DNA from: a virus
Length of the DNA: 64,000 nt
Virus record (IMG/VR): IMGVR_UViG_3300034374_008984
Location: 9,652 to 73,651 of that record
Reading direction: 5' to 3' (one strand)
In this document: positions 1 to 64,000 of the stretch, piece by piece
Layout of the letters: the number at the start of each line of letters is the position of its first letter
Position numbering within the stretch: the first letter of the stretch is position 1
Notes under the pieces: generated by a model
The model's database searches: none
What the model was told of the DNA's origin: nothing
Seen by the model: the letters and a program-made list of their open reading frames with translations, nothing else
Made by a program: the position numbers and the translations under genes

Positions 1-83
1 ATTACCTGTATTCAGATGAAGCAGTGAGAGAAGCCATCGAGGCCAACGACTACGAATTTTTGGAAAACGGGGAGCTTGCATAA
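1..83 (+). CDS. 3' end of hypothetical phage protein (partial)
   Basis: Frame from nt 3 reads YLYSDEAVREAIEANDYEFLENGELA*, an acidic C-terminus; TAA at 81-83. Confidence 0.7.
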   Translation, partial: YLYSDEAVREAIEANDYEFLENGELA

Positions 84-90
84 AAATACA

Positions 91-132
91 GCCCGGCACC
101 CGATAACGGACACCCGCGAAACGGTGCCGGGC
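91..132. repeat. GC-rich inverted repeat (10-bp stem, 22-nt loop)
   Basis: GCCCGGCACC...GGTGCCGGGC, intergenic, no U-tract. Confidence 0.7.
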
Positions 133-172
133 CAATACCACTACCAACAAAGAACCAACAAACAGCCACACC

Positions 173-418
173 ATGAATGTCAATTCAATCAAAATAGGGG
201 ACACTCTTAAACACCCATACTTCAGCTTAAGCGGGATAGTCACCGAAATCGGGGAACCTGAAAGCACAGGACAAGGAACAGACTTTAAACCCGTGAAACT
301 GAAACCACTGAAAGGTTCAGGCCCGGACTATAATGAGTGCATCACCTCATTTACCCTTACGTTTCACGAAGACGAAAACGGGGATTATACACATCAAGGA
401 CTCTTGAAAGTCAACTGA
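173..418 (+). CDS. early hypothetical protein
   Basis: 81-aa ORF, A/C-rich leader, tiles with neighbours. Confidence 0.7.
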   Translation: MNVNSIKIGDTLKHPYFSLSGIVTEIGEPESTGQGTDFKPVKLKPLKGSGPDYNECITSFTLTFHEDENGDYTHQGLLKVN

Positions 419-440
419 TAACCACCAACAACGCTACACC

Positions 441-665
441 ATGAAAGCAACAGTCAAGACCATTAAAGGAACACCGGGAACGGCAGTCTTCAATGCCAAC
501 CTGAGAAGCTACGCAGCCGACAACCTGAAGGGATACAGGCAGCTCAAATTCAACGAGACACTGAAGGGCAAACAGGCCGCACACGTTGTCCATATCAAAG
601 GACGATACTTCAGGGGCGAATGGTCGGGATACGTTTCACAGGTCGTGACCACCTTTTACAAGTAA
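441..665 (+). CDS. early hypothetical protein
   Basis: 74-aa ORF with CACCATG leader. Confidence 0.7.
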   Translation: MKATVKTIKGTPGTAVFNANLRSYAADNLKGYRQLKFNETLKGKQAAHVVHIKGRYFRGEWSGYVSQVVTTFYK

Positions 666-705
666 ACAACAACCGGGCAGCCGCCCATAAAAACCACAAC
701 CAACA

Positions 706-1038
706 ATGAAAAAAGTAAGAGCAATTTTCGACAACGGAGGACAAACATTCGACCGCTACACCGTCATCTTTTCGGATGGGGAAATGATAGGGGCAAGTGA
801 ACATCCGTTCAGCCCGGCCGGGTTCGGTCAACATACGGGCAACCTGATCGACAACTACCAACGGAATGCATGGGGAGGACGGGGAACAGACCGACCGACC
901 AACAAGCGAGAAATCAACCGATGGATAACGGTAGACATTCAGAACTTCAAAAAGAGCAGGAACATAGGCAAGCTCATAAAGTTCGAGCAATTACCGGAGG
1001 ACGTGCAAAAATTCGTTCAACAGGAATTAACGGAGTGA
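706..1038 (+). CDS. early hypothetical protein
   Basis: 110-aa ORF (FDNGGQTFDRYTVI...HPFSPAGFGQH), ACCAACAATG leader. Confidence 0.75.
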   Translation: MKKVRAIFDNGGQTFDRYTVIFSDGEMIGASEHPFSPAGFGQHTGNLIDNYQRNAWGGRGTDRPTNKREINRWITVDIQNFKKSRNIGKLIKFEQLPEDVQKFVQQELTE

Positions 1039-1043
1039 ACACC

Positions 1044-1292
1044 ATGAAAACAACAGCCGCAACCACAGCCCTACTGTTAGCCCTTGCCGTGACATCCGCA
1101 CAGGCACAGACACAGGAACCGACAACGGCCCCACCGGACAGCACAACAGGCAGTTCCATCCGTTGGGAAGGTCGCAAGTTCGAGCCCATCTACCAAACAC
1201 CGAGCGGAGGCCTGTTCCTTGCGAGGACCAACAGGCAGGGGATCTATTATCGGAAATTCATCAAAGACGAACCAACAACCAACAAGCCATGA
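1044..1292 (+). CDS. small secreted protein, paralog of 6790..7113
   Basis: ATG at 1044; signal peptide MKTTAATTALLLALAVTSAQA; C-terminal DSTTG...GIYYRKFIK motif. Confidence 0.7.
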   Translation: MKTTAATTALLLALAVTSAQAQTQEPTTAPPDSTTGSSIRWEGRKFEPIYQTPSGGLFLARTNRQGIYYRKFIKDEPTTNKP

Positions 1293-1525
1293 GTGAAATC
1301 AGAGTTCAACAAACAAACGAGAAAATCGGATACCCTGAAGGGAAGATATTTTGGGAACCATTGAAAGGCTGGACAAGCCAATTAATGAAAAACCTTTACA
1401 AGCAAGGCTACAGGGCCTGCAAATCCGGGTCCGCTCACATCCTGAAAGACAAGCAGGGCACAGAAGTTTGCAAAGGTTATTCATGGGAGGGCTTGTTACT
1501 TGAAGCCGCCCTGATAATGAGATGA
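1289..1525 (+). CDS. early hypothetical protein
   Basis: ATG at 1289 overlaps the upstream TGA (ATGA). Confidence 0.65.
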   Translation: MSEIRVQQTNEKIGYPEGKIFWEPLKGWTSQLMKNLYKQGYRACKSGSAHILKDKQGTEVCKGYSWEGLLLEAALIMR

Positions 1526-1857
1526 CCAACCAACAACGCCAACAAGCCATGAAGACAATAGACGGCAGCAGACAATGGACGGTGACACCCGCCCCGGAAT
1601 CCCCGGAGGACCACCGAACGGACACCCAGTTAATGGAACAGCTCAACACGGACTATTTCAGGGAACACGGAAAGACGGTCCGGGCATTGTGCGAATCAAT
1701 GGGCCTAACATTCATAGGAAGTTGGGGCGCATCTATCCAACGCCCGTCCAACAACAGGAACAGGCCCTTTGGCCGGATACCGTTCACGGGCCAACACCCG
1801 GACGGACGGCGAGAGGAGTTTTTTTTGATCGTACGCATAAAGACCAACAAGCCATGA
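1522..1857 (+). CDS. early hypothetical protein
   Basis: ATGA overlap; alternative start at 1549 after CCAACAAGCC. Confidence 0.65.
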   Translation: MTNQQRQQAMKTIDGSRQWTVTPAPESPEDHRTDTQLMEQLNTDYFREHGKTVRALCESMGLTFIGSWGASIQRPSNNRNRPFGRIPFTGQHPDGRREEFFLIVRIKTNKP

Positions 1858-2015
1858 CCACCACCAGACAGACATTCCACATCTACAATCGAAGAGGATG
1901 CCTACTTGCTATGCACGTATGCGAGACAACCGAACAGGCACAGGCAGCGGCCCAGTCCAAATATCCCAATAGGCAAACATTCGTTAGACCATCGGGCAGC
2001 AGATGGGCAACGTAA
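1854..2015 (+). CDS. early hypothetical protein
   Basis: ATG after ACCAACAAGCC, 53 aa. Confidence 0.55.
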   Translation: MTTTRQTFHIYNRRGCLLAMHVCETTEQAQAAAQSKYPNRQTFVRPSGSRWAT

Positions 2016-2051
2016 GTAAATGACATTGCGCGAAAATTTTTTTTCTTTAGC

Positions 2052-2095
2052 TTAAAAGAATTTCCTTGCATATCTTAAAAGAATAACTACCTTTG
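2052..2095 (+). promoter_or_regulatory. Bacteroidota primary-sigma promoter with extended TTAAAAGA element
   Basis: TACCTTTG at 2088-2095 in an AT-rich gap; very similar to the promoter at 8123-8166. Confidence 0.75.
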
Positions 2096-2131
2096 GCAGC
2101 ACATAACACAACCAACCAACAACCACAAACC

Positions 2132-2380
2132 ATGAAAGCCAACACCTACAAAATGAGAGCCGAAGGGGCATGGGACGTTGCCCGCTTCATCGGGGCAACA
2201 GCCGGACAGCTCTCAAAATTCAAGATGGAAACCATAGGCCACGGCCCGGACGTGACACTTGAATTTACCACCGTTCACTCGCGAGCCAACATTCAGAAAG
2301 CTCTTTCAATGTTAGACGATGCTCATGTGATGAGCCAAACATTGGCCCTCAAACGGGACTACACAGGCGAGCGCATTTAA
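2132..2380 (+). CDS. early hypothetical protein
   Basis: ATG at 2132 after the leader repeat. Confidence 0.7.
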   Translation: MKANTYKMRAEGAWDVARFIGATAGQLSKFKMETIGHGPDVTLEFTTVHSRANIQKALSMLDDAHVMSQTLALKRDYTGERI

Positions 2381-2406
2381 CCAATTCAACCAACAACCAC
2401 AACGCC

Positions 2407-2712
2407 ATGAACCACTACACAGGCACAGACTATCTGATTGACAACGAGAATGGGACATTCGGAACCGAGAACGACTACGGAGTAATTGAGGACGGACTGA
2501 CATTTGAACAGGCAAAGGAGCGTTCCTTAAAGTACAAACTTGGATATTCCGACCTCCTTGTTGACTGCCAGACATTTGACGACTACAAAACAATCGGTTC
2601 AGAGATTCAGCGAATGCGAAGGCTTTACAACACAATAAAAGAGCGGTCAAAGTATCTCAAGAGAGCATTAACACCTGAACAGGCCGCCATCGCAGAGGCT
2701 TACAACTTTTAA
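2407..2712 (+). CDS. early hypothetical protein
   Basis: 101-aa ORF after the leader repeat. Confidence 0.7.
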   Translation: MNHYTGTDYLIDNENGTFGTENDYGVIEDGLTFEQAKERSLKYKLGYSDLLVDCQTFDDYKTIGSEIQRMRRLYNTIKERSKYLKRALTPEQAAIAEAYNF

Positions 2713-2732
2713 TGAACCAACAACCACAAACC

Positions 2733-3362
2733 ATGAAAAAGGAAAACTTCGAGAAACTCATTCAGGCAGTAACAGGCCGTCCTCTTGAGATTATCACAGA
2801 GGACAACGAGATCCAACTGCAAACAGAGTATTGCATAGCTCACAGGAACATAGAGGGCACTGACAACTATGTTCGATTTTATTGGAAAACACCAAAGAAA
2901 CAAGACAACATCATGCGATCATTCATTACCGCCTTTGCGTCAAAGTACACGCAGCCGAACCCGGCCAAATACGGACCGAACGACTGGAATCCCGACCGCA
3001 AGACATGGGACCAGATGACCGGCAGGGAGCGAACTATGGCCTATTACCACCACAGGAGCTATATGTACACCAAGGAGCAACTACTCAAACAGGTAGAAGC
3101 CAACTTCGGTACACCTCAAATGGGAACCGCCATGATGCGCTACGGTTTCTACCTTACAGACTACGGGTTTGGAACCTTCGTCTTGTTCGGAGGGCAGCAC
3201 GTTGAGAAGGCTGTTATGAGGATGCGCGAGTATCTGAAATTGGAAAACATCCCTTACCGGAACGAGCTTTCGGACGCAAGATGGGTGCTCCGTTTTGTCC
3301 TCAACATGGGGCGACCGATACACGAGAAGATCCTGACCAAGTTTAACGCAACAATCAATTAA
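2733..3362 (+). CDS. early hypothetical protein
   Basis: ATG at 2733 after a 24-nt leader identical to 2114-2137 (alternative start 2712). Confidence 0.75.
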   Translation: MKKENFEKLIQAVTGRPLEIITEDNEIQLQTEYCIAHRNIEGTDNYVRFYWKTPKKQDNIMRSFITAFASKYTQPNPAKYGPNDWNPDRKTWDQMTGRERTMAYYHHRSYMYTKEQLLKQVEANFGTPQMGTAMMRYGFYLTDYGFGTFVLFGGQHVEKAVMRMREYLKLENIPYRNELSDARWVLRFVLNMGRPIHEKILTKFNATIN

Positions 3363-3392
3363 CCCGGCCAACAGGCCACAAACCAAACGGTC

Positions 3393-3680
3393 ATGAAGAC
3401 TACAGCCAACATTCACCCCCACAACGAGGCCGCTATCAAGAGCCTTGTTCAAGACGACATCCCACATAGCAGCATTCACGGGCAACGCCTTGCAGCCCTT
3501 CATAGGTTGATACAGATAAAAGGCCAGCCGATAACATCGGAGGACTATCTGAACGGGCACAGAGCCATGAAACTACCATCGGGCGACATGATAGCCATCA
3601 TTCACAACCCAGCAAGGCCCGGAAACTTTTTCCCGTGCCAAATCAAGTCAGTCATACTTTCTGAACTGACAACGCCATGA
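3393..3680 (+). CDS. early hypothetical protein
   Basis: 95-aa ORF tiling the early array. Confidence 0.6.
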   Translation: MKTTANIHPHNEAAIKSLVQDDIPHSSIHGQRLAALHRLIQIKGQPITSEDYLNGHRAMKLPSGDMIAIIHNPARPGNFFPCQIKSVILSELTTP

Positions 3681-3859
3681 GCCAACACCTAAGACCCACA
3701 TCGACCCGCATACGGACACCCTCCGGAGCTATCCGATACAGGCCAACAATAGTGGACATCACGAACAGGCCACACCGCAAGACTTACGTGGGAACGCCAC
3801 AGATAAGGGCAGGGACAGCGAAAGCCATCGCGGATGCCTATGTATCGGCCAACAAGTAG
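3677..3859 (+). CDS. early hypothetical protein
   Basis: ATGA overlap, 60 aa. Confidence 0.55.
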   Translation: MSQHLRPTSTRIRTPSGAIRYRPTIVDITNRPHRKTYVGTPQIRAGTAKAIADAYVSANK

Positions 3860-3903
3860 AAAGCCCGTTAGAGGGCCGGAAATCAAGTCAACCAACAATC
3901 AAG

Positions 3904-4217
3904 CACTTAAAAGCAACCACGACATGAATCAGCAACAATTAGCCACCGAGATTAAGGCCGCGACAGGGGCCACCTACTCAATTCAGGGATGGAATATCTA
4001 CCTGAAATCATCAGAGGACATTGCCGAAAAGGTGGTTTCCATACTCAATGACCTTAACGAGAAGCACGACATGGGATATAAGCGATTCGGGAAGGTGAAA
4101 AAAGATTCGGGTAGGGTATTGATAACGTCCGTTCCATTCGGTATTGCCCTGACCATCAATTAACCAACACAAGCCAATTCAACCAACAGTCAACACTTAA
4201 AAGCAACCACGACATGA
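3904..4217 (+). repeat. 24-nt exact direct repeat preceding two consecutive genes
   Basis: CACTTAAAAGCAACCACGACATGA at 3904-3927 and 4194-4217. Confidence 0.9.
3924..4163 (+). CDS. early hypothetical protein
   Basis: ATG lies within the repeat at 3924. Confidence 0.7.
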   Translation: MNQQQLATEIKAATGATYSIQGWNIYLKSSEDIAEKVVSILNDLNEKHDMGYKRFGKVKKDSGRVLITSVPFGIALTIN

Positions 4218-4405
4218 GAGTAATTAAAAGAGCGAATTTGCCGACATCACTCAATTTGAACGGGAAGACCTACAAACGGGGAACCAAAACAACCAACAGC
4301 GTAATTGTGGAAGTTTTGCGCGGCAAGATGAAAAAAGTTGAAGACTTGCGCGGTAAGCCATATCAACCGAGAGTTCACTACTTCAACCCATCAAGCCATG
4401 AATGA
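4214..4405 (+). CDS. early hypothetical basic protein
   Basis: ATG lies within the repeat at 4214. Confidence 0.65.
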   Translation: MRVIKRANLPTSLNLNGKTYKRGTKTTNSVIVEVLRGKMKKVEDLRGKPYQPRVHYFNPSSHE

Positions 4406-4664
4406 AGCAGTGATAGACCTCTTTATATCTATTCTTATCCGCAAACACAAGCCATTAAGACACAGGATAGGAATACATGAAAATTCATATTGTCTCGTCA
4501 GGTCACATCCTAAAGGCGATGATGTTCTCATGGCGAAAACCATTACCGACCCCATTCAATTCAAAGAAGAGGTGGAGAACATCGCAAAGATTTTCAACGC
4601 AACCATCATTGAAGAAACAACCACTAAACACCAACACCATGAACAACAACAGCAGAACACTTGA
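4398..4664 (+). CDS. early hypothetical protein
   Basis: CAAGCCATG start at 4398. Confidence 0.6.
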   Translation: MNEAVIDLFISILIRKHKPLRHRIGIHENSYCLVRSHPKGDDVLMAKTITDPIQFKEEVENIAKIFNATIIEETTTKHQHHEQQQQNT

Positions 4665-5232
4665 CTACGCATGCAACAACGGACTGTTTGCCGTAGAGAC
4701 AACATCCGAAGCCAACGGATACCCGGCCAACTTGCGCCAAGCCCTCACATTCGACACCATTACAGACCTTTTAGTTTGCTCCGATGAACTGACCAAATCA
4801 GGGCATTCCGTCACGGAGCTTTTGCTCCACAAGCGGGACGGCTGGCAGCTTTGGCACAGGAGAGCCACAAGTATCGACCATAGAATGTTCCGAAAGGCAA
4901 CAGACAGCGAATCTGTTTTGGAGGTCAACATATCCGATGATGACAACGAGGTGGCTTTCGACCTGATTGCACAGGGCCGGACATTCACCGACCTCGAGGA
5001 GATGAGAAGGGCAATCGATAACGTGGAAACCTTCAAAGACGAACTGGAGAACATCCTCTCAGAAGTTGAGGACAAGGGACTGACAGAGGCCACCGTGTTC
5101 TATGACCCAAACAACTACGCTATCAGGTATTGGGCCGACAACGAGACCATAGGATACAGCCATGACACCCACACCTACCAAGTGGCCCTGATGGTGGACT
5201 GGAAAGAAGAGGACGAGGAGGACAACGATTGA
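4639..5232 (+). CDS. early acidic hypothetical protein
   Basis: CCAACACCATG start; strongly acidic, ends EEDEEDND. Confidence 0.75.
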   Translation: MNNNSRTLDYACNNGLFAVETTSEANGYPANLRQALTFDTITDLLVCSDELTKSGHSVTELLLHKRDGWQLWHRRATSIDHRMFRKATDSESVLEVNISDDDNEVAFDLIAQGRTFTDLEEMRRAIDNVETFKDELENILSEVEDKGLTEATVFYDPNNYAIRYWADNETIGYSHDTHTYQVALMVDWKEEDEEDND

Positions 5233-5333
5233 CAGACATGGTTGACACGCTACGCGGTTGACCGGGGCGGGACAACGGTTGAGACACCCGCCCGAAACCA
5301 CACCTTAACCAAACAACCCAAAAACAACCAACA

Positions 5334-5825
5334 ATGAGAGCAGAAATCAATTTCACCCGAAAGGGCAACTACATCGGGCGCAGCGGACACGCCACCATGC
5401 ACGGCCTTGATATACTGACAACGACCAACCAACGGAACGTTGTGCTGTCCCCTATAAACAGCCGAGGCCCAGCACAGTCAACATTCTACGAGATCCCCAA
5501 AGAAGACATACCCAACATCGTAGAGGCATTGACCAACGCAATGGGGCAGGACTGGCCGAGGTATTTCCACGTAGGAACAGAAGACGGTGTATCGTTAGGA
5601 GTCATCCGAGGGAAAGACAACGATGAACTCAACACCAAGCTCCAACAAGCGCTTCTCAATGGACTTGCAGCGGAGGCCGTCAAGTACGAGAAAGTTGACT
5701 TTAAGTTTTGGGAGAAGGAACATTCGACCGATGTTGAAGTGAGCTGGCTCCCGAACGGTAGCGGATTGGGCGACATCCTCAAACAGAAACGAATAGTAAT
5801 CACCTACACATTCATGCAGCCATGA
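5334..5825 (+). CDS. early hypothetical protein
   Basis: 163-aa ORF, ACCAACAATG leader. Confidence 0.7.
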   Translation: MRAEINFTRKGNYIGRSGHATMHGLDILTTTNQRNVVLSPINSRGPAQSTFYEIPKEDIPNIVEALTNAMGQDWPRYFHVGTEDGVSLGVIRGKDNDELNTKLQQALLNGLAAEAVKYEKVDFKFWEKEHSTDVEVSWLPNGSGLGDILKQKRIVITYTFMQP

Positions 5826-5953
5826 ACCACGAACAGACAACCACCGCACAGGCACACCGAACAAGGTCCGAGGCCAAGTTCTCAGAGATGTTCTTTCGGG
5901 CAGCATCCCGCGCAAAAAGTATTCACCAACAATCCAAAAAACCAACAACCAAC

Positions 5954-6448
5954 ATGAAAAAACAACTTCTGACAATCGCAGCCGCAGTCGTAGTAACAGT
6001 TTCCACCGCATCGGGTCAGTGCGACCGGCTCACGACCGTGACCCACGACAAATTCACGGGAAAGAGCACCGCATCAGGTGCTGACTATATCGTGGTCAGC
6101 GAAGACGGCATCAATGGAGTGGCATTCCTGTTCGTTTACGGGGAAAAGTCGCTGATACTTTCGGGCAAGATCTACGGGCCGAGTGCCTGTATAGATGACA
6201 AGGCCAAGATCTACCTCCTGTTCACGGACGGTTCCAGATTGACAATCCCTAATCAGGGAAAATTCAACTGCGATCGGAACTTCAGCCACTTCTTCTTCAA
6301 TCCGGAGCGGTCGGACATCCTCTCTCAGCTACGGACAAAGACCATCGAAGCGCTTCGGGCAGAGACCGCGAAAGGCTCCGTCACCGAGGACGTTCCGAGC
6401 GATAAGGCCAACGACATCAGGGAAACGATCAACTGCCTTCTGAAATAA
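5954..6448 (+). CDS. secreted/periplasmic hypothetical protein
   Basis: Signal peptide MKKQLLTIAAAVVVTVSTASG, DKFTG motif, four Cys. Confidence 0.75.
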   Translation: MKKQLLTIAAAVVVTVSTASGQCDRLTTVTHDKFTGKSTASGADYIVVSEDGINGVAFLFVYGEKSLILSGKIYGPSACIDDKAKIYLLFTDGSRLTIPNQGKFNCDRNFSHFFFNPERSDILSQLRTKTIEALRAETAKGSVTEDVPSDKANDIRETINCLLK

Positions 6449-6472
6449 CCAACCAACCAACAAACAGAAAAC

Positions 6473-6754
6473 ATGAAAACATACGTGATAGTAAAACGAG
6501 AGTATCAGTACGGACTGGCCAAGAAACTTAACGCGATGGGCGTCAGCACCTCACAGGTGGTTGACACCGTGAAGGGAACCCTTGAAGATGCCGGTCGGGC
6601 ATTGCTCGATAGGCTGCGTGACAACGAGCTTCGTGTAGATGGAGACACCTACTACACACAGGTCAAAGGCGAGTTCATTCCCGCATTCACAGTAGGACAG
6701 GACCACTGCGAGGTAGATGAACTGTGGTCCGAGTTCACTATTGCAGAAGCATAA
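6473..6754 (+). CDS. early hypothetical protein
   Basis: 93-aa ORF, A/C-rich leader. Confidence 0.7.
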   Translation: MKTYVIVKREYQYGLAKKLNAMGVSTSQVVDTVKGTLEDAGRALLDRLRDNELRVDGDTYYTQVKGEFIPAFTVGQDHCEVDELWSEFTIAEA

Positions 6755-6789
6755 GCATAAACCAACAATCCAAAAAACCAACAAAAGCC

Positions 6790-7113
6790 ATGAAAAAGTA
6801 CACCCTCAACATCCCCGCCAACACCCGTTCGACAACCCTCCGCGTGATTGCGGTAGCACTTCTGGGCATTGCCATGACAGCGGCCTCCGCCAACAATTCC
6901 ACCGCACAGACCGTCACCGTCGACCAACACGGGAACCTCCACGAGAAGCCCCGACAGGTGGCCGTGACAGACAGCCTGACAGGCCGAACCTTCACAGACG
7001 CGAAGGGGAATGTCCACGATGTCTTCAAAGGAGCCAAGAACGCACTCTACATCGGAGTGATCTCCAAGAACGGGAACTACTATCGCAGGTACCTGAAAGT
7101 GGAGAATAATTAA
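6790..7113 (+). CDS. small secreted/membrane-anchored protein, paralog of 1044..1292
   Basis: Hydrophobic VIAVALLGIAMTAASA segment; DSLTG...GNYYRRYLK motif. Confidence 0.7.
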   Translation: MKKYTLNIPANTRSTTLRVIAVALLGIAMTAASANNSTAQTVTVDQHGNLHEKPRQVAVTDSLTGRTFTDAKGNVHDVFKGAKNALYIGVISKNGNYYRRYLKVENN

Positions 7114-7174
7114 AGGAGTTTTTTTTCGATCTCTAAAAAGTAACTACATTCGCAACCTAATAACAACGCAAGAC

Positions 7175-7411
7175 ATGGGACAGGGCAGAGAAACAGAATT
7201 GAGCAGGCTCAAGAGGCTTGCCAACGAGTGGCAGATAAAGTGCCGAATAGCAGACTCAAAAGAAGAGACACCCGATAGCGAACACACGGCAGAGCGCAAC
7301 GGACACGCGGCATGGGTGCAATTCGTGGCAAGCAAGATGCAGCCCAACTGCCCGTACCCGAAGGGGTCTGTGCAAGAGGTTGCATGGAGAAGGGGCTGGA
7401 ACAAGGGATAA
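7175..7411 (+). CDS. hypothetical protein
   Basis: 78 aa, downstream of a promoter-like TACATTCG; C-terminal CPY...AWRRGW. Confidence 0.6.
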   Translation: MGQGRETELSRLKRLANEWQIKCRIADSKEETPDSEHTAERNGHAAWVQFVASKMQPNCPYPKGSVQEVAWRRGWNKG

Positions 7412-7433
7412 AGCAATCAAAACCAACCGAAAA

Positions 7434-7736
7434 ATGATCACTTTGAAAGACATCGACAAGGCCAACTTCGCAACGGCCATCGGCTACAACACGAAAGTGA
7501 ACAAGCTGTGCAGGAGACTGTACAAGATGGTTCCAGAAGAGGGTGACGGGATAACACTCGTCTCCGCCCGCGTGGCCGTACCCAACACGACCCTCGGCCA
7601 GGTCGCTCGACTGGTGCAGGTGGAGGCATCCAAGAGAACGGCCTCTGTAGGGTATGATCGCGCAGAGGAACACTTCCTTGAGATCAAGGTCGGGGAGGCC
7701 GTTGTAGAGGTTTTTTGCATCGTAGAAAAGAATTGA
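7434..7736 (+). CDS. hypothetical protein
   Basis: ATG at 7434 after an A-rich leader. Confidence 0.65.
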   Translation: MITLKDIDKANFATAIGYNTKVNKLCRRLYKMVPEEGDGITLVSARVAVPNTTLGQVARLVQVEASKRTASVGYDRAEEHFLEIKVGEAVVEVFCIVEKN

Positions 7737-7739
7737 GAC

Positions 7740-8114
7740 ATGTCAAAAGAACTCAACCAATTCGCAATAACGGTTTCCAAAGGGGCGGCCAACACAAGCC
7801 CCTCCGCAATCCTCTACATAAAGGAGGGCGCGGCTGAAGTCCTCCTCCAATACCCCCGACAGGAACTCATGTACATGACCGAGGAAGGGGACGAGGAGGA
7901 CAAGGACGGGGAATACCCCGACAGGTACTTCGTTGCGGTCGTCCCCGAATCAAGCCCATTCGAGGGCCGGATAATGTCTCGCGATAAGAGGCGCAACGGG
8001 GCATACCGTTCGGCAGTACCGGCAGAGCTGTTCCCGATCGGCACCTACATCATGAGCCAACACCCGGAACACATTGACGGAGTGGACTGGTTTGAACTTA
8101 CGCCCGAAAAATAG
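7740..8114 (+). CDS. hypothetical protein
   Basis: 124-aa ORF tiling the operon. Confidence 0.7.
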   Translation: MSKELNQFAITVSKGAANTSPSAILYIKEGAAEVLLQYPRQELMYMTEEGDEEDKDGEYPDRYFVAVVPESSPFEGRIMSRDKRRNGAYRSAVPAELFPIGTYIMSQHPEHIDGVDWFELTPEK

Positions 8115-8122
8115 TCGTCCTA

Positions 8123-8166
8123 TTAAAAGATTTCTTTTGCAGGACTTAAAATAAGTGTTACCTTTG
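8123..8166 (+). promoter_or_regulatory. Bacteroidota-type promoter of the replication/recombination operon
   Basis: TTTG...TACCTTTG (8159-8166) with a TTAAAAGA upstream element. Confidence 0.75.
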
Positions 8167-8186
8167 GCGTCACGCACACGCACCCG

Positions 8187-8732
8187 ATGAACAGCACAGC
8201 AGAAACATATAACCAAGGACAGATAGAAGATGCTCAGAAGGATATTTCCCGACTGACATCCGAGGTAGAGTATCTGACAGCGGCCCTTGCAGACATTCAA
8301 ACAAAGTCGCATGGGGAGGTGGCTGTTCTGCGAACCCGCTTGAAGGAGCTGAAAGAGGAGTCTGATTCCGAGTCCGACATCAACGAGCTTCTGAGGATGA
8401 AGGACGAGATGAATGCCATCTGCTTTACCTTGCAGGAGAACGAGGCCGCGTATAATCGAATGAGACTACAGAGCGAGCACTTCTACAAGGAGTCCGAGAG
8501 GAAGCTGATAGAGAAGTTGTCTGAGGCAATGGCTGTGAACAGGGCGGAGGTCAAGGCAAAGCTGACCACGCTGGAGGTCCGCAAGATGCACATTGACGCG
8601 GCTGCCCTGTACGAGGACTTCAAGGGACTGAGGTTCGTTGCCAAGGAATCCGTTGAGGGAATCCAACAGAGGGTGGCCGTGTTGAGGAGAGATGAGGAGG
8701 TGTCCCGGATGAGGGAATCAAGTCACGCATAG
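8187..8732 (+). CDS. coiled-coil hypothetical protein
   Basis: 181 aa, heptad-like helical composition. Confidence 0.75.
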   Translation: MNSTAETYNQGQIEDAQKDISRLTSEVEYLTAALADIQTKSHGEVAVLRTRLKELKEESDSESDINELLRMKDEMNAICFTLQENEAAYNRMRLQSEHFYKESERKLIEKLSEAMAVNRAEVKAKLTTLEVRKMHIDAAALYEDFKGLRFVAKESVEGIQQRVAVLRRDEEVSRMRESSHA

Positions 8733-8796
8733 AGCAATCAATCAAAACCAAACCATAAACCATAAACCCGCCTACAAGGCACAAAACCAAGAACCG

Positions 8797-9639
8797 ATGA
8801 GCGCATTGAAAGTTCCATCAAGAAACAGTGAGGGCACCGCAGTCCTTGAGCATCCGTCCCGTTACAGGGTCTCCTTCAAAGGGGATACAGGGGAATTCGA
8901 GGTGTACGACAAGAGCACCAAAGAGAAACAGCGCATTTCGCACGACAAGTTCGTGTTCATGCCACTCATTCGCACCGCAGGGGCCTCCGGCTACTATCAA
9001 CCCGCAAACATGGGGTACTGGTCGAACGAGATTCAGGACAGCCGCACCGACATCCTCGAAGTGAAGGGTAACGATGGGAGCACTTTCTGCAAGGGCCTCT
9101 GGAAGGAGATCAAAGAGCAGTGCAACGCCCGCAAGATCGAGTTTATCGGGAACCTGTACGCAGCAGTCAAGATCAGTGGCAATTATGAGATTGCCGTCAT
9201 AGAACTGAAGACCACTTCTCTGGTCGCCTTCGGGGAGTTCGCCAAGAAGTTGGCATCGGAGAAGGGGAAATCCAATGCCATTTACAACGTGGCTGTAAGG
9301 GTTTCCGCACTCACCCCGAAGAAAAACGGAAGCGTGAACTATGTCGTGCCCACATTCACGGCACAAGAGGTGTCACCGCAGGGCATGGAGGCAAGTGGCA
9401 AACTCGCGGACACCTGCATAGCGTACCTCGAAGGGTACTTCTCAGAACAAGAGGAGGCTCAGGCAGCAGCACCCGCAGCGTCAGTCCCCGTCCAAGCACC
9501 CCAAGCAACGGCAGCCCCCGCGCAAGTACCCGCACAACAAGCCCCGCCACCGCCCATGGAGGAGGACCTTACAGCAATGTACGGAGAGGATCCCCTTGCG
9601 GGAGGCATCGACTTGGGAGGAGACGAATTGCCGTTCTGA
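8797..9639 (+). CDS. putative single-stranded DNA-binding/annealing protein
   Basis: Beta-rich N-domain, Ala/Pro/Gln linker, acidic tail ending GGDELPF; located in the replication module. Confidence 0.6.
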   Translation: MSALKVPSRNSEGTAVLEHPSRYRVSFKGDTGEFEVYDKSTKEKQRISHDKFVFMPLIRTAGASGYYQPANMGYWSNEIQDSRTDILEVKGNDGSTFCKGLWKEIKEQCNARKIEFIGNLYAAVKISGNYEIAVIELKTTSLVAFGEFAKKLASEKGKSNAIYNVAVRVSALTPKKNGSVNYVVPTFTAQEVSPQGMEASGKLADTCIAYLEGYFSEQEEAQAAAPAASVPVQAPQATAAPAQVPAQQAPPPPMEEDLTAMYGEDPLAGGIDLGGDELPF

Positions 9640-9650
9640 GGATACTACAC

Positions 9651-9742
9651 AGGGATGCGGCATTGGGTCACCGCTTGTAGCTACCATCCAAGCAAACTGC
9701 GCGGGGGAATTGAGTGGTCGGGTTCGACTCCCGGCATCCCTT
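9651..9742 (+). ncRNA. tRNA-like element (pseudo-tRNA)
   Basis: 7-bp acceptor AGGGATG/CATCCCT, T-arm TCGGG-TTCGACT-CCCGG, stem GCTTG/CAAGC with a non-canonical 11-nt loop, degenerate D-arm. Confidence 0.55.
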
Positions 9743-9772
9743 CTACAATTAACCATCAAAAACCAATCTGAC

Positions 9773-10192
9773 ATGAGTATCACAATCGAACAAGTAGAAG
9801 AGTTCTTCTCCAACAGAGCCCTTGACGTGGCCGAGGGCATGGCCGACCCGATGGACGTCTATGCTGAACTTTCCCGCACAGAGAAACTGACCGAGGCTTT
9901 GAAGAAGGCCGTGAAGGAGGAGGCTATGGCGCAGGCACTTGAGCATGGGGCCGATAAGGAGAAGGTGGCCTACCATGGGCACACATTCGAGGTCAGAAAG
10001 GGCCGTTCCATGTACTCCTTCAAGCACATCGAGTCGTGGGCCAAGGCAGAGGAGGAGAAGAAGCGCATCGAGGAACTTGCAAAGATTGCCGCCAAGAAGA
10101 ATGTGGAGGTGGCCGACACGGAGACAGGAGAGGTAATACCTCCCGCCCACGTCACCTACGCAGCGGACTCACTCATTGTATCACGCAATTAA
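9773..10192 (+). CDS. hypothetical phage protein
   Basis: ATG at 9773; C-terminal DTETGEVIPPA motif. Confidence 0.75.
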   Translation: MSITIEQVEEFFSNRALDVAEGMADPMDVYAELSRTEKLTEALKKAVKEEAMAQALEHGADKEKVAYHGHTFEVRKGRSMYSFKHIESWAKAEEEKKRIEELAKIAAKKNVEVADTETGEVIPPAHVTYAADSLIVSRN

Positions 10193-10195
10193 GCC

Positions 10196-10342
10196 ATGAA
10201 AGCGTTATTAGGATTCACTATCGGGATGGGGATGATTGGCGTAGTCTTCAATATGATTGATGGAAACACAATGGCTGCCGTATGGGCTTTTGCATCAACT
10301 CTGCTGCTCATAAGCCGTCTCGCAAGAGAATACAGAAATTGA
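10196..10342 (+). CDS. small two-TM membrane protein (not in ORF track)
   Basis: MKALLGFTIGMGMIGVVFNMIDGNTMAAVWAFASTLLLISRLAREYRN*; AAGCCATG start right after the upstream stop. Confidence 0.55.
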   Translation: MKALLGFTIGMGMIGVVFNMIDGNTMAAVWAFASTLLLISRLAREYRN

Positions 10343-10516
10343 ACGAGTACAAGGCCAATCCTCTCCTGTTCATCAACACGTTCCTCCGCAGAGCGCACGA
10401 GCCGTATGTCTCAGAGGAGCAGTACATGAAGGTAGCGAAGGGGAAACCCAACGTGTATGACCTGAGATGGCAAGTGAGAGTGAGGAAGAATTTTTTCGAC
10501 AACCAACAAGACAACA

Positions 10517-11854
10517 GTGGTCATGGCAGCCAAGAAAAAAGCTGAACAAGCAGAATCGGTAACGCAGGAATCCTTCGCTCTTACCGTGGTGAAGGTAGAA
10601 CTTGACAAGAACATCCCTCAAGACCTGTGTAATGAGCTGACGGGGGCGTTCTTTCCGATATACCGGCAGATGCAAGACCTTGAGGCCGAGTACGAGGCCA
10701 TAACAGGGGCAGATGTGACCGTACACACGAACAAGATCTCCAAACAGGCCCGCGAGTTGCGCCTCAAATACAAGTCCCTGCGAGGGGTCAAGGGATTGAA
10801 GGGCGTACACGAGGAAAAAAAGGAGTTTTACCGTAGCGTAGGTAGCGCGATTGACGCCCTCGAAAGGGAAGGTCGATTAGCGGCCCTCGCAAGGGAGGAG
10901 AAATTGGAAGAGATCGAGAAGTTCCACGAGAGGCAACTTCAAGAGACCCGAGCGGAGGAATTGCAGCCGTACCTCCTCGAAGGTCAGGAGATGCGTAAAG
11001 ACCTCGGCACCATGAACGAGGACGATTGGGAAATCGTCTTCATGGGACAACGGACGAAGTTCCAAGAGGCGACAGAGAAGGAGGCCAAGAGAGAGTTGAG
11101 ACGGAAGCGCATCGAAGAAGCCTCGAAATACGCCCTCTACATAGAGGACTTCGACAGCATCCAGTGGGAGGGTCTGCCGGAGAAAACCTACAACAGCCTC
11201 CTGAAAGAGGCCAAGGACGCGCACGAGGAAAGGGAAGCGGCAAGGTTAAAGGCTGAGGCCGAGGCCAAGAGACTCCAAGAGGAGGCTGATGCACGGGAGG
11301 CCGCGCACAAGGCAGAACTTGAAAAGAAGGCCGCAGAGGAGATTGAGAGACAGCGCAAGTTCAGTTCCAGAGTAGCGTCCGTCAAAGGGGGTGAGCTGAG
11401 AGAGGACGGCATCTACTACAAGGACAAGAGGATCTACACAATGAAGTCGCTGCAAGAGAAACCTGACGAGGATTTCGCCAAGTTCTTGCAGGCACACCTC
11501 GAACGATATAACGCAGATTTTCAAGCCGAGGCTGACAAGAAGGCCGCAGAGGAGGCCGCGAGAAAGGCTCAGATAGAGGAAGCGGCAAGGGTCGCAGCGG
11601 AGAACGCCCGCTTGCAGGCCGAGAAGGATGCCATCGAGAAGGCCCGCAAGGAGGCCGAGGAGAAGATGGCCGCGCAGAGAGCCGGGGCGGATGCCAAGAA
11701 ATCGGCACCCGACAGGGATAAACTGAAGGAGTTCCGAGATGAGTTGGCCGGGTTGGGATACCCTGTGTGCAGCACCGAGTCAGGGAGGATTATTGTGGAA
11801 AATTTGCAGAAGCACATTGCGAAGGCCGTAGAGTACATTGATAGGAACATTTGA
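10517..11854 (+). CDS. long coiled-coil protein
   Basis: 445 aa, E/K/A/R-rich helical; likely start ATG 10523. Confidence 0.8.
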   Translation: MVMAAKKKAEQAESVTQESFALTVVKVELDKNIPQDLCNELTGAFFPIYRQMQDLEAEYEAITGADVTVHTNKISKQARELRLKYKSLRGVKGLKGVHEEKKEFYRSVGSAIDALEREGRLAALAREEKLEEIEKFHERQLQETRAEELQPYLLEGQEMRKDLGTMNEDDWEIVFMGQRTKFQEATEKEAKRELRRKRIEEASKYALYIEDFDSIQWEGLPEKTYNSLLKEAKDAHEEREAARLKAEAEAKRLQEEADAREAAHKAELEKKAAEEIERQRKFSSRVASVKGGELREDGIYYKDKRIYTMKSLQEKPDEDFAKFLQAHLERYNADFQAEADKKAAEEAARKAQIEEAARVAAENARLQAEKDAIEKARKEAEEKMAAQRAGADAKKSAPDRDKLKEFRDELAGLGYPVCSTESGRIIVENLQKHIAKAVEYIDRNI

Positions 11855-12603
11855 AAAGATTTGAGCAGATGAACACCTACTCCTTCAGCAGACTCACATC
11901 GTGGCACACCTGCAAGGGTGCATGGAAGAGGAACTACATCTTGGAAGACAAGGGGGAGAATAATTGGTTCTCCCGTTTCGGCTCCCTCGGTCACCTCGTC
12001 TTTGAAAAGGTGGACAGGAAAGAGATAGCCCCCGAACAAGCACTTCAAGAGTGGACCTCAAGATACAAGGAAGCGGTACTTCTCGGTGCGGACACGCATG
12101 AGGTTCCTTGGATGATGAAGCGGTATAAAGGGGCTTGCGATTTCTTTTCGGGATTCACAGGGTGGCGCACCGATCCTGTATGGATTGAGGAACACATTGA
12201 CATTGACAGGGGGACTTTCAGATTCCAAGGCTACGTTGACCGCCTCAGCATCCTCCCGAGCGGGGACTACTCAATGCAGGACTACAAGAGCTCAAAGAGG
12301 TACGAGGGGAAAGAATTGAAGGAAAAGGCCCGGCAGATGTACCTCTACTCGGCAGCCGTGAATGAGCGCTTCGGGGTGTTCCCGAAGAATCTCATCTTCT
12401 TCCACTTCTTTCAGAACATCCCCGTCATAATCCCATTCAAAATGGACGACTACTGGGAGGCATGGGATTGGGCCGCGAGGACAGTGGCTGAGATAGAGGC
12501 TTACGAAGACGACTACCCGCTGACCGATAACGGGTACTTCTGCAAGGCCATCTGCAATTACAGGAACGATTGCCCCGTAGCGGCACAAAGCAAAAAAAAC
12601 TGA
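11851..12603 (+). CDS. PD-(D/E)XK exonuclease (Cas4/AddB-like, probable Fe-S)
   Basis: YSFSRL..C, G..GH, EE...GYVDRL...DYKS, Q..LY, C-terminal CxxxCxxxxxC. Confidence 0.85.
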   Translation: MKRFEQMNTYSFSRLTSWHTCKGAWKRNYILEDKGENNWFSRFGSLGHLVFEKVDRKEIAPEQALQEWTSRYKEAVLLGADTHEVPWMMKRYKGACDFFSGFTGWRTDPVWIEEHIDIDRGTFRFQGYVDRLSILPSGDYSMQDYKSSKRYEGKELKEKARQMYLYSAAVNERFGVFPKNLIFFHFFQNIPVIIPFKMDDYWEAWDWAARTVAEIEAYEDDYPLTDNGYFCKAICNYRNDCPVAAQSKKN

Positions 12604-12604
12604 C

Positions 12605-13183
12605 ATGAGCACCTCGCCAAGAACCATCTTTAATATGCCCTTTCCCCATGCCTTCTTTCGTGGGGGCATGATGGAGGTCATGCTTGCGGAAGTGTCCCTT
12701 GAAGGAGAGGGAGGGGACAGGCTTGTGACGGTGACATTCTCGGGATCCTCGCAAAAGGACTCCTACAAGGACAGGTTCTCAATCACATCATCCCTTGCGA
12801 ACATGGCGTCCCTCTCAAAGCTGCTCCATGCGAATTGCCCGACAGCGGCCATCTACGGTACCTCCGAATGGGCCGTGGCGACAGAGACCCAAGAAGGAAA
12901 CCTGCTGCTGTGTCTCAATCAGGAGGCCAAGATGGTGATGATCGAGGAGGATGAAGTGGCATTCACCCTTGACTTCTTCTCTCTCCCTGGACTCCGCTTT
13001 CACGATGCCACGCCAAGGCACGATTCAGGACGCCCCTGCATATCCCTGAATTGGGATGACTCCGCGAAGGTTCAGAACAGGGACGCCCGACTGTGGGAAT
13101 GGAGGGGAGGCCACAACAAGAGCGACCTGATAGGGGCATTGGCAGAGTGCCCATGGGTGATGTTCGAGAATGTGATACTTTGA
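12605..13183 (+). CDS. hypothetical protein
   Basis: 192-aa ORF tiling the operon. Confidence 0.7.
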   Translation: MSTSPRTIFNMPFPHAFFRGGMMEVMLAEVSLEGEGGDRLVTVTFSGSSQKDSYKDRFSITSSLANMASLSKLLHANCPTAAIYGTSEWAVATETQEGNLLLCLNQEAKMVMIEEDEVAFTLDFFSLPGLRFHDATPRHDSGRPCISLNWDDSAKVQNRDARLWEWRGGHNKSDLIGALAECPWVMFENVIL

Positions 13184-13190
13184 AAGAGCA

Positions 13191-13433
13191 ATGACAGCGG
13201 CAAGACTCAAAGGACTGAATAAGCCAAAACTGACGTGCCTGCCGGTCGGGACCAAATGGAGAACCTACGATGGACATGAGTACGAGATCACAGGAGTGTA
13301 CACCGTATTCGGCAAGAACGGGTATCACGTCAAAGAGGACGGAGAAAGAAAGCCGAGATGGGCCAATGCCAACGGATCCCCGAGATATGTTCCAGAGGAG
13401 GAAGTGAAGGAGCTCAGAGCGAAGAAAATTTGA
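13191..13433 (+). CDS. hypothetical protein
   Basis: 80-aa ORF. Confidence 0.65.
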   Translation: MTAARLKGLNKPKLTCLPVGTKWRTYDGHEYEITGVYTVFGKNGYHVKEDGERKPRWANANGSPRYVPEEEVKELRAKKI

Positions 13434-13512
13434 AATACTGGCAAAAAAAATCCTTCTCACTTCATTCAATTAAAAGAAAATCCTTACATTTACACGCGCA
13501 AAAGCAACCGAC

Positions 13513-13908
13513 ATGGCAACAGGTACAATCGAGAAACAGGCCGCTTTCAGGTTCATCGAGCCGAAGCTGCCCTCCATCAGAGAGCGCATAAAGAGCCTCC
13601 TTTCCAAGTGCAACGGAAATGGACTCACTGCAAAGGAAATCTCCGCAGCGTTGTCCGTGAAAGCGAATACCATCACGGGCCGGATTGATGAACTCTGGGA
13701 CGAGGGATTCCTCCACGGGGTATCTTCAAAGGGCATCGAGACGAGGTATCGCGTCACGGCACCCAAGGACGTGAACCGAGTGAAGGAGGCCCGTAGGAAG
13801 GAGAAGTTCCATGTGTGGCTCAGAAAAGGCCGCGAGAGGTACGGTGACGTGATCACTGACGAGGTGTGGAATGAGATGTTCAAGGTAGCAACGACTGAAT
13901 TCAACTGA
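13513..13908 (+). CDS. winged-HTH DNA-binding protein
   Basis: GLTAKEISAALSVKANTITGRIDELWDEGFL is a wHTH pattern. Confidence 0.7.
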   Translation: MATGTIEKQAAFRFIEPKLPSIRERIKSLLSKCNGNGLTAKEISAALSVKANTITGRIDELWDEGFLHGVSSKGIETRYRVTAPKDVNRVKEARRKEKFHVWLRKGRERYGDVITDEVWNEMFKVATTEFN

Positions 13909-13909
13909 G

Positions 13910-14194
13910 ATGAAAAAAAGACACGTTTACCTCGTTATTCAGGATGATAGACGTTACCCTTGCCGCGATCACAACGACACGCAGCGGCACATCTTAGGCG
14001 TTCACACCAGCGCGGCAAAGGCATATGCTCACCTCGAATCGTGCAAGCAGTCACGGCTTGACCTTGGATACATAGAGGTTCGGGATGAGGAATATAACCC
14101 CGATTTGCATGACGGAAAGAAGAGGGCGACATACCTGAGCCACTACAAGCACGGTTCGTCCGAGTTGATAATTGACAAAGTACAGGTTAGATGA
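13910..14194 (+). CDS. hypothetical protein
   Basis: 94-aa ORF. Confidence 0.65.
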   Translation: MKKRHVYLVIQDDRRYPCRDHNDTQRHILGVHTSAAKAYAHLESCKQSRLDLGYIEVRDEEYNPDLHDGKKRATYLSHYKHGSSELIIDKVQVR

Positions 14195-14400
14195 AATACG
14201 CATACACCTACGTCCTCACATGCTGCGTGTGGCTACCGTGGTACACCGCGCCAAAGCCTCCACAGCCGACACCCGAACCCGAGTCCATTGGCGTGGTCTG
14301 CGAGTGTTGTCTTCCGGCTCAGGAACCCGATTGGGAGTGCGCGGATTGGCAGGCCAAGCACGGAAAAATCCCGGACTTCATCAAAAACGAGTTCAAGTAA
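14191..14400 (+). CDS. small Cys-rich hypothetical protein
   Basis: ATGA overlap, 69 aa. Confidence 0.55.
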   Translation: MKYAYTYVLTCCVWLPWYTAPKPPQPTPEPESIGVVCECCLPAQEPDWECADWQAKHGKIPDFIKNEFK

Positions 14401-14429
14401 TCGCCTTAGCACCCACAAAAAAAACCGAC

Positions 14430-14630
14430 ATGACCCACAGACAAGAACAGCAGGAACATTTTGACCGGCTATGCCACCTCCGAGGGTTCGACCCCTTGAA
14501 GCGCATCGACAACAGCCACGCAAGAACCCGCCTAAAAAGGTCTGACGAGGTATGGTATGAAGGGAGGGCCTATCGGGTGATTGACGTGATGGGGAGTCCT
14601 AAACTGGAATTGATCAACAAGGTGAAGTAG
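14430..14630 (+). CDS. hypothetical protein
   Basis: ATG at 14430 after an A-rich leader, within ORF 14172..14630. Confidence 0.55.
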   Translation: MTHRQEQQEHFDRLCHLRGFDPLKRIDNSHARTRLKRSDEVWYEGRAYRVIDVMGSPKLELINKVK

Positions 14631-14631
14631 A

Positions 14632-14889
14632 ATGGAGGCAAAGCCAATCAGACCCAAGAAAAAGACCCCTCCATGGAAGCGGAGAAAGGTCTATGCGATG
14701 AGCCGATTCGAGGAGTACAAGAGACTCATGGCGTACACCCACCTCATTTACTCCATGGGGATAATCGAGAAGGAGCAGCCGGGAGTGGCCTTCAAGGTGC
14801 TTGCAGAAATAATCCTGAACACTGACGGATTGATCACCGAGGGAATGCTTGAGGAGTACAAGAAGAGAAACAAGAAGAAACTACGATAG
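14632..14889 (+). CDS. hypothetical protein
   Basis: 85-aa ORF. Confidence 0.65.
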   Translation: MEAKPIRPKKKTPPWKRRKVYAMSRFEEYKRLMAYTHLIYSMGIIEKEQPGVAFKVLAEIILNTDGLITEGMLEEYKKRNKKKLR

Positions 14890-14894
14890 GAGAC

Positions 14895-15164
14895 ATGGAG
14901 ACAGAACTTCACTACATCACCGTCAAGACCTCCGAGGAGGACGGCTACACGGTGTGCATTCAGTACGAACCCGCGAGGATGACCCGTTCGAGGACTCACT
15001 TTCAGCCCGAGGAGTACGGAGAGGACAGGATCATCTCTATCACCCACGAGGACGGCACCGAACTGAAATCCAAAGAGGTCTCCGCTCTCGGTATCACCGA
15101 TTACGACTTCAAGAACATCACTGAGATTGACCTTACACAAACACTTCAAACAGATCAGCAATGA
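14895..15164 (+). CDS. hypothetical protein
   Basis: 89-aa ORF. Confidence 0.65.
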   Translation: METELHYITVKTSEEDGYTVCIQYEPARMTRSRTHFQPEEYGEDRIISITHEDGTELKSKEVSALGITDYDFKNITEIDLTQTLQTDQQ

Positions 15165-15349
15165 AAATCATCATCAGAGTACTCTCTTCACCCTTCTTCT
15201 TCGGACTTTACCTTGTCCTTGGCTTGCACATCGCCCTGAAAGGAACCTACTGCTTTATACGCTACGGAGGCGAGATGCTGACCTACATGCAGGGAGACAA
15301 GGAAACCATTGCGAATATCTACAACGAACTCAAAGAGGGAAGGCCATGA
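15161..15349 (+). CDS. small membrane protein
   Basis: N-terminal hydrophobic helix, ATGA overlaps at both ends. Confidence 0.65.
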   Translation: MKIIIRVLSSPFFFGLYLVLGLHIALKGTYCFIRYGGEMLTYMQGDKETIANIYNELKEGRP

Positions 15350-15666
15350 GTCATGACTACACCTCATACCACGCCAAAGCCTCCCTCGACAATTCCATAG
15401 AAATACTCGAAACGGTATCCTCCAATCTGAGGCGCTATCTGGAGACCAAGGGAAGAACCCGCACGGATTTCCTGAAGTGGGTCAAGGCGCAGAAAATCAA
15501 AGGGGTGCCCCATTCAAGGATTGCCCGATGGCCGGGCATGGAAATGGAACCAGGCAGGGGTAACGTGGAGACGGATACGATTCGGGCCGTGTCCCTTGTA
15601 GCAGCCTACATGGGGAAGTCGCCAAAAGAGGTCATGTTCTCGAACATTCCTTTGGACAGCCTGTGA
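15346..15666 (+). CDS. putative HTH-type DNA-binding protein
   Basis: Start MSHDYT; VSSNLRRYLETKG...VAAYMGKSPKEVM resembles an XRE-like fold. Confidence 0.55.
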   Translation: MSHDYTSYHAKASLDNSIEILETVSSNLRRYLETKGRTRTDFLKWVKAQKIKGVPHSRIARWPGMEMEPGRGNVETDTIRAVSLVAAYMGKSPKEVMFSNIPLDSL

Positions 15667-15669
15667 AGC

Positions 15670-16038
15670 ATGATATTCAAATATCCCCACATGGATCCCG
15701 AGCAGCGGGCTCAGTTGCTGTGCGACTACACAGGATTTCAGAAAAGAGTTCCCGTTGTCGGTTGCCGCGAAGACAAGAAAAAGGAGCTCGTACCGATTAC
15801 AGTAATGAAGGAAATGTGGGACGAGCTCACATCTTCATGCCAGCTTTCAGAGACGAGAAGGAACAACGCTTTTTTCTATATTGCAAGAGAAATGGGATAC
15901 GGGTCGGGGCAAATCGAGAGGGTCGTTGAGGTGGGCATCAACAGAGACCTTGCCCTCGCTAACGGGAGGTCTCTGATGGAGTACAGCTATCAACTCAGCG
16001 AGGCGTGGGCCGCTATCGAAGAATCACTTAACAGGTAA
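15670..16038 (+). CDS. hypothetical protein
   Basis: 122-aa ORF. Confidence 0.65.
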   Translation: MIFKYPHMDPEQRAQLLCDYTGFQKRVPVVGCREDKKKELVPITVMKEMWDELTSSCQLSETRRNNAFFYIAREMGYGSGQIERVVEVGINRDLALANGRSLMEYSYQLSEAWAAIEESLNR

Positions 16039-16049
16039 ATACAGAAGAC

Positions 16050-16502
16050 ATGACCAAGAACGAAATCCGCATCGCTCTTCTGAAGCACATTCAGCCGATT
16101 CCAGCCAAGAGCCTCGAAAAGGCCGTGGACGAAATCTACCTGAGTGTCCAAAAGGCCCTCGGCAAGGAGTCCAGAAAAAAGAACACCGAGTACGCAGACC
16201 TGAACGGGACCTACCACACGCACCCCAAGATGAATTCCAAGATACAGGAGTTCATCAAGGCAAGGAAGGAGGCCAAAAAGCCGATGACGAAGAGGGCCGT
16301 TGAAATGCTCCTCGACAAGTTCAAGAAAGGTGGCTTTACCATCGGAGAATGTATTGAGGCCATTGACGTGGCTATCTTGGGGAACTATCAGGGAGTATTC
16401 CCTAAGAAGCAGTTCAAGAGGGCCGCGCACGAAAACCCAGACCCGAAGATCATTGACTACACAGAAGGATTACCAACTCACAAAAAACCGACAACGACAT
16501 GA
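16050..16502 (+). CDS. putative replication initiator/replisome-organiser-like protein
   Basis: EFIKARKEAKKPMTKRA...AILGNYQGVF resembles a phage initiator C-domain; lies upstream of the loader ATPase and DnaB. Confidence 0.55.
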   Translation: MTKNEIRIALLKHIQPIPAKSLEKAVDEIYLSVQKALGKESRKKNTEYADLNGTYHTHPKMNSKIQEFIKARKEAKKPMTKRAVEMLLDKFKKGGFTIGECIEAIDVAILGNYQGVFPKKQFKRAAHENPDPKIIDYTEGLPTHKKPTTT

Positions 16503-17068
16503 ATAAGGCTTGCGACATCCTTGAAATTGAGCGCCACAAACTGATTGTTTCCCAATCAAAATTATTACTTAAACTCTTGCAGGGGGATGATGCCAAGGCA
16601 ATTGAAGACATTTTGATGCGTTCAAAATCTGAAATAGACAATCACAATAATTCAGCACGAACAATATGTGACATGACCAATATAGAAGACGGGAAATGGA
16701 GGTCAACGATTAAAAAGGTCATTATTGGTAAATTCACCAATTACTTTCGCGACAACAGGGCTCTTGGAAGTTATCCTTATGGGTGCGAAGCCTGCAATGA
16801 TTCAGATGTACCGTGCATCGAGTGTCAAAAGGAGTTAGCCGAGTATCAAGCTAAGAGAGAAGTAGCTGAAAAAAAAAGAGATGCGTTTTCAAGGGCTTGC
16901 GAAAAGACCGTTTTCCCGGATGACCTTAAATTCAAATACATCATTCTTTGCCGAAGGTCTATGTGGCCGAATCAAACCCCACTTGAATTAGTCTTAAAAG
17001 AACTTATTCACACGGAAATCTTGTCAATTTTTCAGTCCCAAAATCAAGAACTAATCTCGACAACATGA
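16499..17068 (+). CDS. hypothetical protein with CxxC...CxxC
   Basis: 189 aa, AT-richer than its flanks. Confidence 0.65.
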   Translation: MNKACDILEIERHKLIVSQSKLLLKLLQGDDAKAIEDILMRSKSEIDNHNNSARTICDMTNIEDGKWRSTIKKVIIGKFTNYFRDNRALGSYPYGCEACNDSDVPCIECQKELAEYQAKREVAEKKRDAFSRACEKTVFPDDLKFKYIILCRRSMWPNQTPLELVLKELIHTEILSIFQSQNQELISTT

Positions 17069-17244
17069 AAGCCAAACTAACCGACTCGAAAAGCCTTTTG
17101 AAGTTCATCTTCAATCAAATGGAGAAGCTGGATAAAAATAAGATAAACCCCGATATTGCAAGGGCACAGGCGGCACTTGCGAGACAGGCAAACAATACCT
17201 TGCGCATCAGAATGGATGCCGAAAACAACGCTAAGACAAAATGA
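17065..17244 (+). CDS. small hypothetical protein (not in ORF track)
   Basis: MKAKLTDSKSLLKFIFNQMEKLD...NAKTK*, ATGA overlaps at both ends. Confidence 0.65.
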   Translation: MKAKLTDSKSLLKFIFNQMEKLDKNKINPDIARAQAALARQANNTLRIRMDAENNAKTK

Positions 17245-17903
17245 ACATGAACTTCGATGATTTCCTCCGCAAGGAGGCCGACAAGAGTGGATTCCAATGG
17301 AATGACGTTTCAGAGTGGACTCCCGAACAGCTCGCCGCAATGTGGCACAAGGCGGGGCAATCCATCGTGGGGCCGTCCTACAAAGATGTTGACCCGAACC
17401 TCACACAAAACCTCGTGAAGTACCTCCTCCGTGATGAGTCCTTCGATGGGAACCTTGACAGGGGCATTCTGATAATAGGCAACAACGGGACAGGCAAGAC
17501 CATCTACATGAAGATCCTACTCATGCTCCTCACCTATCTGCACTCCAAGCGGACGCCCTCTTACTCAGGGAAACAGATAGAGGCCAATATGAGGCTTCCA
17601 GAGGATGAGCAGGGAAGAATAGACGTGCAAAAGGCACTCCTTGCCCCGACATTCTACTTCGATGATCTCGGGGAGGAGCTTGACAGGGTGATGGTATATG
17701 GTACCTATGTGGAACTCGGAAAGGATGTCCTGACACAGCGCTACGAGGAGTTCACCTCCAAGGGCTCCCTTACATTCGCCACCTCGAACCTCAACATGAA
17801 ACAGATAGAGGACAAGTACGGGTATCGAGTGGGAAGCCGCATGCACGAGATGTTCAATGTGTTCATCCGCAAGGGGGAGGACATGAGAAAAGGATTTGTG
17901 TGA
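17241..17903 (+). CDS. DnaC/IstB-like helicase loader ATPase
   Basis: Walker A GNNGTGKT, Walker B FYFDDLGEE, TSNL and YG.RV.SR..EM motifs. Confidence 0.85.
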   Translation: MNMNFDDFLRKEADKSGFQWNDVSEWTPEQLAAMWHKAGQSIVGPSYKDVDPNLTQNLVKYLLRDESFDGNLDRGILIIGNNGTGKTIYMKILLMLLTYLHSKRTPSYSGKQIEANMRLPEDEQGRIDVQKALLAPTFYFDDLGEELDRVMVYGTYVELGKDVLTQRYEEFTSKGSLTFATSNLNMKQIEDKYGYRVGSRMHEMFNVFIRKGEDMRKGFV

Positions 17904-18520
17904 TGAGGGTGCTAAATCTGTATGCCGGTCTTGGAGGAAATAGAAAAGATTGGCAAGGAGTAAAGGTGACGGCTGTTGAAATGGAGCAGCAGATAGCTGA
18001 CGCATACAAGCGCCTGTATCCTGATGACGAAGTAATAGTGGGAGACGCTCATAAATACCTGAAAGAAAACTTCCGACACTATGACTTCATTTGGAGCTCG
18101 CCACCGTGTCAAACTCATAGCAGAATGATGAAAGCCACCCGGCACGATGTCGCAGATTACCCCGATATGAAACTCTACCAGGAAATCATATTTCTTCAAC
18201 ACTTTTTCAAAGGAAAGTGGGTTGTGGAGAATGTTAAGCCCTACTATGAACCGCTTATCCGTCCAACCGTCAAAATGGGCAGGCACTACTTTTGGGCAAA
18301 CTTCACTATTTGGCCCATTAAGATAGGCTCTCCAAAAAAGTTCATTACAGCCGGGACTACCGAAGAAACACAGGCATTGAAGGATTGGCTGGGCATTCAG
18401 TATGATGGCAACATCTACTACAAGAACAATCATTGCCCGGGACAAGTGTTACGAAACTGCGTCCACCCAAAAGTTGGAAACCACATACTCAATGAATCAA
18501 CCCGAAACGGACTCTTCTAA
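17900..18520 (+). CDS. short C5-cytosine DNA methyltransferase
   Basis: LNLYAGLGG (motif I), SSPPCQ (IV), VVENV (VI). Confidence 0.9.
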   Translation: MMRVLNLYAGLGGNRKDWQGVKVTAVEMEQQIADAYKRLYPDDEVIVGDAHKYLKENFRHYDFIWSSPPCQTHSRMMKATRHDVADYPDMKLYQEIIFLQHFFKGKWVVENVKPYYEPLIRPTVKMGRHYFWANFTIWPIKIGSPKKFITAGTTEETQALKDWLGIQYDGNIYYKNNHCPGQVLRNCVHPKVGNHILNESTRNGLF

Positions 18521-19999
18521 ATGACCACCCCCCGCAAGACCTCCTTCCCGGCAATCCCCTCCTTAGAACACGTTAAGGTTCCTCCCAACGCGGTCGAGTT
18601 GGAGGATGCCGTTCTTGGTGCCTGCCTATTGGATGCCGACGCGTTGTCCGAAGTCTCCTCCATTCTCCGGCCCGAGATGTTCTACAAGTTGGAGCACCAG
18701 ATGGTGTTCTCTGCTATGATGTCCCTTGAATCCGAGGGGAATCCCGCAGACATCCTGACCGTGACACAGAGATTGAAAAAGGACGGGAACCTCTCCGTTG
18801 TCGGAGGGGCGCATTTCGTGTCAACCCTAACGGACAGGGTCGGTAGCGGTGCCAACGCGGAATACCACGCAAGGATCATCGCCCAGAAGTTCATTGCAAG
18901 GGAACTCATACGGGTGTCGGGAGACATCTACGCGCAGGCGTTCGATGACACGATAGACCCATTGGAACTCCTCGACAGGGCCAATGACGAGGTGGCCTCC
19001 ATCGGGTCTGACGTTGTGGGAGATGCAGTGGAATCCAATCAAGACCTTCTTAGGCAGGTGATAGAGGACTCCGAGAGGACGGCCTCGGGGGGGAATGTCA
19101 TCGGAACCCCCATCGGACTCCGCGAATTGGACATCAAAACAGGAGGCTTGCAGGAGGGCCACTTGGACATCCTTGCAGGAAGGCCCGGCATGGGCAAGAG
19201 CTCCTTCGCCATCTACGAGGCGTACAGGGTGGCGTTCTCGGAGAAGAAGACCGTGCTGTTCTTCTCATTGGAGATGCCCGCGAAGGAAATCATGCAGAAG
19301 ATCCTTTCGATTCACACCGGCATCGACTCTTGGAAACTGAAGACAGGGAAGCTCGACCCCGAGCATTGGAACCGCATCAATGCCATGTCAGGGGAGATTA
19401 TCAAGGCCCCCATCACAATAATCGACAACATCTCGGAGTGGTCCAAGGTCAGGACGAAATGTGTGAACTCCAACAAGAAGCAGCAGATAGGGCTTGTTTC
19501 CATTGATTACCTGCAACTCATACAGATTTCCAACAGGAAAGGCAACAGAGAGCAGGAAATAGGGGAAATCAGCAGGGGGTTGAAGCAACTTGCCAAGCAC
19601 CTGAAATGCCCCATCCGTGCCCTCGCACAGCTATCGAGAGGAGTTGAGACAAGAGGTGGCAACAAGAAGCCTATGCTGAGTGATTTGAGGGAATCCGGCT
19701 CAATCGAACAGGACGCGGATAGTGTCACCTTCCTGTACCGCCCCGAGTATTACGGCATAGAGTTCTCCGAGGAGGGAAACCTCCCAACGAACGGCCTCTG
19801 CGAGGTCATCATTGCCAAGAACAGGGGAGGACTGACGGGAACGGTTCCCGTTCGGGTGAACCTCGCAACAAGCACCTTCGAGGGTTGGGAGGGAGGTTCC
19901 TTCAAGGCCCCGTCACCGCCACCCATTGAGGAGGTGCAGAGATGGAGCCCCATGCCGAGAAGCACCGAGTTCGATGACGATGACGGGAACCCTTTTTGA
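18521..19999 (+). CDS. dnaB: replicative DNA helicase
   Basis: E.AVLGA, AGRPGMGKS, FSLEM, IDYLQL, AQLSRGVE.R, LSDLRESGSIEQDAD, IIAKNR.G. Confidence 0.97.
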   Translation: MTTPRKTSFPAIPSLEHVKVPPNAVELEDAVLGACLLDADALSEVSSILRPEMFYKLEHQMVFSAMMSLESEGNPADILTVTQRLKKDGNLSVVGGAHFVSTLTDRVGSGANAEYHARIIAQKFIARELIRVSGDIYAQAFDDTIDPLELLDRANDEVASIGSDVVGDAVESNQDLLRQVIEDSERTASGGNVIGTPIGLRELDIKTGGLQEGHLDILAGRPGMGKSSFAIYEAYRVAFSEKKTVLFFSLEMPAKEIMQKILSIHTGIDSWKLKTGKLDPEHWNRINAMSGEIIKAPITIIDNISEWSKVRTKCVNSNKKQQIGLVSIDYLQLIQISNRKGNREQEIGEISRGLKQLAKHLKCPIRALAQLSRGVETRGGNKKPMLSDLRESGSIEQDADSVTFLYRPEYYGIEFSEEGNLPTNGLCEVIIAKNRGGLTGTVPVRVNLATSTFEGWEGGSFKAPSPPPIEEVQRWSPMPRSTEFDDDDGNPF

Positions 20000-20087
20000 A
20001 AAAAAAATAATTTTAACAGAATAAAGTATATCCAAAAAGCGTTCCCTACATTTGAAGCCTCAAACAGGAATGTCAAAAAAAACCATC

Positions 20088-20543
20088 ATGGCAAAAACAG
20101 CAGTAGTGAAAATCGAAGAGAACACCGAGGACACGTCCCTTCAGGGCATCCTCAATAGTTTGTCCCACAACGAGCGTCTTGATTGGCTCGAAACGAATGC
20201 CTTCTCCGTGAAGGATGAGGAGTATCATGCCCCGCTCTCTGCGGAGGAACTTGACGAGGTGAAGGGTTTTATCACTCAGCAGAACATCAAGTTGCAGGAA
20301 TTGGAAGACAAGAAAAATAGGTTCATGGAGGAGCTCAACGCTGAGTTGAAGCCCGCCAAAGAGAAACTTGAAGTGGCCGTTCGCGAGGCGCGCTCAAATG
20401 AGCGTCAGGGCTTTGGTAAGGTGTACTACGTGCCGAACCACGAAGAGGGTATCACTTACAAGGTCACGGAAGGGAATCTTATCGTAGGCAGCCGCCCGAT
20501 GCGTTCCGAGGAGCGTCAGATGAATCTCCTTGCCAAGGTGTAA
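20088..20543 (+). CDS. hypothetical protein
   Basis: Downstream of TACATTTG (20047-20054); start ATG at 20070 or 20088. Confidence 0.75.
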   Translation: MAKTAVVKIEENTEDTSLQGILNSLSHNERLDWLETNAFSVKDEEYHAPLSAEELDEVKGFITQQNIKLQELEDKKNRFMEELNAELKPAKEKLEVAVREARSNERQGFGKVYYVPNHEEGITYKVTEGNLIVGSRPMRSEERQMNLLAKV

Positions 20544-20559
20544 TGAAGTTGGTTCCTTT

Positions 20560-20748
20560 GGGGAGGTGGCGAAAGATAGACGCTATGTATCCTTTAGAGT
20601 TGACTGGTAACGTATGTACCTCATCAATGGGCGACAATCCACCGATAGGTTTGAGGGAAGACAACGTAGCAGATTACAGGAAAGGTGAGGAGCTTATGCT
20701 GAACCTCTAAACTTCAACTCGTGCAGGTATCAAATCCTGTCCTCCCCA
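20560..20748 (+). ncRNA. 189-nt tRNA-like RNA (Leu-type D-arm, about 135-nt domain replacing the anticodon arm)
   Basis: GGGGAGG/CCTCCCC+A acceptor, TGGCG-AAAGATAGA-CGC D-arm, GCAGG-TATCAAAT-CCTGT T-arm, internal GAGTTGA/TCAACTC stem. Confidence 0.65.
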
Positions 20749-20901
20749 TCGGAATCACATTCAAGAGTAATTCAACAGTAAAACCAATTATCAGCCTCAA
20801 GAGGATTGCCAGTCAGGAACAGGCTGGAAGAGGATGACAAACGGGAACAGACCGCTTGCCAACGGAGAAGAAATCCGTGACACCTCGGAAAGACGGGTAA
20901 T

Positions 20902-20975
20902 GGGGACATAGCTCAGTTGGTTAGAACGGTTGCTTTGCAAGCAATAGGTCGGGGGTTCAAGTCCCTCTGTCTCCA
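20902..20975 (+). tRNA. tRNA-Ala(UGC)
   Basis: Full cloverleaf: GGGGACA/TGTCTCC with G3-U70, anticodon arm GTTGC-TTTGCAA-GCAAT, T-loop TTCAAGT; CCA not encoded. Confidence 0.95.
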
Positions 20976-21046
20976 CTAAAGCGCAACACGTGCAAACCGT
21001 GCCCTACCCGTATTTAATCGCGCGAGGCTCGTGGCTCAGAAACCAC

Positions 21047-21069
21047 AAGCCGATTTTTTTTCGGCTTTC
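21047..21069 (+). terminator. hairpin/terminator after the tRNA
   Basis: AAGCCGA-T7-TCGGCTT. Confidence 0.5.
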
Positions 21070-21095
21070 ATGTCGAGAATCCAAAAACTTTCAAT

Positions 21096-21225
21096 TAACT
21101 TTGTCTCAGCTTTTGGGAGGGAGCTAATTGAGATGTTGAAATAGGATTTTTAGAGCTCTACGCTCGGACCCGCCAACATGTCAACAGCTCCTTCCCAGAG
21201 TAAGCATAAGACGGGTCTTTTTTTT
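21096..21225 (+). promoter_or_regulatory. promoter plus attenuator-like leader/sRNA
   Basis: TAACTTTG promoter; TGGGAGGGAGCT is complementary to AGCTCCTTCCCA, which lies in the loop of the GACCCG/CGGGTC-T8 terminator. Confidence 0.55.
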
Positions 21226-21767
21226 GCCCTGAACTGAGATGATGCAGGTGAAAGAGTACTGCACTACCAATGTTCGGGAACAGGACAAAGAACCGCAGCA
21301 GAATGAAGGAATACGGGGTCGGGATAGTAACGGCAGCCCATTTCATTCTGTGCTACTGTGGGATGCGTGAAGCAAACGGGGAGAGCAAGGAGAGAACCCC
21401 AAGCGCACAGGCGGCAGGAAAGCCTGGAAGTTCCTCTCGAGTCGTCTGACACTGCCTGTCAGCGATGTGGGCGATAGGGGGGATGGCTCCGTTTAGGAAC
21501 ATTTTTCAAAATCGACTTCCACGGCTCTCACAGGTGCGGAAACGCGCTTGGGAGGCGAAGCCGTGGGACTCCTGAAAGAATTCACCATTTAGGAATTACC
21601 CTTTACAAGGTATTTCCTAAAAAAGTATCCATTAAAGGGAATTTTATAGAAACACTTTTATAGGGATACTTTCATCTATTGCCCAAGCTATGCCTCAGAA
21701 ATAGATCAAAGAAAGGATTTCCCAACCGAGGTATCTTTGCAGGGAACCCATTCAAGAACCTTGCAGC

Positions 21768-23783
21768 ATGAACAGTAACGAGTACGAGATAGAGACAAGC
21801 CAGCCCGACCCCGAATCGGGAGCCTCTGAGCACGGCAAGGAGGCAACGTCCATCCCTAAGCTGATCCTCCCTGCACCGATACCCGTCAGGCCACCCAAGT
21901 ATTCTCGGAATCAGTACGAGGAGGAACACAAGGAGTGGCTCAGAAAGAAGCGAGGGGAATCGGCATGGAGAACTGAGCAAAGGAGGAGATGGAAAGAGGG
22001 GTTTGCGGGATTGACGGGAATCCACTACTTCTACATTACCCAGATGCGGATAAAGGACGCGGAGGGAAATCCCATCCGGCCCATGTGGAGGGATGTGGAC
22101 GAGGAAATCTTCCGAGAGTTCGAGCTGTGCTACAAGGACGAAATCGACTTCTACGTGTTCAAGAGACGTGAGGTGGGACTTTCATCCGTGTTCGGAGGTG
22201 CGATTCCATTGTACCTCCTCATCATGTACCCCAACAGCACCTCGCTAATGACCTCCGCTGACCTTACCCGCGTGAAGGACCTCATGGCGAACAAGCTCAT
22301 TGCCCAGCACAGCTACCTTGAGGATTGGGTAAAGCCGAAAAGGAAGACCTACGACCCGCAGAAAGGGGCCACGTTCTTGGAGATTGACGAGGACGGCAAC
22401 GAGACAGGGAACATGGCCGAGATTGTTTGCAGGCAGACATCGCAGGATAAGAAGGACGTGACCAACTTGGAGGGCGCAAGGGCCAAGTATGTGTTCCTTG
22501 ACGAGCTCTTCCTTCACCCGTACCCCGAGGAGGTCCGCTCGTCAGCCCAATCGTGTCTCATGTCGGGCATGGAAAGAGTTGGGATCATGGTGGCGGGAGG
22601 TAGCGCGGGTGCCGTGTCGAGGCTCGGACTGAAACAGGCAAGGGAAATATCTCAGAAGGCATTGACGGGAAGCCTGAGAATGCTGTTTCTGTCGGGGGCG
22701 AAGGGGATAACAGCCGCAACGATACGAGATGAGAACGGAAAGAAGATAGGCACGGAGAACTTCTGCATAAACGGATGGTCGGACGTGGCGCGGGCAGAGG
22801 CATACATTAAATGGCAGAGAGCGATACTTGACCTGAGCCCCAACAAACAGGAACTCATCTCATTCACCAAGAGGTATCCGCTCACGCTCGAAGAGGTACT
22901 CACGTCAGACGATTTCGGGGTGATTCCAAGAGACATTGCCGAGCAGATACCCGCACAGGAACTCGAACTAAGAAGCAACCCAAGAAACCTCAAACGGGTC
23001 ACGATAACATTCGAGAACGGGAAGCCAACTTTCAGGAACGACAGCAGAGGCGCGTGGCTCATCCTTGAACACCCGGTCGCTGGAGAGTACTACTGGATGG
23101 GAACGGACGCGATTCCCATGATGGCAAAGAAGGCTGAGGCCACAATAAACCCCGATGGAACGGAGCGGTCGATGCACTGCTCGGCCATTAAACGGAAAGG
23201 CACCAACAGCTACGTTGCCATATATCTCCGCAGGACATCCGATGTGGACCTCATATTCGATGAGATGTTCGCAGCTCAACAGGCATATAACAACTGCCAG
23301 AACATGATTGAGAGAAACTCCGCAGGACTCATCTACGATAGATACTCCCGTAGCGGAAACCTCAAATACCTCGCGTATCAACCAGAAGCGTTCGGCTCCA
23401 AGGGATTCAAGAAGGGAACCGTCAGGGGAGTACACAAGGACGGGCACAACTCGGAAAGGATCTACAACGCAGGGTTCGACTACTTCAGGGACAACATGCG
23501 CCTCGTTGACTTCCCTATCATCCTCGAACAGCTCAGAGTGTTCGGCTCAGAGAACACGGACGTGATTGACGCGATAATGATGTGCGAGGTGTTCCATAAG
23601 TATCAGGAGATCTCAGCAGGGGAACGCGCTGTCAGGGCCATGAAGCAGACCTACAAATACCAACCCTACATCACATACGAGAACGGGAACCGCGTAGTGA
23701 GACACAAGAAGGTGGCCGTCAATTCGGCAGGTCAAGTAATAGGCCCCCATCAAGGAATGACACCACTGACAGGATTATTGTGA
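21768..23783 (+). CDS. terL: terminase large subunit
   Basis: KRREVGLSS (Walker A variant), YVFLDE (Walker B), RNase H-like nuclease GTD/MIERN/DVIDA; promoter TATCTTTG at 21732. Confidence 0.88.
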   Translation: MNSNEYEIETSQPDPESGASEHGKEATSIPKLILPAPIPVRPPKYSRNQYEEEHKEWLRKKRGESAWRTEQRRRWKEGFAGLTGIHYFYITQMRIKDAEGNPIRPMWRDVDEEIFREFELCYKDEIDFYVFKRREVGLSSVFGGAIPLYLLIMYPNSTSLMTSADLTRVKDLMANKLIAQHSYLEDWVKPKRKTYDPQKGATFLEIDEDGNETGNMAEIVCRQTSQDKKDVTNLEGARAKYVFLDELFLHPYPEEVRSSAQSCLMSGMERVGIMVAGGSAGAVSRLGLKQAREISQKALTGSLRMLFLSGAKGITAATIRDENGKKIGTENFCINGWSDVARAEAYIKWQRAILDLSPNKQELISFTKRYPLTLEEVLTSDDFGVIPRDIAEQIPAQELELRSNPRNLKRVTITFENGKPTFRNDSRGAWLILEHPVAGEYYWMGTDAIPMMAKKAEATINPDGTERSMHCSAIKRKGTNSYVAIYLRRTSDVDLIFDEMFAAQQAYNNCQNMIERNSAGLIYDRYSRSGNLKYLAYQPEAFGSKGFKKGTVRGVHKDGHNSERIYNAGFDYFRDNMRLVDFPIILEQLRVFGSENTDVIDAIMMCEVFHKYQEISAGERAVRAMKQTYKYQPYITYENGNRVVRHKKVAVNSAGQVIGPHQGMTPLTGLL

Positions 23784-23835
23784 CTTGTAAAAAATTTATT
23801 TGCACAGGTTAAAAATTGTGCGTAGTTTTGAAGGC

Positions 23836-24222
23836 ATGATCCAATCCACCTCCTGCACGGTGCATCCCTCAATAAGCCCCTCCGAGAATTATCTATCGGT
23901 GTTCCTCGGTGTGCATCAGTACAAAGACCAGTTCGGGGCTTATCCAGTGGCGGTCGTGAAGGACAAGAACGGGAGACTCATGCAGTGCAAGCTGTCGGCA
24001 GTGGAGGTAGAGGTTCCTTGGGGGATACCTTGCAGGGTCATCTACAAGGACACCGACTACACGACACTGTTCTTGGGCACGTTCGACTTCTCCGATGGAG
24101 AGAAATCCTATCCGGTGGCCGTTATCAGGAACCAGGATGGGAGGTTGCAGGCAATCCGTTTGGAGGCCGTTCACTTTCTCTCCTCCGTGTATCTCTTTGA
24201 AAGAAAAAAGAATGAACCATGA
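23836..24222 (+). CDS. hypothetical protein with internal duplication
   Basis: Two copies of FLG...YPVAV++..+GRL...L.AV; ATG 5 nt after a TTTG-N20-TAGTTTTG promoter. Confidence 0.75.
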   Translation: MIQSTSCTVHPSISPSENYLSVFLGVHQYKDQFGAYPVAVVKDKNGRLMQCKLSAVEVEVPWGIPCRVIYKDTDYTTLFLGTFDFSDGEKSYPVAVIRNQDGRLQAIRLEAVHFLSSVYLFERKKNEP

Positions 24223-24401
24223 ACCTCCCCGACACCCCATACAAGATAGGCTCCACCCGAATCCTCAACGAGGGCAAGAAGTGGTTTCTTTGCAGGGCCA
24301 CCCCTCCGATACACAAAGGGTTCTGCTATGTGGTCTGGAAGAAAATCAAAGAAGTGCCCAATCAAACAGGAAAGTCGCAGCTTGAGTTTCAGTTTGGGTA
24401 A
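24219..24401 (+). CDS. small hypothetical protein
   Basis: ATGA overlap; its TAA stop is part of the GGGTAAC core at the left edge of the cassette array. Confidence 0.6.
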   Translation: MNLPDTPYKIGSTRILNEGKKWFLCRATPPIHKGFCYVVWKKIKEVPNQTGKSQLEFQFG

Positions 24402-24484
24402 CGTATTGGTATATGGTTAGTGCCGTGTAAATAGCACAGACCTTTGAATTAAGAACAGAAGTAATAATTAAATATTTTTAGAGC

Positions 24485-25177
24485 GTGGGCAAAATAAATA
24501 ACTTATATACAGCAGAAGCATTATCATTTATGAAGGAAATGAATGATAACTCTGTTGACATAATAGTAACATCACCACCGTATAATTTAATGGGGCAATA
24601 CTCTTGTAAATCACAAATGAACAGAAGTTTTACAAGTAAAAGGCTTGAAGATTGGTATGATGATAAAATGGATGAAAAAGAATACCAACAATGGCAAAAA
24701 GAATGTGTTAGGGAAATGGTTAGAATATGTAAAGGAAGTGTTTTTTACGTGCATCAAGTTAGATATGCTTGGGGTAGAAAAAACGAGTTTTACCACCCTA
24801 TACATTGGTTAAATGAATTTGTTATATGGTCTGAAATAATTTGGAATAGAGGAAATGGTATAAGTGCTGCAAAAAGACCAACAATGGCTGACCAAAGGAT
24901 TTATATGATTGGTAAACCTAAAGTTTGGAATAAGCCAAATTGCACAAGTGTTTGGGATATACCTTCTGTTAGAAATTCTAATCACGTTTGTCCATTTCCT
25001 GATGAATTAGTAGAAAGATGTTTAAATATGTGTAGTAATGAAGGCGATATTGTTTTTGACCCATTTGTAGGTATAGGAACAACAGCAAGAGTTGCTAAAA
25101 AAATGAATAGAAAATATATTGGTGTTGATATAAATGAAAATTATATAAACGAAGCTAAAACCAAATTGCTGACGTAG
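24485..25177 (+). CDS. N4-C/N6-A DNA methyltransferase (beta class)
   Basis: TSPPYN, H.CPFP, DPFVGIGTT; flanked by a 15-nt direct repeat. Confidence 0.93.
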   Translation: MGKINNLYTAEALSFMKEMNDNSVDIIVTSPPYNLMGQYSCKSQMNRSFTSKRLEDWYDDKMDEKEYQQWQKECVREMVRICKGSVFYVHQVRYAWGRKNEFYHPIHWLNEFVIWSEIIWNRGNGISAAKRPTMADQRIYMIGKPKVWNKPNCTSVWDIPSVRNSNHVCPFPDELVERCLNMCSNEGDIVFDPFVGIGTTARVAKKMNRKYIGVDINENYINEAKTKLLT

Positions 25178-25294
25178 GAAACAAAAGAGCGTGGGCAAAA
25201 AATATTTAATTATGGGTAAAAAGGCACAAACGATTGAATTAAGCACGAACTTAGGCATTAACTATATACCGTGTTGTAAAATCGTTTTAATGTT

Positions 25295-25427
25295 TTACAA
25301 CGTTTTCGGGCTTGGCGAAGGCGGGGATTTAACCACAAAAGTTTAATAGAATGACAGAAGATAATTTACATACAAAAGTTGATTTGGAAAACGGAAGCCC
25401 CGCTTTTGCCAAACCCGTGTTATACGC
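25295..25427. repeat. attC-like hairpin 2 (about 133 nt)
   Basis: TTACAAC...CGGGCTTGGCGAAGGCGGGG (25307-25326) / CCCCGCTTTTGCCAAACCCG (25398-25417)...GTTATAC. Confidence 0.8.
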
Positions 25428-26064
25428 TGGGGCGGGTATCAAGGCAAACATTTCAATTTATAACGAGGACTGTTTGCAAGCATTAAAGGCAATGGCAGAC
25501 AAACAATTTGATTTAGCCATAGTTGACCCACCTTACGGAATAGGAGCAGAAAACCACGCAGGCAATAAAGATAATGGATGGACACAATGGGCTAAAAAAG
25601 ATTGGGATAAGGCAATACCAACGGCTGAATATTGGGAGCAACTTTTTAGGGTAAGCAAAAATCAAATTGTTTGGGGTGCAAATTATATGACGGAATACTT
25701 ACCACCTAAAATGGGTTGGATTGTTTGGGATAAAGGGCAAAGGGATTTTAGCCTTGCTGACGGAGAACTTGCTTGGACTTCATTTGATAAAGCAATGAGG
25801 ATATTTACTTACGCAAGAGCAAAAGCATTAAAGGAAGGTAAAATACATCCAACGCAAAAGCCGACTGATTTATACAAATGGCTTTTAGATAAGTATGCAA
25901 AGCAAGGCGATAAAATCCTTGACACCCATTTAGGAAGTGGAAGTATTGCCATTGCCTGCTGGGATATGGGTTACGACTTAACAGCCTATGAAGTTGATAA
26001 GGAGTATTACGATAATGCTTGCAAACGATTAGAAACGCATAAGTCTCAATTAACGCTATGGTAG
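25351..26064 (+). CDS. N6-A/N4-C DNA methyltransferase (beta class)
   Basis: VDPPYG, IHPTQKP, DTHLGSGS. Confidence 0.93.
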   Translation: MTEDNLHTKVDLENGSPAFAKPVLYAGAGIKANISIYNEDCLQALKAMADKQFDLAIVDPPYGIGAENHAGNKDNGWTQWAKKDWDKAIPTAEYWEQLFRVSKNQIVWGANYMTEYLPPKMGWIVWDKGQRDFSLADGELAWTSFDKAMRIFTYARAKALKEGKIHPTQKPTDLYKWLLDKYAKQGDKILDTHLGSGSIAIACWDMGYDLTAYEVDKEYYDNACKRLETHKSQLTLW

Positions 26065-26106
26065 CCCTTGCGTATAACTCTCCGATACACGAAAGTTTAC
26101 TATGCA

Positions 26107-26337
26107 ATGAAACACACAGTGTCAACAACATACGATTTAGTGTGGCAGATTAGTGGCGCGGAGCATTACAAGTTTACTTCTGATGGCATCTGCATAAATA
26201 CCCGAACAGGAAAACGAATAAAGAAGACCCTTTGTGGCCGTTCTGTCGGGTATTGCATTTCGGGGAAATTCGTGTCGACCACTACGCTAAGGACACGACT
26301 TCAGCGAATCCCGAAAGAGATTTCCTGCCCGTTCTGA
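26107..26337 (+). CDS. small hypothetical protein next to the array
   Basis: ATG 26107; HYKFTSDGICINTRTGKRIK loosely resembles NUMOD4-like beta modules. Confidence 0.65.
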   Translation: MKHTVSTTYDLVWQISGAEHYKFTSDGICINTRTGKRIKKTLCGRSVGYCISGKFVSTTTLRTRLQRIPKEISCPF

Positions 26338-26396
26338 CATCATTCCCTCCATTGCGTTCCCTTCCGTAGCTTTGTCCCCTACGGAGATAACTCAGC

Positions 26397-28610
26397 ATGG
26401 ACAACTACAAGCTACTTGACACGGAAGGCCCATCGCATCAGATGGAGACCCACCGCCCTAATGTCGTAGGCACGAAACGGGCCCTGAAAAAAGAACACAA
26501 GGGGATGCACGGCATGATTGCCAAGTACCTCCGCTTCATGGTCACGCAGTGGAACCTCGACTACAATACCCCTCTCTACTCCACGAGGAATCCCGGCCAC
26601 ATCCTTCACAGGTCTCCCGTAGAGGAGATGCTCCTCAATTACAAGTACTATCAGTCCCAGCAGGATGTTAACAGCTATGCCTACCTGACAGAAACCGCAG
26701 AGGGGGAGGAGCGTCCAGCCAAATTTACCCATGGTTCAGAGATCTATCAGGTGGTGCAGCACATGGTAGGCCCCGTTGTGAAGCACTTCGCAGGGACAAC
26801 CATCACAATCGAATCCCTTGATCCCTCCGTGCAGTCCAAGCGGCAGGCCAAGGTCGCAATGCTTCAAGCCAAGAAACTCCTGCCAGACATCTTCAAGAGG
26901 TTCTCCGAAATGGGCGCCACGTTCATGCCTGAAGGAGCAACCGAGGCAAAGGACATGGACGGGGCTATTCAGGAGGCGCTGAGAAAACCAGCCCACAAGG
27001 TCGAGCGGTACGGCATGGACATCCTTACTCATGTCAACAACACCAACAGCGTAAAGGACTACATGCCCAAGCGTTTCAAGGATGTCGTCATTGGAAGGCA
27101 TTGCGCAACGCACAGAACAGTATCCAATGGAAGAATCGTCCTCGAAAAGATTGACCCTTGGAACCTCATCTTCGACAGAGACAACTCAGATGACGACTAC
27201 AACAGGTACGCCCTGTTCAAGGGATTCATCAGTTGGAAATCCCACGAGGAGATCATGCAGGCGTACACCCTCGGAAGCGATGCCGAGGAAGAACTCAAGA
27301 AGCTCTTCGACAGCAACAGGAGTGCAACACTGCCGGGACTCAACGGAGTGATGGGTAATGTCCCCCAATCTGGATTCTCTTGGCTGGAATCGGACGGACC
27401 CCGTAGAATAGCCTGTGTGACAGGATACTTCATCGCCACGATAAAGGAAGATGACGGGACATCCTATCAGACCATCTACGAGGGGACTTTGATAGGAAAC
27501 ACGGTGCTTGTCAACTTCGGGGAATCCAACAACATCAGCTACGACATAGCCCGACCTGAGTGGCCGGTCATGCCCATCCATATCTACAGCCCCGACACGA
27601 TACTCGGAACGAACGTCTGTCCCGTGGACCGGTTCAGAGAAATGCAGGAGGACTTGGATGCGTTCAAGTACAAGATTCGGGAACACATCGACAGAGACCT
27701 CGGAAAGGGGTATGTGTTCTATGCGGATACAGCCGTTCCGAAAGACATCATTGAAGACCTCAAGAACTTCGGTGTAACAGTCATCAACAGGGCCGACCCC
27801 GAGGAACCCATCATCAACAACAACAGGATGGTGGACACAGTGGACATGACCCTTGACCCTAACGTGGCACAGTACATAGCCCTGCGAAAGGAGTTCAAAG
27901 CGGACATGGACAATGTGGTATCCCAATCGAACATCACGAGAGGGATGCAGCAGACGTACATCGGTGGAGGTACACAGCAGGCCACCGTTGCACAGGCCAG
28001 CAACGGCACCGTTTCTCTCATGTCGGGATTCTTCCAACACTTTGCCTTCATAGAGCAGGACATATTAAATACCGCCAAGACAATGCTCTTGGAGCCCAAG
28101 AACAGGGAAGAGGCGGAACTCATTCTCTCTGACGCAAGCGCAGATTTCTGGGAGGCCATGCAAGACCTCAATGTCATCGACATGCAGGTGCGTATCGAGA
28201 TGGAGGACTTCATTGACGAGGAGCGCAGGGCAAGGTATCAGCAATATGCCCTCGCAATGGCACAGAACGCGAGAGAGACAGGGTTCACAATGCTCGATGC
28301 CATCAACATCGAGAACGCCCGCACAAGTCAGGAGTTGATGACCAAACTGAAAGAGTCCCTCGAACTGAAAGAACTGAAAGCCGAGCGCATGAGACAAGAA
28401 GACATGGCTATGCAGCAGCAGATGCAACAGATGCAGATGCAGCAGCAAGGTCAGATGTTCCAACTCGAAGAACAGAACAAGGCTCTTCGAGACCAGATCC
28501 GCAACGCGCCCAAGCACGAGGCCAATCAGATCAAACGCGAGGAGATGAACATGTCAAGGGACATGGTATTCGCCTCCGAAGCAGGAATGCCAGGAACAGA
28601 AGTGGAATAA
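26397..28610 (+). CDS. portal protein (putative)
   Basis: 737 aa between terL and scaffold/capsid; IDPWNLIFD motif, Gln-rich coiled C-terminus; promoter TAGCTTTG at 26367. Confidence 0.75.
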   Translation: MDNYKLLDTEGPSHQMETHRPNVVGTKRALKKEHKGMHGMIAKYLRFMVTQWNLDYNTPLYSTRNPGHILHRSPVEEMLLNYKYYQSQQDVNSYAYLTETAEGEERPAKFTHGSEIYQVVQHMVGPVVKHFAGTTITIESLDPSVQSKRQAKVAMLQAKKLLPDIFKRFSEMGATFMPEGATEAKDMDGAIQEALRKPAHKVERYGMDILTHVNNTNSVKDYMPKRFKDVVIGRHCATHRTVSNGRIVLEKIDPWNLIFDRDNSDDDYNRYALFKGFISWKSHEEIMQAYTLGSDAEEELKKLFDSNRSATLPGLNGVMGNVPQSGFSWLESDGPRRIACVTGYFIATIKEDDGTSYQTIYEGTLIGNTVLVNFGESNNISYDIARPEWPVMPIHIYSPDTILGTNVCPVDRFREMQEDLDAFKYKIREHIDRDLGKGYVFYADTAVPKDIIEDLKNFGVTVINRADPEEPIINNNRMVDTVDMTLDPNVAQYIALRKEFKADMDNVVSQSNITRGMQQTYIGGGTQQATVAQASNGTVSLMSGFFQHFAFIEQDILNTAKTMLLEPKNREEAELILSDASADFWEAMQDLNVIDMQVRIEMEDFIDEERRARYQQYALAMAQNARETGFTMLDAINIENARTSQELMTKLKESLELKELKAERMRQEDMAMQQQMQQMQMQQQGQMFQLEEQNKALRDQIRNAPKHEANQIKREEMNMSRDMVFASEAGMPGTEVE

Positions 28611-28618
28611 AACCTCTT

Positions 28619-28712
28619 CTTTTACCCTTGTAAAGTATCCTCTTTTACCACTGTAAAGCATTGTATTTCAATGCGATAATTTTCTTGCGTATTTCGATTC
28701 TCTGTATATTTG
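28619..28712 (+). promoter_or_regulatory. capsid-operon promoter with tandem palindromic operator-like sites
   Basis: CTTTTACCnnTGTAAAG twice (28619-28635, 28642-28658), GCATTG-N5-CAATGC, then TATATTTG at 28705-28712. Confidence 0.65.
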
Positions 28713-28769
28713 AGGCGGCACTTTTGCCACTTAAAGACAACTACAAGAGAACCACCAAAAAGCAAGAAA

Positions 28770-29987
28770 ATGGCAACCGAAGCAGCAGAAGTAATCGAGA
28801 AAAAGGAAGGCGCAGCAGCATCTCCCGAAGGCGGTACCCCAACTGGTGCCCAAGCTGGCGTTCAGCTTCCTGAATTCGACCTCGAACCCGAAGTGGAATC
28901 CGAGGTGGAGGCCGCTGTACTGGCAGCTCACACAGGCAAGGCCAAGGACCAGCTCGAAGCCGAGATAAATGCCGCAAAGGAGGCGAAAAAGAATGAGCTC
29001 ATCGAGACCTACAAGCCGCTTCTCGACAAGGCCACCGAACTGAAGGCCCTTCCAGAAAACGAGGGAAAGACCGATGAGGAGCTTCTCGAAATAGCTCAAG
29101 CAGAGATTGAGAAAGGCAATTCTGACGGTGACGACACTCCAAAACTCGGGGAGGACTTCTTCGGTGTAGGTGTTAAGGCAGAGAGTAAGGATGCACAAGC
29201 AGGTGCCAAGCCTGCGGCTGAGTTCGTTGTCCCCGATGAGTACAAGCCTCAATGGGAACGCGCCAAGAAAATTACGGAAGACCCCCTTGCCGAAATCTAT
29301 TTCAAAGCAAAGGAAGCGGGTCAGGTGAAGGACTTCATGGACCTTCTCGGGAAGATGACACCCGACCCCGACACCCTTTCACCCGAGCAGCTCAAGGAGA
29401 TGCAGGTGAGGTCCTACGACCCGAACATCACTCCCGATGACCTTGACGAGGTCATGGAGGAGTTCAAAGAGAAAAAGACCTACCAAAAGAAAGAGGAGGT
29501 ATCTCTCTTCGCAGCCCAAATGAGGCAGGCAAGGGAGAACGACCTCAAACTGCTGGAAGGCAATGTTACCTCCAAGGCAACAGCCTCGAAGGAGTCCACC
29601 GCAAAAGCTATCCAAGAAGCCGAGAAAGAGCTGAACGGAAGCTACAAGGGACAAACCTTCTATGGGGTTGAGGTCACGGAGGAAGTAGCCCAAAAGGTGC
29701 TCAACAAGATGCGTCAGAACGGGGTCAGCTTCACCCGCCCTGACGGAGCACCTGACGTTCAGAAGTCCATTCAAGCGACACTCCGAGAGGAGTACTTTCA
29801 AGACATGCTCCAAGCAGCGTTCGAGAGAGGACTCAAGACGGCCACCCGAAAAGAGGCCATCAAGCGGAGCAAGCCTCTGACGGGACTCAAGACGCGGGGA
29901 GGCATTCCGAGAACCCAGCAGAAGAACATCAGGGAAGAAATCTCTGAGATCATCAAGCAGAAAGTAAACGGAGGCCAAAAGAAGTAA
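28770..29987 (+). CDS. scaffolding protein (putative)
   Basis: Acidic, helical, immediately upstream of the capsid gene; ATG 28770. Confidence 0.65.
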   Translation: MATEAAEVIEKKEGAAASPEGGTPTGAQAGVQLPEFDLEPEVESEVEAAVLAAHTGKAKDQLEAEINAAKEAKKNELIETYKPLLDKATELKALPENEGKTDEELLEIAQAEIEKGNSDGDDTPKLGEDFFGVGVKAESKDAQAGAKPAAEFVVPDEYKPQWERAKKITEDPLAEIYFKAKEAGQVKDFMDLLGKMTPDPDTLSPEQLKEMQVRSYDPNITPDDLDEVMEEFKEKKTYQKKEEVSLFAAQMRQARENDLKLLEGNVTSKATASKESTAKAIQEAEKELNGSYKGQTFYGVEVTEEVAQKVLNKMRQNGVSFTRPDGAPDVQKSIQATLREEYFQDMLQAAFERGLKTATRKEAIKRSKPLTGLKTRGGIPRTQQKNIREEISEIIKQKVNGGQKK

Positions 29988-30013
29988 TGCAAACAGCCTA
30001 AAACCAAAAAACA

Positions 30014-31372
30014 ATGGCACTTTCAATTCCAAGTCTGGCCAGTAACCTTCAAGTCCAAGCACTTGTTGACTGGAACGACATCAGCAAAGTCAAGTACCTC
30101 ACGAGGTCTTCTTGCAAATTCCTTGAGGACATCGTAGCCCTCAATGTGAACATTCCCAACGCATCTCAGTCGATTGACGTACTTGAGTACCGCGAGAGCT
30201 TCCTTGATGACGACCGCATCGTGGCCGACATCACTCAGGTTACCGCAGGTGCCACAAGCGTCACCGTTGACCTTGCACCGTACAACGGCAACCCCGTTCA
30301 GTACATCCGCGTGAACACCCTTATGTTTGGCAACAACAAAGCCTTCCAAGGTCGCGTTGTTCAGGCCACCCCGGGCCAAATCGTTCTTGAGCCTCATGCA
30401 GGTGCTACTGTGGCACAGCTTGCGGGTTCCCTTGTCGTGGGTCAGCAGGTAAACGGTCGCGGTATTTTCGTACCGTATGCCAACTCATCCGGTGTGACAG
30501 GCATCAAGCGCGTTCCAGATTGGCAGGTGAACTACCTGACAACCATGCGTGAGGGCAACGACCACAACCGCGTTGATTTCCGCAAGGAGCGCGTCAAGTA
30601 CGTGGGCAAGTATTGGGAGGACGCCCAAGTTCATTTCACCCTCGAGCGTTTCCTGAAGGACATCGAGTACGACATGATCTACGGTCTCCCGTCCTTTGAC
30701 CCCACAAACGAGACCTCTACGAACGGAGGTGTCGATTGGGCAATCCGCAACAGAGGTGGTGTAGTGTTCGGTTTCTCAACACTTCCTGACCGCACAATGT
30801 TCCAAGATTGGCTCGACACGGTGGCGAACCAAAGGTCATACACTCAGAAGCCTCGGAAATTGTACATCGGTCGTGCGCTTTACGCTCACATTGTCAACAA
30901 CTTCGGAGTAGGGTTCACTGAGCAACTGACCCTTATGCAGCCTACTAACGGTGTCATCGACCTGAATCCTGACATGATCAAGATAGGTGGTCACACTGTT
31001 GAATTGGTGTACGCCCCAGGTCTGTTCCAAGATCCTACCTACGACACCGCGCCCACTCAGATACCCGGTGCAACAGGTATGAAGAAGGAGTGGCAGGCGT
31101 ACTTCATCGACCAAGACCCTGTTATGACTGTCGGAAGCGGTGAGGTTCCATCCATTCAGCGACTCCACTACGGAGAGAGCCCATTCTATGCCGTAGTCGG
31201 TAAGGGTATCGGTGATTTCCCTGTTGGAATGCCTGTCACGTCCGACATTGTTGCGGACAACTTCGGCCAGCCCATGGACATGCAGGACCGCACCACGATA
31301 CAGTTCATGTATCACGGTGGCGTCAACATGACCACAGGCAAGTACTCAGGATGGTTCGGTGCCACCATCTAA
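30014..31372 (+). CDS. major capsid protein (putative)
   Basis: 452 aa after the scaffold; IEYDMIYG...TNGG HK97-like segment; strongly biased codon usage. Confidence 0.75.
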   Translation: MALSIPSLASNLQVQALVDWNDISKVKYLTRSSCKFLEDIVALNVNIPNASQSIDVLEYRESFLDDDRIVADITQVTAGATSVTVDLAPYNGNPVQYIRVNTLMFGNNKAFQGRVVQATPGQIVLEPHAGATVAQLAGSLVVGQQVNGRGIFVPYANSSGVTGIKRVPDWQVNYLTTMREGNDHNRVDFRKERVKYVGKYWEDAQVHFTLERFLKDIEYDMIYGLPSFDPTNETSTNGGVDWAIRNRGGVVFGFSTLPDRTMFQDWLDTVANQRSYTQKPRKLYIGRALYAHIVNNFGVGFTEQLTLMQPTNGVIDLNPDMIKIGGHTVELVYAPGLFQDPTYDTAPTQIPGATGMKKEWQAYFIDQDPVMTVGSGEVPSIQRLHYGESPFYAVVGKGIGDFPVGMPVTSDIVADNFGQPMDMQDRTTIQFMYHGGVNMTTGKYSGWFGATI

Positions 31373-31399
31373 TCTCTCACATCCAAAAACTCAGAAAAA

Positions 31400-32443
31400 A
31401 TGGATCAGATTTTTGTAATCAACACAGTACAGGCCGCAGCAGCGGACCTGTCAACACCGGGCCAAGGCAAGGTTCTCGTAACAGGGGACACCAAAGGCTT
31501 CATCCGCGAGGACGTGGACAGTATCTCGGTACTGCCACACAAAGCGGAGACGAGTCAGATTGTCGATGTGACAGCCACTGCTTCGCCTGCGGCAAACACC
31601 GAATACAGTTTTCGGATTGTGCAGAACGTGGACGAAGTGCAGGTGATTCGTGCTGTTCACTACAAGACAGGCGCAAGCGCTCCGAACGCATCCGCTTTTG
31701 GAACCGCCCTTGCAGCAGCAGCTCAGGCCGTTGCTGACGAAGGTGGTCTTCAAATCTCTGTAGCTGCCATCACAAGCGGCAATGGAGGGGTGAAAATCGA
31801 GGGTGCGTCAGGCTACCCGCTTGTAAGTGTTGTTCAGCAAAGCATCAACCTGACCGTAGCGGCAGGTCTTGTAACGACAGGAGGTGTAACACGGCCGATT
31901 ATCAGCACAGGCAACCTCGCTGTTGTCAGCGGACTCACCTTAAAGTTTGGACAGAGCACAACGGCAGCCTTCGAGGTTGGCCAGACGCTTTATCTGAGCG
32001 GATGGAACTCGGCCTATGTCATTAACGGCAAGTCTGATGTCGAGGGAACATACGTGCGTGTTTCCGCTATCAGCGCGAACACCCACGTTGAGTTCATTGC
32101 TGAGTCTGTGTCAGGTACCATTGGAACGGCCACTACCGACCTGTCCATCATCCCGCAAGAGGCCGCAGGAACAGCCGCAGTATTGGCTGAGAGAGCAATC
32201 ACAGGCGGTGGAAACCCCAACGTGAACATCGACAACACCGAGGTTTACCACGAGGTTGTAGTGTCAGGTGGGCAAAAAGCCGGTCAGTCCAAGCAACAGA
32301 AAGACCTCGCACCAATCGTGAAGAGGTACTTCATTGCCGACTCCGCTTCCATTGCTAACGCGAACGACCTCTTGGTGCGCTTTAAGCAGGTCAACAACTG
32401 GCTTGCGGCAGGTGGCTCATTCGACCCGCTCCTTCTCAGTTAA
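31400..32443 (+). CDS. auxiliary capsid/structural protein
   Basis: Ala/Gly/Thr/Val-rich, follows the capsid gene, precedes a terminator. Confidence 0.6.
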   Translation: MDQIFVINTVQAAAADLSTPGQGKVLVTGDTKGFIREDVDSISVLPHKAETSQIVDVTATASPAANTEYSFRIVQNVDEVQVIRAVHYKTGASAPNASAFGTALAAAAQAVADEGGLQISVAAITSGNGGVKIEGASGYPLVSVVQQSINLTVAAGLVTTGGVTRPIISTGNLAVVSGLTLKFGQSTTAAFEVGQTLYLSGWNSAYVINGKSDVEGTYVRVSAISANTHVEFIAESVSGTIGTATTDLSIIPQEAAGTAAVLAERAITGGGNPNVNIDNTEVYHEVVVSGGQKAGQSKQQKDLAPIVKRYFIADSASIANANDLLVRFKQVNNWLAAGGSFDPLLLS

Positions 32444-32465
32444 GGATAGGGATTGTCTTTCAAAG

Positions 32466-32501
32466 AAAGAGGAGAGCATTAAGTTGTTCTCCTCTTTTTT
32501 T
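32466..32501 (+). terminator. rho-independent terminator of the capsid operon
   Basis: AAAGAGGAGAGC/GTTCTCCTCTTT plus T-tract; a new promoter TACCTTTG follows at 32505. Confidence 0.8.
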
Positions 32502-32551
32502 ATATACCTTTGCCAAAGTAATCAGTCAATCATCTTAATTACCAAAACAAA

Positions 32552-33679
32552 ATGGCATCACAACAATCAATCATCAATGACCGGGACGTAATCCTTCGTA
32601 TCGGCTACAATGGGGTCATCACAGGTACAACCGACAACCCCATCTGCCAAAACCTTGCAGCATCCAATCCTGACGGAACAGTAGATGTGCTTGTTGACGG
32701 GTGGAGAGTGACAACGGTGAAATACGACACTGACGAGGATAGGAAAAATGCGGCCACATTAAAATCTTTCGTCCTTAAGGTCACCCGCAGGTCTCCCAAT
32801 GTTGTCATCAAGCGTCAGGACGGCCTGTCCGACACTCAAATCAAGCAAGTGGTCGGCCTGCTTGAGCGCTGCGGTGCGTTCCTCAATATGAATGACACCA
32901 ATCAATGGGACCCCGTATTGGACCAAGCGGTAGGCCCCAACGCGAACCGTCCATGGTTCTATCAGGACATGACCAAGGCAAGGAAAGCGAAGATGAACTC
33001 CTCTATGGAAACCATCGCCATCAACGAAGCCCTTGTCGGAATGTACGATGACATCGCCAAGATGCGTGACGCTCTGTTCCTCATCGGTCAACGCCCCCTC
33101 ACAAGCGACTCAGAGGAGGACCTGAAATTCGCCCTGTATCAGGAACTCATCGAAGGAAACAACTTCAACAGTCGCAAGAAGTTCCTTGAGATGTTCGTCC
33201 ACAAAGGACTGTCCCCCGCGCAGCTTGATGCGAAAAAGTGGTTCGAGAAGGGCAGGTCATACGGACTCATCACAAACAACAGCGGAGTGTTCGTCTCTGG
33301 AACAGACAGGCTCGGTATGACCGAGGATGATGCCATCGAGTGCATCATGAACAGGGACGACATCCGAGGGTTCCTCATCAGTTCCATCAGTGCGAAGTCA
33401 CACATGGAGGAGGATAAGAAGGCAGCAGCAGAGGTTATCCGCAAGGCCAACGGGGAGAATGTCTCTGAAGGCGTTGTTGATGAGCAGGTGGGAATCGCCT
33501 ACATCAAGAACCTTGCGAAGGACAAAGCTATTGCGGTGAATCCCGGCCCGATGTTCGGCAAGTGCAAGACCCTTGCGGATGCTGTGAAGGTGTACAACGC
33601 GAAGCTGAAAGAGGCCAACCTTCCCAACCCTGTATTCCTCTCAGAGGAACTCGTGTTGGAGGAGATCAAAGCGAAATGA
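32552..33679 (+). CDS. hypothetical protein in the head module
   Basis: 375-aa ORF with its own promoter. Confidence 0.75.
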   Translation: MASQQSIINDRDVILRIGYNGVITGTTDNPICQNLAASNPDGTVDVLVDGWRVTTVKYDTDEDRKNAATLKSFVLKVTRRSPNVVIKRQDGLSDTQIKQVVGLLERCGAFLNMNDTNQWDPVLDQAVGPNANRPWFYQDMTKARKAKMNSSMETIAINEALVGMYDDIAKMRDALFLIGQRPLTSDSEEDLKFALYQELIEGNNFNSRKKFLEMFVHKGLSPAQLDAKKWFEKGRSYGLITNNSGVFVSGTDRLGMTEDDAIECIMNRDDIRGFLISSISAKSHMEEDKKAAAEVIRKANGENVSEGVVDEQVGIAYIKNLAKDKAIAVNPGPMFGKCKTLADAVKVYNAKLKEANLPNPVFLSEELVLEEIKAK

Positions 33680-33680
33680 C

Positions 33681-34082
33681 ATGGAGCAGCAAGCCATAAA
33701 CAACCGCGCCAGCGAGATTCAATCTCTGTTTGAGTCCGAGAATCTGTTTGTGACCACACTCAATACTCAAGGTTACCATGACCTGATCCCAAGGATAGGA
33801 GGGCAGTTTGCCCCGCTTTACGAAGCATTGGGGTTGGGCCACATAGAGGGGTCGAGAAAAAAGACCATCATGGGATATGATGGGTTCGGATTCTACGCAT
33901 TTACCAACGCGACAGAAGAAGAGGCACCTTTATTCCATGAAAGGAACATGGTGTCTTCAAGGAAATTTGGAAAAGTGATCCCCGCAAAGGACTTCGACTA
34001 TACCCACGCTCAGATTCTCTGCGAGAAGCACCGATACCAAGGATTCGCCCTGACACTTGCCAAAGCAGAGCTTCAGGATTAG
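33681..34082 (+). CDS. hypothetical protein
   Basis: 133-aa ORF. Confidence 0.65.
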   Translation: MEQQAINNRASEIQSLFESENLFVTTLNTQGYHDLIPRIGGQFAPLYEALGLGHIEGSRKKTIMGYDGFGFYAFTNATEEEAPLFHERNMVSSRKFGKVIPAKDFDYTHAQILCEKHRYQGFALTLAKAELQD

Positions 34083-34108
34083 ACAGTCACCCTTTTCGTT
34101 TACATGCC

Positions 34109-34150
34109 GAAGGGCCACGGGGAACGCATCCTTCCGTGGCCCTTCTCTTT
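34109..34150. terminator. hairpin between converging operons
   Basis: GAAGGGCCACGG/CCGTGGCCCTTC 12-bp stem. Confidence 0.7.
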
Positions 34151-34446
34151 GCGCTCTATCTGGAAGAACGCCAACCCCCGATTCCCGCCCATCAGCCCTA
34201 CATGAACGCTATTACCAAAAAGCGCGAAGAGGAGGCCATCATAGCTGAAATTGCCTGGGCGGGCATCTACCAATCTCACTCCTTAGGAAGGGAGTGCGCC
34301 TTGTCCCTCTTCGGGGATAAAGTTACGGTAGCCGCGACAAGATCTCACAGGCGCAGTATATCCCTACGAACACCCCTACAAGCATGCTCGGTATGGCAAT
34401 CTCCTCGGGGAGATAGATGTTGTATTCCTTGCGTGGTTTTTTCATG

Positions 34447-35061
34447 TCAGAACAGTGTGAGTTGGGATTTGAACTCGCGGTATCTTTTTTCTTGTGCCGC
34501 CCAATAGTCAGGGTCAAGTTCTGCACCGATGAAATCCAACCCAGCGCGATGGGCTGCAATGCGGGATGAACCGCTGCCGACAAAAGGGTCTAAGATGGTG
34601 TCGCCTTCCTTGGCGTAGTGGTGTAGAATCCAATCATATAAAGCAGTCGGCTTTTGTGTAGGATGGATTTTTCCGTTTGTGTAAGCCTCAACGCGGCTCA
34701 TTCTAAATGCCTTACTTGAACTACCAAAAGATGTCCAAGCTAATTCAAAGTCAGCACCGCTAAACTCTTGCACCTTATCCCAAATTAAGTTGCATCTTGT
34801 AGGTGGCAGCGCAAAATAGTTGCCACCCCAAATTATTTGGTTTTTTGAAACCCTAAACATTTCCAAAATAACCTCGTCAGATGGCAACACGTCCCAATCA
34901 ACATGCCTAATATCTCTGACAAACTTTGATCCTCGTTTTTGTCCGCTCAATAAACTGTGACCTATGCCATACGGAGGGTCGGCTATACAAAGACTGAAAT
35001 ACTTATCAGGATACCCCCGCATCAATTCCATGCAGTCCATTAAATGCACCTCGTTTTTCAT
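34447..35061 (-). CDS. N6-A/N4-C DNA methyltransferase, paralog of 25351..26064
   Basis: ADPPYG, IHPTQKP, DPFVGSGS, ends KSQLTLF. Confidence 0.93.
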   Translation of the reverse strand: MKNEVHLMDCMELMRGYPDKYFSLCIADPPYGIGHSLLSGQKRGSKFVRDIRHVDWDVLPSDEVILEMFRVSKNQIIWGGNYFALPPTRCNLIWDKVQEFSGADFELAWTSFGSSSKAFRMSRVEAYTNGKIHPTQKPTALYDWILHHYAKEGDTILDPFVGSGSSRIAAHRAGLDFIGAELDPDYWAAQEKRYREFKSQLTLF

Positions 35062-35579
35062 GTCTCCGTGTATTTCTCAATCTGTCCAAGTATCCATTCC
35101 CTATCGAACTTCACACCGCTCTGCTGCATAAAATCCATGTGAGTGGCATAGAGCATGGCCATGTACTGAGTCTTGTCCCCGTACTCGGTATGCTCCTCCC
35201 TTGTGAGCCCCATCAGGTTTTCAATCCGGTCGCACAGTTTTGAGGACCCCATACCCCTTGCCTCTATGTGATGCACGTCCTGACACCTCTGCCCGGACAT
35301 CTCGGAGGGAATGAAGTCAGTGTCCCCGTATCCGAATGCCGCCATGTAGATGGCCGTGTGCAGGGGTTTCCCATTAACCCTCGGCTTGGGTTTCGTTTTC
35401 AGGGCCGCTGCGCGGGGTATAAGGCTCGGCCCCCCCTTCAAGGAGGCCTCCTTCTCGCGTCCGCAGCAGTCCTTGCAGCGGGGCGGGTTGGCCTTCCAGA
35501 TGTAGGTCATCTGATTGCACCCTGAGCAGAGTTTCCGTTTGGGTTGGAGGCCGTTCATTGCTTGTTGTCTGCTATCCAT
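35058..35579 (-). CDS. Zn-finger/HNH-like endonuclease
   Basis: CxxC...CxxC, then DVHHIEARG...IENL..LTREEH. Confidence 0.65.
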   Translation of the reverse strand: MDSRQQAMNGLQPKRKLCSGCNQMTYIWKANPPRCKDCCGREKEASLKGGPSLIPRAAALKTKPKPRVNGKPLHTAIYMAAFGYGDTDFIPSEMSGQRCQDVHHIEARGMGSSKLCDRIENLMGLTREEHTEYGDKTQYMAMLYATHMDFMQQSGVKFDREWILGQIEKYTET

Positions 35580-35989
35580 TTCACTGCAATGTCCACCTCT
35601 TTCATGTTGCTCGGAAGGAACAATTCAGGATGTTGGTCGGTGACCTTCAAGTGCCTCTTGAACAGTTTCCACCTCATAGGGAACAATTCATTGGCCCGCC
35701 CCTTTACCTCTATCACCCAAGTCATATCAGGGCAAGTGAAGTCAGGCTTGTATGTGATAGGGCGTATCCTGTCCTGTCTCGGAATGAACTTCTTACGAAG
35801 AGACTCCCACGAGGACACCGTTGCAGTGAATCCTTCAATAATAGTGAACGACCTTTGCTCATACTCGAAGGGAACACCCGACTCTTTGAGCCTCTTGTAT
35901 GTGTACGCCTCAAGACCAGACTGGAATTTTATGCCATCAACAAACGTCTTCTTGCTCGTTACAGGGCCTTTGCTTTTTCTCCTTATCAT
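35555..35989 (-). CDS. PD-(D/E)XK endonuclease (T7 endonuclease I/DUF1064-like)
   Basis: DGIKFQSGLE, YKPDF, IEVKG. Confidence 0.8.
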   Translation of the reverse strand: MIRRKSKGPVTSKKTFVDGIKFQSGLEAYTYKRLKESGVPFEYEQRSFTIIEGFTATVSSWESLRKKFIPRQDRIRPITYKPDFTCPDMTWVIEVKGRANELFPMRWKLFKRHLKVTDQHPELFLPSNMKEVDIAVKWIADNKQ

Positions 35990-35995
35990 GGCTTT

Positions 35996-36199
35996 TCACA
36001 TGTATTTCTCACACTCATTACACGCATAGATGACCCTGTGCATGGTCTCCTCTTCGCAGCACCCGCATTGCCTCACAAAGTCCAACCCCTTATACTCCTG
36101 AACAGCCTCCTCTATCTGTTCATCGGTCAGGTTGTTCAATAGGTCCCTAAGTGGGTATGTCGCTCCGCAGGACTCTTGTAGGAATTTCTCGAATGTCAT
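35996..36199 (-). CDS. small Cys-rich protein
   Basis: CxCC...CxxC, tiles the minus-strand operon. Confidence 0.6.
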   Translation of the reverse strand: MTFEKFLQESCGATYPLRDLLNNLTDEQIEEAVQEYKGLDFVRQCGCCEEETMHRVIYACNECEKYM

Positions 36200-36205
36200 G
36201 GCTTT

Positions 36206-37480
36206 CTATCTCAATGTTTCTCCGTGGTAAAATTCCTGTTCTTTTAGAGGTACACCCGTAAGAATCCTGCCCCCAGAACCCGTTATCATTGGAAGCCCGT
36301 TCTTTGGGTCGAACTCAACTCTCAAATCCTCTATGCGTCCGAAAACGCCAAGATTGCCGCAGGCGTCAACAATCCATGCGTCTTGATTCTTGTATGGGCG
36401 TATAGCACGACCTGTCTGCTGATAATACTTTGCAAGGGATCGCATCGGCCTCGCTATTAAGACAACCTTTAACGCAGGATAGTCGAAGCCTACATCCCAA
36501 ACGGAACAATTCACAACACTCCGAAGTTTCCCGCTCTTGAAATCCTTTTCAGCCTTGCTCCTCTCGGCCTTGCTCGTTTTTCCCGTCACCGTGGCACTGT
36601 TACCAAGTTCCCTCGACACGAACTCCGCGTCAGCGACAGACGACATGAAGCACAGCACCTGTTTCCCCGTAGCATTGATCCTGCGGATGAGCTTCACGAT
36701 GTCAGTCTTGAAGTCAATCGTGTCGTAGTACCTCTGCAAGGCCGCTTCATCGTAGTCCGCCCCCGTGGAGTTCACCTTCAAGGCATTCCTGTCGAACCCG
36801 TGACTGAGTTGGCTGCGGACATCGAAGTACCGGCAGTTAGCAAGGTACCCCCTTTCTTTCAAATCAGAAATCTGGACATGGTATCCGACCTTGCCGAATA
36901 TCCTCGGAGACGTCCTTGTGAGGAACTTCAACATGGAGTCCCTGTTGCCGTCCCTGCTTGTGTGCGGGTATAGCCTGAATGGAGTAGCCGTCAACCCGAG
37001 AACCCTCGGATGGTTCAAAGCGTCAAGAAAATCCTTCAGTTGGCATCCTTTCGGGTCCGACATTAGATGAGACTCGTCTATGATGATGTTCCTATAATGA
37101 AGAAAGTGCTGCATCGATCGCTGCATCCCATTCCTGTCCTTCGCCATGATACTTTGGATGGACGCGAACGTGACCACGCCAAGGTCCTTCCTGCCGACAG
37201 ACGCAGAGTACACCCCCGCATGACCACCATAGGAGGTGAACTTCTCGTAGTTCTGTTGAAGAATCTCCTTGGAGGGTTGCAGGATGAGAGTCGGCTCTTT
37301 TAACCTCTCTGCAATACCCGCTATTATCAAGCTCTTGCCCGACCCTGTGGGATGCACCTGAATCTCATTCGGCCCCGAACTTCTGCTGAAAAAATCCAAC
37401 CCAGAAACGATGCCCGCCTCCTGATAATCTCTCGGAACATACTTCACAGGTGGCTTTTCAAAATCGACAGCAGACTGCAT
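36206..37480 (-). CDS. SF2 helicase (RadD/YejH-like)
   Basis: PRDYQ, PTGSGKS, IIDESH, GLTATP, GFD.P, QQTGRAIR. Confidence 0.92.
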   Translation of the reverse strand: MQSAVDFEKPPVKYVPRDYQEAGIVSGLDFFSRSSGPNEIQVHPTGSGKSLIIAGIAERLKEPTLILQPSKEILQQNYEKFTSYGGHAGVYSASVGRKDLGVVTFASIQSIMAKDRNGMQRSMQHFLHYRNIIIDESHLMSDPKGCQLKDFLDALNHPRVLGLTATPFRLYPHTSRDGNRDSMLKFLTRTSPRIFGKVGYHVQISDLKERGYLANCRYFDVRSQLSHGFDRNALKVNSTGADYDEAALQRYYDTIDFKTDIVKLIRRINATGKQVLCFMSSVADAEFVSRELGNSATVTGKTSKAERSKAEKDFKSGKLRSVVNCSVWDVGFDYPALKVVLIARPMRSLAKYYQQTGRAIRPYKNQDAWIVDACGNLGVFGRIEDLRVEFDPKNGLPMITGSGGRILTGVPLKEQEFYHGETLR

Positions 37481-37569
37481 TCCTTACAAGGCATTAAAAA
37501 AGTTGTTTTAATTGAACAGGCGACAAGTATCCCTCGAACTGGCCGCCTTGTCAGATTCATCGAATCGGG

Positions 37570-37842
37570 TTACGGGCAGGTGTGCGTTCGGAAGTACCTG
37601 TCATAAACGCGGGTCCCTTTCTTTAAGGTTCTTTCCCTGACAAGGATGACCCCGTGCTGAATCTTCTGTTCGAGGATGCCTATATGAGGCTTCCTTCGGT
37701 AGTACACCGCTTGCGGGGTCATCTCAATGCCTTTCTTCGCGAGGGCATCAATGTACTCCCGAGTGGTCATCCACCCGGTCTCCTTTCCGTCATTCAGAAG
37801 GGGGAAACCCTTGCCCTCGTGCTTTGTCGTGTATTTTGCCAT
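37570..37842 (-). CDS. small putative DNA-binding protein
   Basis: First gene after the minus-strand promoter; MTPQAVYYR is HTH-like. Confidence 0.6.
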   Translation of the reverse strand: MAKYTTKHEGKGFPLLNDGKETGWMTTREYIDALAKKGIEMTPQAVYYRRKPHIGILEQKIQHGVILVRERTLKKGTRVYDRYFRTHTCP

Positions 37843-37868
37843 GCTGTGATTGAAAACTATTGACCCCG

Positions 37869-37942
37869 CAAATGTACATAGAAAAAATTTACCTCAAACA
37901 CATGAAACCTGTTTTTTTATACGGATGAAGGAGTTACTTTTG
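37869..37942. promoter_or_regulatory. divergent promoter pair
   Basis: CAAATGTA (= TACATTTG on minus) at 37869-37876 and TACTTTTG on plus at 37935-37942. Confidence 0.75.
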
Positions 37943-37964
37943 TGGCATTCAAATAAATCAGCGC

Positions 37965-38252
37965 ATGAGCAACGAAAGGGTTTACAGCAGGAAAGTGTGG
38001 ACAGGAAGAGGCTTCAAACAAAGGTCTGTCAAGGAGTCCGAGTTGACAGCTGAGGACGTGACCTATTACTTGGCAGAGCTTGGGAAGGCTTACAATGCGG
38101 CCCCGTTGGTGGTCAAGGAACTGTTCCTCGATGAGGCTGTCCCGAAGATGAATGAGTTCAGAAGAAAACTCAGGGAGGAGGGCATCACGGAGGCCCTTGA
38201 ATCGGATACTGTAGCAAAGGCCCTTGGAGGGGATAACGAAACGGTGAACTGA
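37965..38252 (+). CDS. hypothetical protein
   Basis: 95-aa ORF after the promoter. Confidence 0.65.
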   Translation: MSNERVYSRKVWTGRGFKQRSVKESELTAEDVTYYLAELGKAYNAAPLVVKELFLDEAVPKMNEFRRKLREEGITEALESDTVAKALGGDNETVN

Positions 38253-38298
38253 TGTTCAGCAAATAGTATCTTTGCCTTCCTAACGGCATCCCGAAGCA

Positions 38299-39393
38299 AT
38301 GACCACAGGAGCAGACCTCTACAACTTCCTACAGGACGGCATCGACCAAGCCTACTCGGGATACATGAACGAACCCCGCGCCAACGACCTGTTGCGCGAG
38401 GCCGAGATAAAGGTCGCTGAAAAGCACTACTCCACGAACAAGACGCAGAAGACCTCGGATGAGCTATCCCCTCTGACGGTACTTGATAGGTCTATCCCTG
38501 TTAGGGCCAACAGGTTCAGGACGCTTCCGTTCAGGGTCACCGCGCTTACTGTTGTCGGTACCATTGCCAACATCACAGTGGACGCCCCTCACTCACTCCT
38601 TGTCGGTGACGCTGTCACCGTGGCCTCCGTGCAGGGATTTGCCCCGGGCATTGATGGGCAGTACGTTGTGGCATCCATTGTCACTCCTACTCAGTTCACG
38701 ATAGCAGTCCCCGCACAGACAGGTGCGTGGGCCACGGGAACGGGCAGCGTGACGACATCGTACATGATACCCGACATGGTACACCCGTTGGCGATTCGCC
38801 CGACATTCATCGCAAAGGAGCGAATGAGCATTGAGGACGTGGTTATCGGTGCAACTCCTTACCTGAAATTCAATCGTCCGAACTTCATCCGTGAGGATTC
38901 CCTCATTCGGGTAACAGGCGGCCTCGGTGTCGTGGGCCTCAACGGGGACTTCTACTGTAAGTTCCGCAACAGGGTGTCCTACTACCTCTACACGGATGAG
39001 GCCCTGTCCGTCCCCGCAGTCCTGTCGGGAACCTATCAGGGGTCTGGGCAAGCAGTTCTCGTTGTAAAGGAACAGGCCACCGTGCTGAGGCCCGATGCGA
39101 GGATCTCATACAGCACACAGAACAGTGACGAGTGGACACCCAAGTTCGGGATCTCCGAGAACGGCATAAACCTGTATCCCAAAAGCAGGGTCTGCGAGAA
39201 TGTCGAGGTGGACTACATGAAGCAGCCTCCCGTGACCATGGATGTGCTGAACACCGACATAGACCTTGAACTGTACTACACCTTCAAGTACCTCATGCGG
39301 ATAAAGGATGAGGCCGTCAACATCTTCCTGTTGCAGATGAGGGAACTTCAAGTGGCACAGGCAGAGGTGGCAATGACGCAAATCAATCCTTAA
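38299..39393 (+). CDS. putative head-tail adaptor/ring protein with inserted beta modules
   Basis: Helical N- and C-termini, DY.K.P motif, two H.L..GD.V.+..V.G...+DG-type modules; promoter TATCTTTG at 38267. Confidence 0.55.
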   Translation: MTTGADLYNFLQDGIDQAYSGYMNEPRANDLLREAEIKVAEKHYSTNKTQKTSDELSPLTVLDRSIPVRANRFRTLPFRVTALTVVGTIANITVDAPHSLLVGDAVTVASVQGFAPGIDGQYVVASIVTPTQFTIAVPAQTGAWATGTGSVTTSYMIPDMVHPLAIRPTFIAKERMSIEDVVIGATPYLKFNRPNFIREDSLIRVTGGLGVVGLNGDFYCKFRNRVSYYLYTDEALSVPAVLSGTYQGSGQAVLVVKEQATVLRPDARISYSTQNSDEWTPKFGISENGINLYPKSRVCENVEVDYMKQPPVTMDVLNTDIDLELYYTFKYLMRIKDEAVNIFLLQMRELQVAQAEVAMTQINP

Positions 39394-39410
39394 CCTAAAT
39401 CAATCCCAAC

Positions 39411-40166
39411 ATGTACTTGTTCAAAGACAAAGACTCAAAACTTGCTTACAGATTCTATCTGAAATCGTTCCACGAGGAGTCGGTGAAAAAAAAGGCATCA
39501 GATGTGCTCGAGGTGATACTGCGAGATTCGGGCCCGAGGGGATTTGAGTATAAATACAGATGGGTGACCGAGGCGGATATTGCAGAGGCAATCCTGACAA
39601 TGTGCCGAGAGGGAGTCTTTAACAAGGAGGAGTTGTCCAAAATAATCGAAGTAGATTTAGATGGCTTTGTAGCTACGAATCTTCTTTACGACATGGTGGT
39701 AAGGTTTCTCTATGAGCATGTAGCTAAAGACGTTGACGTGTTTGAAGATTCTTTTTTCAGAAGGGTCTTCGACACAACAAGGTTTCTTGGAGGTGGTAAG
39801 TTAGCTGTTTCACCAGTAGGGCATCAAGAATGGATTGATGATATTGGCATAGACGCAACCCCAAAAGACGTTGTAAAGTACATGGGCTTCAACAAGAATC
39901 AGGCAAAAAGAGTGATTGTTCTGCCTATTCACGATTCAACTTACAGGATGTATGTCGTCACTGACCTTGACGAACTTAAAAACAAGTTCTCCAAAAGAAG
40001 GGTCTATTGTAAGTTTTCAGGAATGTCTTATTGCAAAAATTTTAACGGACAAAAAGACGGGTGCATCTATCAAATAATGCACGACAAGAGGTCTCAGTTC
40101 AACATTGCATGGACTTATTCGCTGCTTCCCAATTCAACAACACCTGAAATACCTTTGAAAAGATGA
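39411..40166 (+). CDS. hypothetical protein (AT-rich, moron-like)
   Basis: 251 aa between structural genes, different base composition. Confidence 0.65.
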   Translation: MYLFKDKDSKLAYRFYLKSFHEESVKKKASDVLEVILRDSGPRGFEYKYRWVTEADIAEAILTMCREGVFNKEELSKIIEVDLDGFVATNLLYDMVVRFLYEHVAKDVDVFEDSFFRRVFDTTRFLGGGKLAVSPVGHQEWIDDIGIDATPKDVVKYMGFNKNQAKRVIVLPIHDSTYRMYVVTDLDELKNKFSKRRVYCKFSGMSYCKNFNGQKDGCIYQIMHDKRSQFNIAWTYSLLPNSTTPEIPLKR

Positions 40167-40825
40167 AACTCAAAGAGTGTATAGAGATACTTCAGGCGTC
40201 CCTCAGTGGAGGCGTGTTCACGGCAGAGGGCCTTACCGATGTCAAGTTCATGGAGTCCGTCCTCGCAACGGCCCGGGCAGTGTGCATCAAAGAGATGTAC
40301 CTCACGCAGAACAACATCCACGAGATCTACTACCAGCACGTCTATCTGGACTACGAGGAGGACATCCAGGAGGACGACTGCTACACCGTGTTCAGGTACC
40401 CCACGATACTCAACATCAACACACAGGTTGACGGGCATTCCTACATAGGGCAGAGCAAAGGGGATGCGAGTTGGAAGCGCATCAAGAGTCACGCGCAGTG
40501 GGCCAACTTTCAGAAGGCCCGGCCAAGACGCATAAAGGACGAGAGCATCTACTACCTGTTGGAGCCTCAGTACGGGCTTGTCAAGGTGTTCAAGGAAAAA
40601 GGCACCGTCAAGAGAGCTGTCGGGTATTCAATCTTCGCAGACCCCCTCGATAGTCTGATACCCTTCAACAGGCAGCTTGACGAGTACCCTATCACGCCCG
40701 AGTGCATGGCCCTTGTCGAGCAGTACCTGAGACAGGGCAAGTTCGAGAAGTACTTGCAGAGGCCGTCTAACATGATCGCAAACGGGGCGGATGATGCACA
40801 GTTGATGATGACAGGTCAGCAATGA
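40163..40825 (+). CDS. putative tail ring/structural protein
   Basis: IFADP...DEYPI...LV pattern; position in the tail module. Confidence 0.55.
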   Translation: MKLKECIEILQASLSGGVFTAEGLTDVKFMESVLATARAVCIKEMYLTQNNIHEIYYQHVYLDYEEDIQEDDCYTVFRYPTILNINTQVDGHSYIGQSKGDASWKRIKSHAQWANFQKARPRRIKDESIYYLLEPQYGLVKVFKEKGTVKRAVGYSIFADPLDSLIPFNRQLDEYPITPECMALVEQYLRQGKFEKYLQRPSNMIANGADDAQLMMTGQQ

Positions 40826-41154
40826 CACCGCTATACAGGGACATCGAACTGGAAAAGGAGTTCAAGAGGTTCCGCAGAAGCCCCGAGGGAAGGCGTCCAT
40901 ACTTCGATGCGCTATGGACAACATGGGAAATTATGAGGGCAAGCGACCTGAAAAGACTGCCGAACAACACCTTTGCCCTTGTCCGCGCAAACTTGTACCT
41001 TGCAGGGCTGCACTTCAACATTCTGCCTGAGCAGAAGAAGTTCTACGACTACACGGTATGGTTCATGGAGAACAGACTGAAAAATACAGGGGCAAAAGGT
41101 TATTGTAGATGCGAAATGTCCGAACTTTACAGCCCTGCAAAGGATAAGAGATGA
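40822..41154 (+). CDS. hypothetical protein
   Basis: ATGA overlaps at both ends. Confidence 0.65.
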   Translation: MTPLYRDIELEKEFKRFRRSPEGRRPYFDALWTTWEIMRASDLKRLPNNTFALVRANLYLAGLHFNILPEQKKFYDYTVWFMENRLKNTGAKGYCRCEMSELYSPAKDKR

Positions 41155-41864
41155 GATTCAGTGAGACAACATACGACCAGATAATCGCTATGGCGAAGTT
41201 CGGCCTGAACCTCGAGAACACCACCGACCACGACCCTTGGTTCATGCTCCTCCTCGATGAGTGCATGAGAGGAGTGAAGGACAGAAGCATAGAGGAACTC
41301 AGGACAGAGATCATCCCCCTCGATGAAGGCACCGCCCCACTCCCTTGCGGGTTTCTCCGCGCTATGGCTGTATGGTTCCAAAGCAGTACAGGCCCATGCA
41401 CCCTTGCCCCGTATGTGGACAGGAACATAGTCAACTACTGCGACTGCGGGGTGGACAACGTGAACCTGACCGCCCTCGGGACATCCTATCAGGTTAACGG
41501 CAATCACATCGTGTTTCACAACCCTATGGCGATCTCCGCAGAGGAGGTCTCCCTCGCGTACCTCGGACTGAGGCTCAACGAGAACAATCAGCCGGTCGTC
41601 CTCGAGAGTCATTCCCGCCTCGGTGCCGCCTTCATCACATGGAAGTTCAAGACGAAAATGGCCTCCGCAGAGAGGAACGCAGGGATGAGAAACCTTATGC
41701 GGAACGAGACAATGGACGCCAAGAGGGAGTACATGGCGCAGAAACGATACGTGGAAGGCGAGAGCAACAAGCGGCAGTGGGATGAGGACAAGAAATCAAT
41801 CGGGAGAACCTTCAACGCTTGGATAACAAGGCACAACAAGAGGGGTCTTTACAGTATGCCGTAA
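41151..41864 (+). CDS. putative tail ring/tubular protein
   Basis: LPCGF, YQVNGNHI.F, V.LAY.G...EN..P.V pattern typical of podovirus ring proteins. Confidence 0.6.
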   Translation: MRFSETTYDQIIAMAKFGLNLENTTDHDPWFMLLLDECMRGVKDRSIEELRTEIIPLDEGTAPLPCGFLRAMAVWFQSSTGPCTLAPYVDRNIVNYCDCGVDNVNLTALGTSYQVNGNHIVFHNPMAISAEEVSLAYLGLRLNENNQPVVLESHSRLGAAFITWKFKTKMASAERNAGMRNLMRNETMDAKREYMAQKRYVEGESNKRQWDEDKKSIGRTFNAWITRHNKRGLYSMP

Positions 41865-41878
41865 GAACGCACTGAGAC

Positions 41879-44800
41879 ATGGCAGACAAGATCACGCGCA
41901 TAACCCCTGCGGGGAACATGGACAAGGATTCCGACCCAAGGTATGTCGGAAAGGGAGAACGCGCAGGAGATTACCTCGATGCAAGGAACATTCAAGCAGT
42001 ATCCGAGGACGGCAACCTGCAAGGCTCCGCTATACCTACAAAGGGATGCGTATTAGGCTTTGACCTCGGCAGCGTCACTCAGCAGAACAAGCGGTACAGG
42101 ATATTCCTTGACGGGGATGCCACGAAGCAGCACGCGGTAAGGTTCCTCTCTACGCAGCGGGACGCGAACATACTTATCGGCACGGGGCCGTTACCTGGTC
42201 AGGCGGTTGAGTTCAACGGAACGGTCGCAAGTTGCGTGGCAGCATTGCAAGCAGCGGGTAACGCTGGGGTGATGACCTTCTCAGCGACAGCCACAACGGT
42301 TGACGTTACGATGACCGCTTATCCGATGTACCAATGGTACGCGGAGAGCGTTGGTCAGGACGTTGTTCAGGTGACATGCGTGGCGGAGGCCATACCTGTT
42401 GACCTCGCGGGGCCGCTAAAGGACATCGGCAGCTACGACTTACTTGGAGACCTGTTCATATTCAGTACGACTCAGGACAACGAGCCGACAGAGATAGCTC
42501 CCGACATAATCCTTGTAGGCCCGACATCGGGAGGAACATACATAGGCCCGCTCACGAGTTTGCTCTTCAACGGCAACCATGGACTTGTTCAAGGACAGTG
42601 GATACGCATCACGGGCTCGAACGAGTCGTTCCTGAACGGCCTGTTCGTGGTGAACTCAGTAGTGGATGCCACTCAGATAGAAATCGTGACGGTCACCGCG
42701 TGGGGAGTCAGTCCTCCCGTGACCACCCTCGGAACCCCGCAGGTGTTCATCCACCCGACAGGCATCGGAGAGATAGGTGTCGCTCAGAAGGACGACAACA
42801 CTGATTCGTGGACTTACACGAGATTGCTCCGGAGCGTGGAGTTGAATTTTGTGAGTCGTTGGCAGGTGGATTCCGATGGGGAAAAGGAGGTTAATGAGGT
42901 GTCCATCTACTTTGATGACGATTACAATAATTACAGGAGAATATATTACAAAGGCGATTACGTCACCGATGGGCTTCTCGGCTTTATTGGGGCAGGGAAT
43001 GATTATTCATACGGGAATATCAATTCTCAGATATACGGATTCAGTCCTAAGCCTTATGTGATAATTGATTATGACGGCCAATCGAACCCGGGTGGAAGTC
43101 TGGTGTCCGGAAATTACAGGTACTTTTTTGTCTTCAAGGATTTTTCTGGCAATGAATCCAATCCATCAGACCTGTCAGGTGTTGTCGTGGTCTATTCTGA
43201 TGAGGAAAATTCCCTTGCCATAGGTGACGATGCGGGAGTGACAACCAACAAGTTGACAAGGTTGACTGTCAGTGGGATTGATACATCGGTATTCTCTCAG
43301 GTCGCGCTCGGATACGTGAACAACACGCTTGGGGTTCTTTCCGCTAACATAGGCCCTTTTCGAGAGGTGTCGGGGGTTGAAATGAGTTTTGTCCATACTG
43401 GGTTCGAGGAGTTCATTCCTTACGATGTGGCCGTATTTGCGTCTCAATGGAACTCTTTGAACTATGACTTTGCAAAGAACATCCGAATAATAGACCAACG
43501 GATTGTGAGGTCGAATCTTAGGAAGCCAAGATATGCTGACCTTGAGGATTTTTTCGCTTCATTCAAGCACTCTGTATGCGTTGAAAGGATAGATGGCACA
43601 CAGGCCCCGTCCGCATCAAACCCTGCTGGGGAGTTCAAGGACACTTCAAACGTGTTCTACAAAAAGGGGTATATGTTCAATGAGACCTATCGGTTCTCGG
43701 GTAGGGTCGTTTTTAACAACGGTTCAATATCGGACTGGTTTTGGATTGATGACATCAGAATCGACCCACTCACATCAAACGCGGCAAATCCCAATGATGA
43801 CAGGAGAGACCAATCCTCCCCCAACATCGCCACGTCATACGACCTTACAGAGAACATACCCGGGATAGCTATATCCCAAACAGGCAGAAAGACCCCGGAC
43901 GGCAGCGTTTTCGATTCCAATGGCAACCTTGTCAGCAACCCGCAGAATGGTGTCGGGGATTATTTCTCCGATTCAAGGTATTTTCACAAGACCGTGCTCG
44001 TTCCCTATGTGGAGTTTTTTGGAGCAAACATAAATGCACCGATAAACGGCACTCCCTTATCCTCATTGATTTCACATATAGAAATTGGCAGGTGCGAGGT
44101 CGTCAAAGAGGTGATTGCAACAGGTATGGCAGTGTCCTCTGTTCGGATAACAACATCAGATGACCTCAACGTGCCCGGGGAGGATTTTCAATCTGTTCAA
44201 GGCATTTTGAGAGGGCCTTCACTTGTGGGGACATTTTCTATAATAAACCAAGGCTCTAATCGTCTCCCGGACACAAGGCTTGGTCTTGGAGTGAGGACCG
44301 GTGACAGGGATGGGGTTTTTGAGACTTTTCACGAGTATCCATACGTGTACTCTTCATTTCCTATGACAAGGATGGTAACAGGCTCAACCCCTGCTTCGTC
44401 TGCGCTGCCATTCATAACGACTCACCTTTTGGAACACTTCGTTGTGACCTTTCAGCCTGAGGGTTCGTGGGTGAACACGTTCCAAGGCTTCAATGACGGG
44501 TCAACCCCACCGGGTGTTTCTGTTTACTACCCATCCGCAAACGGTGTTGACTTCTGCATGAACGACATACCGACCACTGAGGAGGATTCCATTGGCACAT
44601 CAACGACTCTGAACAACTTCGGAAACAGGTTAAAGTCTGAGAGGAGATACCACACCATATATTCCCCTGATCTGATATTCGGGCAACAACAGGAATTTGA
44701 GCCATCAACAATATCTTCTGTAATAGATTTCGGGGAGGCTTTTCTTGACATGACTCAGTTTTCAAATACATTTTACTGGAAAGCTGTTTCAACAGGGAGT

Positions 44801-46918
44801 GAGGATGTTCAGATTCCATCATGTGTCAGTAGATACATCCCTGAGAACATGGGTACATCATTCAACGAGTACACCATAGACAGAATCTCAATAATCGGGG
44901 CGGGGGAGAGGGTTAATATGGACGGCTTCAATGGATTCAGGAAGGCACATGACGCCTTTTCATTCTTTGCCGGGCAGTTTATCGGTGGGCCACCCCCAAC
45001 CACCCGAAAGATTGGTTATGAAGGGTTATGGAAGATGATTGAAAGCCCGGTTGTTTTCACTGAGAATAATGGCCTCGGCATAGTTTCTCAGGGTAAAAAT
45101 CCCGACCACGGCATCAGGTACATTCAACTGTTCACGAAAAAGGATGACAAGTACGGGGATAAATCCGAATCCACATACCTCACTACAAACACTGTTCTCG
45201 ACATCAGGGAAAGAGAACCTTTCGGAGATATACAGCCGGGAGAGATAAAAGTTTTCGGAGGAGACACTTACACACAGCAATCCTATCTCAAGACCAAATT
45301 TTCAGATGTCTCCGTGAGTCCGGGTGCAAATGATGGAGAATGGAGCACTGACGACACCCTGATGTCCGCAACCAAGGGACCTGGGTTCGGGGGAGGTCTT
45401 TTCGTCTATACCCAAAACAGGGTCAACTCGCAACTCAGATTCGACACGGAAGATCAGTTCATTCCATTGAAGGATACCAATACGCTCGGTGAGTGGGCAT
45501 GGGATTTCCGATTACTTGATAGGCACACGTATTCAGGAATATATGACGGTGACGTGTCGGATGGCCTTACTCAGGCATCAGGAAACGAGGGTCTTGACCC
45601 AACGAGATTTGATTTCCCTTCAAGGATCGTATGGTCTCAGAAGAAAATCTACGGGGAACTTTCCGACTCGTACGCGATGTTCCTTCCTTTTGACCTGAAA
45701 GACCTTGATCTCAGGTTCGGGGAAATAATGCACCACGAGAATGTGAACGGTGAACTATTCACTCTTCAGTTGCGGAAGTGGATGGCGCAGCTCTTCAACA
45801 CCCGTGGAGAACTCCAAGTGTCGGGCAATGCGATAGGCGCAGTCATCGGTGATGGCTCGGTACTTTCCCGTGACGGGCAGACCCTTTCCCGCTACGGCAC
45901 GGAGAACAAGTGGTCATGCGTCCTTGGAACGAGCCAAGGCGGCAAGGATGTCCTCTATTGGTTCAATGCCGAGAACGGCCTCTTTCTAAGATTCGGTGCA
46001 GACGGCACGGTAATAATCTCCGACACAAGGCGTTTCAGGTCGTTCTCCAACAAGGCCGCCAAGTGGGTTCGCGGGAAGGATGCCCCCGCATTCGAGCAAG
46101 GCATCAGGGCCGTGTGGGACGACCGCAGCAAGGAGGCCATCTGGACATTCACCGGCTGGAGAGATGTTGCGGAGTGGGCCCGTCCTGGCGTCATCATCCC
46201 GTCCACAACAGAAGGCACCGTTGTCAGCAACCCCAACGCACCATCCCTCACCTACGAAAACCTCCCAAGGTTCTTCAAGGCAAAGAGCACCCACGCTAAC
46301 CTCCTTTCGAGAGAGCCGGGGGTCGGGGCTGATTGGCAGGAGTTCTTCGAGGAGATACCCGTGACGGACACCGACTACTACTCCGTGTTCACGGTGGCCC
46401 ACAACGAGATGACCAACGGCTTCAAAACGTTCTACGGGCACATCCCGAAGACCTACTTGAAGTGGCGGGACACATTCCTTTCAAGCCACCCCATATTCAG
46501 GAACCTCATCTTTGAGCACAGGAAAGGGGATTACTGCACATGGTACGGTAATGAGGCAAAAGGAATAGCCCCAAAGATCGAGGACGCCCATGTGGAGATG
46601 GTCGTCAACGAACTCCCCGAGCAAAGCATGAGAGGGGTCGCTGTCAGCTTCCTTTCGGACAACGCCCCCGACAGAGTTGATTTTAGCACCCCGAGACAGA
46701 GAACATTCTCAGAGTCTCAGGACTTTGTCCGCAGGGATGATCAGTACTTCGCGCCTATAAGAGGAGATGTGTCTCAGGGCCTTGCACCGAACCAAAGCAG
46801 AGTTGCATTGTCGGGTGATTACTTGCGTGTCAAGTTCACTATCTTTGGCGGGACTTACAACCTACTTCACAGCATCATTGTCAAGATAAGGGACAGGATG
46901 CGAAGGATAAATAACTGA
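41879..46918 (+). CDS. tail nozzle/stabilisation (muzzle-like) protein
   Basis: 1679 aa; N-terminal GNMDKDSDP...YLDARN, KGY...ETYRF, beta-propeller-like C-terminal half. Confidence 0.65.
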   Translation: MADKITRITPAGNMDKDSDPRYVGKGERAGDYLDARNIQAVSEDGNLQGSAIPTKGCVLGFDLGSVTQQNKRYRIFLDGDATKQHAVRFLSTQRDANILIGTGPLPGQAVEFNGTVASCVAALQAAGNAGVMTFSATATTVDVTMTAYPMYQWYAESVGQDVVQVTCVAEAIPVDLAGPLKDIGSYDLLGDLFIFSTTQDNEPTEIAPDIILVGPTSGGTYIGPLTSLLFNGNHGLVQGQWIRITGSNESFLNGLFVVNSVVDATQIEIVTVTAWGVSPPVTTLGTPQVFIHPTGIGEIGVAQKDDNTDSWTYTRLLRSVELNFVSRWQVDSDGEKEVNEVSIYFDDDYNNYRRIYYKGDYVTDGLLGFIGAGNDYSYGNINSQIYGFSPKPYVIIDYDGQSNPGGSLVSGNYRYFFVFKDFSGNESNPSDLSGVVVVYSDEENSLAIGDDAGVTTNKLTRLTVSGIDTSVFSQVALGYVNNTLGVLSANIGPFREVSGVEMSFVHTGFEEFIPYDVAVFASQWNSLNYDFAKNIRIIDQRIVRSNLRKPRYADLEDFFASFKHSVCVERIDGTQAPSASNPAGEFKDTSNVFYKKGYMFNETYRFSGRVVFNNGSISDWFWIDDIRIDPLTSNAANPNDDRRDQSSPNIATSYDLTENIPGIAISQTGRKTPDGSVFDSNGNLVSNPQNGVGDYFSDSRYFHKTVLVPYVEFFGANINAPINGTPLSSLISHIEIGRCEVVKEVIATGMAVSSVRITTSDDLNVPGEDFQSVQGILRGPSLVGTFSIINQGSNRLPDTRLGLGVRTGDRDGVFETFHEYPYVYSSFPMTRMVTGSTPASSALPFITTHLLEHFVVTFQPEGSWVNTFQGFNDGSTPPGVSVYYPSANGVDFCMNDIPTTEEDSIGTSTTLNNFGNRLKSERRYHTIYSPDLIFGQQQEFEPSTISSVIDFGEAFLDMTQFSNTFYWKAVSTGSEDVQIPSCVSRYIPENMGTSFNEYTIDRISIIGAGERVNMDGFNGFRKAHDAFSFFAGQFIGGPPPTTRKIGYEGLWKMIESPVVFTENNGLGIVSQGKNPDHGIRYIQLFTKKDDKYGDKSESTYLTTNTVLDIREREPFGDIQPGEIKVFGGDTYTQQSYLKTKFSDVSVSPGANDGEWSTDDTLMSATKGPGFGGGLFVYTQNRVNSQLRFDTEDQFIPLKDTNTLGEWAWDFRLLDRHTYSGIYDGDVSDGLTQASGNEGLDPTRFDFPSRIVWSQKKIYGELSDSYAMFLPFDLKDLDLRFGEIMHHENVNGELFTLQLRKWMAQLFNTRGELQVSGNAIGAVIGDGSVLSRDGQTLSRYGTENKWSCVLGTSQGGKDVLYWFNAENGLFLRFGADGTVIISDTRRFRSFSNKAAKWVRGKDAPAFEQGIRAVWDDRSKEAIWTFTGWRDVAEWARPGVIIPSTTEGTVVSNPNAPSLTYENLPRFFKAKSTHANLLSREPGVGADWQEFFEEIPVTDTDYYSVFTVAHNEMTNGFKTFYGHIPKTYLKWRDTFLSSHPIFRNLIFEHRKGDYCTWYGNEAKGIAPKIEDAHVEMVVNELPEQSMRGVAVSFLSDNAPDRVDFSTPRQRTFSESQDFVRRDDQYFAPIRGDVSQGLAPNQSRVALSGDYLRVKFTIFGGTYNLLHSIIVKIRDRMRRINN

Positions 46919-46924
46919 GAACGC

Positions 46925-47707
46925 ATGGCAGTTCCTGTAATGGCAATAGCAGGGTTGGCGATGGGTGGCATTCAAGCGGCCATATCCGCATCGAAGGCCA
47001 GCAAGCTACCTGAGAACAGACCTTATACCGTGTCCCCTGAACTCAAGGCCGCCTACACAATGGCCCGAAGAAGGGCTGATGAGGGCTATACCCCAGAGGA
47101 GCGGGCCAATTTCGAGCAGATGTTGGCAAGGCAGGGGACAGCGGCCAAGCAGATGTTCCGCAATATGGGACTTGCGGGAGCAGGTTCCGCAGCGGCAAAT
47201 ATCATGGGCATTGATGCCCTGAATCAGTTTGCGGCAACAGGCGCGGGTATTCGGAGGCAGAATGCAGGAGATTTCTACGGACTTGCGGGACAGATGCAGA
47301 ACGTGCAAGACCAAGAGACCAACAGGTTTAATCAGCAGGTCAACATGGAAGCGCAGGCTCTCGGTCAGGCCATCCAAGAAGGAGGAATCAAAAACATTAT
47401 GGGCGCGGTCGGGAATTTCCAACAGTTTCAAGGCCAGCAACAAGCCATCGACATGTACAAGAACATGGGTGTTGGAGGCAATTCAGGAGCGGGGCTTTTA
47501 TCAGGGCTTTCAGGGATACTCGGTCAAATGAACCAAGCTGGAGGAAATTCATCTCTTGCAGCTGCGCCTCAGACACAAGCAACGGCACAGGCACCTGCAT
47601 GGAATTTCGGGCAAGGCTTGATGAATCAGCCTCCGCAGCAGGACATGTACGGATTCAATCCCGGCTTCGCCCCAAGCACTTTTTCAAACCTGTTCGGAAC
47701 TCTGTAA
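46925..47707 (+). CDS. putative ejection (internal virion) protein
   Basis: Gly/Ala/Gln-rich with an amphipathic N-terminus; follows the nozzle gene. Confidence 0.6.
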   Translation: MAVPVMAIAGLAMGGIQAAISASKASKLPENRPYTVSPELKAAYTMARRRADEGYTPEERANFEQMLARQGTAAKQMFRNMGLAGAGSAAANIMGIDALNQFAATGAGIRRQNAGDFYGLAGQMQNVQDQETNRFNQQVNMEAQALGQAIQEGGIKNIMGAVGNFQQFQGQQQAIDMYKNMGVGGNSGAGLLSGLSGILGQMNQAGGNSSLAAAPQTQATAQAPAWNFGQGLMNQPPQQDMYGFNPGFAPSTFSNLFGTL

Positions 47708-47710
47708 GCA

Positions 47711-49312
47711 ATGGCAAACAACCTCAGCACAGGTATCGGGCTGTCAGGACAGTTCGACTATTCCCAAACAGGGCTTGAACCCGTATTACAGGCGGAGCGG
47801 GACCTTGCGGGGAGACGTGCGCAGGAGCAGCAGCAGAAGAACAAGGAGAGGAAGGCTTTGCTGGACGAGATCAAGAAGGTGACCCTTATGGATCACGGCT
47901 TGAAAATCCCCCTGTATCAGCGTCAATGGGAGTCCACGATGGCAGATGCCATGACAGAGATTGTTGACAAGGCCGCAAAAGGAGAGGATGACGCTTACGC
48001 GGCAGCGTGGAACCTTCAAAGGAGAATGAAGAACTACACGCAGGACCTCAAAGCGGCTGACGAGGAGCTGTACAATGTCTATGAGGCTGTGAGGAAAAAC
48101 CCTGAGAAGTATGCGTGGAACGACCCGCAGGAAATCATGGAGAAGACCTACAACAACTTCTTTGAAGTACTGAAAGACCCGTTGATGGCAGATGTCAACA
48201 ACATGAGGGAGGCCATGAAGTACTACGGAGGCACGGAGTATCTTCTTCAAGAGAACGACCCCGAGTCTATTTCGAGAGGAGCTCCCCCATTCACCGTTCA
48301 CTACAATCCTCAAGAGATGGTGAACCCACTTGACTACGCCATGGAATTGGCAAAGGAGAAAGCTCAATACGACCAACTTGAAATGGGTAAGCCGTTCATG
48401 GTCGGAGGCAAGATGAGAGCAGAGGAGGTTTACAGGATGAGTCCTGAGACAATCGGACTGCTCACTGATGAGGCGTTTCAGAACATGGGCGTTCTCAGAA
48501 ATTACGAGGAACGTCTGTTCAAGAACCGTCCCGACAAGAGCATGACAAGAGCGGAGTTCCAAAAAACTGATTGGATTGAGGATGCAAGATTGCTTCACGA
48601 GCAAAAAATCAAGCCTCAGTTGCAGAGAATGGCTACAGGGCAAGGCACGATTGACGTACCCCTACCAACCCCCAAAGAGGCCAAGCCGTCAGCCTTTGAA
48701 AGGTCATGGAGTGTTTCAGCACCAGCGCAATCTGAGTACGGCATCGCTGAAGGAGCGAGAATGGATGTAAACGAAGTGAACTTCTATCCAACGGCAGGTA
48801 GATCAAGGCAGCCCGTTAACATGCAATTCCCTGAAGGAACTCTTCAGCTTAACCAAGAAGGAGAACTCAAAAAAGTGGAGTTGTCTTCAAGCGAAGTTGT
48901 TCCCGCTGGAGTGACCTATGTAAGGAAACACACTCAGTTGTCACTCCCCGAGGGCAGGAAGCTAAAGACATTCTTCAAGTACAACGGTGACGGGATGACC
49001 TATTTCGTTCCGTTGCGACAAGGGTCTTTTGAAGAATTTGTCGGCAGGACGGAAGCGAAACCAGATGAGGTTTACAACAAAATCAAAACACTGCACGGGG
49101 GAGACAAACAAGTTATCGAACAGTTCGATGAGTTTTTTAAGGGGCTTGGGATGACGCAGCAGGGAGGAAATCAGAAGCCATCCAGCAACACGGCAACTTC
49201 AACCTCTTACACGAACAGGCAGAAGGTTAGAGACGCCAATGGCAACTTGTTTGAAATTGGAGTAAAGAATGGAAAGTGGTATAACATAGCCACAGGAAAA
49301 GAAGTCAACTGA
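47711..49312 (+). CDS. putative ejection/cargo protein
   Basis: 533 aa, between the small and giant cargo genes. Confidence 0.6.
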   Translation: MANNLSTGIGLSGQFDYSQTGLEPVLQAERDLAGRRAQEQQQKNKERKALLDEIKKVTLMDHGLKIPLYQRQWESTMADAMTEIVDKAAKGEDDAYAAAWNLQRRMKNYTQDLKAADEELYNVYEAVRKNPEKYAWNDPQEIMEKTYNNFFEVLKDPLMADVNNMREAMKYYGGTEYLLQENDPESISRGAPPFTVHYNPQEMVNPLDYAMELAKEKAQYDQLEMGKPFMVGGKMRAEEVYRMSPETIGLLTDEAFQNMGVLRNYEERLFKNRPDKSMTRAEFQKTDWIEDARLLHEQKIKPQLQRMATGQGTIDVPLPTPKEAKPSAFERSWSVSAPAQSEYGIAEGARMDVNEVNFYPTAGRSRQPVNMQFPEGTLQLNQEGELKKVELSSSEVVPAGVTYVRKHTQLSLPEGRKLKTFFKYNGDGMTYFVPLRQGSFEEFVGRTEAKPDEVYNKIKTLHGGDKQVIEQFDEFFKGLGMTQQGGNQKPSSNTATSTSYTNRQKVRDANGNLFEIGVKNGKWYNIATGKEVN

Positions 49313-52300
49313 TGCGGAACCAAGACCCAACCCTACCCCCACTTCCCAAAGGATTCACCGTAGTAGAATCGTCTGACGCGCCTCCATTGCCGTCAGGATT
49401 TACTCCCGTAGAAGAACCCATTGTCCCTGAAAAAAAAAGCCCTATCGGGTCATCTTCCCAAGATGGTTCGCAAGGCTTACAGGGTGCTCCATCGTCACCT
49501 TCGAGAGGTATTCAGCTTCCTGACCAGCCCTTCTCGGGATTGGGCGGGGTAATCGAACAGGACGACCCGATACTCCCAAAGGTATCCCTTGAGAGGCCAC
49601 CAGTCAATCCCCTTGCGGAATACGAGCGGATAGCGTCCAAGAGACACGAACTCCAAGCGAGTAAGGTATCCGCATTCGAGGGGCCGTTCATGGCTCTTGG
49701 AGTTGGATTGGCAGGAGGCCCCGCTGCGGACAAGTACAGGAGGGAGAAGATTGAAGAGGGAAAGAAGGCTGTTGCGGGGACTGACAGGGACTTCAATGCG
49801 GCAAGGTCATCCGCTATGTCCGCCATAGAGAATATCGTACAGGACAGGATAAGGGACAACGTAAAGGAGTTCACCACATCAGACCTGACAGGGGTCTCCG
49901 TGCCCGACCCCCGAAAAGTGAAGGAGTGGGCGCAGGCGGTCGCAAGAGAGAACGGACTGCCCGAGGACGGCTGGGCGTGGAAGGCACTCAATGACAAGGC
50001 CACAGACCATATCGCCTTCAAGATAGTCCAGCCGAGGGTTGATAAGGCTTTTGAGAGGATGTGGAAGGAAGAGAAGGGGAAGGAAGTGCCGAAGGACGTG
50101 CGCGAATACCTCGGAGTGAATCAGAAGGAAACCGAAATCGAGCGCGAACTCATATCGGGCCTTTCGCAGGAGAAGGCACAGGTGGAGGCACAGGTGGAGG
50201 AGCAGTTCGCTAAGGTCACAGGCGGAATGCCCGTGCAGGAGTACGTACAGATGAGGGACGCGGCCCATGAACAGAGAATCAGAGAACTTCAATCACGGTA
50301 CGCTCAGTTCATCACCCCGCAAGGAGAGTTCGCGGGAAGCCCCGAACAGTATGCTCAGTACCAATCCGAGTTCGAGACAACTCAGAAGCAGTACGAATCA
50401 GAGGTTTCAAGGACGGTGGGCGAACTTACCCAGATACAGGCCAACGCCAACAGGAGATTCAATCGCGTCCGCATCGAACGTATCGAACAGGCCGAGCGGA
50501 CCATGCAGGAGTTCATGTCCGAGAAAGAGAGGCTCGTTCCTGGGCTTCAAAAGGAAATCGAGGACACCTATCGGAAGGCATACGGAAAAGTACTCGGAGA
50601 GAACGACTCTTGGAGGGAAATCCTTTACAGGGACAACAAGGTGATGGCCCTCGGGACATCGTGGGCATCCGCAGTAGGCGGTTCTGTAAGCCGCATGGGA
50701 AGCCTGTTCGCATCCCCCGAGATGCAGTCCACGGGGAAGGCCATGGAGAACTTCTTCTATACGGGAAACCCGAACATGGAGAAGCTGAGTGACTGGCTCG
50801 ACCTTTTCAAATCGGCCCGGTCCACAGGCAACCTCATGGGCAGTATGACCACATCGATGGTACCCGCTGTCGCAGCAGGTGTCGCAACGGGGGGTCTGGG
50901 GGGCGTGGCCCTCGGAACGATGATGTCGTGGGCAGGAGAATCAGCGGATATAGCGGGGGGCATCGCAGAGCGGATATACAATGAGACGGGGGATCCCGCG
51001 AAGGTTCAGCAAGGGGTGTCACAGGCATTCTCTGCGCAAGGGCTGTTGCTCCCGACCTACTTCCTTGAGATGTCCAACATCTTCGGGAAGATATTCACTG
51101 GCGGGGGGCTTGGAAGAAGGATTGCTCTCGGGGCGGGTACGGAATACGTTATAGAGACGTTATTTCAGGAATTTCCACAACAACTCTTCGAGGAATCCAT
51201 TGTCGCGGGAAAAGGACTTGAAGGCGTTCTTGACAACTTCACACCAAGCAATTTTGAAAAGACAGCAGGGAAACTCAAGGATGTGGCATTGAACACTCCT
51301 TCCGTCATGCTCATGGGCGGTCTCGGTCAGGCAAGGGCGTATGTGGACGAGAAAGGATCACAGGAAAAGAGGGAGGAGCAGATAGCAAATAGGCTAAGTT
51401 CCATCAACTCAAGAATGCGGGCGGGGGACTTCACTGGCACGGACTTCCAACAGTCGGCACTCAAACTTGCCGTTGACTTCGGTGTGTACGAGGCTTCAAA
51501 GGTGGCCGTAGCCACGTACTTCAATGGGGGCATCACATACGAGACCTTCACAAGGATACAGCAGTCGTTGAATGACGCGAAGGAGATCACTGAAAAGGTG
51601 AATGCCATGGAAGGCATCACCGATGAGAACCGTCTGTTGTTCTCTATGATAAACATGGAGCACCGTGCCCTTGAAAGGAAGGCCGAAAACGAGAAAGACC
51701 CCATCTTCAAGGCAAGAGCACAGAAGGAGGCCAATGAGAGGAAGGCCATGCTCGATGAGATATTCGAGGGAGGGACACCCAACTATGCCACAGCGGAGTT
51801 CGAGGACGGCAACTTCACCGTTATGACCCCCACGGGAATCAAGAAGGCGATGTCCAATCCAGCGTTCATGCAGGAGGTCGTTGACGGGAAGATCAAGTTC
51901 AACGCCTTTGGGAAAGATTCTCAGCAGGTCGTTGAGGAGTTCGCCAAAACAATCAATGATTTCAAGCAGAACCAGCGGGGGAAAGTTGATGCGGACATAG
52001 CGAACAGGAAAAAGGAACAAGCACAACAAGAAGGGTACGAAGCGGAAAGGGAGGGGTACTTGATTAAGAGAGAAGAGGAGCTGGGCATCATCCCCGACAT
52101 AATGGAGCCTGCACCGAAGTTTGTGACTGCTGCAATTACGCGAGTAGAAGACGACAAGCCAACAAGCCTTAGTCAAATTGAAGCGGCATCTGATTGGCTG
52201 TATTCGGAATACAAGAGAATATCCTCATTAAGAGATAATCCGAAAGAGAACCCTCTGAGCCAAAAAAGAACGAACGAACTCCTCGATGCCATAGGAATGG

Positions 52301-55300
52301 ACATCGAAATGCTTGAGTCTGCCAAAGGTAAAATGGAAGCAGAGGACATCGCAGCATCTGATGCGCCAATCAATCAAGAACCGAAAACCGAAGAATCAAT
52401 ACAAGCCCAAGCAAGCAAGCCTTCCCCCGCACCGACCGTCAACACGACCCCGACAGAGGCCAGATACGCATCCGTCGATAGGAATGACGGCAAAGACCCC
52501 GTTGACCTGACCAAAGAGGAATACCTCGCAGAGATGGAGCGGAGAGGCACGCCTGTTGAGGAGACCGCTACGGAGGCGCCTCAAGCGGAGAAGAAAACCG
52601 AATCGCTTCAACAGGAAAAAACCTCCATCGAACAGAAGATGGAGGATGAGATTGCGAAAGCAAGGGATCCATTTTATTACGCCCCTCTACCGTTCCCCGA
52701 TGGATTGGCTCGGACGCCCAACAATGAAAAGCGTTGGAGGGAAGAGCAAGAGGCTCGCATAAAAGAGCAGATGAACGAGGCGGAAGCCGCTATCAGAGAG
52801 AATTACGCCACACAGCTTCAGGGTATAGACGAGAAGATTTCCCAAGCAAATAAGCCAACCCCCACAGAGCCCACAACACAGCCCGTAGAAGCACCTGTTT
52901 CCGAATCTGAGTCAAATAAGGAGGGTGTGTTCAGTGAAGGACTGACATACACTCCAAAGAGCAACGTAACAATAGATGCGTTTTCTGAATTTGACGATGA
53001 GGGAGTCCCGCAAGTCAGGATTGACAACATGGAAGTCCCTAAGAGGGACAGAATGAAAGGAAAGGGCAGGGCCGAGTTCTCTGAAGTGGAGGCGTGGGCA
53101 CGGGAAATCGGTGCGGAGCGGATTATCATAGAGTCAGAGAGAGACGCAATTCCTTTTTGGAAGGCCATCGGATTCGACATTGACAACCAAGGCGGAGAAG
53201 TCTCCACAGGAATTTACGAAATACAACCAAACCCAACCCAAGATGCCCTTCAAGAGCCAAGCGCAGAGACGCGCCCTGTACGCCAAGAACCCGAAACTCG
53301 CCAAAGAGTTCGAGAAGAAGACACCCAAGAACAAGAAGCTGCCAGAGAAGGTAAAGCCCAAGAAGAAGTAGGCGCGCCCGACATAGCGTCCATGTCGAGA
53401 GAATCCCTCCTTGACTACCTGTTCAGCCTGCGTGAGGATTACTCCCTTGTGGACGTAGAGAACGAGGCCGAGGTCAGTCGCATAGAGACCGAGATGGATG
53501 CTGTTGAGGCCGCGATAGAAAAACTTCCGGAGCCTACTGAACCAAAGCCCGTAGAAGAAACAGAACAAGAGTTTACCGAAGAAGAGATGGAAGCCGCATA
53601 CGCGGAACGGGAGAAAGAATTGGAGGAGTTCAAAGAAACTACCTTTTTTCAAGACATACAGGAAACCTTCCAGCCTATATCCATCGAGGAGTACGAGCGA
53701 TACATGGGTAAGAAGACCTACAGGGACAACAGAAGATACCTCAAAGGGCTTGTCACAGAGCAAGGCGGAACCCAGCCGATAGATACCCGCTCAAAGCCTA
53801 ATGCAGCAGAAGACGTAGAGTTCTTTGATCCTGAAGACATCATCGACTTCATAAATACCATTGCCGCTGAGAGGAACATCACAGGAGAGTCAAGATACAA
53901 GATTCCACCACAGAGAAACCGAAAGGAACGAATCGGTAAACCTTCTCCAAAGAAGAAGGTCAAGACGGGGGACTTCCTTCGGAACCTTGCAAAAGAGGTT
54001 GCCAAGGGCAAAATTGATAATCGCGGGATAGCTATGTCAGGAATCCCCGGATTTGTTCAGGCGTGGAACGCTGCAATAACCGCAGCAGAGAAGACTCTTG
54101 AGGCCACGGCCTACATGTCAGATATTGTGGATTTCCTTGTAGAGCACATAAGGAACAGTCCTCAGTTCATGAGAATGAGGCCAGCGCAGAGAAAGGCTTA
54201 CGACCTGAGAGGAACTGTCCTACGAGAAATGGGGATTACTGAGCAGCAGTACAATGATTCCCGAGTAGAGGCTGAAAAGGCAAAGGGAAAGGAGTCTGTA
54301 AAAAAAGCCCGTGCGGAGGAGAGGAAGAAAGCATCTGAGAAGATGAAAGCTCTTCGGGAATCACTTGAAGGAAAGTTCAAGAAGTACAGGCAGGAACTCA
54401 AGGACAAGACAAGGAAAGATTCCGACATCATAAAATCAGCTCAGGTTGATATGAGGAAGGATGTGCGCGATGCCGGAATCAGCTTCAATAATGTTCAGGC
54501 ATCAAAACTCGGAAGGCTCATATCAGAGGTCAATCCGAGCAATTATGAGGAAAAGACATCCGAACTCAAGGATTACATAGAGAAACTCGTTGCATCGCAT
54601 AACGCTAAGGAGGCAATAGAGGAGGCTCGAAGAATAGAGAAGGAACAGGCCAAGCAGAGAAAACGTGATGAGCAGGAGAGGCAGGAACTTGTCTCTGAAA
54701 TATCAGACGCACTCAACATAAAGAAATACGGGAGAAAAACCCAAAGGACCCGTAAACGCAAAAAGGTAACAATAACCAACCAGGCAATTGATTCACTAAG
54801 ATCTCTGTCAGAACTGTATGCAGAAAGCATCAGCAGGATGTCCATGGACGAACTCATTGCTCTTGATGCCATAATAGAGGACATCGTTCAGACGGGGAAA
54901 ATCGAGAGGAAGGCGTCAGAGGCCATGATGAAGGCAAGAAGACAGCGTATTGCAGGAGTAACACTCGAGATGGCTCAGAGAAAGGCTGGAATGACATTCC
55001 CGATAGAGGGTCGGCAAGCGGTGTTCAATCAGATCTCACCGGCAATGGGAACAGAGGGAGGCGGAAACCTTGTCCGATTAAAGGATGGGACATTCCTGTT
55101 TCCGGCAAAAGAAGGGAGAGACCTTTCAGACACACTTCCCGATGAGGCTTTTGAAGGGGCCACGCTGATAATAAGGCCAGTTCCAGATATGACTCAGAGA
55201 CAGTCGGACGGATTCCTGAACTCAATCAGAGACAGGGCAAACAGGATGATAGGATCCGTTAGGTCGAGAATGGATGTACCGAGGATGCTTCAAGCACTTG

Positions 55301-58179
55301 CTCAAACAAAAGAGGACATGGATTTCCTATACGAGACATTCATCCTCTCAAACATGATAAGTGATGAGAAGGTATTCTCTGACAGGAAGATGCTCAAGAA
55401 GAAGGATGAAGCATTGAAGAAGTCTGTTTTCGGCTCAGAGGACAAAGCAAAGAAGTCGCTCGACAAGAGAACAGGAATAGACCTTGAAACCACGGACAAA
55501 GGAGTGAGGTATGAGAACGTGACCAATGACGAGGCTATATACATCTACAATCAGGTCAAGCAGTCGGGGTCGATAGACAAGATGATGGAGGCCAAGATGA
55601 CGGTGGAATCCATACTCAATATCGTGAATCACGTCAAGTCAGACCCTGAACTGAAGGCCTATGCTGATGGCACAATCTCCATCTATGACTCATACCTTCC
55701 GACAGCAAACGATGCGCTTGAGGCAGGTGGTTACATAGGTGTTGCAAAAGTCTCCAACAGGAAACTCAAAGAGAACCTTATGTCCATGTCGGGGGAAAGT
55801 GGCCTATCAGAGATAGAGGCCGCAAGAGAATCTGTCGAACAGGCCGAAGTGAACCTTTCCAACAACGTTGACCCAGCAGATGAAGCAATGCTTGAGAGAC
55901 GGGTTGAAAGAGCGAAGACGAATCTCGATAACGCCATAAAGAATGTCGATGCGTTCAACATGAAAAGGGTCCTCATGGAGGCCGTTTACGGATCCATAGA
56001 GAACATCCCTGAATTTGAGGAATACTCCCCAAGAAGCGTGGCGGGAACAGACCTGTCGGTTCAAGGCCCCAATGAGTTCTTCTCGCAATCGGCATACGAC
56101 AGCAAGACTGCCCCGAGCATTGTTTCGGGGAACCTTGTTGAAAGGCAGTCAGGAGGAAGCCTCCGTCTCGAAAGCGCTCAGGAGATGATGGCAAAATACA
56201 TTGACTCCATGCCTGTATCAGCCCACAAGATGCAGGATTTTGAGGCAGCTTGGGCCGCATTCCATAACAGCAGCCCTGTACTGACATCCGCTAAGAAGAT
56301 ATACGGGGACGGATTCGGTGAGGCGCTTCAGATGATGATGTTCGACACTGTTACAGGAAAGCCTTCGCAGATTGCGAACCTTAGCGACAAGATGGGTTCT
56401 GACACGATGCTCAAGTGGCTCCTGTATTCGTCATCGGACATTATGTTCTTCAACATGAGGTCTGCCATATTCCAAATGCTGTCCGCTCCCAACTTCATAG
56501 TCGATGCGTTCACAGAGTATGGGATAGGTAGGGAGTACATGCAAAAGATGTTTGACAGGGAGACATACAGCACAGCCAGTCAAGAGATATTCGAGTCAGG
56601 TCAGTTCTACAACAGGGTAAAGTACTCGAGCAATCCCGACATAAGGGATATGATAAGCACAAGGAAGACGCGAGGGGCTAACGCAGCGGCCAAATGGTAC
56701 ATCGACAAGGTGAAGAAGATCTACGAAAAAGGATACTCTCCAACTCAGTTCGTTGACTCCAACATCACGATAGCATACGCTGGGGCACCACTGTACGCAG
56801 CACTGAAGGAGAGGAACATAAAAGAGAACCTTGAAAAAGGCATGGACGAGAATCTTGCAAGGGAAAGAGGTGCAGAGAAGGCTATGGCTCAGTTTTGGAC
56901 CAATGCCAACAAGACGCAGCAGAGTTCCCTGAATATGTTCAGGAGCATAGAGCAGTCTTCACGAAACCCGCTCGTGAGAATGTTCCTGACGTTCGGTTCC
57001 GTGTCACTTCTTATGACAAGGGCAATGGCGGAAACCGCTTCCGATGTAAAAAATGGAAGGGTCGGTAAACTTGAGGGCGCTGCAAGGATAGCCTACTACG
57101 GGGCTGTTCAGAACCTCATGTTCTACACGGCTCAAAGCGGGATACTTTGGCTTATGGGAAGCGATGATGATGACGAAAGGAAGGAACTCATAAGGCAACA
57201 GAAAACAGTCGGAATTTTGAACGACTCCTTTAACAATGTTCTCAGGGGGCTTGGGGCGTACGGTGCTGTACTGTCGTTTGCAAAAGACTTTGCTATGAGC
57301 GAGTATTTCAGGTCATTGAAAAATGATGAGAAAAACGAGTTCAAGAAGGATTTGAAAGTTCTCGAGAAGATGACCGCATCAGGATCTGTTGGGAACAACC
57401 TCGTGAGGAAAGGGGTCAAAATGGTTCCCGCCATCGATGTCAGGGTCAGGGATATTGAAAAAGCACTTGCAGCCATAAGGAACGACAAGACGGGAGAGGC
57501 AAGGGGGGAGGCTGAAAGGCTTTGGATGATGATGGATGCCCCTGTTCAGGTTTTCTCCGCTACAGGTCTTGCGCCCGGAATAAGAACCGCGTCAAGGATT
57601 GTTGACGGGATCATGGACGCATCATACGAACAGCTTTCAGCAGCCGAGGCCGCAAGCAGGGTGACAGGGCTTATGAGTAGGTACGACATGGAACAGATGT
57701 CAGAGAAAGCGACCCCTCCTGAATCCATCATCAAAGAGTCCGAGAAAAAGAAGGCAGAGGAGAAAGAGGCTGCGATAACGGAAATCCTTGAATCCATCAA
57801 AGAGAAACGAGGAAACTCCTACATGATGAAGTCCCTCGTCACGACACCCAAAACGAGACTCGACAAAATAGGCGCAGACAAATCGACCATTGCTCAAAGG
57901 TTCAATGTGGGCGTGTTTAAGGAGACTGACGGAAAGGAGGACAAAGAGCTGTTAAAAGCCTTGGTTACAAATGATGGGAACGGCAATACATTTGTCAGTG
58001 CGGATCAACTTGCCAAGAACTACGTTTCAATATCCAAGGAAGGAATAAGCGAGCAGCATCTTGGCAGGATACGCAAGGCAATGAAGCACCTCGACCAGAA
58101 AGCAAAGTCTGCATACATGTTGAAATTCAAGAACAAGTACAAAGAGTACATTCAACTCATAGAAAGTCAATCCAAATGA
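49312..58179 (+). CDS. giant putative ejection/polyvalent protein with a GNAT domain
   Basis: 2955-aa ORF; LPxGF repeats at the N-terminus, hydrophobic Gly/Ala segments, GNAT motif V.P..RMKGKG...AIPFWKAIGF. Confidence 0.75.
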   Translation: MRNQDPTLPPLPKGFTVVESSDAPPLPSGFTPVEEPIVPEKKSPIGSSSQDGSQGLQGAPSSPSRGIQLPDQPFSGLGGVIEQDDPILPKVSLERPPVNPLAEYERIASKRHELQASKVSAFEGPFMALGVGLAGGPAADKYRREKIEEGKKAVAGTDRDFNAARSSAMSAIENIVQDRIRDNVKEFTTSDLTGVSVPDPRKVKEWAQAVARENGLPEDGWAWKALNDKATDHIAFKIVQPRVDKAFERMWKEEKGKEVPKDVREYLGVNQKETEIERELISGLSQEKAQVEAQVEEQFAKVTGGMPVQEYVQMRDAAHEQRIRELQSRYAQFITPQGEFAGSPEQYAQYQSEFETTQKQYESEVSRTVGELTQIQANANRRFNRVRIERIEQAERTMQEFMSEKERLVPGLQKEIEDTYRKAYGKVLGENDSWREILYRDNKVMALGTSWASAVGGSVSRMGSLFASPEMQSTGKAMENFFYTGNPNMEKLSDWLDLFKSARSTGNLMGSMTTSMVPAVAAGVATGGLGGVALGTMMSWAGESADIAGGIAERIYNETGDPAKVQQGVSQAFSAQGLLLPTYFLEMSNIFGKIFTGGGLGRRIALGAGTEYVIETLFQEFPQQLFEESIVAGKGLEGVLDNFTPSNFEKTAGKLKDVALNTPSVMLMGGLGQARAYVDEKGSQEKREEQIANRLSSINSRMRAGDFTGTDFQQSALKLAVDFGVYEASKVAVATYFNGGITYETFTRIQQSLNDAKEITEKVNAMEGITDENRLLFSMINMEHRALERKAENEKDPIFKARAQKEANERKAMLDEIFEGGTPNYATAEFEDGNFTVMTPTGIKKAMSNPAFMQEVVDGKIKFNAFGKDSQQVVEEFAKTINDFKQNQRGKVDADIANRKKEQAQQEGYEAEREGYLIKREEELGIIPDIMEPAPKFVTAAITRVEDDKPTSLSQIEAASDWLYSEYKRISSLRDNPKENPLSQKRTNELLDAIGMDIEMLESAKGKMEAEDIAASDAPINQEPKTEESIQAQASKPSPAPTVNTTPTEARYASVDRNDGKDPVDLTKEEYLAEMERRGTPVEETATEAPQAEKKTESLQQEKTSIEQKMEDEIAKARDPFYYAPLPFPDGLARTPNNEKRWREEQEARIKEQMNEAEAAIRENYATQLQGIDEKISQANKPTPTEPTTQPVEAPVSESESNKEGVFSEGLTYTPKSNVTIDAFSEFDDEGVPQVRIDNMEVPKRDRMKGKGRAEFSEVEAWAREIGAERIIIESERDAIPFWKAIGFDIDNQGGEVSTGIYEIQPNPTQDALQEPSAETRPVRQEPETRQRVREEDTQEQEAAREGKAQEEVGAPDIASMSRESLLDYLFSLREDYSLVDVENEAEVSRIETEMDAVEAAIEKLPEPTEPKPVEETEQEFTEEEMEAAYAEREKELEEFKETTFFQDIQETFQPISIEEYERYMGKKTYRDNRRYLKGLVTEQGGTQPIDTRSKPNAAEDVEFFDPEDIIDFINTIAAERNITGESRYKIPPQRNRKERIGKPSPKKKVKTGDFLRNLAKEVAKGKIDNRGIAMSGIPGFVQAWNAAITAAEKTLEATAYMSDIVDFLVEHIRNSPQFMRMRPAQRKAYDLRGTVLREMGITEQQYNDSRVEAEKAKGKESVKKARAEERKKASEKMKALRESLEGKFKKYRQELKDKTRKDSDIIKSAQVDMRKDVRDAGISFNNVQASKLGRLISEVNPSNYEEKTSELKDYIEKLVASHNAKEAIEEARRIEKEQAKQRKRDEQERQELVSEISDALNIKKYGRKTQRTRKRKKVTITNQAIDSLRSLSELYAESISRMSMDELIALDAIIEDIVQTGKIERKASEAMMKARRQRIAGVTLEMAQRKAGMTFPIEGRQAVFNQISPAMGTEGGGNLVRLKDGTFLFPAKEGRDLSDTLPDEAFEGATLIIRPVPDMTQRQSDGFLNSIRDRANRMIGSVRSRMDVPRMLQALAQTKEDMDFLYETFILSNMISDEKVFSDRKMLKKKDEALKKSVFGSEDKAKKSLDKRTGIDLETTDKGVRYENVTNDEAIYIYNQVKQSGSIDKMMEAKMTVESILNIVNHVKSDPELKAYADGTISIYDSYLPTANDALEAGGYIGVAKVSNRKLKENLMSMSGESGLSEIEAARESVEQAEVNLSNNVDPADEAMLERRVERAKTNLDNAIKNVDAFNMKRVLMEAVYGSIENIPEFEEYSPRSVAGTDLSVQGPNEFFSQSAYDSKTAPSIVSGNLVERQSGGSLRLESAQEMMAKYIDSMPVSAHKMQDFEAAWAAFHNSSPVLTSAKKIYGDGFGEALQMMMFDTVTGKPSQIANLSDKMGSDTMLKWLLYSSSDIMFFNMRSAIFQMLSAPNFIVDAFTEYGIGREYMQKMFDRETYSTASQEIFESGQFYNRVKYSSNPDIRDMISTRKTRGANAAAKWYIDKVKKIYEKGYSPTQFVDSNITIAYAGAPLYAALKERNIKENLEKGMDENLARERGAEKAMAQFWTNANKTQQSSLNMFRSIEQSSRNPLVRMFLTFGSVSLLMTRAMAETASDVKNGRVGKLEGAARIAYYGAVQNLMFYTAQSGILWLMGSDDDDERKELIRQQKTVGILNDSFNNVLRGLGAYGAVLSFAKDFAMSEYFRSLKNDEKNEFKKDLKVLEKMTASGSVGNNLVRKGVKMVPAIDVRVRDIEKALAAIRNDKTGEARGEAERLWMMMDAPVQVFSATGLAPGIRTASRIVDGIMDASYEQLSAAEAASRVTGLMSRYDMEQMSEKATPPESIIKESEKKKAEEKEAAITEILESIKEKRGNSYMMKSLVTTPKTRLDKIGADKSTIAQRFNVGVFKETDGKEDKELLKALVTNDGNGNTFVSADQLAKNYVSISKEGISEQHLGRIRKAMKHLDQKAKSAYMLKFKNKYKEYIQLIESQSK
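53243..53371 (+). CDS. nested small basic protein (alternate frame inside the giant ORF)
   Basis: MPFKSQAQRRALYAKNPKLAKEFEKKTPKNKKLPEKVKPKKK*, preceded by an A/C-rich leader CAACCAAACCCAACCCAAG. Confidence 0.55.
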   Translation: MPFKSQAQRRALYAKNPKLAKEFEKKTPKNKKLPEKVKPKKK

Positions 58180-58997
58180 CCATAGCAGCCATCCTCGCCA
58201 TCGCTTCCAAGTACGCGCTCCCCATCTGGGATTTCCTCAAAGGCCCCCTCACGGATTTCCTGAAAGAGAACTGGAAGCAGGTCTCCTACATCGCACTCCT
58301 TGCGTGGGCTATCATGTGCCTCCTCACGCATTGCTCCGGAGTGATAGACCCTTGGGGAAGACACGGAGGAAATGGAAACGGTATTGAGTTAAAGATAATA
58401 GATACCCTATGGGTGTACCCTGACACGAACGCTATATTTGCCCTGCACGGCTTCGACACCATACCGAGGCACATAGAGAGACTCAATGACAGTATCAGGA
58501 GGCTTCAATCACGATTCAGACCCAGACCAGCAGACCATAGTACTGACAGCACTTGTGCTGATAGCATTGCTACTCTGCGGAACCATAGCGAGGTGCTGAC
58601 AAGCATCCTCGATGAATGCGATGAGGCATACCACGATGCGATCGCCCTCAGAACCTACGGAGACACCCTTAGAAACGACAGCATAGAGGTGGCCGTCAAC
58701 TTCCGCGTTGAAGGCCGTCTCAAAGGAGTTCCCTCAATCAGATACCGATACCTCGCCCCTTACCCCGTCATCACGAAGACGGTCACCGTCAATGCCCCGG
58801 TCAGAAGGCAGGTGTACATTGACGGAGGCATAGGGCCGAGACTCACATTTGAGAATGTTCCGAACGCCATCGAAGGAAGCCTCGGATTGGGGTTCGTGAA
58901 CAGGAACAACCTTTCTGTGGGAATTGAGGCGGGTGTCTCTCATGTGGATTACAGGGTAGGGGTCAGGGTTAGAAAGGGGTTCTTGGTGGGGAAATGA
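58176..58997 (+). CDS. membrane-anchored protein, possibly spanin-like
   Basis: N-terminal TM, central coiled coil, C-terminal amphipathic beta strands. Confidence 0.5.
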   Translation: MTIAAILAIASKYALPIWDFLKGPLTDFLKENWKQVSYIALLAWAIMCLLTHCSGVIDPWGRHGGNGNGIELKIIDTLWVYPDTNAIFALHGFDTIPRHIERLNDSIRRLQSRFRPRPADHSTDSTCADSIATLRNHSEVLTSILDECDEAYHDAIALRTYGDTLRNDSIEVAVNFRVEGRLKGVPSIRYRYLAPYPVITKTVTVNAPVRRQVYIDGGIGPRLTFENVPNAIEGSLGLGFVNRNNLSVGIEAGVSHVDYRVGVRVRKGFLVGK

Positions 58998-59040
58998 TAA
59001 AGCATAACCACGATTAGAGGATAGTACGTAGATTTGCGGA

Positions 59041-60063
59041 ATGACAGAGGTCAATCGCATCAAGGCCGATACCGTCAATGAGTACTTGGCGAAGTACCCC
59101 GACCTGCCAAGCCTCACGTTGGCCCGAAAGATTTACCACGAGAACGTGAAATTGTTCTCATCTCTGGAGGGCGTGCGGTCTGCCATAAGAACAAGGCGAG
59201 GGCAGAACGGACGGTTACACCGTGAGAAAATCAAAAACAAGGTTCAAACACAACCAGCCCAACACGCCACAGCAATGGGGATAGCCAATCCTTTTTTTCT
59301 TCCTGAGACGGATGAGACGGAATGGGAGCCGTTCATAATCCCCAAGGCTGTGACGCGGCTGCTTATCCTTTCTGACGTTCATCTTCCATATCACAACATA
59401 AATGCCGTCACGCTTGCGCTGCAATACGGCAAGGATAACAACGTGAACGGCATAATATTGAACGGTGACATCCTCGATTTTTACGGCTTGTCGTCCTTTG
59501 AAAAAGACCCGCGCAAAAGGCGTTTCTCCGCTGAGTTGGAAATGGGCCGCGAGTTCCTTCGTGTGTTGCGCAAAGAGTTTGACGGTGTGCCAATTTACTA
59601 CAAGCTCGGAAATCATGAGGATCGCTATGAGCGTTTCCTTCGCATCAAAGCCCCTGAGTTGTTGGACATACAGGAGTTCCGTTTGGACATCCTTTTGAAG
59701 TTCGGTGAACTTGGCGTGCAACTGATAGACGAGATGCGAATAGTCCAGTTCGGTCGGCTTAACATCATGCACGGCCACGAGTTTGGCAAGTCGGTATTCA
59801 GCCCCGTCAACCCCGCGCGAGGGGCTTACATGAGGGCCAAAGAGAACTGCATCATAGGCCACCATCATCAAACGAGTTCACATGCTGAACCGACCATGAA
59901 CGGTAAGGTGGTCAACACTTGGTCAACTGGTTGTCTTTGCGAATTGCATCCCGCTTACATGCCCATAAACAAATGGAACAGGGGGTTCGCTTACATTGAA
60001 CGCGAGGACGATGGCGACTTTACCGTGTACAATCACACCATTATCAAAGGCAAGGTGCGATGA
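59041..60063 (+). CDS. calcineurin-like metallophosphoesterase
   Basis: SDVH, GDILD, GNHE, HGHE and GHHH motifs. Confidence 0.9.
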   Translation: MTEVNRIKADTVNEYLAKYPDLPSLTLARKIYHENVKLFSSLEGVRSAIRTRRGQNGRLHREKIKNKVQTQPAQHATAMGIANPFFLPETDETEWEPFIIPKAVTRLLILSDVHLPYHNINAVTLALQYGKDNNVNGIILNGDILDFYGLSSFEKDPRKRRFSAELEMGREFLRVLRKEFDGVPIYYKLGNHEDRYERFLRIKAPELLDIQEFRLDILLKFGELGVQLIDEMRIVQFGRLNIMHGHEFGKSVFSPVNPARGAYMRAKENCIIGHHHQTSSHAEPTMNGKVVNTWSTGCLCELHPAYMPINKWNRGFAYIEREDDGDFTVYNHTIIKGKVR

Positions 60064-60260
60064 GCCTACGCTACGAACAACACGAATCTTTGAGGCGGAC
60101 GAAAGAGTTTCTGTTCGACCTGCTATACACAGAGACTCGGCCAAAGACGGTAAAGGAAATGAAGGCACGTGTACGGAAATGCCTCCGACACTTTCCGCCA
60201 CTGACCGAGACGGGCAAGCCGTTGTTCTCCAATGACCCGTGGAGCGATGACAAGGGATAA
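60060..60260 (+). CDS. small hypothetical protein
   Basis: ATGA overlap, 66 aa. Confidence 0.65.
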   Translation: MSLRYEQHESLRRTKEFLFDLLYTETRPKTVKEMKARVRKCLRHFPPLTETGKPLFSNDPWSDDKG

Positions 60261-60432
60261 GGCCATAGCCATTGCCCGTGAATCATGGGCCGCGTTCAAC
60301 CGTATGCCGCTGACCGAGTGGCGGTCATACGTGAACGCATTGACGCTGGGAGAGGATGAACGGTGTCGGCAAGCTGCTTTGGCGCGGATGGAGATGAATT
60401 TCACGGTGGCGCGGGAGGCGGGTCATAAATAA
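60247..60432 (+). CDS. small hypothetical protein
   Basis: ORF 60232..60432, likely ATG 60247; followed by a terminator. Confidence 0.55.
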   Translation: MTRDKAIAIARESWAAFNRMPLTEWRSYVNALTLGEDERCRQAALARMEMNFTVAREAGHK

Positions 60433-60463
60433 TTCCCTGCTTTTGCGGGGTGTTTGTGTTTGG

Positions 60464-60496
60464 CCCGCGGCTGCTTAGGCGGTCACGGGTTTTTTC
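60464..60496 (+). terminator. rho-independent terminator
   Basis: CCCGCGGCTGC/GCGGTCACGGG plus T-tract. Confidence 0.7.
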
Positions 60497-60642
60497 GTTA
60501 CGCAAACCGTTGCCGTCATTTGATTTACCGTGGTCTGTCTGTCACAAAAAGGTGCTACTTTTGCATTGCATATCGCGATTTGCGATTACCTTTGCCGTGC
60601 CGCGATATTGGACTGGGGTGTCCCCGATCGGTCGCTGCATGG

Positions 60643-60690
60643 CCCCGAAGCACCGACCTTCTAAATCGGATTGCTTCGGGGTTTCTTTTT
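60643..60690 (+). terminator. terminator closing a short promoter-driven RNA
   Basis: CCCCGAAGCA/TGCTTCGGGG plus TTTCTTTTT; promoter TACCTTTG at 60587-60594. Confidence 0.7.
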
Positions 60691-60735
60691 ACCTTTGAAA
60701 CCCAAATCAAGTCCTCAAACCAAATTTTGCAGGTA

Positions 60736-61032
60736 ATGGCCGCACCAAAAAAAGACCCGAGATTAGCAAGGGCCGGGGTATCTGGTTTCAACAAACCGAA
60801 AAGAACACCGTCTCATCCGAAGAAATCACACGTTGTCGTGGCAAAGCAGGGAGATACCGTCAAGACCATCCGTTTTGGCGAGCAGGGGGCAAAGACCGCA
60901 GGAGCGCCCAAGAAGGGTGAGTCAGAAAAGATGAAGAAGAAGCGGGCGAGCTTTAAGGCGAGGCACGGACAGAACATCAAGAAAGGCAAACTGAGCGCAG
61001 CATGGTGGGCCGATAAAGTGAAGTGGGCATGA
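60736..61032 (+). CDS. small basic phage protein
   Basis: NKPKRTPSHPKKSHVV.A...IRFG.QG...RASFKARH...SAAWWADKVKW; promoter at 60690. Confidence 0.8.
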   Translation: MAAPKKDPRLARAGVSGFNKPKRTPSHPKKSHVVVAKQGDTVKTIRFGEQGAKTAGAPKKGESEKMKKKRASFKARHGQNIKKGKLSAAWWADKVKWA

Positions 61033-61181
61033 AAGGACTTTACGCCAACATACACGCCAAAAGAAAGCGCATAAAGGAAGGCTCAGGGGAGTCCATGCGT
61101 AAGAAAGGGCAGAAAGGAGCGCCTACTGAAAAGGCTTTCAAGCAATCTGCAAAAACTGCAAAGAAGCCGAAGAGGAAATGA
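61029..61181 (+). CDS. small basic protein (not in ORF track)
   Basis: MKGLYANIHAKRKRIKEGSGESMRKKGQKGAPTEKAFKQSAKTAKKPKRK*, ATGA overlap. Confidence 0.75.
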   Translation: MKGLYANIHAKRKRIKEGSGESMRKKGQKGAPTEKAFKQSAKTAKKPKRK

Positions 61182-61242
61182 TTTCCCAGTAAATAAACCC
61201 TTAGATTTGCAGTCAGTTCATAAACCATAAAAAACAAGAACA

Positions 61243-61374
61243 ATGGCATACGGTAGCAAGAAGAGCGGCATGAAGACATCCATGAAGAAAGAGATGAAGT
61301 CTCCCGCTAAGAAAAATGGCAAGAAGTCTATGGGCAAGACCCCAAAGATGCCCAAGAAAGTGAGTAAATACTGA
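61243..61374 (+). CDS. small Lys/Met-rich protein (not in ORF track)
   Basis: MAYGSKKSGMKTSMKKEMKSPAKKNGKKSMGKTPKMPKKVSKY*; promoter TAGATTTG at 61202. Confidence 0.65.
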   Translation: MAYGSKKSGMKTSMKKEMKSPAKKNGKKSMGKTPKMPKKVSKY

Positions 61375-61380
61375 TAGTCA

Positions 61381-62004
61381 ATGTCATTCAAGGTAACGCC
61401 TAAGCTGAAGGTCTGCCACTCCTGTCACGACAAGGGTACGTTCCTGTTGTCCGATGTCACTGGACCATGGGACGACACACTGAACCCCTTCGGTTGGCAG
61501 CCTGACGCGACAAGCCCTCAGACACAGATCAAGTTACAGGACGTGGCTTCGTCCGCGCTCACCATTACATCCCCATCAGGGACTATGTACGGTCCCTACG
61601 ACATTTATGCCACCCTCCCGAACCTTGACGGGACTGAATTGACAGTTGACCTCTCAGATATTCTCGGAAGTGGGGATGAGGCGTCCTACGAGGATGGCTA
61701 TTGGGACTTCGATTGGGTGGTCAAAGGGGAATACCCTGACGGGGTTGGCGGGGAGACGCCATTCCACGCAAGGTGTTTGAAAAGTGAACTCGTCCTGTGT
61801 GATGTTCAATGCTGCACCGACAAGTTCACCGCTGACAGCGACCCTTCTTGCGGATGCTCAGGCAAGGGCAACACAAAGGCCATTGACGCAATGCTCACTT
61901 TGGAGGCCATTCAGGCTGCTGACAGATGCGGGCAGAAGGAGAAGGCCAAGAAGCACCTGAAAAACCTGCAAGCACTTTGCGGGAACAAATGCAAAAACTG
62001 CTAA
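61381..62004 (+). CDS. Cys-rich tail-associated structural protein (putative)
   Basis: DVTG.W....NP.GW motif, Cys-rich C-terminus, precedes the fibre genes. Confidence 0.55.
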   Translation: MSFKVTPKLKVCHSCHDKGTFLLSDVTGPWDDTLNPFGWQPDATSPQTQIKLQDVASSALTITSPSGTMYGPYDIYATLPNLDGTELTVDLSDILGSGDEASYEDGYWDFDWVVKGEYPDGVGGETPFHARCLKSELVLCDVQCCTDKFTADSDPSCGCSGKGNTKAIDAMLTLEAIQAADRCGQKEKAKKHLKNLQALCGNKCKNC

Positions 62005-62007
62005 GTC

Positions 62008-62982
62008 ATGGGATGTAATGGTGGATGCAACGGGAGTTGCGGTAATCTTGAATGTGGAACAGGTCCTGCGGGACTTGACGGGCAGAACTCGTTCAACTTC
62101 ACCACGGCTGACTTCACGCAGCCCGCAGTAGGGAGTACGGTCACGATTGACGTATCCGCCCTCGGTCAGATGACAGGGCTTTTCGCGAAGGTCGGCCAGG
62201 TCATATTCGTTGAAGGTGGCGGATACTACGAAGTGGTATCCTCTACAACGACCACTATCGAACTTGAGAACCTCGGCTACACTGGGAATGCCTTACCGAC
62301 ATCTACTGTGAGTTTCCCCGCGGGGGTTTCCCCTGCTGGGCTTGTCGGACCGCAGGGGCCTGCCGGTGCAAATGGTTCTGCGGGAGCCGATGGAACATCT
62401 CAGCTTGTGACAGGCTACTTCGCGACAGCCGCAACAGGGACATCGTTCTCCCCTCTTCACACCGCTCAGACACTTCCGTCAACGTCAGGCGACCTGCTGT
62501 TCCCCTCCACGGGTAGCATTCTCAGGATACACCTTGCAGCAGTCCTTGCAGCGGTATCTGGAAACAGTAGTTCCGATTACTGGAAAGGTGACATAGAGAT
62601 AGTCCTTGATGGCACGACAATAGTGTTGCCCATATCGTCTCCATTCCTTTCAACCCGCTCCTACGCTCCGTTTAACGGAATGACGGCAATAGTTGACATC
62701 GTAGCGATTTCACTATCCCCTCTCACGATCATTGCTGACGTGAAGGCGTTCGAGACGGGTTTCGGGGCGTATTCAGGAACATCTGGATACCTTGTGCTGC
62801 CCACATCTGCAAACAGCCCATCGCACTTCGGCAATCCGTTCGCGTCAGGCCAGACCACTGGTGTTAACCAATCCTCTGATGTCGTGTTGCAAGTGAACGG
62901 AAGAAGGACTTCCGTGGGGTCTCCGTCAGGGGCTCCATCACTATTTCTCCCGATGCTCAAAGTAGAACGCCTCCTCAAATAA
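62008..62982 (+). CDS. tail fibre-like protein with short collagen repeats
   Basis: N-terminal CxxxCxxxC, GPAGLDG and GPQGPAGANGSAGADG. Confidence 0.65.
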   Translation: MGCNGGCNGSCGNLECGTGPAGLDGQNSFNFTTADFTQPAVGSTVTIDVSALGQMTGLFAKVGQVIFVEGGGYYEVVSSTTTTIELENLGYTGNALPTSTVSFPAGVSPAGLVGPQGPAGANGSAGADGTSQLVTGYFATAATGTSFSPLHTAQTLPSTSGDLLFPSTGSILRIHLAAVLAAVSGNSSSDYWKGDIEIVLDGTTIVLPISSPFLSTRSYAPFNGMTAIVDIVAISLSPLTIIADVKAFETGFGAYSGTSGYLVLPTSANSPSHFGNPFASGQTTGVNQSSDVVLQVNGRRTSVGSPSGAPSLFLPMLKVERLLK

Positions 62983-62988
62983 AGAGAC

Positions 62989-64000
62989 ATGAGCCTTAAA
63001 GCAAACAACGTCTATCTGATCGCGCTGACAACAGGCGGGACCACCACCCTTGACAACGGGGACGTGACTCTCATGGGATTCACCTCGGACAGCCTGATAG
63101 AGAAAAGCTGCACCAAGTACCTCATCGGAGGCACACAGACACTGACATCCAACTTCATTGTTGCGATGACATCCCCTGCGGACAACACTCTGGTAGAGGT
63201 CTATTGGAGGGCGAGGTGTACACCAGGGGCGTTCACTGCAACGGTTCTCGGGAAGTTGATCCCAGCAGACATCCTCGACAAGGACTTCACGATGAAGTTC
63301 GTTGCCAATGGAGGCTCGTTCTCCCTGCTTGAACTCAACCTCGACCTCTCAAAAGGATCACAGCTTCCTGCTGACAGATTGGTGAACGCAAGCGTGAATA
63401 CAGCGCAGATGACCGACAAGGCCATCACCTATGCGAAGATGCAGGACGTTGGCGCGTACAGTGTCCCCGTCAGGGCATCAGGCACAAGCGGTGTCCTTGC
63501 AGATCTCGCGATGGCGGCCAACTCCATCATTGCCCGTGTTGCGGGGAACATCGTAAACCTCGCAGCGGCCACGAATGGGCATGTTCTCAAGATGACCGCA
63601 GGAGCACTTGGGTTCGCTCAGGTGAACTTCAACGAGTTGGCCGGCACGATAGCCAATTCGCAGATACCCGATAGGGAGCTGGCCCTTGCTAAGATGAACT
63701 CTACGGGCATGCTCGCCTCGCTGACATCCGATGTGGGCACCACTGCCGTGACATCCGAGGAGGTCCTTTTCAGCTACACAATTCCTGCGGGACTGATAGC
63801 GAACAACGGAGAGGGTGTCTCCATAACCGTTGCAGGGACAACCGCTGCAAACGGCCATACAAAGACCATCAAAGTAAAGGTCGGTGGGAATGTCTATGCC
63901 TTGAACTCAGTGACAACGGCCCCTAGCGGGAACAATTGGTTCGCTCAGGTGAAAGTCCTTCGAGGAGGTGCGACAGCAGCAATCGGGGAAGGTTCTCTTG
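62989..64000 (+). CDS. tail fibre-like protein (truncated by window end)
   Basis: Frame open from ATG 62989 to the end; DKAITYAKMQD fibre-type repeat. Confidence 0.7.
   Translation, partial: MSLKANNVYLIALTTGGTTTLDNGDVTLMGFTSDSLIEKSCTKYLIGGTQTLTSNFIVAMTSPADNTLVEVYWRARCTPGAFTATVLGKLIPADILDKDFTMKFVANGGSFSLLELNLDLSKGSQLPADRLVNASVNTAQMTDKAITYAKMQDVGAYSVPVRASGTSGVLADLAMAANSIIARVAGNIVNLAAATNGHVLKMTAGALGFAQVNFNELAGTIANSQIPDRELALAKMNSTGMLASLTSDVGTTAVTSEEVLFSYTIPAGLIANNGEGVSITVAGTTAANGHTKTIKVKVGGNVYALNSVTTAPSGNNWFAQVKVLRGGATAAIGEGSL

Follow-up and report, generated by a model that had tools for sequence, protein, structure and literature searches.

A freshwater phage of 73.6 kb has, between terL and the portal gene, an AT-rich island of 1.68 kb (24399-26078) with two DNA methylase genes of the PF01555 type, M1 and M2. 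The question raised by this locus is whether the island is a cassette array of the integron type and, if so, which enzyme would serve it. The window, i.e. the whole stretch of DNA that was analysed, comprises 64,000 nt (positions 9,652 to 73,651 of IMG/VR record IMGVR_UViG_3300034374_008984); all coordinates refer to it and the features are listed in Table 1.

An initial annotation, made from the sequence alone, had read the island as an integron-like array of AAC/GTT-bounded cassettes, with hairpins upstream of genes that lie antisense to the canonical cassette orientation, an entry side on the right, no integrase in the window and a recombinase supplied in trans. Every repeat, arm and core that it had placed was confirmed. 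The integron reading was supported by cross-genome comparison, the hairpin position and gene orientation held, as did the entry side as part of this core reading, and the absence of an integrase was extended from the window to the whole 73.6-kb phage. The recombinase in trans remains an inference, resting on array-adjacent recombinases of Bacteroidota. We conclude that 24399-26078 is probably a two-cassette integron-type array without an integrase of its own (CALIN), inserted at TAAC, with the mechanism proposed below.

Table 1. Coordinates of the island features in the window
Feature	Position	Strand	Evidence or comment
Small phage ORF, 60 aa	24219..24401	+	TAA stop inside left TAAC core
TAAC core, left island junction and M1 cassette start	24399..24402	+	L009/L010 homology begins at 24400
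Site 1 5' arm	24408..24424	+	Preceded by 5-nt spacer GTATT; paired in MFE and centroid
Loop element 'A', copy 1	24429..24463	+	Homologous to site 2 loop repeats (by eye vs site 2 repeat and P12002L)
Inner inverted repeat, left arm	24464..24479	+	Perfect 16 nt; paired in fold
Leader motif 'C' AGAGCGTGGGCAAAA, left copy	24480..24494	+	Direct repeat
M1, N6/N4 DNA methyltransferase	24530..25177	+	PF01555 E 3.9e-37, profile positions 1-220 of 221; phrog_67
Motif 'C' right copy (25186-25200), overlapping inner inverted repeat right arm (25198-25213)	25186..25213	+	
Loop element 'A', copy 2	25219..25253	+	Direct repeat
Site 1 3' arm	25254..25270	+	Pairs with 24408-24424; paired in MFE and centroid
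M1 cassette tail	25273..25301	+	GTTGTAAAA, TCGTTTTAATG, TTTTACAAC; ends GTTGTAAAA/TTTTACAAC complementary
Site 2, attC-like hairpin	25298..25422	+	CAAC, spacer, 5' arm, 71-nt loop including ATG 25351, 3' arm, GTTA
M2, N6/N4 DNA methyltransferase	25351..26064	+	PF01555 E 2e-14; phrog_67 E 1.7e-41; alignment
M2 cassette end	26064..26078	+	Complementary to 25419-25433; TAAC 26075-26078 = right junction; L013 homology stops exactly at 26078
Phage backbone right of array, putative entry site (attI-like or secondary), ORF 26107-26337	26079..26337	+	Composition back at phage level

Composition and gene content of the island

The GC content is 0.31-0.41 inside the island vs 0.48-0.58 in the flanks, i.e. 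12-20 points under the backbone. On the left, the motif GGGTAAC occupies 24396-24402 and its TAA is the stop codon of the preceding ORF, for which Pfam and PHROG searches gave no match. For the putative entry side on the right, the available comparison is with Flavobacterium phages, where the right array edge is fixed at TAAC. Profile searches of the 73.6-kb phage found no tyrosine recombinase (PF00589), serine recombinase (PF00239) or Y1 transposase (PF01797), and none of the five isolate phages with arrays has PF00589. Because PF00589 is absent from the entire phage, the locus most likely belongs to the CALIN class (an array of attC-type sites without an integrase gene alongside). A promoter/terminator scan stayed at chance level, with three terminator-like signals vs 2.7 expected. 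The phage host was not identified: a tblastn search with TerL against 50,697 phage records returned no match.

Site 1 and the M1 cassette

Site 1 had been read as a long imperfect hairpin, and this claim held only in part. Its arms (17 nt, 88% complementary) are framed by the outer cores TAAC...GTTG, with GTT at 25273, and the site measures 878 nt overall. It is no ordinary hairpin: the 829-nt loop encloses the entire M1 gene. attC sites generally range from ~57 to 141 nt, so that site 1 is far beyond this range and site 2 (125 nt) is within it. When 24399-25276 was folded as DNA, both the MFE and the centroid structure paired the outer arms as well as the inner repeat of 16 nt (-77.8 kcal/mol, z -2.24; matched or beaten by 0 of 20 shuffles). 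The loop holds direct repeats (24429-24475 vs 25219-25265, 70% identity). Covariance model R1, described below, detected only the 5' half of site 1 (13.6 bits, E 2.1).

Two further repeats, not reported in the initial annotation, flank M1: the first is inverted, perfect and 16 nt long (24464-24479 / 25198-25213), the second direct and 15 nt long (24480 and 25186). A motif resembling the latter ('C') was found upstream of methylase genes in P12002L, mymlan6-1 and locus L009.

The M1 unit has ends complementary at 9/9 positions. The segment 25273-25301 had been taken for a 29-bp 'empty unit'; this claim failed, because the segment travels with M1 in L009 and L010 and its stem covaries, which identifies it as the M1 cassette tail. 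The stem is altered on both sides (GTTGTAAAA/TTTTACAAC in the window vs GTTAGCAAA/TTTGCTAAC in L010). No M1-free version of site 1 was found in viral contigs (0 matches to a pattern with both arms 115-145 nt apart), and the M1 homologues in isolate phages, all below 60% identity, gave no usable context.

Site 2 and the M2 cassette

Site 2 begins within the motif TTACAAC (25295-25301); its arms lie at 25307-25326 and 25398-25417, GTT is at 25419, and the loop contains direct repeats (25327-25360 vs 25364-25397, 71% identity). Both sites share an asymmetric bulge, with 5 nt past the AAC core vs 1-2 nt ahead of the GTT core. Folded as DNA, site 2 reached -18.5 kcal/mol vs -14.8 for the opposite strand. 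It was the sole match when the 64-kb window was scanned for AAC...stem...GTT (three shuffles gave 0, 0 and 0), and its R1 score was 92.3 bits, with site 2 itself among the seeds of that model.

M2 starts inside the hairpin: codons 1-22 fall in the loop and 3' arm of site 2, and AKPVL is encoded by the 3' arm plus GTTA. The ends of the M2 unit (25419-25433 / 26064-26078, 15 nt) are 87% complementary (13/15). attC outer R boxes carry conserved AAC...GTT with the core G|TTRRRY (PMC9892861); the window cores match the RRRY part of this consensus only in part.

Covariation, cassette ends and strand asymmetry in the hairpin family

Model R1 was built from 20 sites. The MAFFT alignment A3 broke the arm register and alignment A2 was used, in which the L013 row is shifted by one base. 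In the 20 sites, 75.9% of the cells paired vs 56.6% in shuffles (0 of 500 shuffles as high), the covariation score was 0.495 vs 0.164, and slid controls gave 36-49% paired. Changes on both sides were found in 16 of 18 arm pairs. The AAC/GTT pairs are retained in 19-20 of the 20 sites and a C-A mismatch in 18, the spacers being asymmetric. Sequence common to different sites is limited to ~8 nt (TAACGTTT); the arms differ. In attC sites, extrahelical bases mark the bottom strand; no canonical extrahelical bases were identified in the family sites.

The complementarity of cassette ends extends across the family: 58 distinct units averaged 6.26/9 vs 2.88/9 for mismatched pairings, and at least 6/9 was reached by 45 of them vs 3.1% of controls. 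The cassette grammar and the covariation both count as shown.

The model strand was the better folder in 48 of 60 sites (p 1.2e-5) and tolerates G-T wobbles. This test is partly biased, the sites having been chosen by a model made on the same strand; in 9 of the 12 chromosomal sites with the model strand antisense to ORFs, the model strand was still the better folder. Gene orientation relative to the folding strand was sense in 37, antisense in none and ambiguous in eight of 45 phage units; the 23 genome units comprised 11 sense, 10 antisense and two ambiguous. M1 and M2 are both sense to the folding strand, with the hairpin preceding or enclosing the gene, and depart from the canonical cassette layout (ORF upstream of attC, sense to the top strand).

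R1 matched 34 times among 81 viral loci, of which 13 were positive, and 30 times among 80 genome loci, of which 14 were positive; every one of these matches shared its strand with the query methylase. Over the whole 73.6-kb phage genome it gave a single match. On P12002L, two seed sites that had been read by eye were not recovered at E <=1, the only strong match (14502-14625) lying in a different place. An Rfam search returned only three chance-level matches (E 3.9-9.5).

Movement of cassettes among phages

The reading of the island as an array would have failed if relatives had shown identical content at the locus without breakpoints at the cores, and the hairpin family had never been found beside other genes. 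The opposite was seen on both counts: cassettes occur in unrelated contexts with breaks at the cores, and the family flanks many other genes. For the M1 unit (24400-25295), viral contig L010 has one copy (2047-2946) and viral contig L009 two, at 95.6% identity, with unrelated flanks and homology ending at AAC. The M2 unit (25404-26078) is 94.7% identical to a third viral contig, L013, again with unrelated flanks, and homology stops exactly at TAAC; in the L013 hairpin the outer arms are kept and the inner arm is swapped with compensating changes.

Flavobacterium phages with 98-100% identical flanks carry differing sets of whole units, and their right edges are always xxxTAAC, then TACAATATT. 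One 657-nt methylase unit was found in four different contexts, cut at the TAAC left of its hairpin, and the methylase differences among Baltic Flavobacterium phages are whole cassettes cut at TAAC. Some blastn homology extends ~19 nt beyond TAAC into the next hairpin. That units move across unrelated contexts is shown; continued exchange in the window phage is inferred.

At the island locus itself, the sole backbone relative (L176) lacks the island, with only 63 nt separating the small ORF and the portal, and is too distant to reveal the breakpoint (TerL 59%, portal 48% identical). Queries of viral contigs gave no close backbone relative with the portal and one distant contig with TerL. The empty site predicted by the initial annotation was not found in metagenome contigs, either with a both-flank pattern (0-20 nt gap, 0 matches) or with the left flank alone (0 matches); both are weak tests, since the phage's own record and near ones may be absent. 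Neither an excised circle nor another cassette was observed at the island.

Four sequencing runs were compared as assembled contigs, in which rare junctions are not detectable, and none of the contigs bridged the island ends. In run X7, backbone contigs (depth ~8.5) end at 24429 and restart at 25274, an 818-nt contig covers 24421-25234 at depth 54, and M2 bins rise to 223. Contig depth is not copy number; these depths may reflect cassettes common to more abundant genomes. Two types of joint were set aside: one skipping M1 (24479 to 25179) was discounted (shorter side 26 letters, 88% likeness), and those at 25541-25921 are inside conserved methylase coding sequence and probably derive from other methylase genes.

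Chromosomal arrays and a candidate recombinase

The initial annotation had proposed a search for a tyrosine recombinase beside the same repeats in Bacteroidota; one was found there, and none in the phage genome. Whole-genome scans with R1, limited to 150 scored candidates per genome, gave at least 135 matches in Flavobacterium croceum DSM 17960 (G002, which holds L133), 42 in a Chitinophagaceae MAG and 22 in a Flavobacteriales MAG. A conserved Xer/IntI-like tyrosine recombinase of ~350 aa adjoins the array in several Flavobacteriia and Chitinophagaceae genomes; the link between the sites and recombinase-adjacent chromosomal arrays is shown. The gene is transcribed toward the array in G003, G004, G005, G061, G013 and G095, and also in G124 (via a weak site match, E 0.048). 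A full-length comparison of two of these recombinases gave 53% identity, and at L105 the unit adjoining the recombinase is a cassette of the M2 family.

The protein does not qualify as a canonical integron integrase. With TIGR02249 it reaches 216.6 bits (under the 265 cut-off), and it passes NF040815 (223.5 vs a cut-off of 220). The IntI-specific extra segment has a known position in the catalytic domain; there the protein has 18 residues vs 60 in VchIntIA (residues 186-245) and lacks the IntI insertion. Two other recombinases, of 405 aa (near sites in G002) and 447 aa (G001), are only weakly Xer-like and were not counted as partners.

According to the IntegronFinder 2.0 paper (PMC9024848), integron surveys had barely seen Flavobacteriia and Chitinophagaceae, and no paper on attC arrays in Flavobacteriia was found in the open-access literature searched (partial coverage). 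The likely blind spot of such surveys is a partner recombinase without the hallmark used for calling integron integrases.

Proposed mechanism

On the + strand, a cassette reads as follows: C, a 5-nt spacer, an imperfect hairpin, GTTA plus a short X, the body, X' (the complement of X) and TAA. In the excised, circular form, X' TAAC would pair with GTTA X and extend the hairpin stem, as in integron attC. In the proposed mechanism, the + strand would be the folding, 'bottom' strand, and exchange would occur in or beside the TAAC found at the hairpin's 5' foot. A host-supplied tyrosine recombinase would act, with the ~350-aa protein described above as the candidate. Folding strand, cleavage point and acting enzyme are all inferred.

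Since the methylase genes are sense to the folding strand (the canonical orientation reversed), the hairpin precedes the gene and overlaps its start. This orientation permits expression through terL read-through, and the inferred role is phage DNA methylation against host restriction. Because Bacteroidota carry large recombinase-adjacent arrays of the same hairpin sites, the phage probably borrows a host gene-capture system, the supply of the recombinase in trans being inferred from these array-adjacent enzymes.

A bolder reading, which could as readily prove wrong as right when taken as a whole, is that Bacteroidota have an integron-like system of their own, with an Xer-like recombinase lacking the IntI insertion and chromosomal arrays of >100 units; that its cassettes reach virulent phages, which keep only genes sense to the folding strand; that the site doubles as 5' leader and N-terminal coding sequence or houses a whole gene in its loop; and that this plug-in anti-restriction repertoire is rewired by the host enzyme during infection.

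Alternative explanations

The best-surviving alternative, which we consider unlikely, is modular shuffling by homologous recombination between conserved regulatory hairpin leaders, without any site-specific enzyme. T4-type phages have promoter-stem-loop (PeSL) cassettes, which provide the model for it. In its favour, array phages lack any recombinase, the hairpins hold common leader motifs and a start codon, and some homology runs ~19 nt past TAAC into the following hairpin. Against it, the ~8 nt of TAACGTTT are all that different sites have in common, the arms differing; breakpoints fall at TAAC; complementary, covarying cassette ends would have no role; and chromosomal arrays of the same sites adjoin a tyrosine recombinase and have their ORFs on the other strand, which excludes a leader function for the hairpin there.

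It is very unlikely that the hairpins act at the RNA level only (translation or stability of the methylase mRNA) in an island that is a fixed, ancient part of the phage. The start codon in the loop, the agreement of folding and sense strands in phage units (37 sense, 0 antisense, 8 ambiguous; n=45) and the tolerated G-T wobbles favour this view. It is opposed by the movement of units among unrelated genomes at 95% identity, by chromosomal sites whose folding strand is antisense to ORFs and still the better folder (9/12), by an island GC 12-20 points under the backbone and by terminator-like signals no more frequent than chance (3 vs 2.7).

Single-strand transposition, in which an HUH enzyme of the IS200/IS605 type would cut beside subterminal hairpins at a TTAC/TAAC-like tetranucleotide, would account for the hairpin with its conserved tetranucleotide, the strand bias and the lack of target duplication, but is all but ruled out by a phage without Y1 transposase, by units with one hairpin instead of two different ends and by an array-adjacent enzyme that is a tyrosine recombinase.

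Comparison with known systems

The closest counterpart of the proposed cassette array is the CALIN with two methylases reported in the virulent Polaribacter phage P12002L (Qi, Rajabal, Ghaly, Tetu, Gillings 2023, PMC9892861). Like the window phage, P12002L, which is virulent on a Flavobacteriia host, carries an integrase-less attC array with N6_N4 methylases; its sites belong to the same hairpin family, with arms much like those of site 1 and the same TCGTTTTAATG loop. IntI1 recombined one P12002L attC site into attI1 (PMC9892861); whether the tested site belongs to the present family is undetermined. The terL-portal position of the window array differs from that in P12002L. The paper predicts two sites 'with divergent directions' and says nothing of Flavobacterium phages; its sections bearing on the CALIN contain no in-hairpin gene start, complementary-end grammar, chromosomal source or partner recombinase (PMC9892861). 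New relative to this published phage are a gene sense to the folding strand with its start inside the hairpin, one cassette with the gene in the loop, and a partner recombinase without the IntI insertion.

Sedentary chromosomal integrons of the Vibrio type (IntI, attI and attC array) share the G|TT-type core, the imperfect palindrome, complementary cassette start and end, large arrays flanked on one side by a tyrosine recombinase, and strand-specific folding. They differ in several respects: the present recombinase is ~40 residues short at the VchIntIA extra segment, falls below the TIGR02249 cut-off and is transcribed toward the array; the spacers are 5 nt vs 1-2 nt; a conserved C-A mismatch stands in place of the extrahelical bases generally known from attC; and the phage ORFs are inverted relative to the site.

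T4-type PeSLs are reported to be promoter plus terminator-like stem-loops thought to work via homology (Arbiol, Comeau, Krisch 2010). They likewise involve small accessory genes in hyperplastic phage regions, each with a stem-loop and shuffled between related phages, whereas the present system has precise TAAC junctions, covarying ends and a chromosomal, recombinase-linked counterpart. IS1111-attC elements and group IIC-attC introns are known to insert into attC sites, and such extra DNA within attC recalls M1 within site 1; in contrast, transposase and intron features are missing from the M1 insert, which is bracketed by a perfect inverted repeat of 16 nt; a 15-nt direct repeat lies inside the latter.

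Significance

These results suggest that Flavobacteriia and Chitinophagaceae hold large cassette arrays. If the proposed explanation is true, phages would make active use of a host gene-capture system, beyond passive carriage, and the fast turnover of phage methylases would have a concrete mechanism; in Baltic Flavobacterium phages, such turnover has been linked to how efficiently they plate on different hosts (Nilsson et al. 2020, PMC7077304).

The methylase island and its hairpins

From the sequence alone, the initial annotation had read the AT-rich island between terL and the portal gene as an integron-like cassette array. The finding is real and that reading was essentially right: the cassette grammar and the breakpoints at the cores both held. 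The source virus record (73,651 bp, direct terminal repeats) is rated complete, and the window covers its bases 9652-73651. GC content was 0.31-0.41 at about 24350-26150, against 0.48-0.58 in the flanks.

Genes of the island and its flanks (window coordinates)
Feature	Position	Strand	Profile match	Location
terL	21768-23783		phrog_6681, E 4.1e-15
140-aa ORF	23800-24222			between terL and the 60-aa ORF
60-aa ORF	24219-24401			directly left of the island
M1, N6/N4 DNA methyltransferase	ATG 24530 to 25177	+	PF01555, E 3.9e-37
M2, N6/N4 DNA methyltransferase	25351-26064	+	PF01555, E 2e-14; phrog_67, E 1.7e-41
ORF	26107-26337			between the island and the portal
portal	26397-28610		phrog_6547, E 1.3e-26

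Each element claimed for site 1 (arms 24408-24424 / 25254-25270, with M1 in the loop) and site 2 (25298-25422) was confirmed at its coordinates: the cores, the arms, the ends of the units and the repeats in the loops. A stem scan of the 64 kb matched site 2 only, and three shuffles returned nothing. Two further repeats, neither of them mentioned before, bracket M1: one inverted, 16 nt long and perfect (24464-24479 / 25198-25213), and one direct, 15 nt long (24480 and 25186). When 24399-25276 was folded as single-stranded DNA, the outer arms paired, and so did the inner repeat, in the MFE and centroid structures (-77.8 kcal/mol, z -2.24). The ATG of M2 lies within the site 2 loop, and the 3' arm and GTTA code for AKPVL, which is conserved among M2 relatives.

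Short motifs were also observed. A T-run, GAGCGnGGGnAAA and an A-run flank M1 on both sides (24480-24494 and 25186-25200), and the same motif, of unknown function, precedes methylase start codons in unrelated phages (L008 ~32155, L006 ~2390, L009 ~1490). The conserved 11-mer TCGTTTTAATG (window 25282-25292; L008 ~30030 and 30935; L009; L010) makes up the body of the M1 cassette tail and, in phage P12002L, the loop of short hairpin sites.

A family of sites

The hairpin belongs to a family of sites and is not a local oddity. Nucleotide matches of the region in 50,697 phage records fell within M2 only, the best being Flavobacterium phage hemulen6-1 (71.2% identity, with the match starting within the 5' arm of site 2). 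There, a common architecture precedes each of three tandem methylase genes (TAAC, 5-nt spacer, arm of ~20 nt, start-codon loop, second arm, GTTA), and the end of each unit is complementary to its own starting sequence. In an alignment of 20 sites, 75.9% of cells were paired versus 56.6% after shuffling (0/500 shuffles reached 75.9%) and 36-49% in slid controls; the covariation score was 0.495 versus 0.164, 16 of 18 arm pairs had changed on both sides, and a C-A mismatch was kept in 18 of the 20 sites.

The covariance model R1 was built from this alignment. On the window it scored site 2, itself a seed, at 92 bits and matched site 1 in its 5' half only (13.6 bits, E 2.1); across the whole phage genome it gave one match. 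With DNA parameters, 48 of 60 sites folded better on the model strand than on the complementary one (p 1.2e-5). The same was true of 9 of 12 chromosomal sites where the model strand lies antisense to the ORFs, which argues for single-stranded DNA and against mRNA. The comparison is partly circular, since the sites were chosen by a model of the tested strand.

Mobility of units

Comparison shows that units move, breaking at the cores. Lillamyvirus and Muminvirus isolates have flanks that are 98-100% identical and differing unit content, and the right end of every array in those Flavobacterium phages reads xxxTAAC followed by one common backbone sequence. One 657-nt methylase unit was found in four contexts, always cut at the TAAC left of its own hairpin, so the hairpin travels with the downstream gene.

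The M1 cassette (24400-25295) is present at 95.6% identity, with unrelated flanks, in viral contig L010 and twice in L009. A 29-bp stretch, previously taken for an empty unit, accompanies M1 in both contigs with its stem altered on both sides; that claim failed, since the stretch is the tail of the M1 cassette. The cassette is made up of a hairpin whose loop holds the gene, and then an 11-nt body between complementary ends. The M2 cassette (25404-26078) recurs at 94.7% identity in viral contig L013 and ends precisely at TAAC; in the L013 hairpin the outer arms are kept and the inner arm differs, with compensating changes.

In a set of 58 distinct units, the 9 nt that follow GTTA and the 9 nt that precede the next TAAC were complementary at 6.26/9 positions, versus 2.88/9 for mismatched pairings; 45 units had at least 6/9, versus 3.1% of controls. 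Such complementarity makes sense only if the unit is circular or folds end to end, which is the integron grammar. L009 carries two copies (243-1142 and 2174-3074) of the M1 cassette with its following small-ORF cassette, separated by a third methylase cassette.

Proposed entry into the phage backbone

TerL had a sole IMG/VR relative (59% identity) and no tblastn match in the 50,697 deposited phage genomes searched; we read these searches as indicating a poorly sampled lineage, host unknown. In L176, the sole backbone relative (terL 59%, portal 48%, small ORF 31-33% identity), the gap from the small ORF to the portal is 63 nt, versus about 2.2 kb in the window (24223-26396). The island junctions, GGGTAA/C and GTATAA/C (slash marking the junction), fit the predicted entry of two units at one TAAC, an inference from sequence; the empty site itself was not recovered by flank-pattern search of metagenome contigs.

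The 140-aa ORF is an internal duplication, to each half of which the single 89-aa ORF of L176 aligns. A 19-nt direct repeat (24304-24322 / 26080-26098; 84% identity, 11 nt exact, CTCCGATACAC) has one copy within the 60-aa ORF and the other beginning two bases past the island's right-hand junction; this may be a coincidence or a relic of insertion.

Contigs with M1-like and M2-like sequence from other samples of the same habitat were covered several times more deeply than the backbone and branched near the hairpin arms, which is no more than suggestive of shared cassettes. In metagenome run X7, one contig joins window 24479 to 25179, skipping M1 (699 nt, depth 6.3). Its shorter side is just 26 letters at 88% likeness, and it may represent an M1-less form of site 1 or the sequence of another organism.

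Sites in bacterial genomes and gene orientation

Among loci that were all retrieved through M2 relatives, R1 matched 34 times in the viral set (13 of 81 loci) and 30 times in the bacterial-genome set (14 of 80 loci), in every case on the methylase strand. The genome-labelled loci were mostly Bacteroidota (Flavobacterium, Flavobacteriaceae, Chitinophagaceae, Pedobacter, Sphingobacteriales, Saprospiraceae); a few were small MAG contigs bearing other labels. With 150 candidates scored per genome, at least 135 matches were found in Flavobacterium croceum DSM 17960, 42 in a Chitinophagaceae MAG and 22 in a Flavobacteriales MAG. The F. croceum matches were scattered over dozens of short contigs (among C2-C93), as if, possibly, a very large cassette array had fragmented the assembly. 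A stricter survey (34 candidates scored per genome) found a match of E 1e-8 or better in 8 of 101 genomes of the family.

Using the longest ORF per unit, isolate phages had 16 sense, 0 antisense and 5 ambiguous units (21 units), viral contigs 21, 0 and 3 (24 units), and genome loci 11, 10 and 2 (23 units). These counts are not independent: loci were chosen via the methylase and the isolates are close kin.

Candidate partner recombinase

In genome G003, an array follows an SSB gene and a gene for a tyrosine recombinase of 349 aa. The sites of this array are on the strand opposite to the cassette ORFs, the canonical ORF-then-attC order. At locus L173, an SSB gene (595-918; TIGR00621, E 1.5e-35) extends into the beginning of the recombinase gene that adjoins the array (915-1964). 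The layout recurs as a mirror image, the recombinase being transcribed toward the array, in G004, G005, G061, G013 and G095, and in G124 via a weak site match (E 0.048). The G003 and G005 recombinases share 53% identity over their full length. In G005, the unit adjoining the recombinase (locus L105) is an M2-family methylase cassette with a hairpin nearly identical to that of L013.

The G003 recombinase cleared NF040815 ('tyrosine recombinase/integron integrase'; 223.5 bits, cut-off 220) and fell below the TIGR02249 cut-off (216.6 versus 265 bits). The G005 recombinase aligned with VchIntIA (PDB 2a3v) in two pieces, with 18 residues versus 60 in the integron integrase, a region which we take to hold the IntI-specific segment. 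The closest solved structures to the array-adjacent recombinase were archaeal XerA and a XerC-like protein. At a threshold of E 1e-60, which surely takes in other recombinase types, homologues were present in 91 of 151 genomes from the family, with many lying at the ends of contigs. Profile search of the window's phage genome found no tyrosine recombinase, serine recombinase or Y1 transposase domain, and PF00589 was found in 0 of 5 array-carrying isolate phages.

Relation to published phage arrays

Qi et al. 2023 (PMC9892861) reported 17 CALINs (attC clusters lacking an integrase) in 10,705 phage genomes, one of them in Polaribacter phage P12002L with two methylases, and showed that IntI1 inserts one P12002L attC site into attI1; Flavobacterium phages are not mentioned. 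The hairpin family of the window was found throughout the P12002L early region. Nilsson et al. 2020 (PMC7077304) described methylase differences among Flavobacterium phages, in a text where hairpin, cassette and integrase do not occur. The IntegronFinder 2.0 paper (PMC9024848) lists Bacteroidetes with only In0 elements and one complete integron (Salinibacter ruber), and a review (PMC8618304) places Bacteroidota among integron-bearing phyla. No description of attC arrays in Flavobacteriia was found in the literature searched (partial coverage, without supplements).

Activity in the window phage is inferred, as are the point of cleavage and the enzyme responsible. Our verdict is that the island is one of the phage CALINs with methylase cassettes already known from the literature; it differs from them in that the gene is inverted relative to the site, which overlaps the gene start; one cassette carries its gene within the loop of the hairpin; the array is located in the packaging module; and the apparent partner is a Xer-like recombinase without the IntI insertion.

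Follow-up and report, generated by a model that had tools for sequence, protein, structure and literature searches.

Architecture and origin of the bracketed gene

The window analysed here is a stretch of 64,000 nucleotides (positions 9,652 to 73,651) of the virus record IMGVR_UViG_3300034374_008984, a complete phage genome of 73,651 bp with direct terminal repeats. A bracketed element, present as a single copy in this genome, occupies positions 24400-25301, between the genes for the large terminase (21768-23783) and the portal protein (26397-28610). It is the first of two modules that make up a 1.7-kb island of low GC content (0.29-0.43, against about 0.52 for the phage backbone), the second covering 25302-26078. 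Modification genes are abundant in the region around this slot. The parts of the two modules are as follows.

24400-24407, plus strand: left junction AAC-GTATT, where similarity to the donor-type contig L001 begins
24408-24424, plus strand: left basal arm GGTATATGGTTAGTGCC, pairing with 25254-25270
24425-24463, plus strand: left middle segment, a direct repeat of the right middle segment
24464-24479, plus strand: left tip arm ATAATTAAATATTTTT, 16 of 16 positions pairing with 25198-25213
24480-24494, plus strand: left motif copy AGAGCGTGGGCAAAA, with the GTG start and first codons (V-G-K)
24485-25177, plus strand: cargo gene, an SPPY N6_N4 DNA methyltransferase of 230 aa (PF01555)
25166-25184, plus strand: decayed remnant of a small stem-loop, TTGC...CAA, that overlaps the stop codon; relatives have it intact, with covarying stems
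25186-25200, plus strand: right motif copy AGAGCGTGGGCAAAA, the second copy of the 15-nt direct repeat
25198-25213, plus strand: right tip arm AAAAATATTTAATTAT, pairing with the left tip arm
25214-25253, plus strand: right middle segment, a sequence also seen as the loop of empty solo hairpins
25254-25270, plus strand: right basal arm GGCATTAACTATATACC, pairing with 24408-24424
25271-25301, plus strand: terminal stem-loop GTGTTGTAAAA-TCGTTTTAATG-TTTTACAAC, with a conserved loop and covarying stems; similarity to L001 ends here
25302-26078, plus strand: second imported module, with a leader, a DPPY methyltransferase ORF (25351-26064) and its own bracket
25419-25433 and 26064-26078, plus strand: bracket of the second methylase, GTTATACGCTGGGGC and GCCCTTGCGTATAAC, found by inverted-repeat detection

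The cargo protein matches PF01555 with an E-value of 3.9e-37 and 128.8 bits (cut-off 26.7) across profile positions 1-220 of 221, and SPPY is present in its translation. The GTG at 24485 opens the only long ORF, the frame upstream being closed by a TAG at 24479-24481. A small ORF starting in the right tip (25191-25346) was treated as non-coding, as its frame is not kept across loci. The basal helix formed by GGTATATGGTTAGTGCC and GGCATTAACTATATACC comprises 17 bp, 15 of them Watson-Crick and two G.T. The middle segments are about 70% alike in direct rather than inverted orientation, and TTGAATTAAG occurs in both.

The repeats around the gene are not expected by chance. Among 500 dinucleotide shuffles of positions 24380-25340, an exact direct repeat of at least 15 nt arose in two and an inverted repeat of at least 16 nt in none. 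The preliminary description of this DNA had placed the SPPY methyltransferase inside a hairpin, between a 15-nt direct repeat that holds its GTG start and a perfect 16-nt inverted repeat. Both repeats are present as described, and the position of the gene in the loop of a conserved hairpin is confirmed. A further small hairpin, proposed to pair TTGC-TG-ACG with CGT-GG-GCAA, is possible in the window at 7 of 9 positions but is not conserved in related loci, where the conserved and covarying small hairpin is a self-closing TTGC..GCAA ahead of the right repeat. The idea that removing 706 bp would leave a compact hairpin holds in silico: with 24480-25185 deleted, the joined 255 nt fold at -31.5 kcal/mol, against -22.9 ± 3.1 kcal/mol for shuffles (z -2.8, DNA parameters). 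The corresponding empty form of about 180 nt was not found.

Alignment of the window with L001 starts at the AACG at 24400 and stops at the end of the terminal stem-loop at 25301, with a mean column identity of 96% and nothing aligning outside. These limits indicate that the transferred unit includes both arms. The GC content of the unit is 0.29-0.35, and a distant relative, with a terminase 59% identical, has a single small ORF between terminase and portal, without a methylase. Judged by alignment limits and base composition, 24400-25301 is a low-GC import into this phage of about 52% GC, arms included, and its donors are probably low-GC phages whose hosts are of the Flavobacteriaceae type. 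Two viral contigs (L001/L009 and L002/L016) carry a methylase that is 97% identical and lies between the same flanks. No relatives of the portal were found in viral contigs or cultured phages. The second module shares its leader with Flavobacterium phage hemulen gp005, to which its methylase gene (25351-26064) is 71% identical at the DNA level. The AAC at the left junction of the first module looks like the 3' end of a half stem-loop.

In four freshwater sequencing runs (DNA contigs), the summed depth of the arms is 3-10x that of the backbone, and the arms are also where contigs break. These freshwater runs contain, in addition, a cassette variant resembling that of L001, at a depth above that of the phage in the window, so donor and recipient share a community. 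RNA runs contained only 0.05-0.07 of the sequence words.

No sigma-70-like site was found on the plus strand of the arms, and scans for sigma-70 promoters and terminators gave nothing above shuffles. The pattern TTTG-N17-23-TAnnTTTG, which we take to be the Bacteroidota-type promoter consensus, has no match within 24400-25350; it is matched upstream, at 23799-23830. Given this upstream match, the left arm is probably transcribed.

Recurrence of the arms and strand-specific pairing

The 17-nt left basal arm matched 13 viral contigs, 12 of which are true relatives, and a 23-nt version of the left arm matched 35 metagenome contigs. The two scans yielded 33 distinct arm contexts, one of them (L007) a chance match. 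In about 30 viral and metagenomic contigs, other genes are found between these same left and right arms. In profile searches, the left arm is followed by the right arm on the same strand, 110-1100 nt away, in nearly all loci that are long enough; L015 has the left arm and lacks the right. Full left/right slots number one per record among the five records searched, with a few partial copies besides. One of seven matches in genome contigs was real, in a contig of a Flavobacteriaceae MAG. In cultured phages, the left arm had no match, and the right arm was matched at its stem-loop end only, in two Cellulophaga phages (four records, two accessions each).

The cargos are diverse, with 27 proteins falling into 13 groups unrelated by BLAST (20 groups at an identity of at least 50%). 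Pfam searches with 20 cargos identified eight N6_N4 methylases, three Mom proteins, one PAPS reductase-like protein, one C5 methylase and one weak TRM match, and left six without a family; the smallest cargos measure 58-61 aa (L006, L147). In every left-right pair found, the cargo ORF lies on the strand of the arms, the strand between them that was scanned for ORFs. The Rfam 15 covariance models gave no match at E-values up to 1 within positions 23500-26800, and a literature search found no description of this element. The element is real and widespread.

For the preliminary description, the lack of any other gene within these repeats was to point to a one-off event; many such genes were found, with the same arms and motif. 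A one-off microhomology insertion, or an invertible phase-variable segment, might be suggested by the single copy in this genome and by the inverted repeats that flank the gene. The roughly 30 independent contexts, with the same arms around other genes, refute the one-off reading. Inversion is contradicted by the constant orientation of the cargo in the pairs, as far as the ORF scan of that strand goes, and no serine or tyrosine invertase was found. We give readings of this kind almost no weight.

The consensus fold of 20 distinct left-right pairs contains the basal helix, the tip helix, the small stem-loop and the terminal stem-loop, the last with the consensus GTT-N6-TCGTTTTAATG-N6'-AAC. The tip helix covaries by a matched one-base change, AAA/TTT in one set of loci against AAAA/TTTT in another, and L005 carries three compensatory pairs. 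Overall, the predicted pair cells comprise 1096 Watson-Crick, 114 G.T and 13 A.C combinations. The left basal arm served as the search key, and its invariance therefore reflects ascertainment, so brackets of other sequence were sought. Such brackets surround small genes in L008 and L140, the genes phi39:1 gp03 and phi19:1 gp045 of Cellulophaga phages, and a second cassette in G005, which has the arms GGTATATGATGTGTAGC and GCTATACATTATATGC and a separate tip and motif. Seven helices (six gene brackets and the empty solo hairpin), five of which were found with G.T allowed as a pair, contain 99 Watson-Crick, 16 G.T or T.G, one A.C and two other combinations.

Three further covarying brackets, found by plain inverted-repeat detection or by reading the sequences, surround the second methylase of the window, hemulen gp005 and the second methylase of L001. 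The hemulen gp005 bracket, GTTACCAGCAGTGCC and GGCATTGCTGGTAAC, is unlike the arms in the window and is self-complementary as a pair. Cultured carriers of brackets are Flavobacterium phage hemulen6-1 (gp005) and the Cellulophaga phages phi39:1 (gp03) and phi19:1 (gp045). In the five helices found by means other than a G.T-tolerant search, the transition mismatches are seven G.T and no A.C, or five and none when the homologous main and solo helices are counted once. Across ten bracket helices (nine around genes, one empty) of differing or covarying sequence, the G·T wobbles fit the coding strand only. This one-sidedness indicates that the structure forms on the plus strand, as RNA or as single-stranded DNA. 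By the evidence of covariation, the pairing of the arms is kept by compensatory change and the hairpin is under selection.

The insertion of the whole unit, with both arms, into an unrelated phage of 52% GC could also be read as the work of a non-autonomous, MITE-like transposon with cargo, with the arms as its terminal inverted repeats and AACG as a short duplication of the target. AACG indeed occurs on both sides in the window and in both L001 copies, and L009 holds two copies of the unit. However, AAC is the conserved end of the neighbouring stem-loop and AACG is common to all neighbouring stem-loops, and the unit is confined to one syntenic slot, with one slot per genome and no dispersed copies. 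The arms are long and composite, with middles in direct orientation, and G.T wobbles confined to one strand speak for a folded single strand rather than for duplex transposase sites. The recombinase search, which covered PF00589 and PF00239, found neither family in the complete genomes. On balance, we consider a transposon very unlikely.

Junctions, empty forms and exchange

The left motif follows the T-run of the tip arm and includes the start codon in most loci. Its variants include AGAGCG-ATG-GCA-AAA, ATG-AGC-GAG-GGC-AAA-AAA and AGAGCG-GTG-GAA-AAA, the window having AGAGCG-(GTG)-GGC-AAA. The opening MSEG.. (ATGAGCGAGGGCAAAA) begins five proteins from five unrelated groups, and the openings VEK., MAK. 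and VGK. are likewise common to unrelated cargos. In L159 and L161, the motif is not translated and precedes a leader belonging to the cargo; in L005, L146 and the second methylase of L001, likewise untranslated, it precedes a small stem-loop and a leader. The right motif is near-constant, AAAGAGCG[T/A][G/T]GGCAAAAAAA, and is preceded by the small stem-loop, whose stems covary (TTGC/GCAA, TTGGT/ACCAA, TTGTTTT/AAAACAA, TTGCGC/GCGCAA). L006 and L010 have both tips and no motif on either side.

At least ten unrelated genes share one exact joint behind the A-run of the motif, and the same motif-gene-motif core is found in three different outer hairpins: the main arms, cassette A of G005 and the second methylase of L001. 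The motif marks a sharp, common junction between arm and cargo, and the 15-nt repeat is a conserved functional part of both arms rather than a fresh target-site duplication. A scan of viral contigs with the 15-nt motif alone was of no use in finding relatives; it returned more than 118 mostly single matches, at chance level, of which only L005 and L009 overlap the arm set.

Loci without a gene were found in one form. The empty form with tips and a single motif copy had no match in metagenome contigs (exact arms, gap 105-135) and none among 204 collected loci. A different arrangement, the solo hairpin, occurs in five distinct contigs (L008, L199=L203, L200, L201, L202=L204). It consists of the basal arms and two compensating G-C pairs that close the 36-nt loop of right-middle sequence, without tips or motif; it folds at z-scores of -3.6 to -5.3, and its outer flanks covary (ACAAC/GTTGT or ATAAC/GTTAT). 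In L008, a solo hairpin and a loaded slot lie in one genome. The solo hairpins are a separate lineage and not alleles of the loaded slot; they establish that the bracket can stand alone and do not demonstrate entry or exit of a gene. A joint of 24479 to 25179 in run X12 was considered as an empty allele and rejected, as it comes from one contig with 26 letters on its shorter side; the joint is absent from the 204 collected loci.

Comparisons between loci reveal exchange at the module boundaries. Over the 3.3 kb that follow the slot downstream, L012 and L015 share 98.2% identity, and their cargos are unrelated; similarity resumes within the terminal stem-loop, in its loop and its 3' half. L141 and L017 contain chimeric stem-loops with halves from different variants, and L012 and L170 have left arms 99% and right arms 92% identical, with unrelated cargos and backbones. 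These breakpoints, the chimeric stem-loops and the mixing of arms indicate that the modules reassort at their boundaries. In L009, a whole cassette is duplicated in a tandem A-B-A arrangement. Such reassortment fits recombination among co-infecting phages that share arms of 90-130 nt, as in the PeSLs of T4-type phages. According to the cited reports, PeSLs are stem-loop modules with a promoter that flank variable genes, and recombination at them replaces, deletes and duplicates genes (PMC2839356, PMC4122927).

The sharp junctions leave room for a site-directed process. In a site- or structure-specific cassette system, folded plus-strand single-stranded DNA would join two motif copies atop the tip helix, a recombinase (possibly from the host, such as Xer) or a template-switching polymerase would move motif-bounded genes, and the loop of the terminal stem-loop would act as a second crossover site for whole cassettes. 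This would account for the common left junction after the A-run in front of unrelated cargos, the recurrence of the motif-gene-motif core in three outer hairpins, the breakpoints inside the loop of a conserved stem-loop and the tandem duplication in L009. Wobbles on the plus strand only are also a feature of folded attC strands, empty solo hairpins exist, and the X12 contig does join 24479 to 25179.

However, this last joint, with only 26 letters on one side, is compatible with a different cargo that ends in ...AAACAAAA. No instance of the predicted empty tip form was found, and the solo hairpins, with their two extra G-C pairs and one of them beside a loaded slot in the same genome, belong to another lineage. 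The brackets of L006 and L010 are free of the motif, and elsewhere the motif varies with coding needs. A circular intermediate would be expected to leave cassette-specific half stem-loops, but pairing of the upstream half with the downstream stem-loop averaged 6.12 pairs against 5.85 for the null (P 0.13), and 3 of 17 cases had at least 8 pairs (P 0.24), neither being significant. The families PF00589 (tyrosine) and PF00239 (serine) are absent from the complete genomes G000 and G002 and the partial genomes G001 and G004; PF00589 was seen in G005 alone, where it belongs to a prophage integrase adjoining a tRNA-like stretch. We regard a system of this kind as unlikely.

The preliminary description had gone further, proposing a second site-specific system with a CGTGGGC core that inserts genes into the sites of a first, and had suggested looking for a co-occurring recombinase. 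The core is not constant, reading GCGATGGC, GCGGTGGA or GCGAGGGC elsewhere, and its left copy doubles as the start and first codons. This variability, the motif-free L006 and L010 and the lack of a tyrosine or serine recombinase in the two complete bracket-carrying genomes speak against the second system. Insertion into the sites of a first system does not agree with arms that covary within each cassette and that, in the window, travelled with the gene. As for the empty allele it called for, the form of about 180 nt with tips and one repeat copy had no match, although a shorter, related empty hairpin exists. The cassette idea was right in outline, and the mutually pairing arms make a real, swappable gene slot.

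Proposed function and comparison with known systems

We lean, with some reservation, towards a conserved expression and exchange module, probably acting as an RNA clamp and shuffled by ordinary recombination, as with the PeSLs of T4. In this module, the left arm would be a 5' leader with the motif and its start codon at the end, the middle a swappable DNA-modification gene, and the right arm the small stem-loop, the second motif and a 3' trailer, followed by the terminal stem-loop. The arms are predicted to pair across the gene on the coding strand, through a basal helix of 17 bp and a tip helix of 16 bp. In the mRNA of a DNA-modifying enzyme that is potentially harmful, such a helix could serve to clamp or process the transcript. 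It could do so through excision of the RNase III type, or by covering the A/U-rich start region as soon as the 3' arm has been transcribed. Turnover of the cargo could proceed by ordinary phage recombination in the arms, the motif and the loop of the terminal stem-loop, with no need for a dedicated recombinase.

Several observations run against this clamp and exchange module. L015 has a left arm only, and without its right arm a clamp is evidently not indispensable. Homologous recombination alone leaves unexplained the joints of at least ten unrelated genes at the same point, which some mechanism must have made. Moreover, one motif core in three outer hairpins is what would be expected of site-directed insertion.

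The element may bear on how phages adapt to their hosts. In Baltic Flavobacterium phages, host range is known to correlate with methyltransferase content. Among 35 such phages, 15 different methyltransferase genes are reported, one of them linked to plating efficiency (PMC7077304). A conserved slot open to methylases, Mom proteins and PAPS-reductase-like enzymes, and able to move in one piece into an unrelated phage of 52% GC, would explain a fast anti-restriction re-tooling of aquatic phages. The gene-bracketing helix, with its coding-strand wobbles, is a concrete and testable cis-element for which cultured carriers exist. Should the helix control translation or processing, it would be a novel means of dosing toxic genes; as a substrate of recombination, it would represent a new cassette system.

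Long-range helices around a functional unit have precedents. The 16S and 23S rRNAs are bracketed by long-range processing stems, and the early mRNAs of T7 have RNase III sites. Like these, the element places a functional unit between two sequences predicted to pair as a helix of 17-19 bp, and its solo form is compact, an intergenic hairpin of about 27 bp that contains an internal loop. In contrast, the unit here is a protein-coding accessory gene. A second parallel is the com-mom operon of phage Mu, where the start region of the toxic mom gene is held in a local RNA stem that Com opens. Here too, the cargo can be a toxic DNA-modification gene, the Mom family itself accounting for 3 of the 20 scanned cassettes. 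While the Mu stem is local, the partner strand here lies beyond the stop codon.

Integrons with their attC sites share with the element promoterless, swappable ORFs and imperfect hairpins that appear to be active on one strand. A further likeness is the GTT...AAC closure of the terminal stem-loop, and the chimeric stem-loops suggest crossover within the site. However, attC lies wholly 3' of its ORF, whereas the arms here flank the ORF in every instance, so that only the terminal stem-loop has an attC-like position. Complete carriers have no IntI or other tyrosine recombinase, no attI or Pc platform is present, and the phage genomes are of the virulent type. It is conceivable, if doubtful, that we are dealing with previously undescribed, structure-defined gene cassettes in phages of Flavobacteriaceae and their freshwater relatives. 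Each would hold an accessory gene, in most cases for an anti-restriction DNA modifier, in the loop of a long-range, strand-specific hairpin, with the 15-nt motif at its inner edges and a stem-loop with the invariant TCGTTTTAATG loop at its outer edge. The folded strand would then be the substrate of excision, insertion or template switching, making the cassettes an integrase-free analogue of integrons in virulent phages.

The closest parallel is with the PeSLs. PeSLs are likewise short, conserved, non-coding stem-loop modules that flank non-essential and highly variable genes in a plastic region, with a start codon at the 3' edge of the module and G-T pairs in the stems (PMC2839356, PMC4122927). 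The element shares with them the flanking of variable genes, in 13 cargo groups here, and exchange at the modules, as seen in the L012/L015 breakpoint within the stem-loop. PeSLs are described there as one module type with a sigma-70 promoter and about 50 copies per genome, whereas the element has distinct left and right modules that pair across the gene, and one full left/right slot per genome, a difference in number that counts against the clamp and exchange module. The arms also differ from PeSLs in giving no promoter match and in carrying the 15-nt motif on both inner edges, and the cargo is biased towards DNA modification. Although one slot per genome and arms without a host-type promoter match depart from two defining features of PeSLs, the element appears, by analogy, to work most like an exchange module of the PeSL type.

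Arms of the main cassette and promoter-like matches

The middles of the two arms that pair around the SPPY methyltransferase gene (window 24429-24475 and 25219-25265) are direct repeats of 47 nt, 70% alike, whereas the segments flanking them are inverted repeats. Both middles contain TTGAATTAAG, and in the related loci L001 and L013 both copies are altered in parallel.

Bacteroidota-type promoters follow the pattern TTTG-N17-23-TAnnTTTG. With this consensus, the window contains four matches against 1.13 expected, and four or more occurred in 2 of 100 shuffles:

23799-23830 (+), promoter-type match
8136-8166 (+), promoter-type match
60560-60594 (+), promoter-type match
37869-37898 (-), promoter-type match

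Because of this excess, the sequence hints at a Bacteroidota host for the phage. Transcription through the main cassette could be driven from the match at 23799.

The second methyltransferase module and the island edges

The second methyltransferase is enclosed by a helix of its own, and an imperfect direct repeat (16 of 19 positions alike) brackets the entire low-GC island formed by the two modules:

25419-25433 / 26064-26078, 15-nt helix around the second methyltransferase
24304-24322 and 26080-26098, 19-nt direct repeat, CTCCGATACAC(A/G)AA.G.TT

In gp005 of Flavobacterium phage hemulen6-1, the positions equivalent to the helix hold a different pair, complementary within itself. The GCGAAGGCGGGG / CCCCGCTTTTGC hairpin in the leader of the second methyltransferase is common to the window and hemulen, and translation of this gene may really begin at 25417, where a GTG lies in frame. 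The right copy of the 19-nt repeat starts 2 bases past the ...GTATAAC end of this module; the repeat may be due to chance or may be a vestige of the route by which the island entered.

Cassette series in related contigs

In a 7688-nt IMG/VR contig (L009/L001), the methylase cassette and a 93-aa ORF are duplicated whole and in tandem, with the copies on both sides of a second methylase (order A-B-A) and ATTGTACATAAC at the joints. Its sister contig (L016) contains a single cassette copy and, instead, a Mom gene. Record G001 (L008, 6600-11740) carries a 5-kb series of DNA-modification genes with structured elements between them, in this order:

small bracketed ORF
N6_N4 methylase
EcoRI-like methylase
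solo hairpin (empty basal arms)
Mom
loaded slot (arms enclosing a gene) with another Mom

A temperate relative (L005/G005, a 22-kb record) has at least three cassettes, whose arms differ; after them come a tyrosine integrase gene and a stretch that resembles a tRNA.

The terminal stem-loop family

The stem-loop that ends the main cassette belongs to a family of the form GTT-N6-TCGTTTTAATG-N6'-AAC, in which the loop is invariant and the stems covary freely:

window 25271-25301
L006, L012, L013, L141, L017 and L191, other loci
L190, Cellulophaga phage phi39:1, 890-960

Each phage record has only one to three copies, always adjoining cassettes and on the cassettes' strand. Half or chimeric copies (L141, L017, L015) suggest that crossovers occur within the loop. 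In Cellulophaga phage phi39:1, a tandem pair lies immediately upstream of terS.
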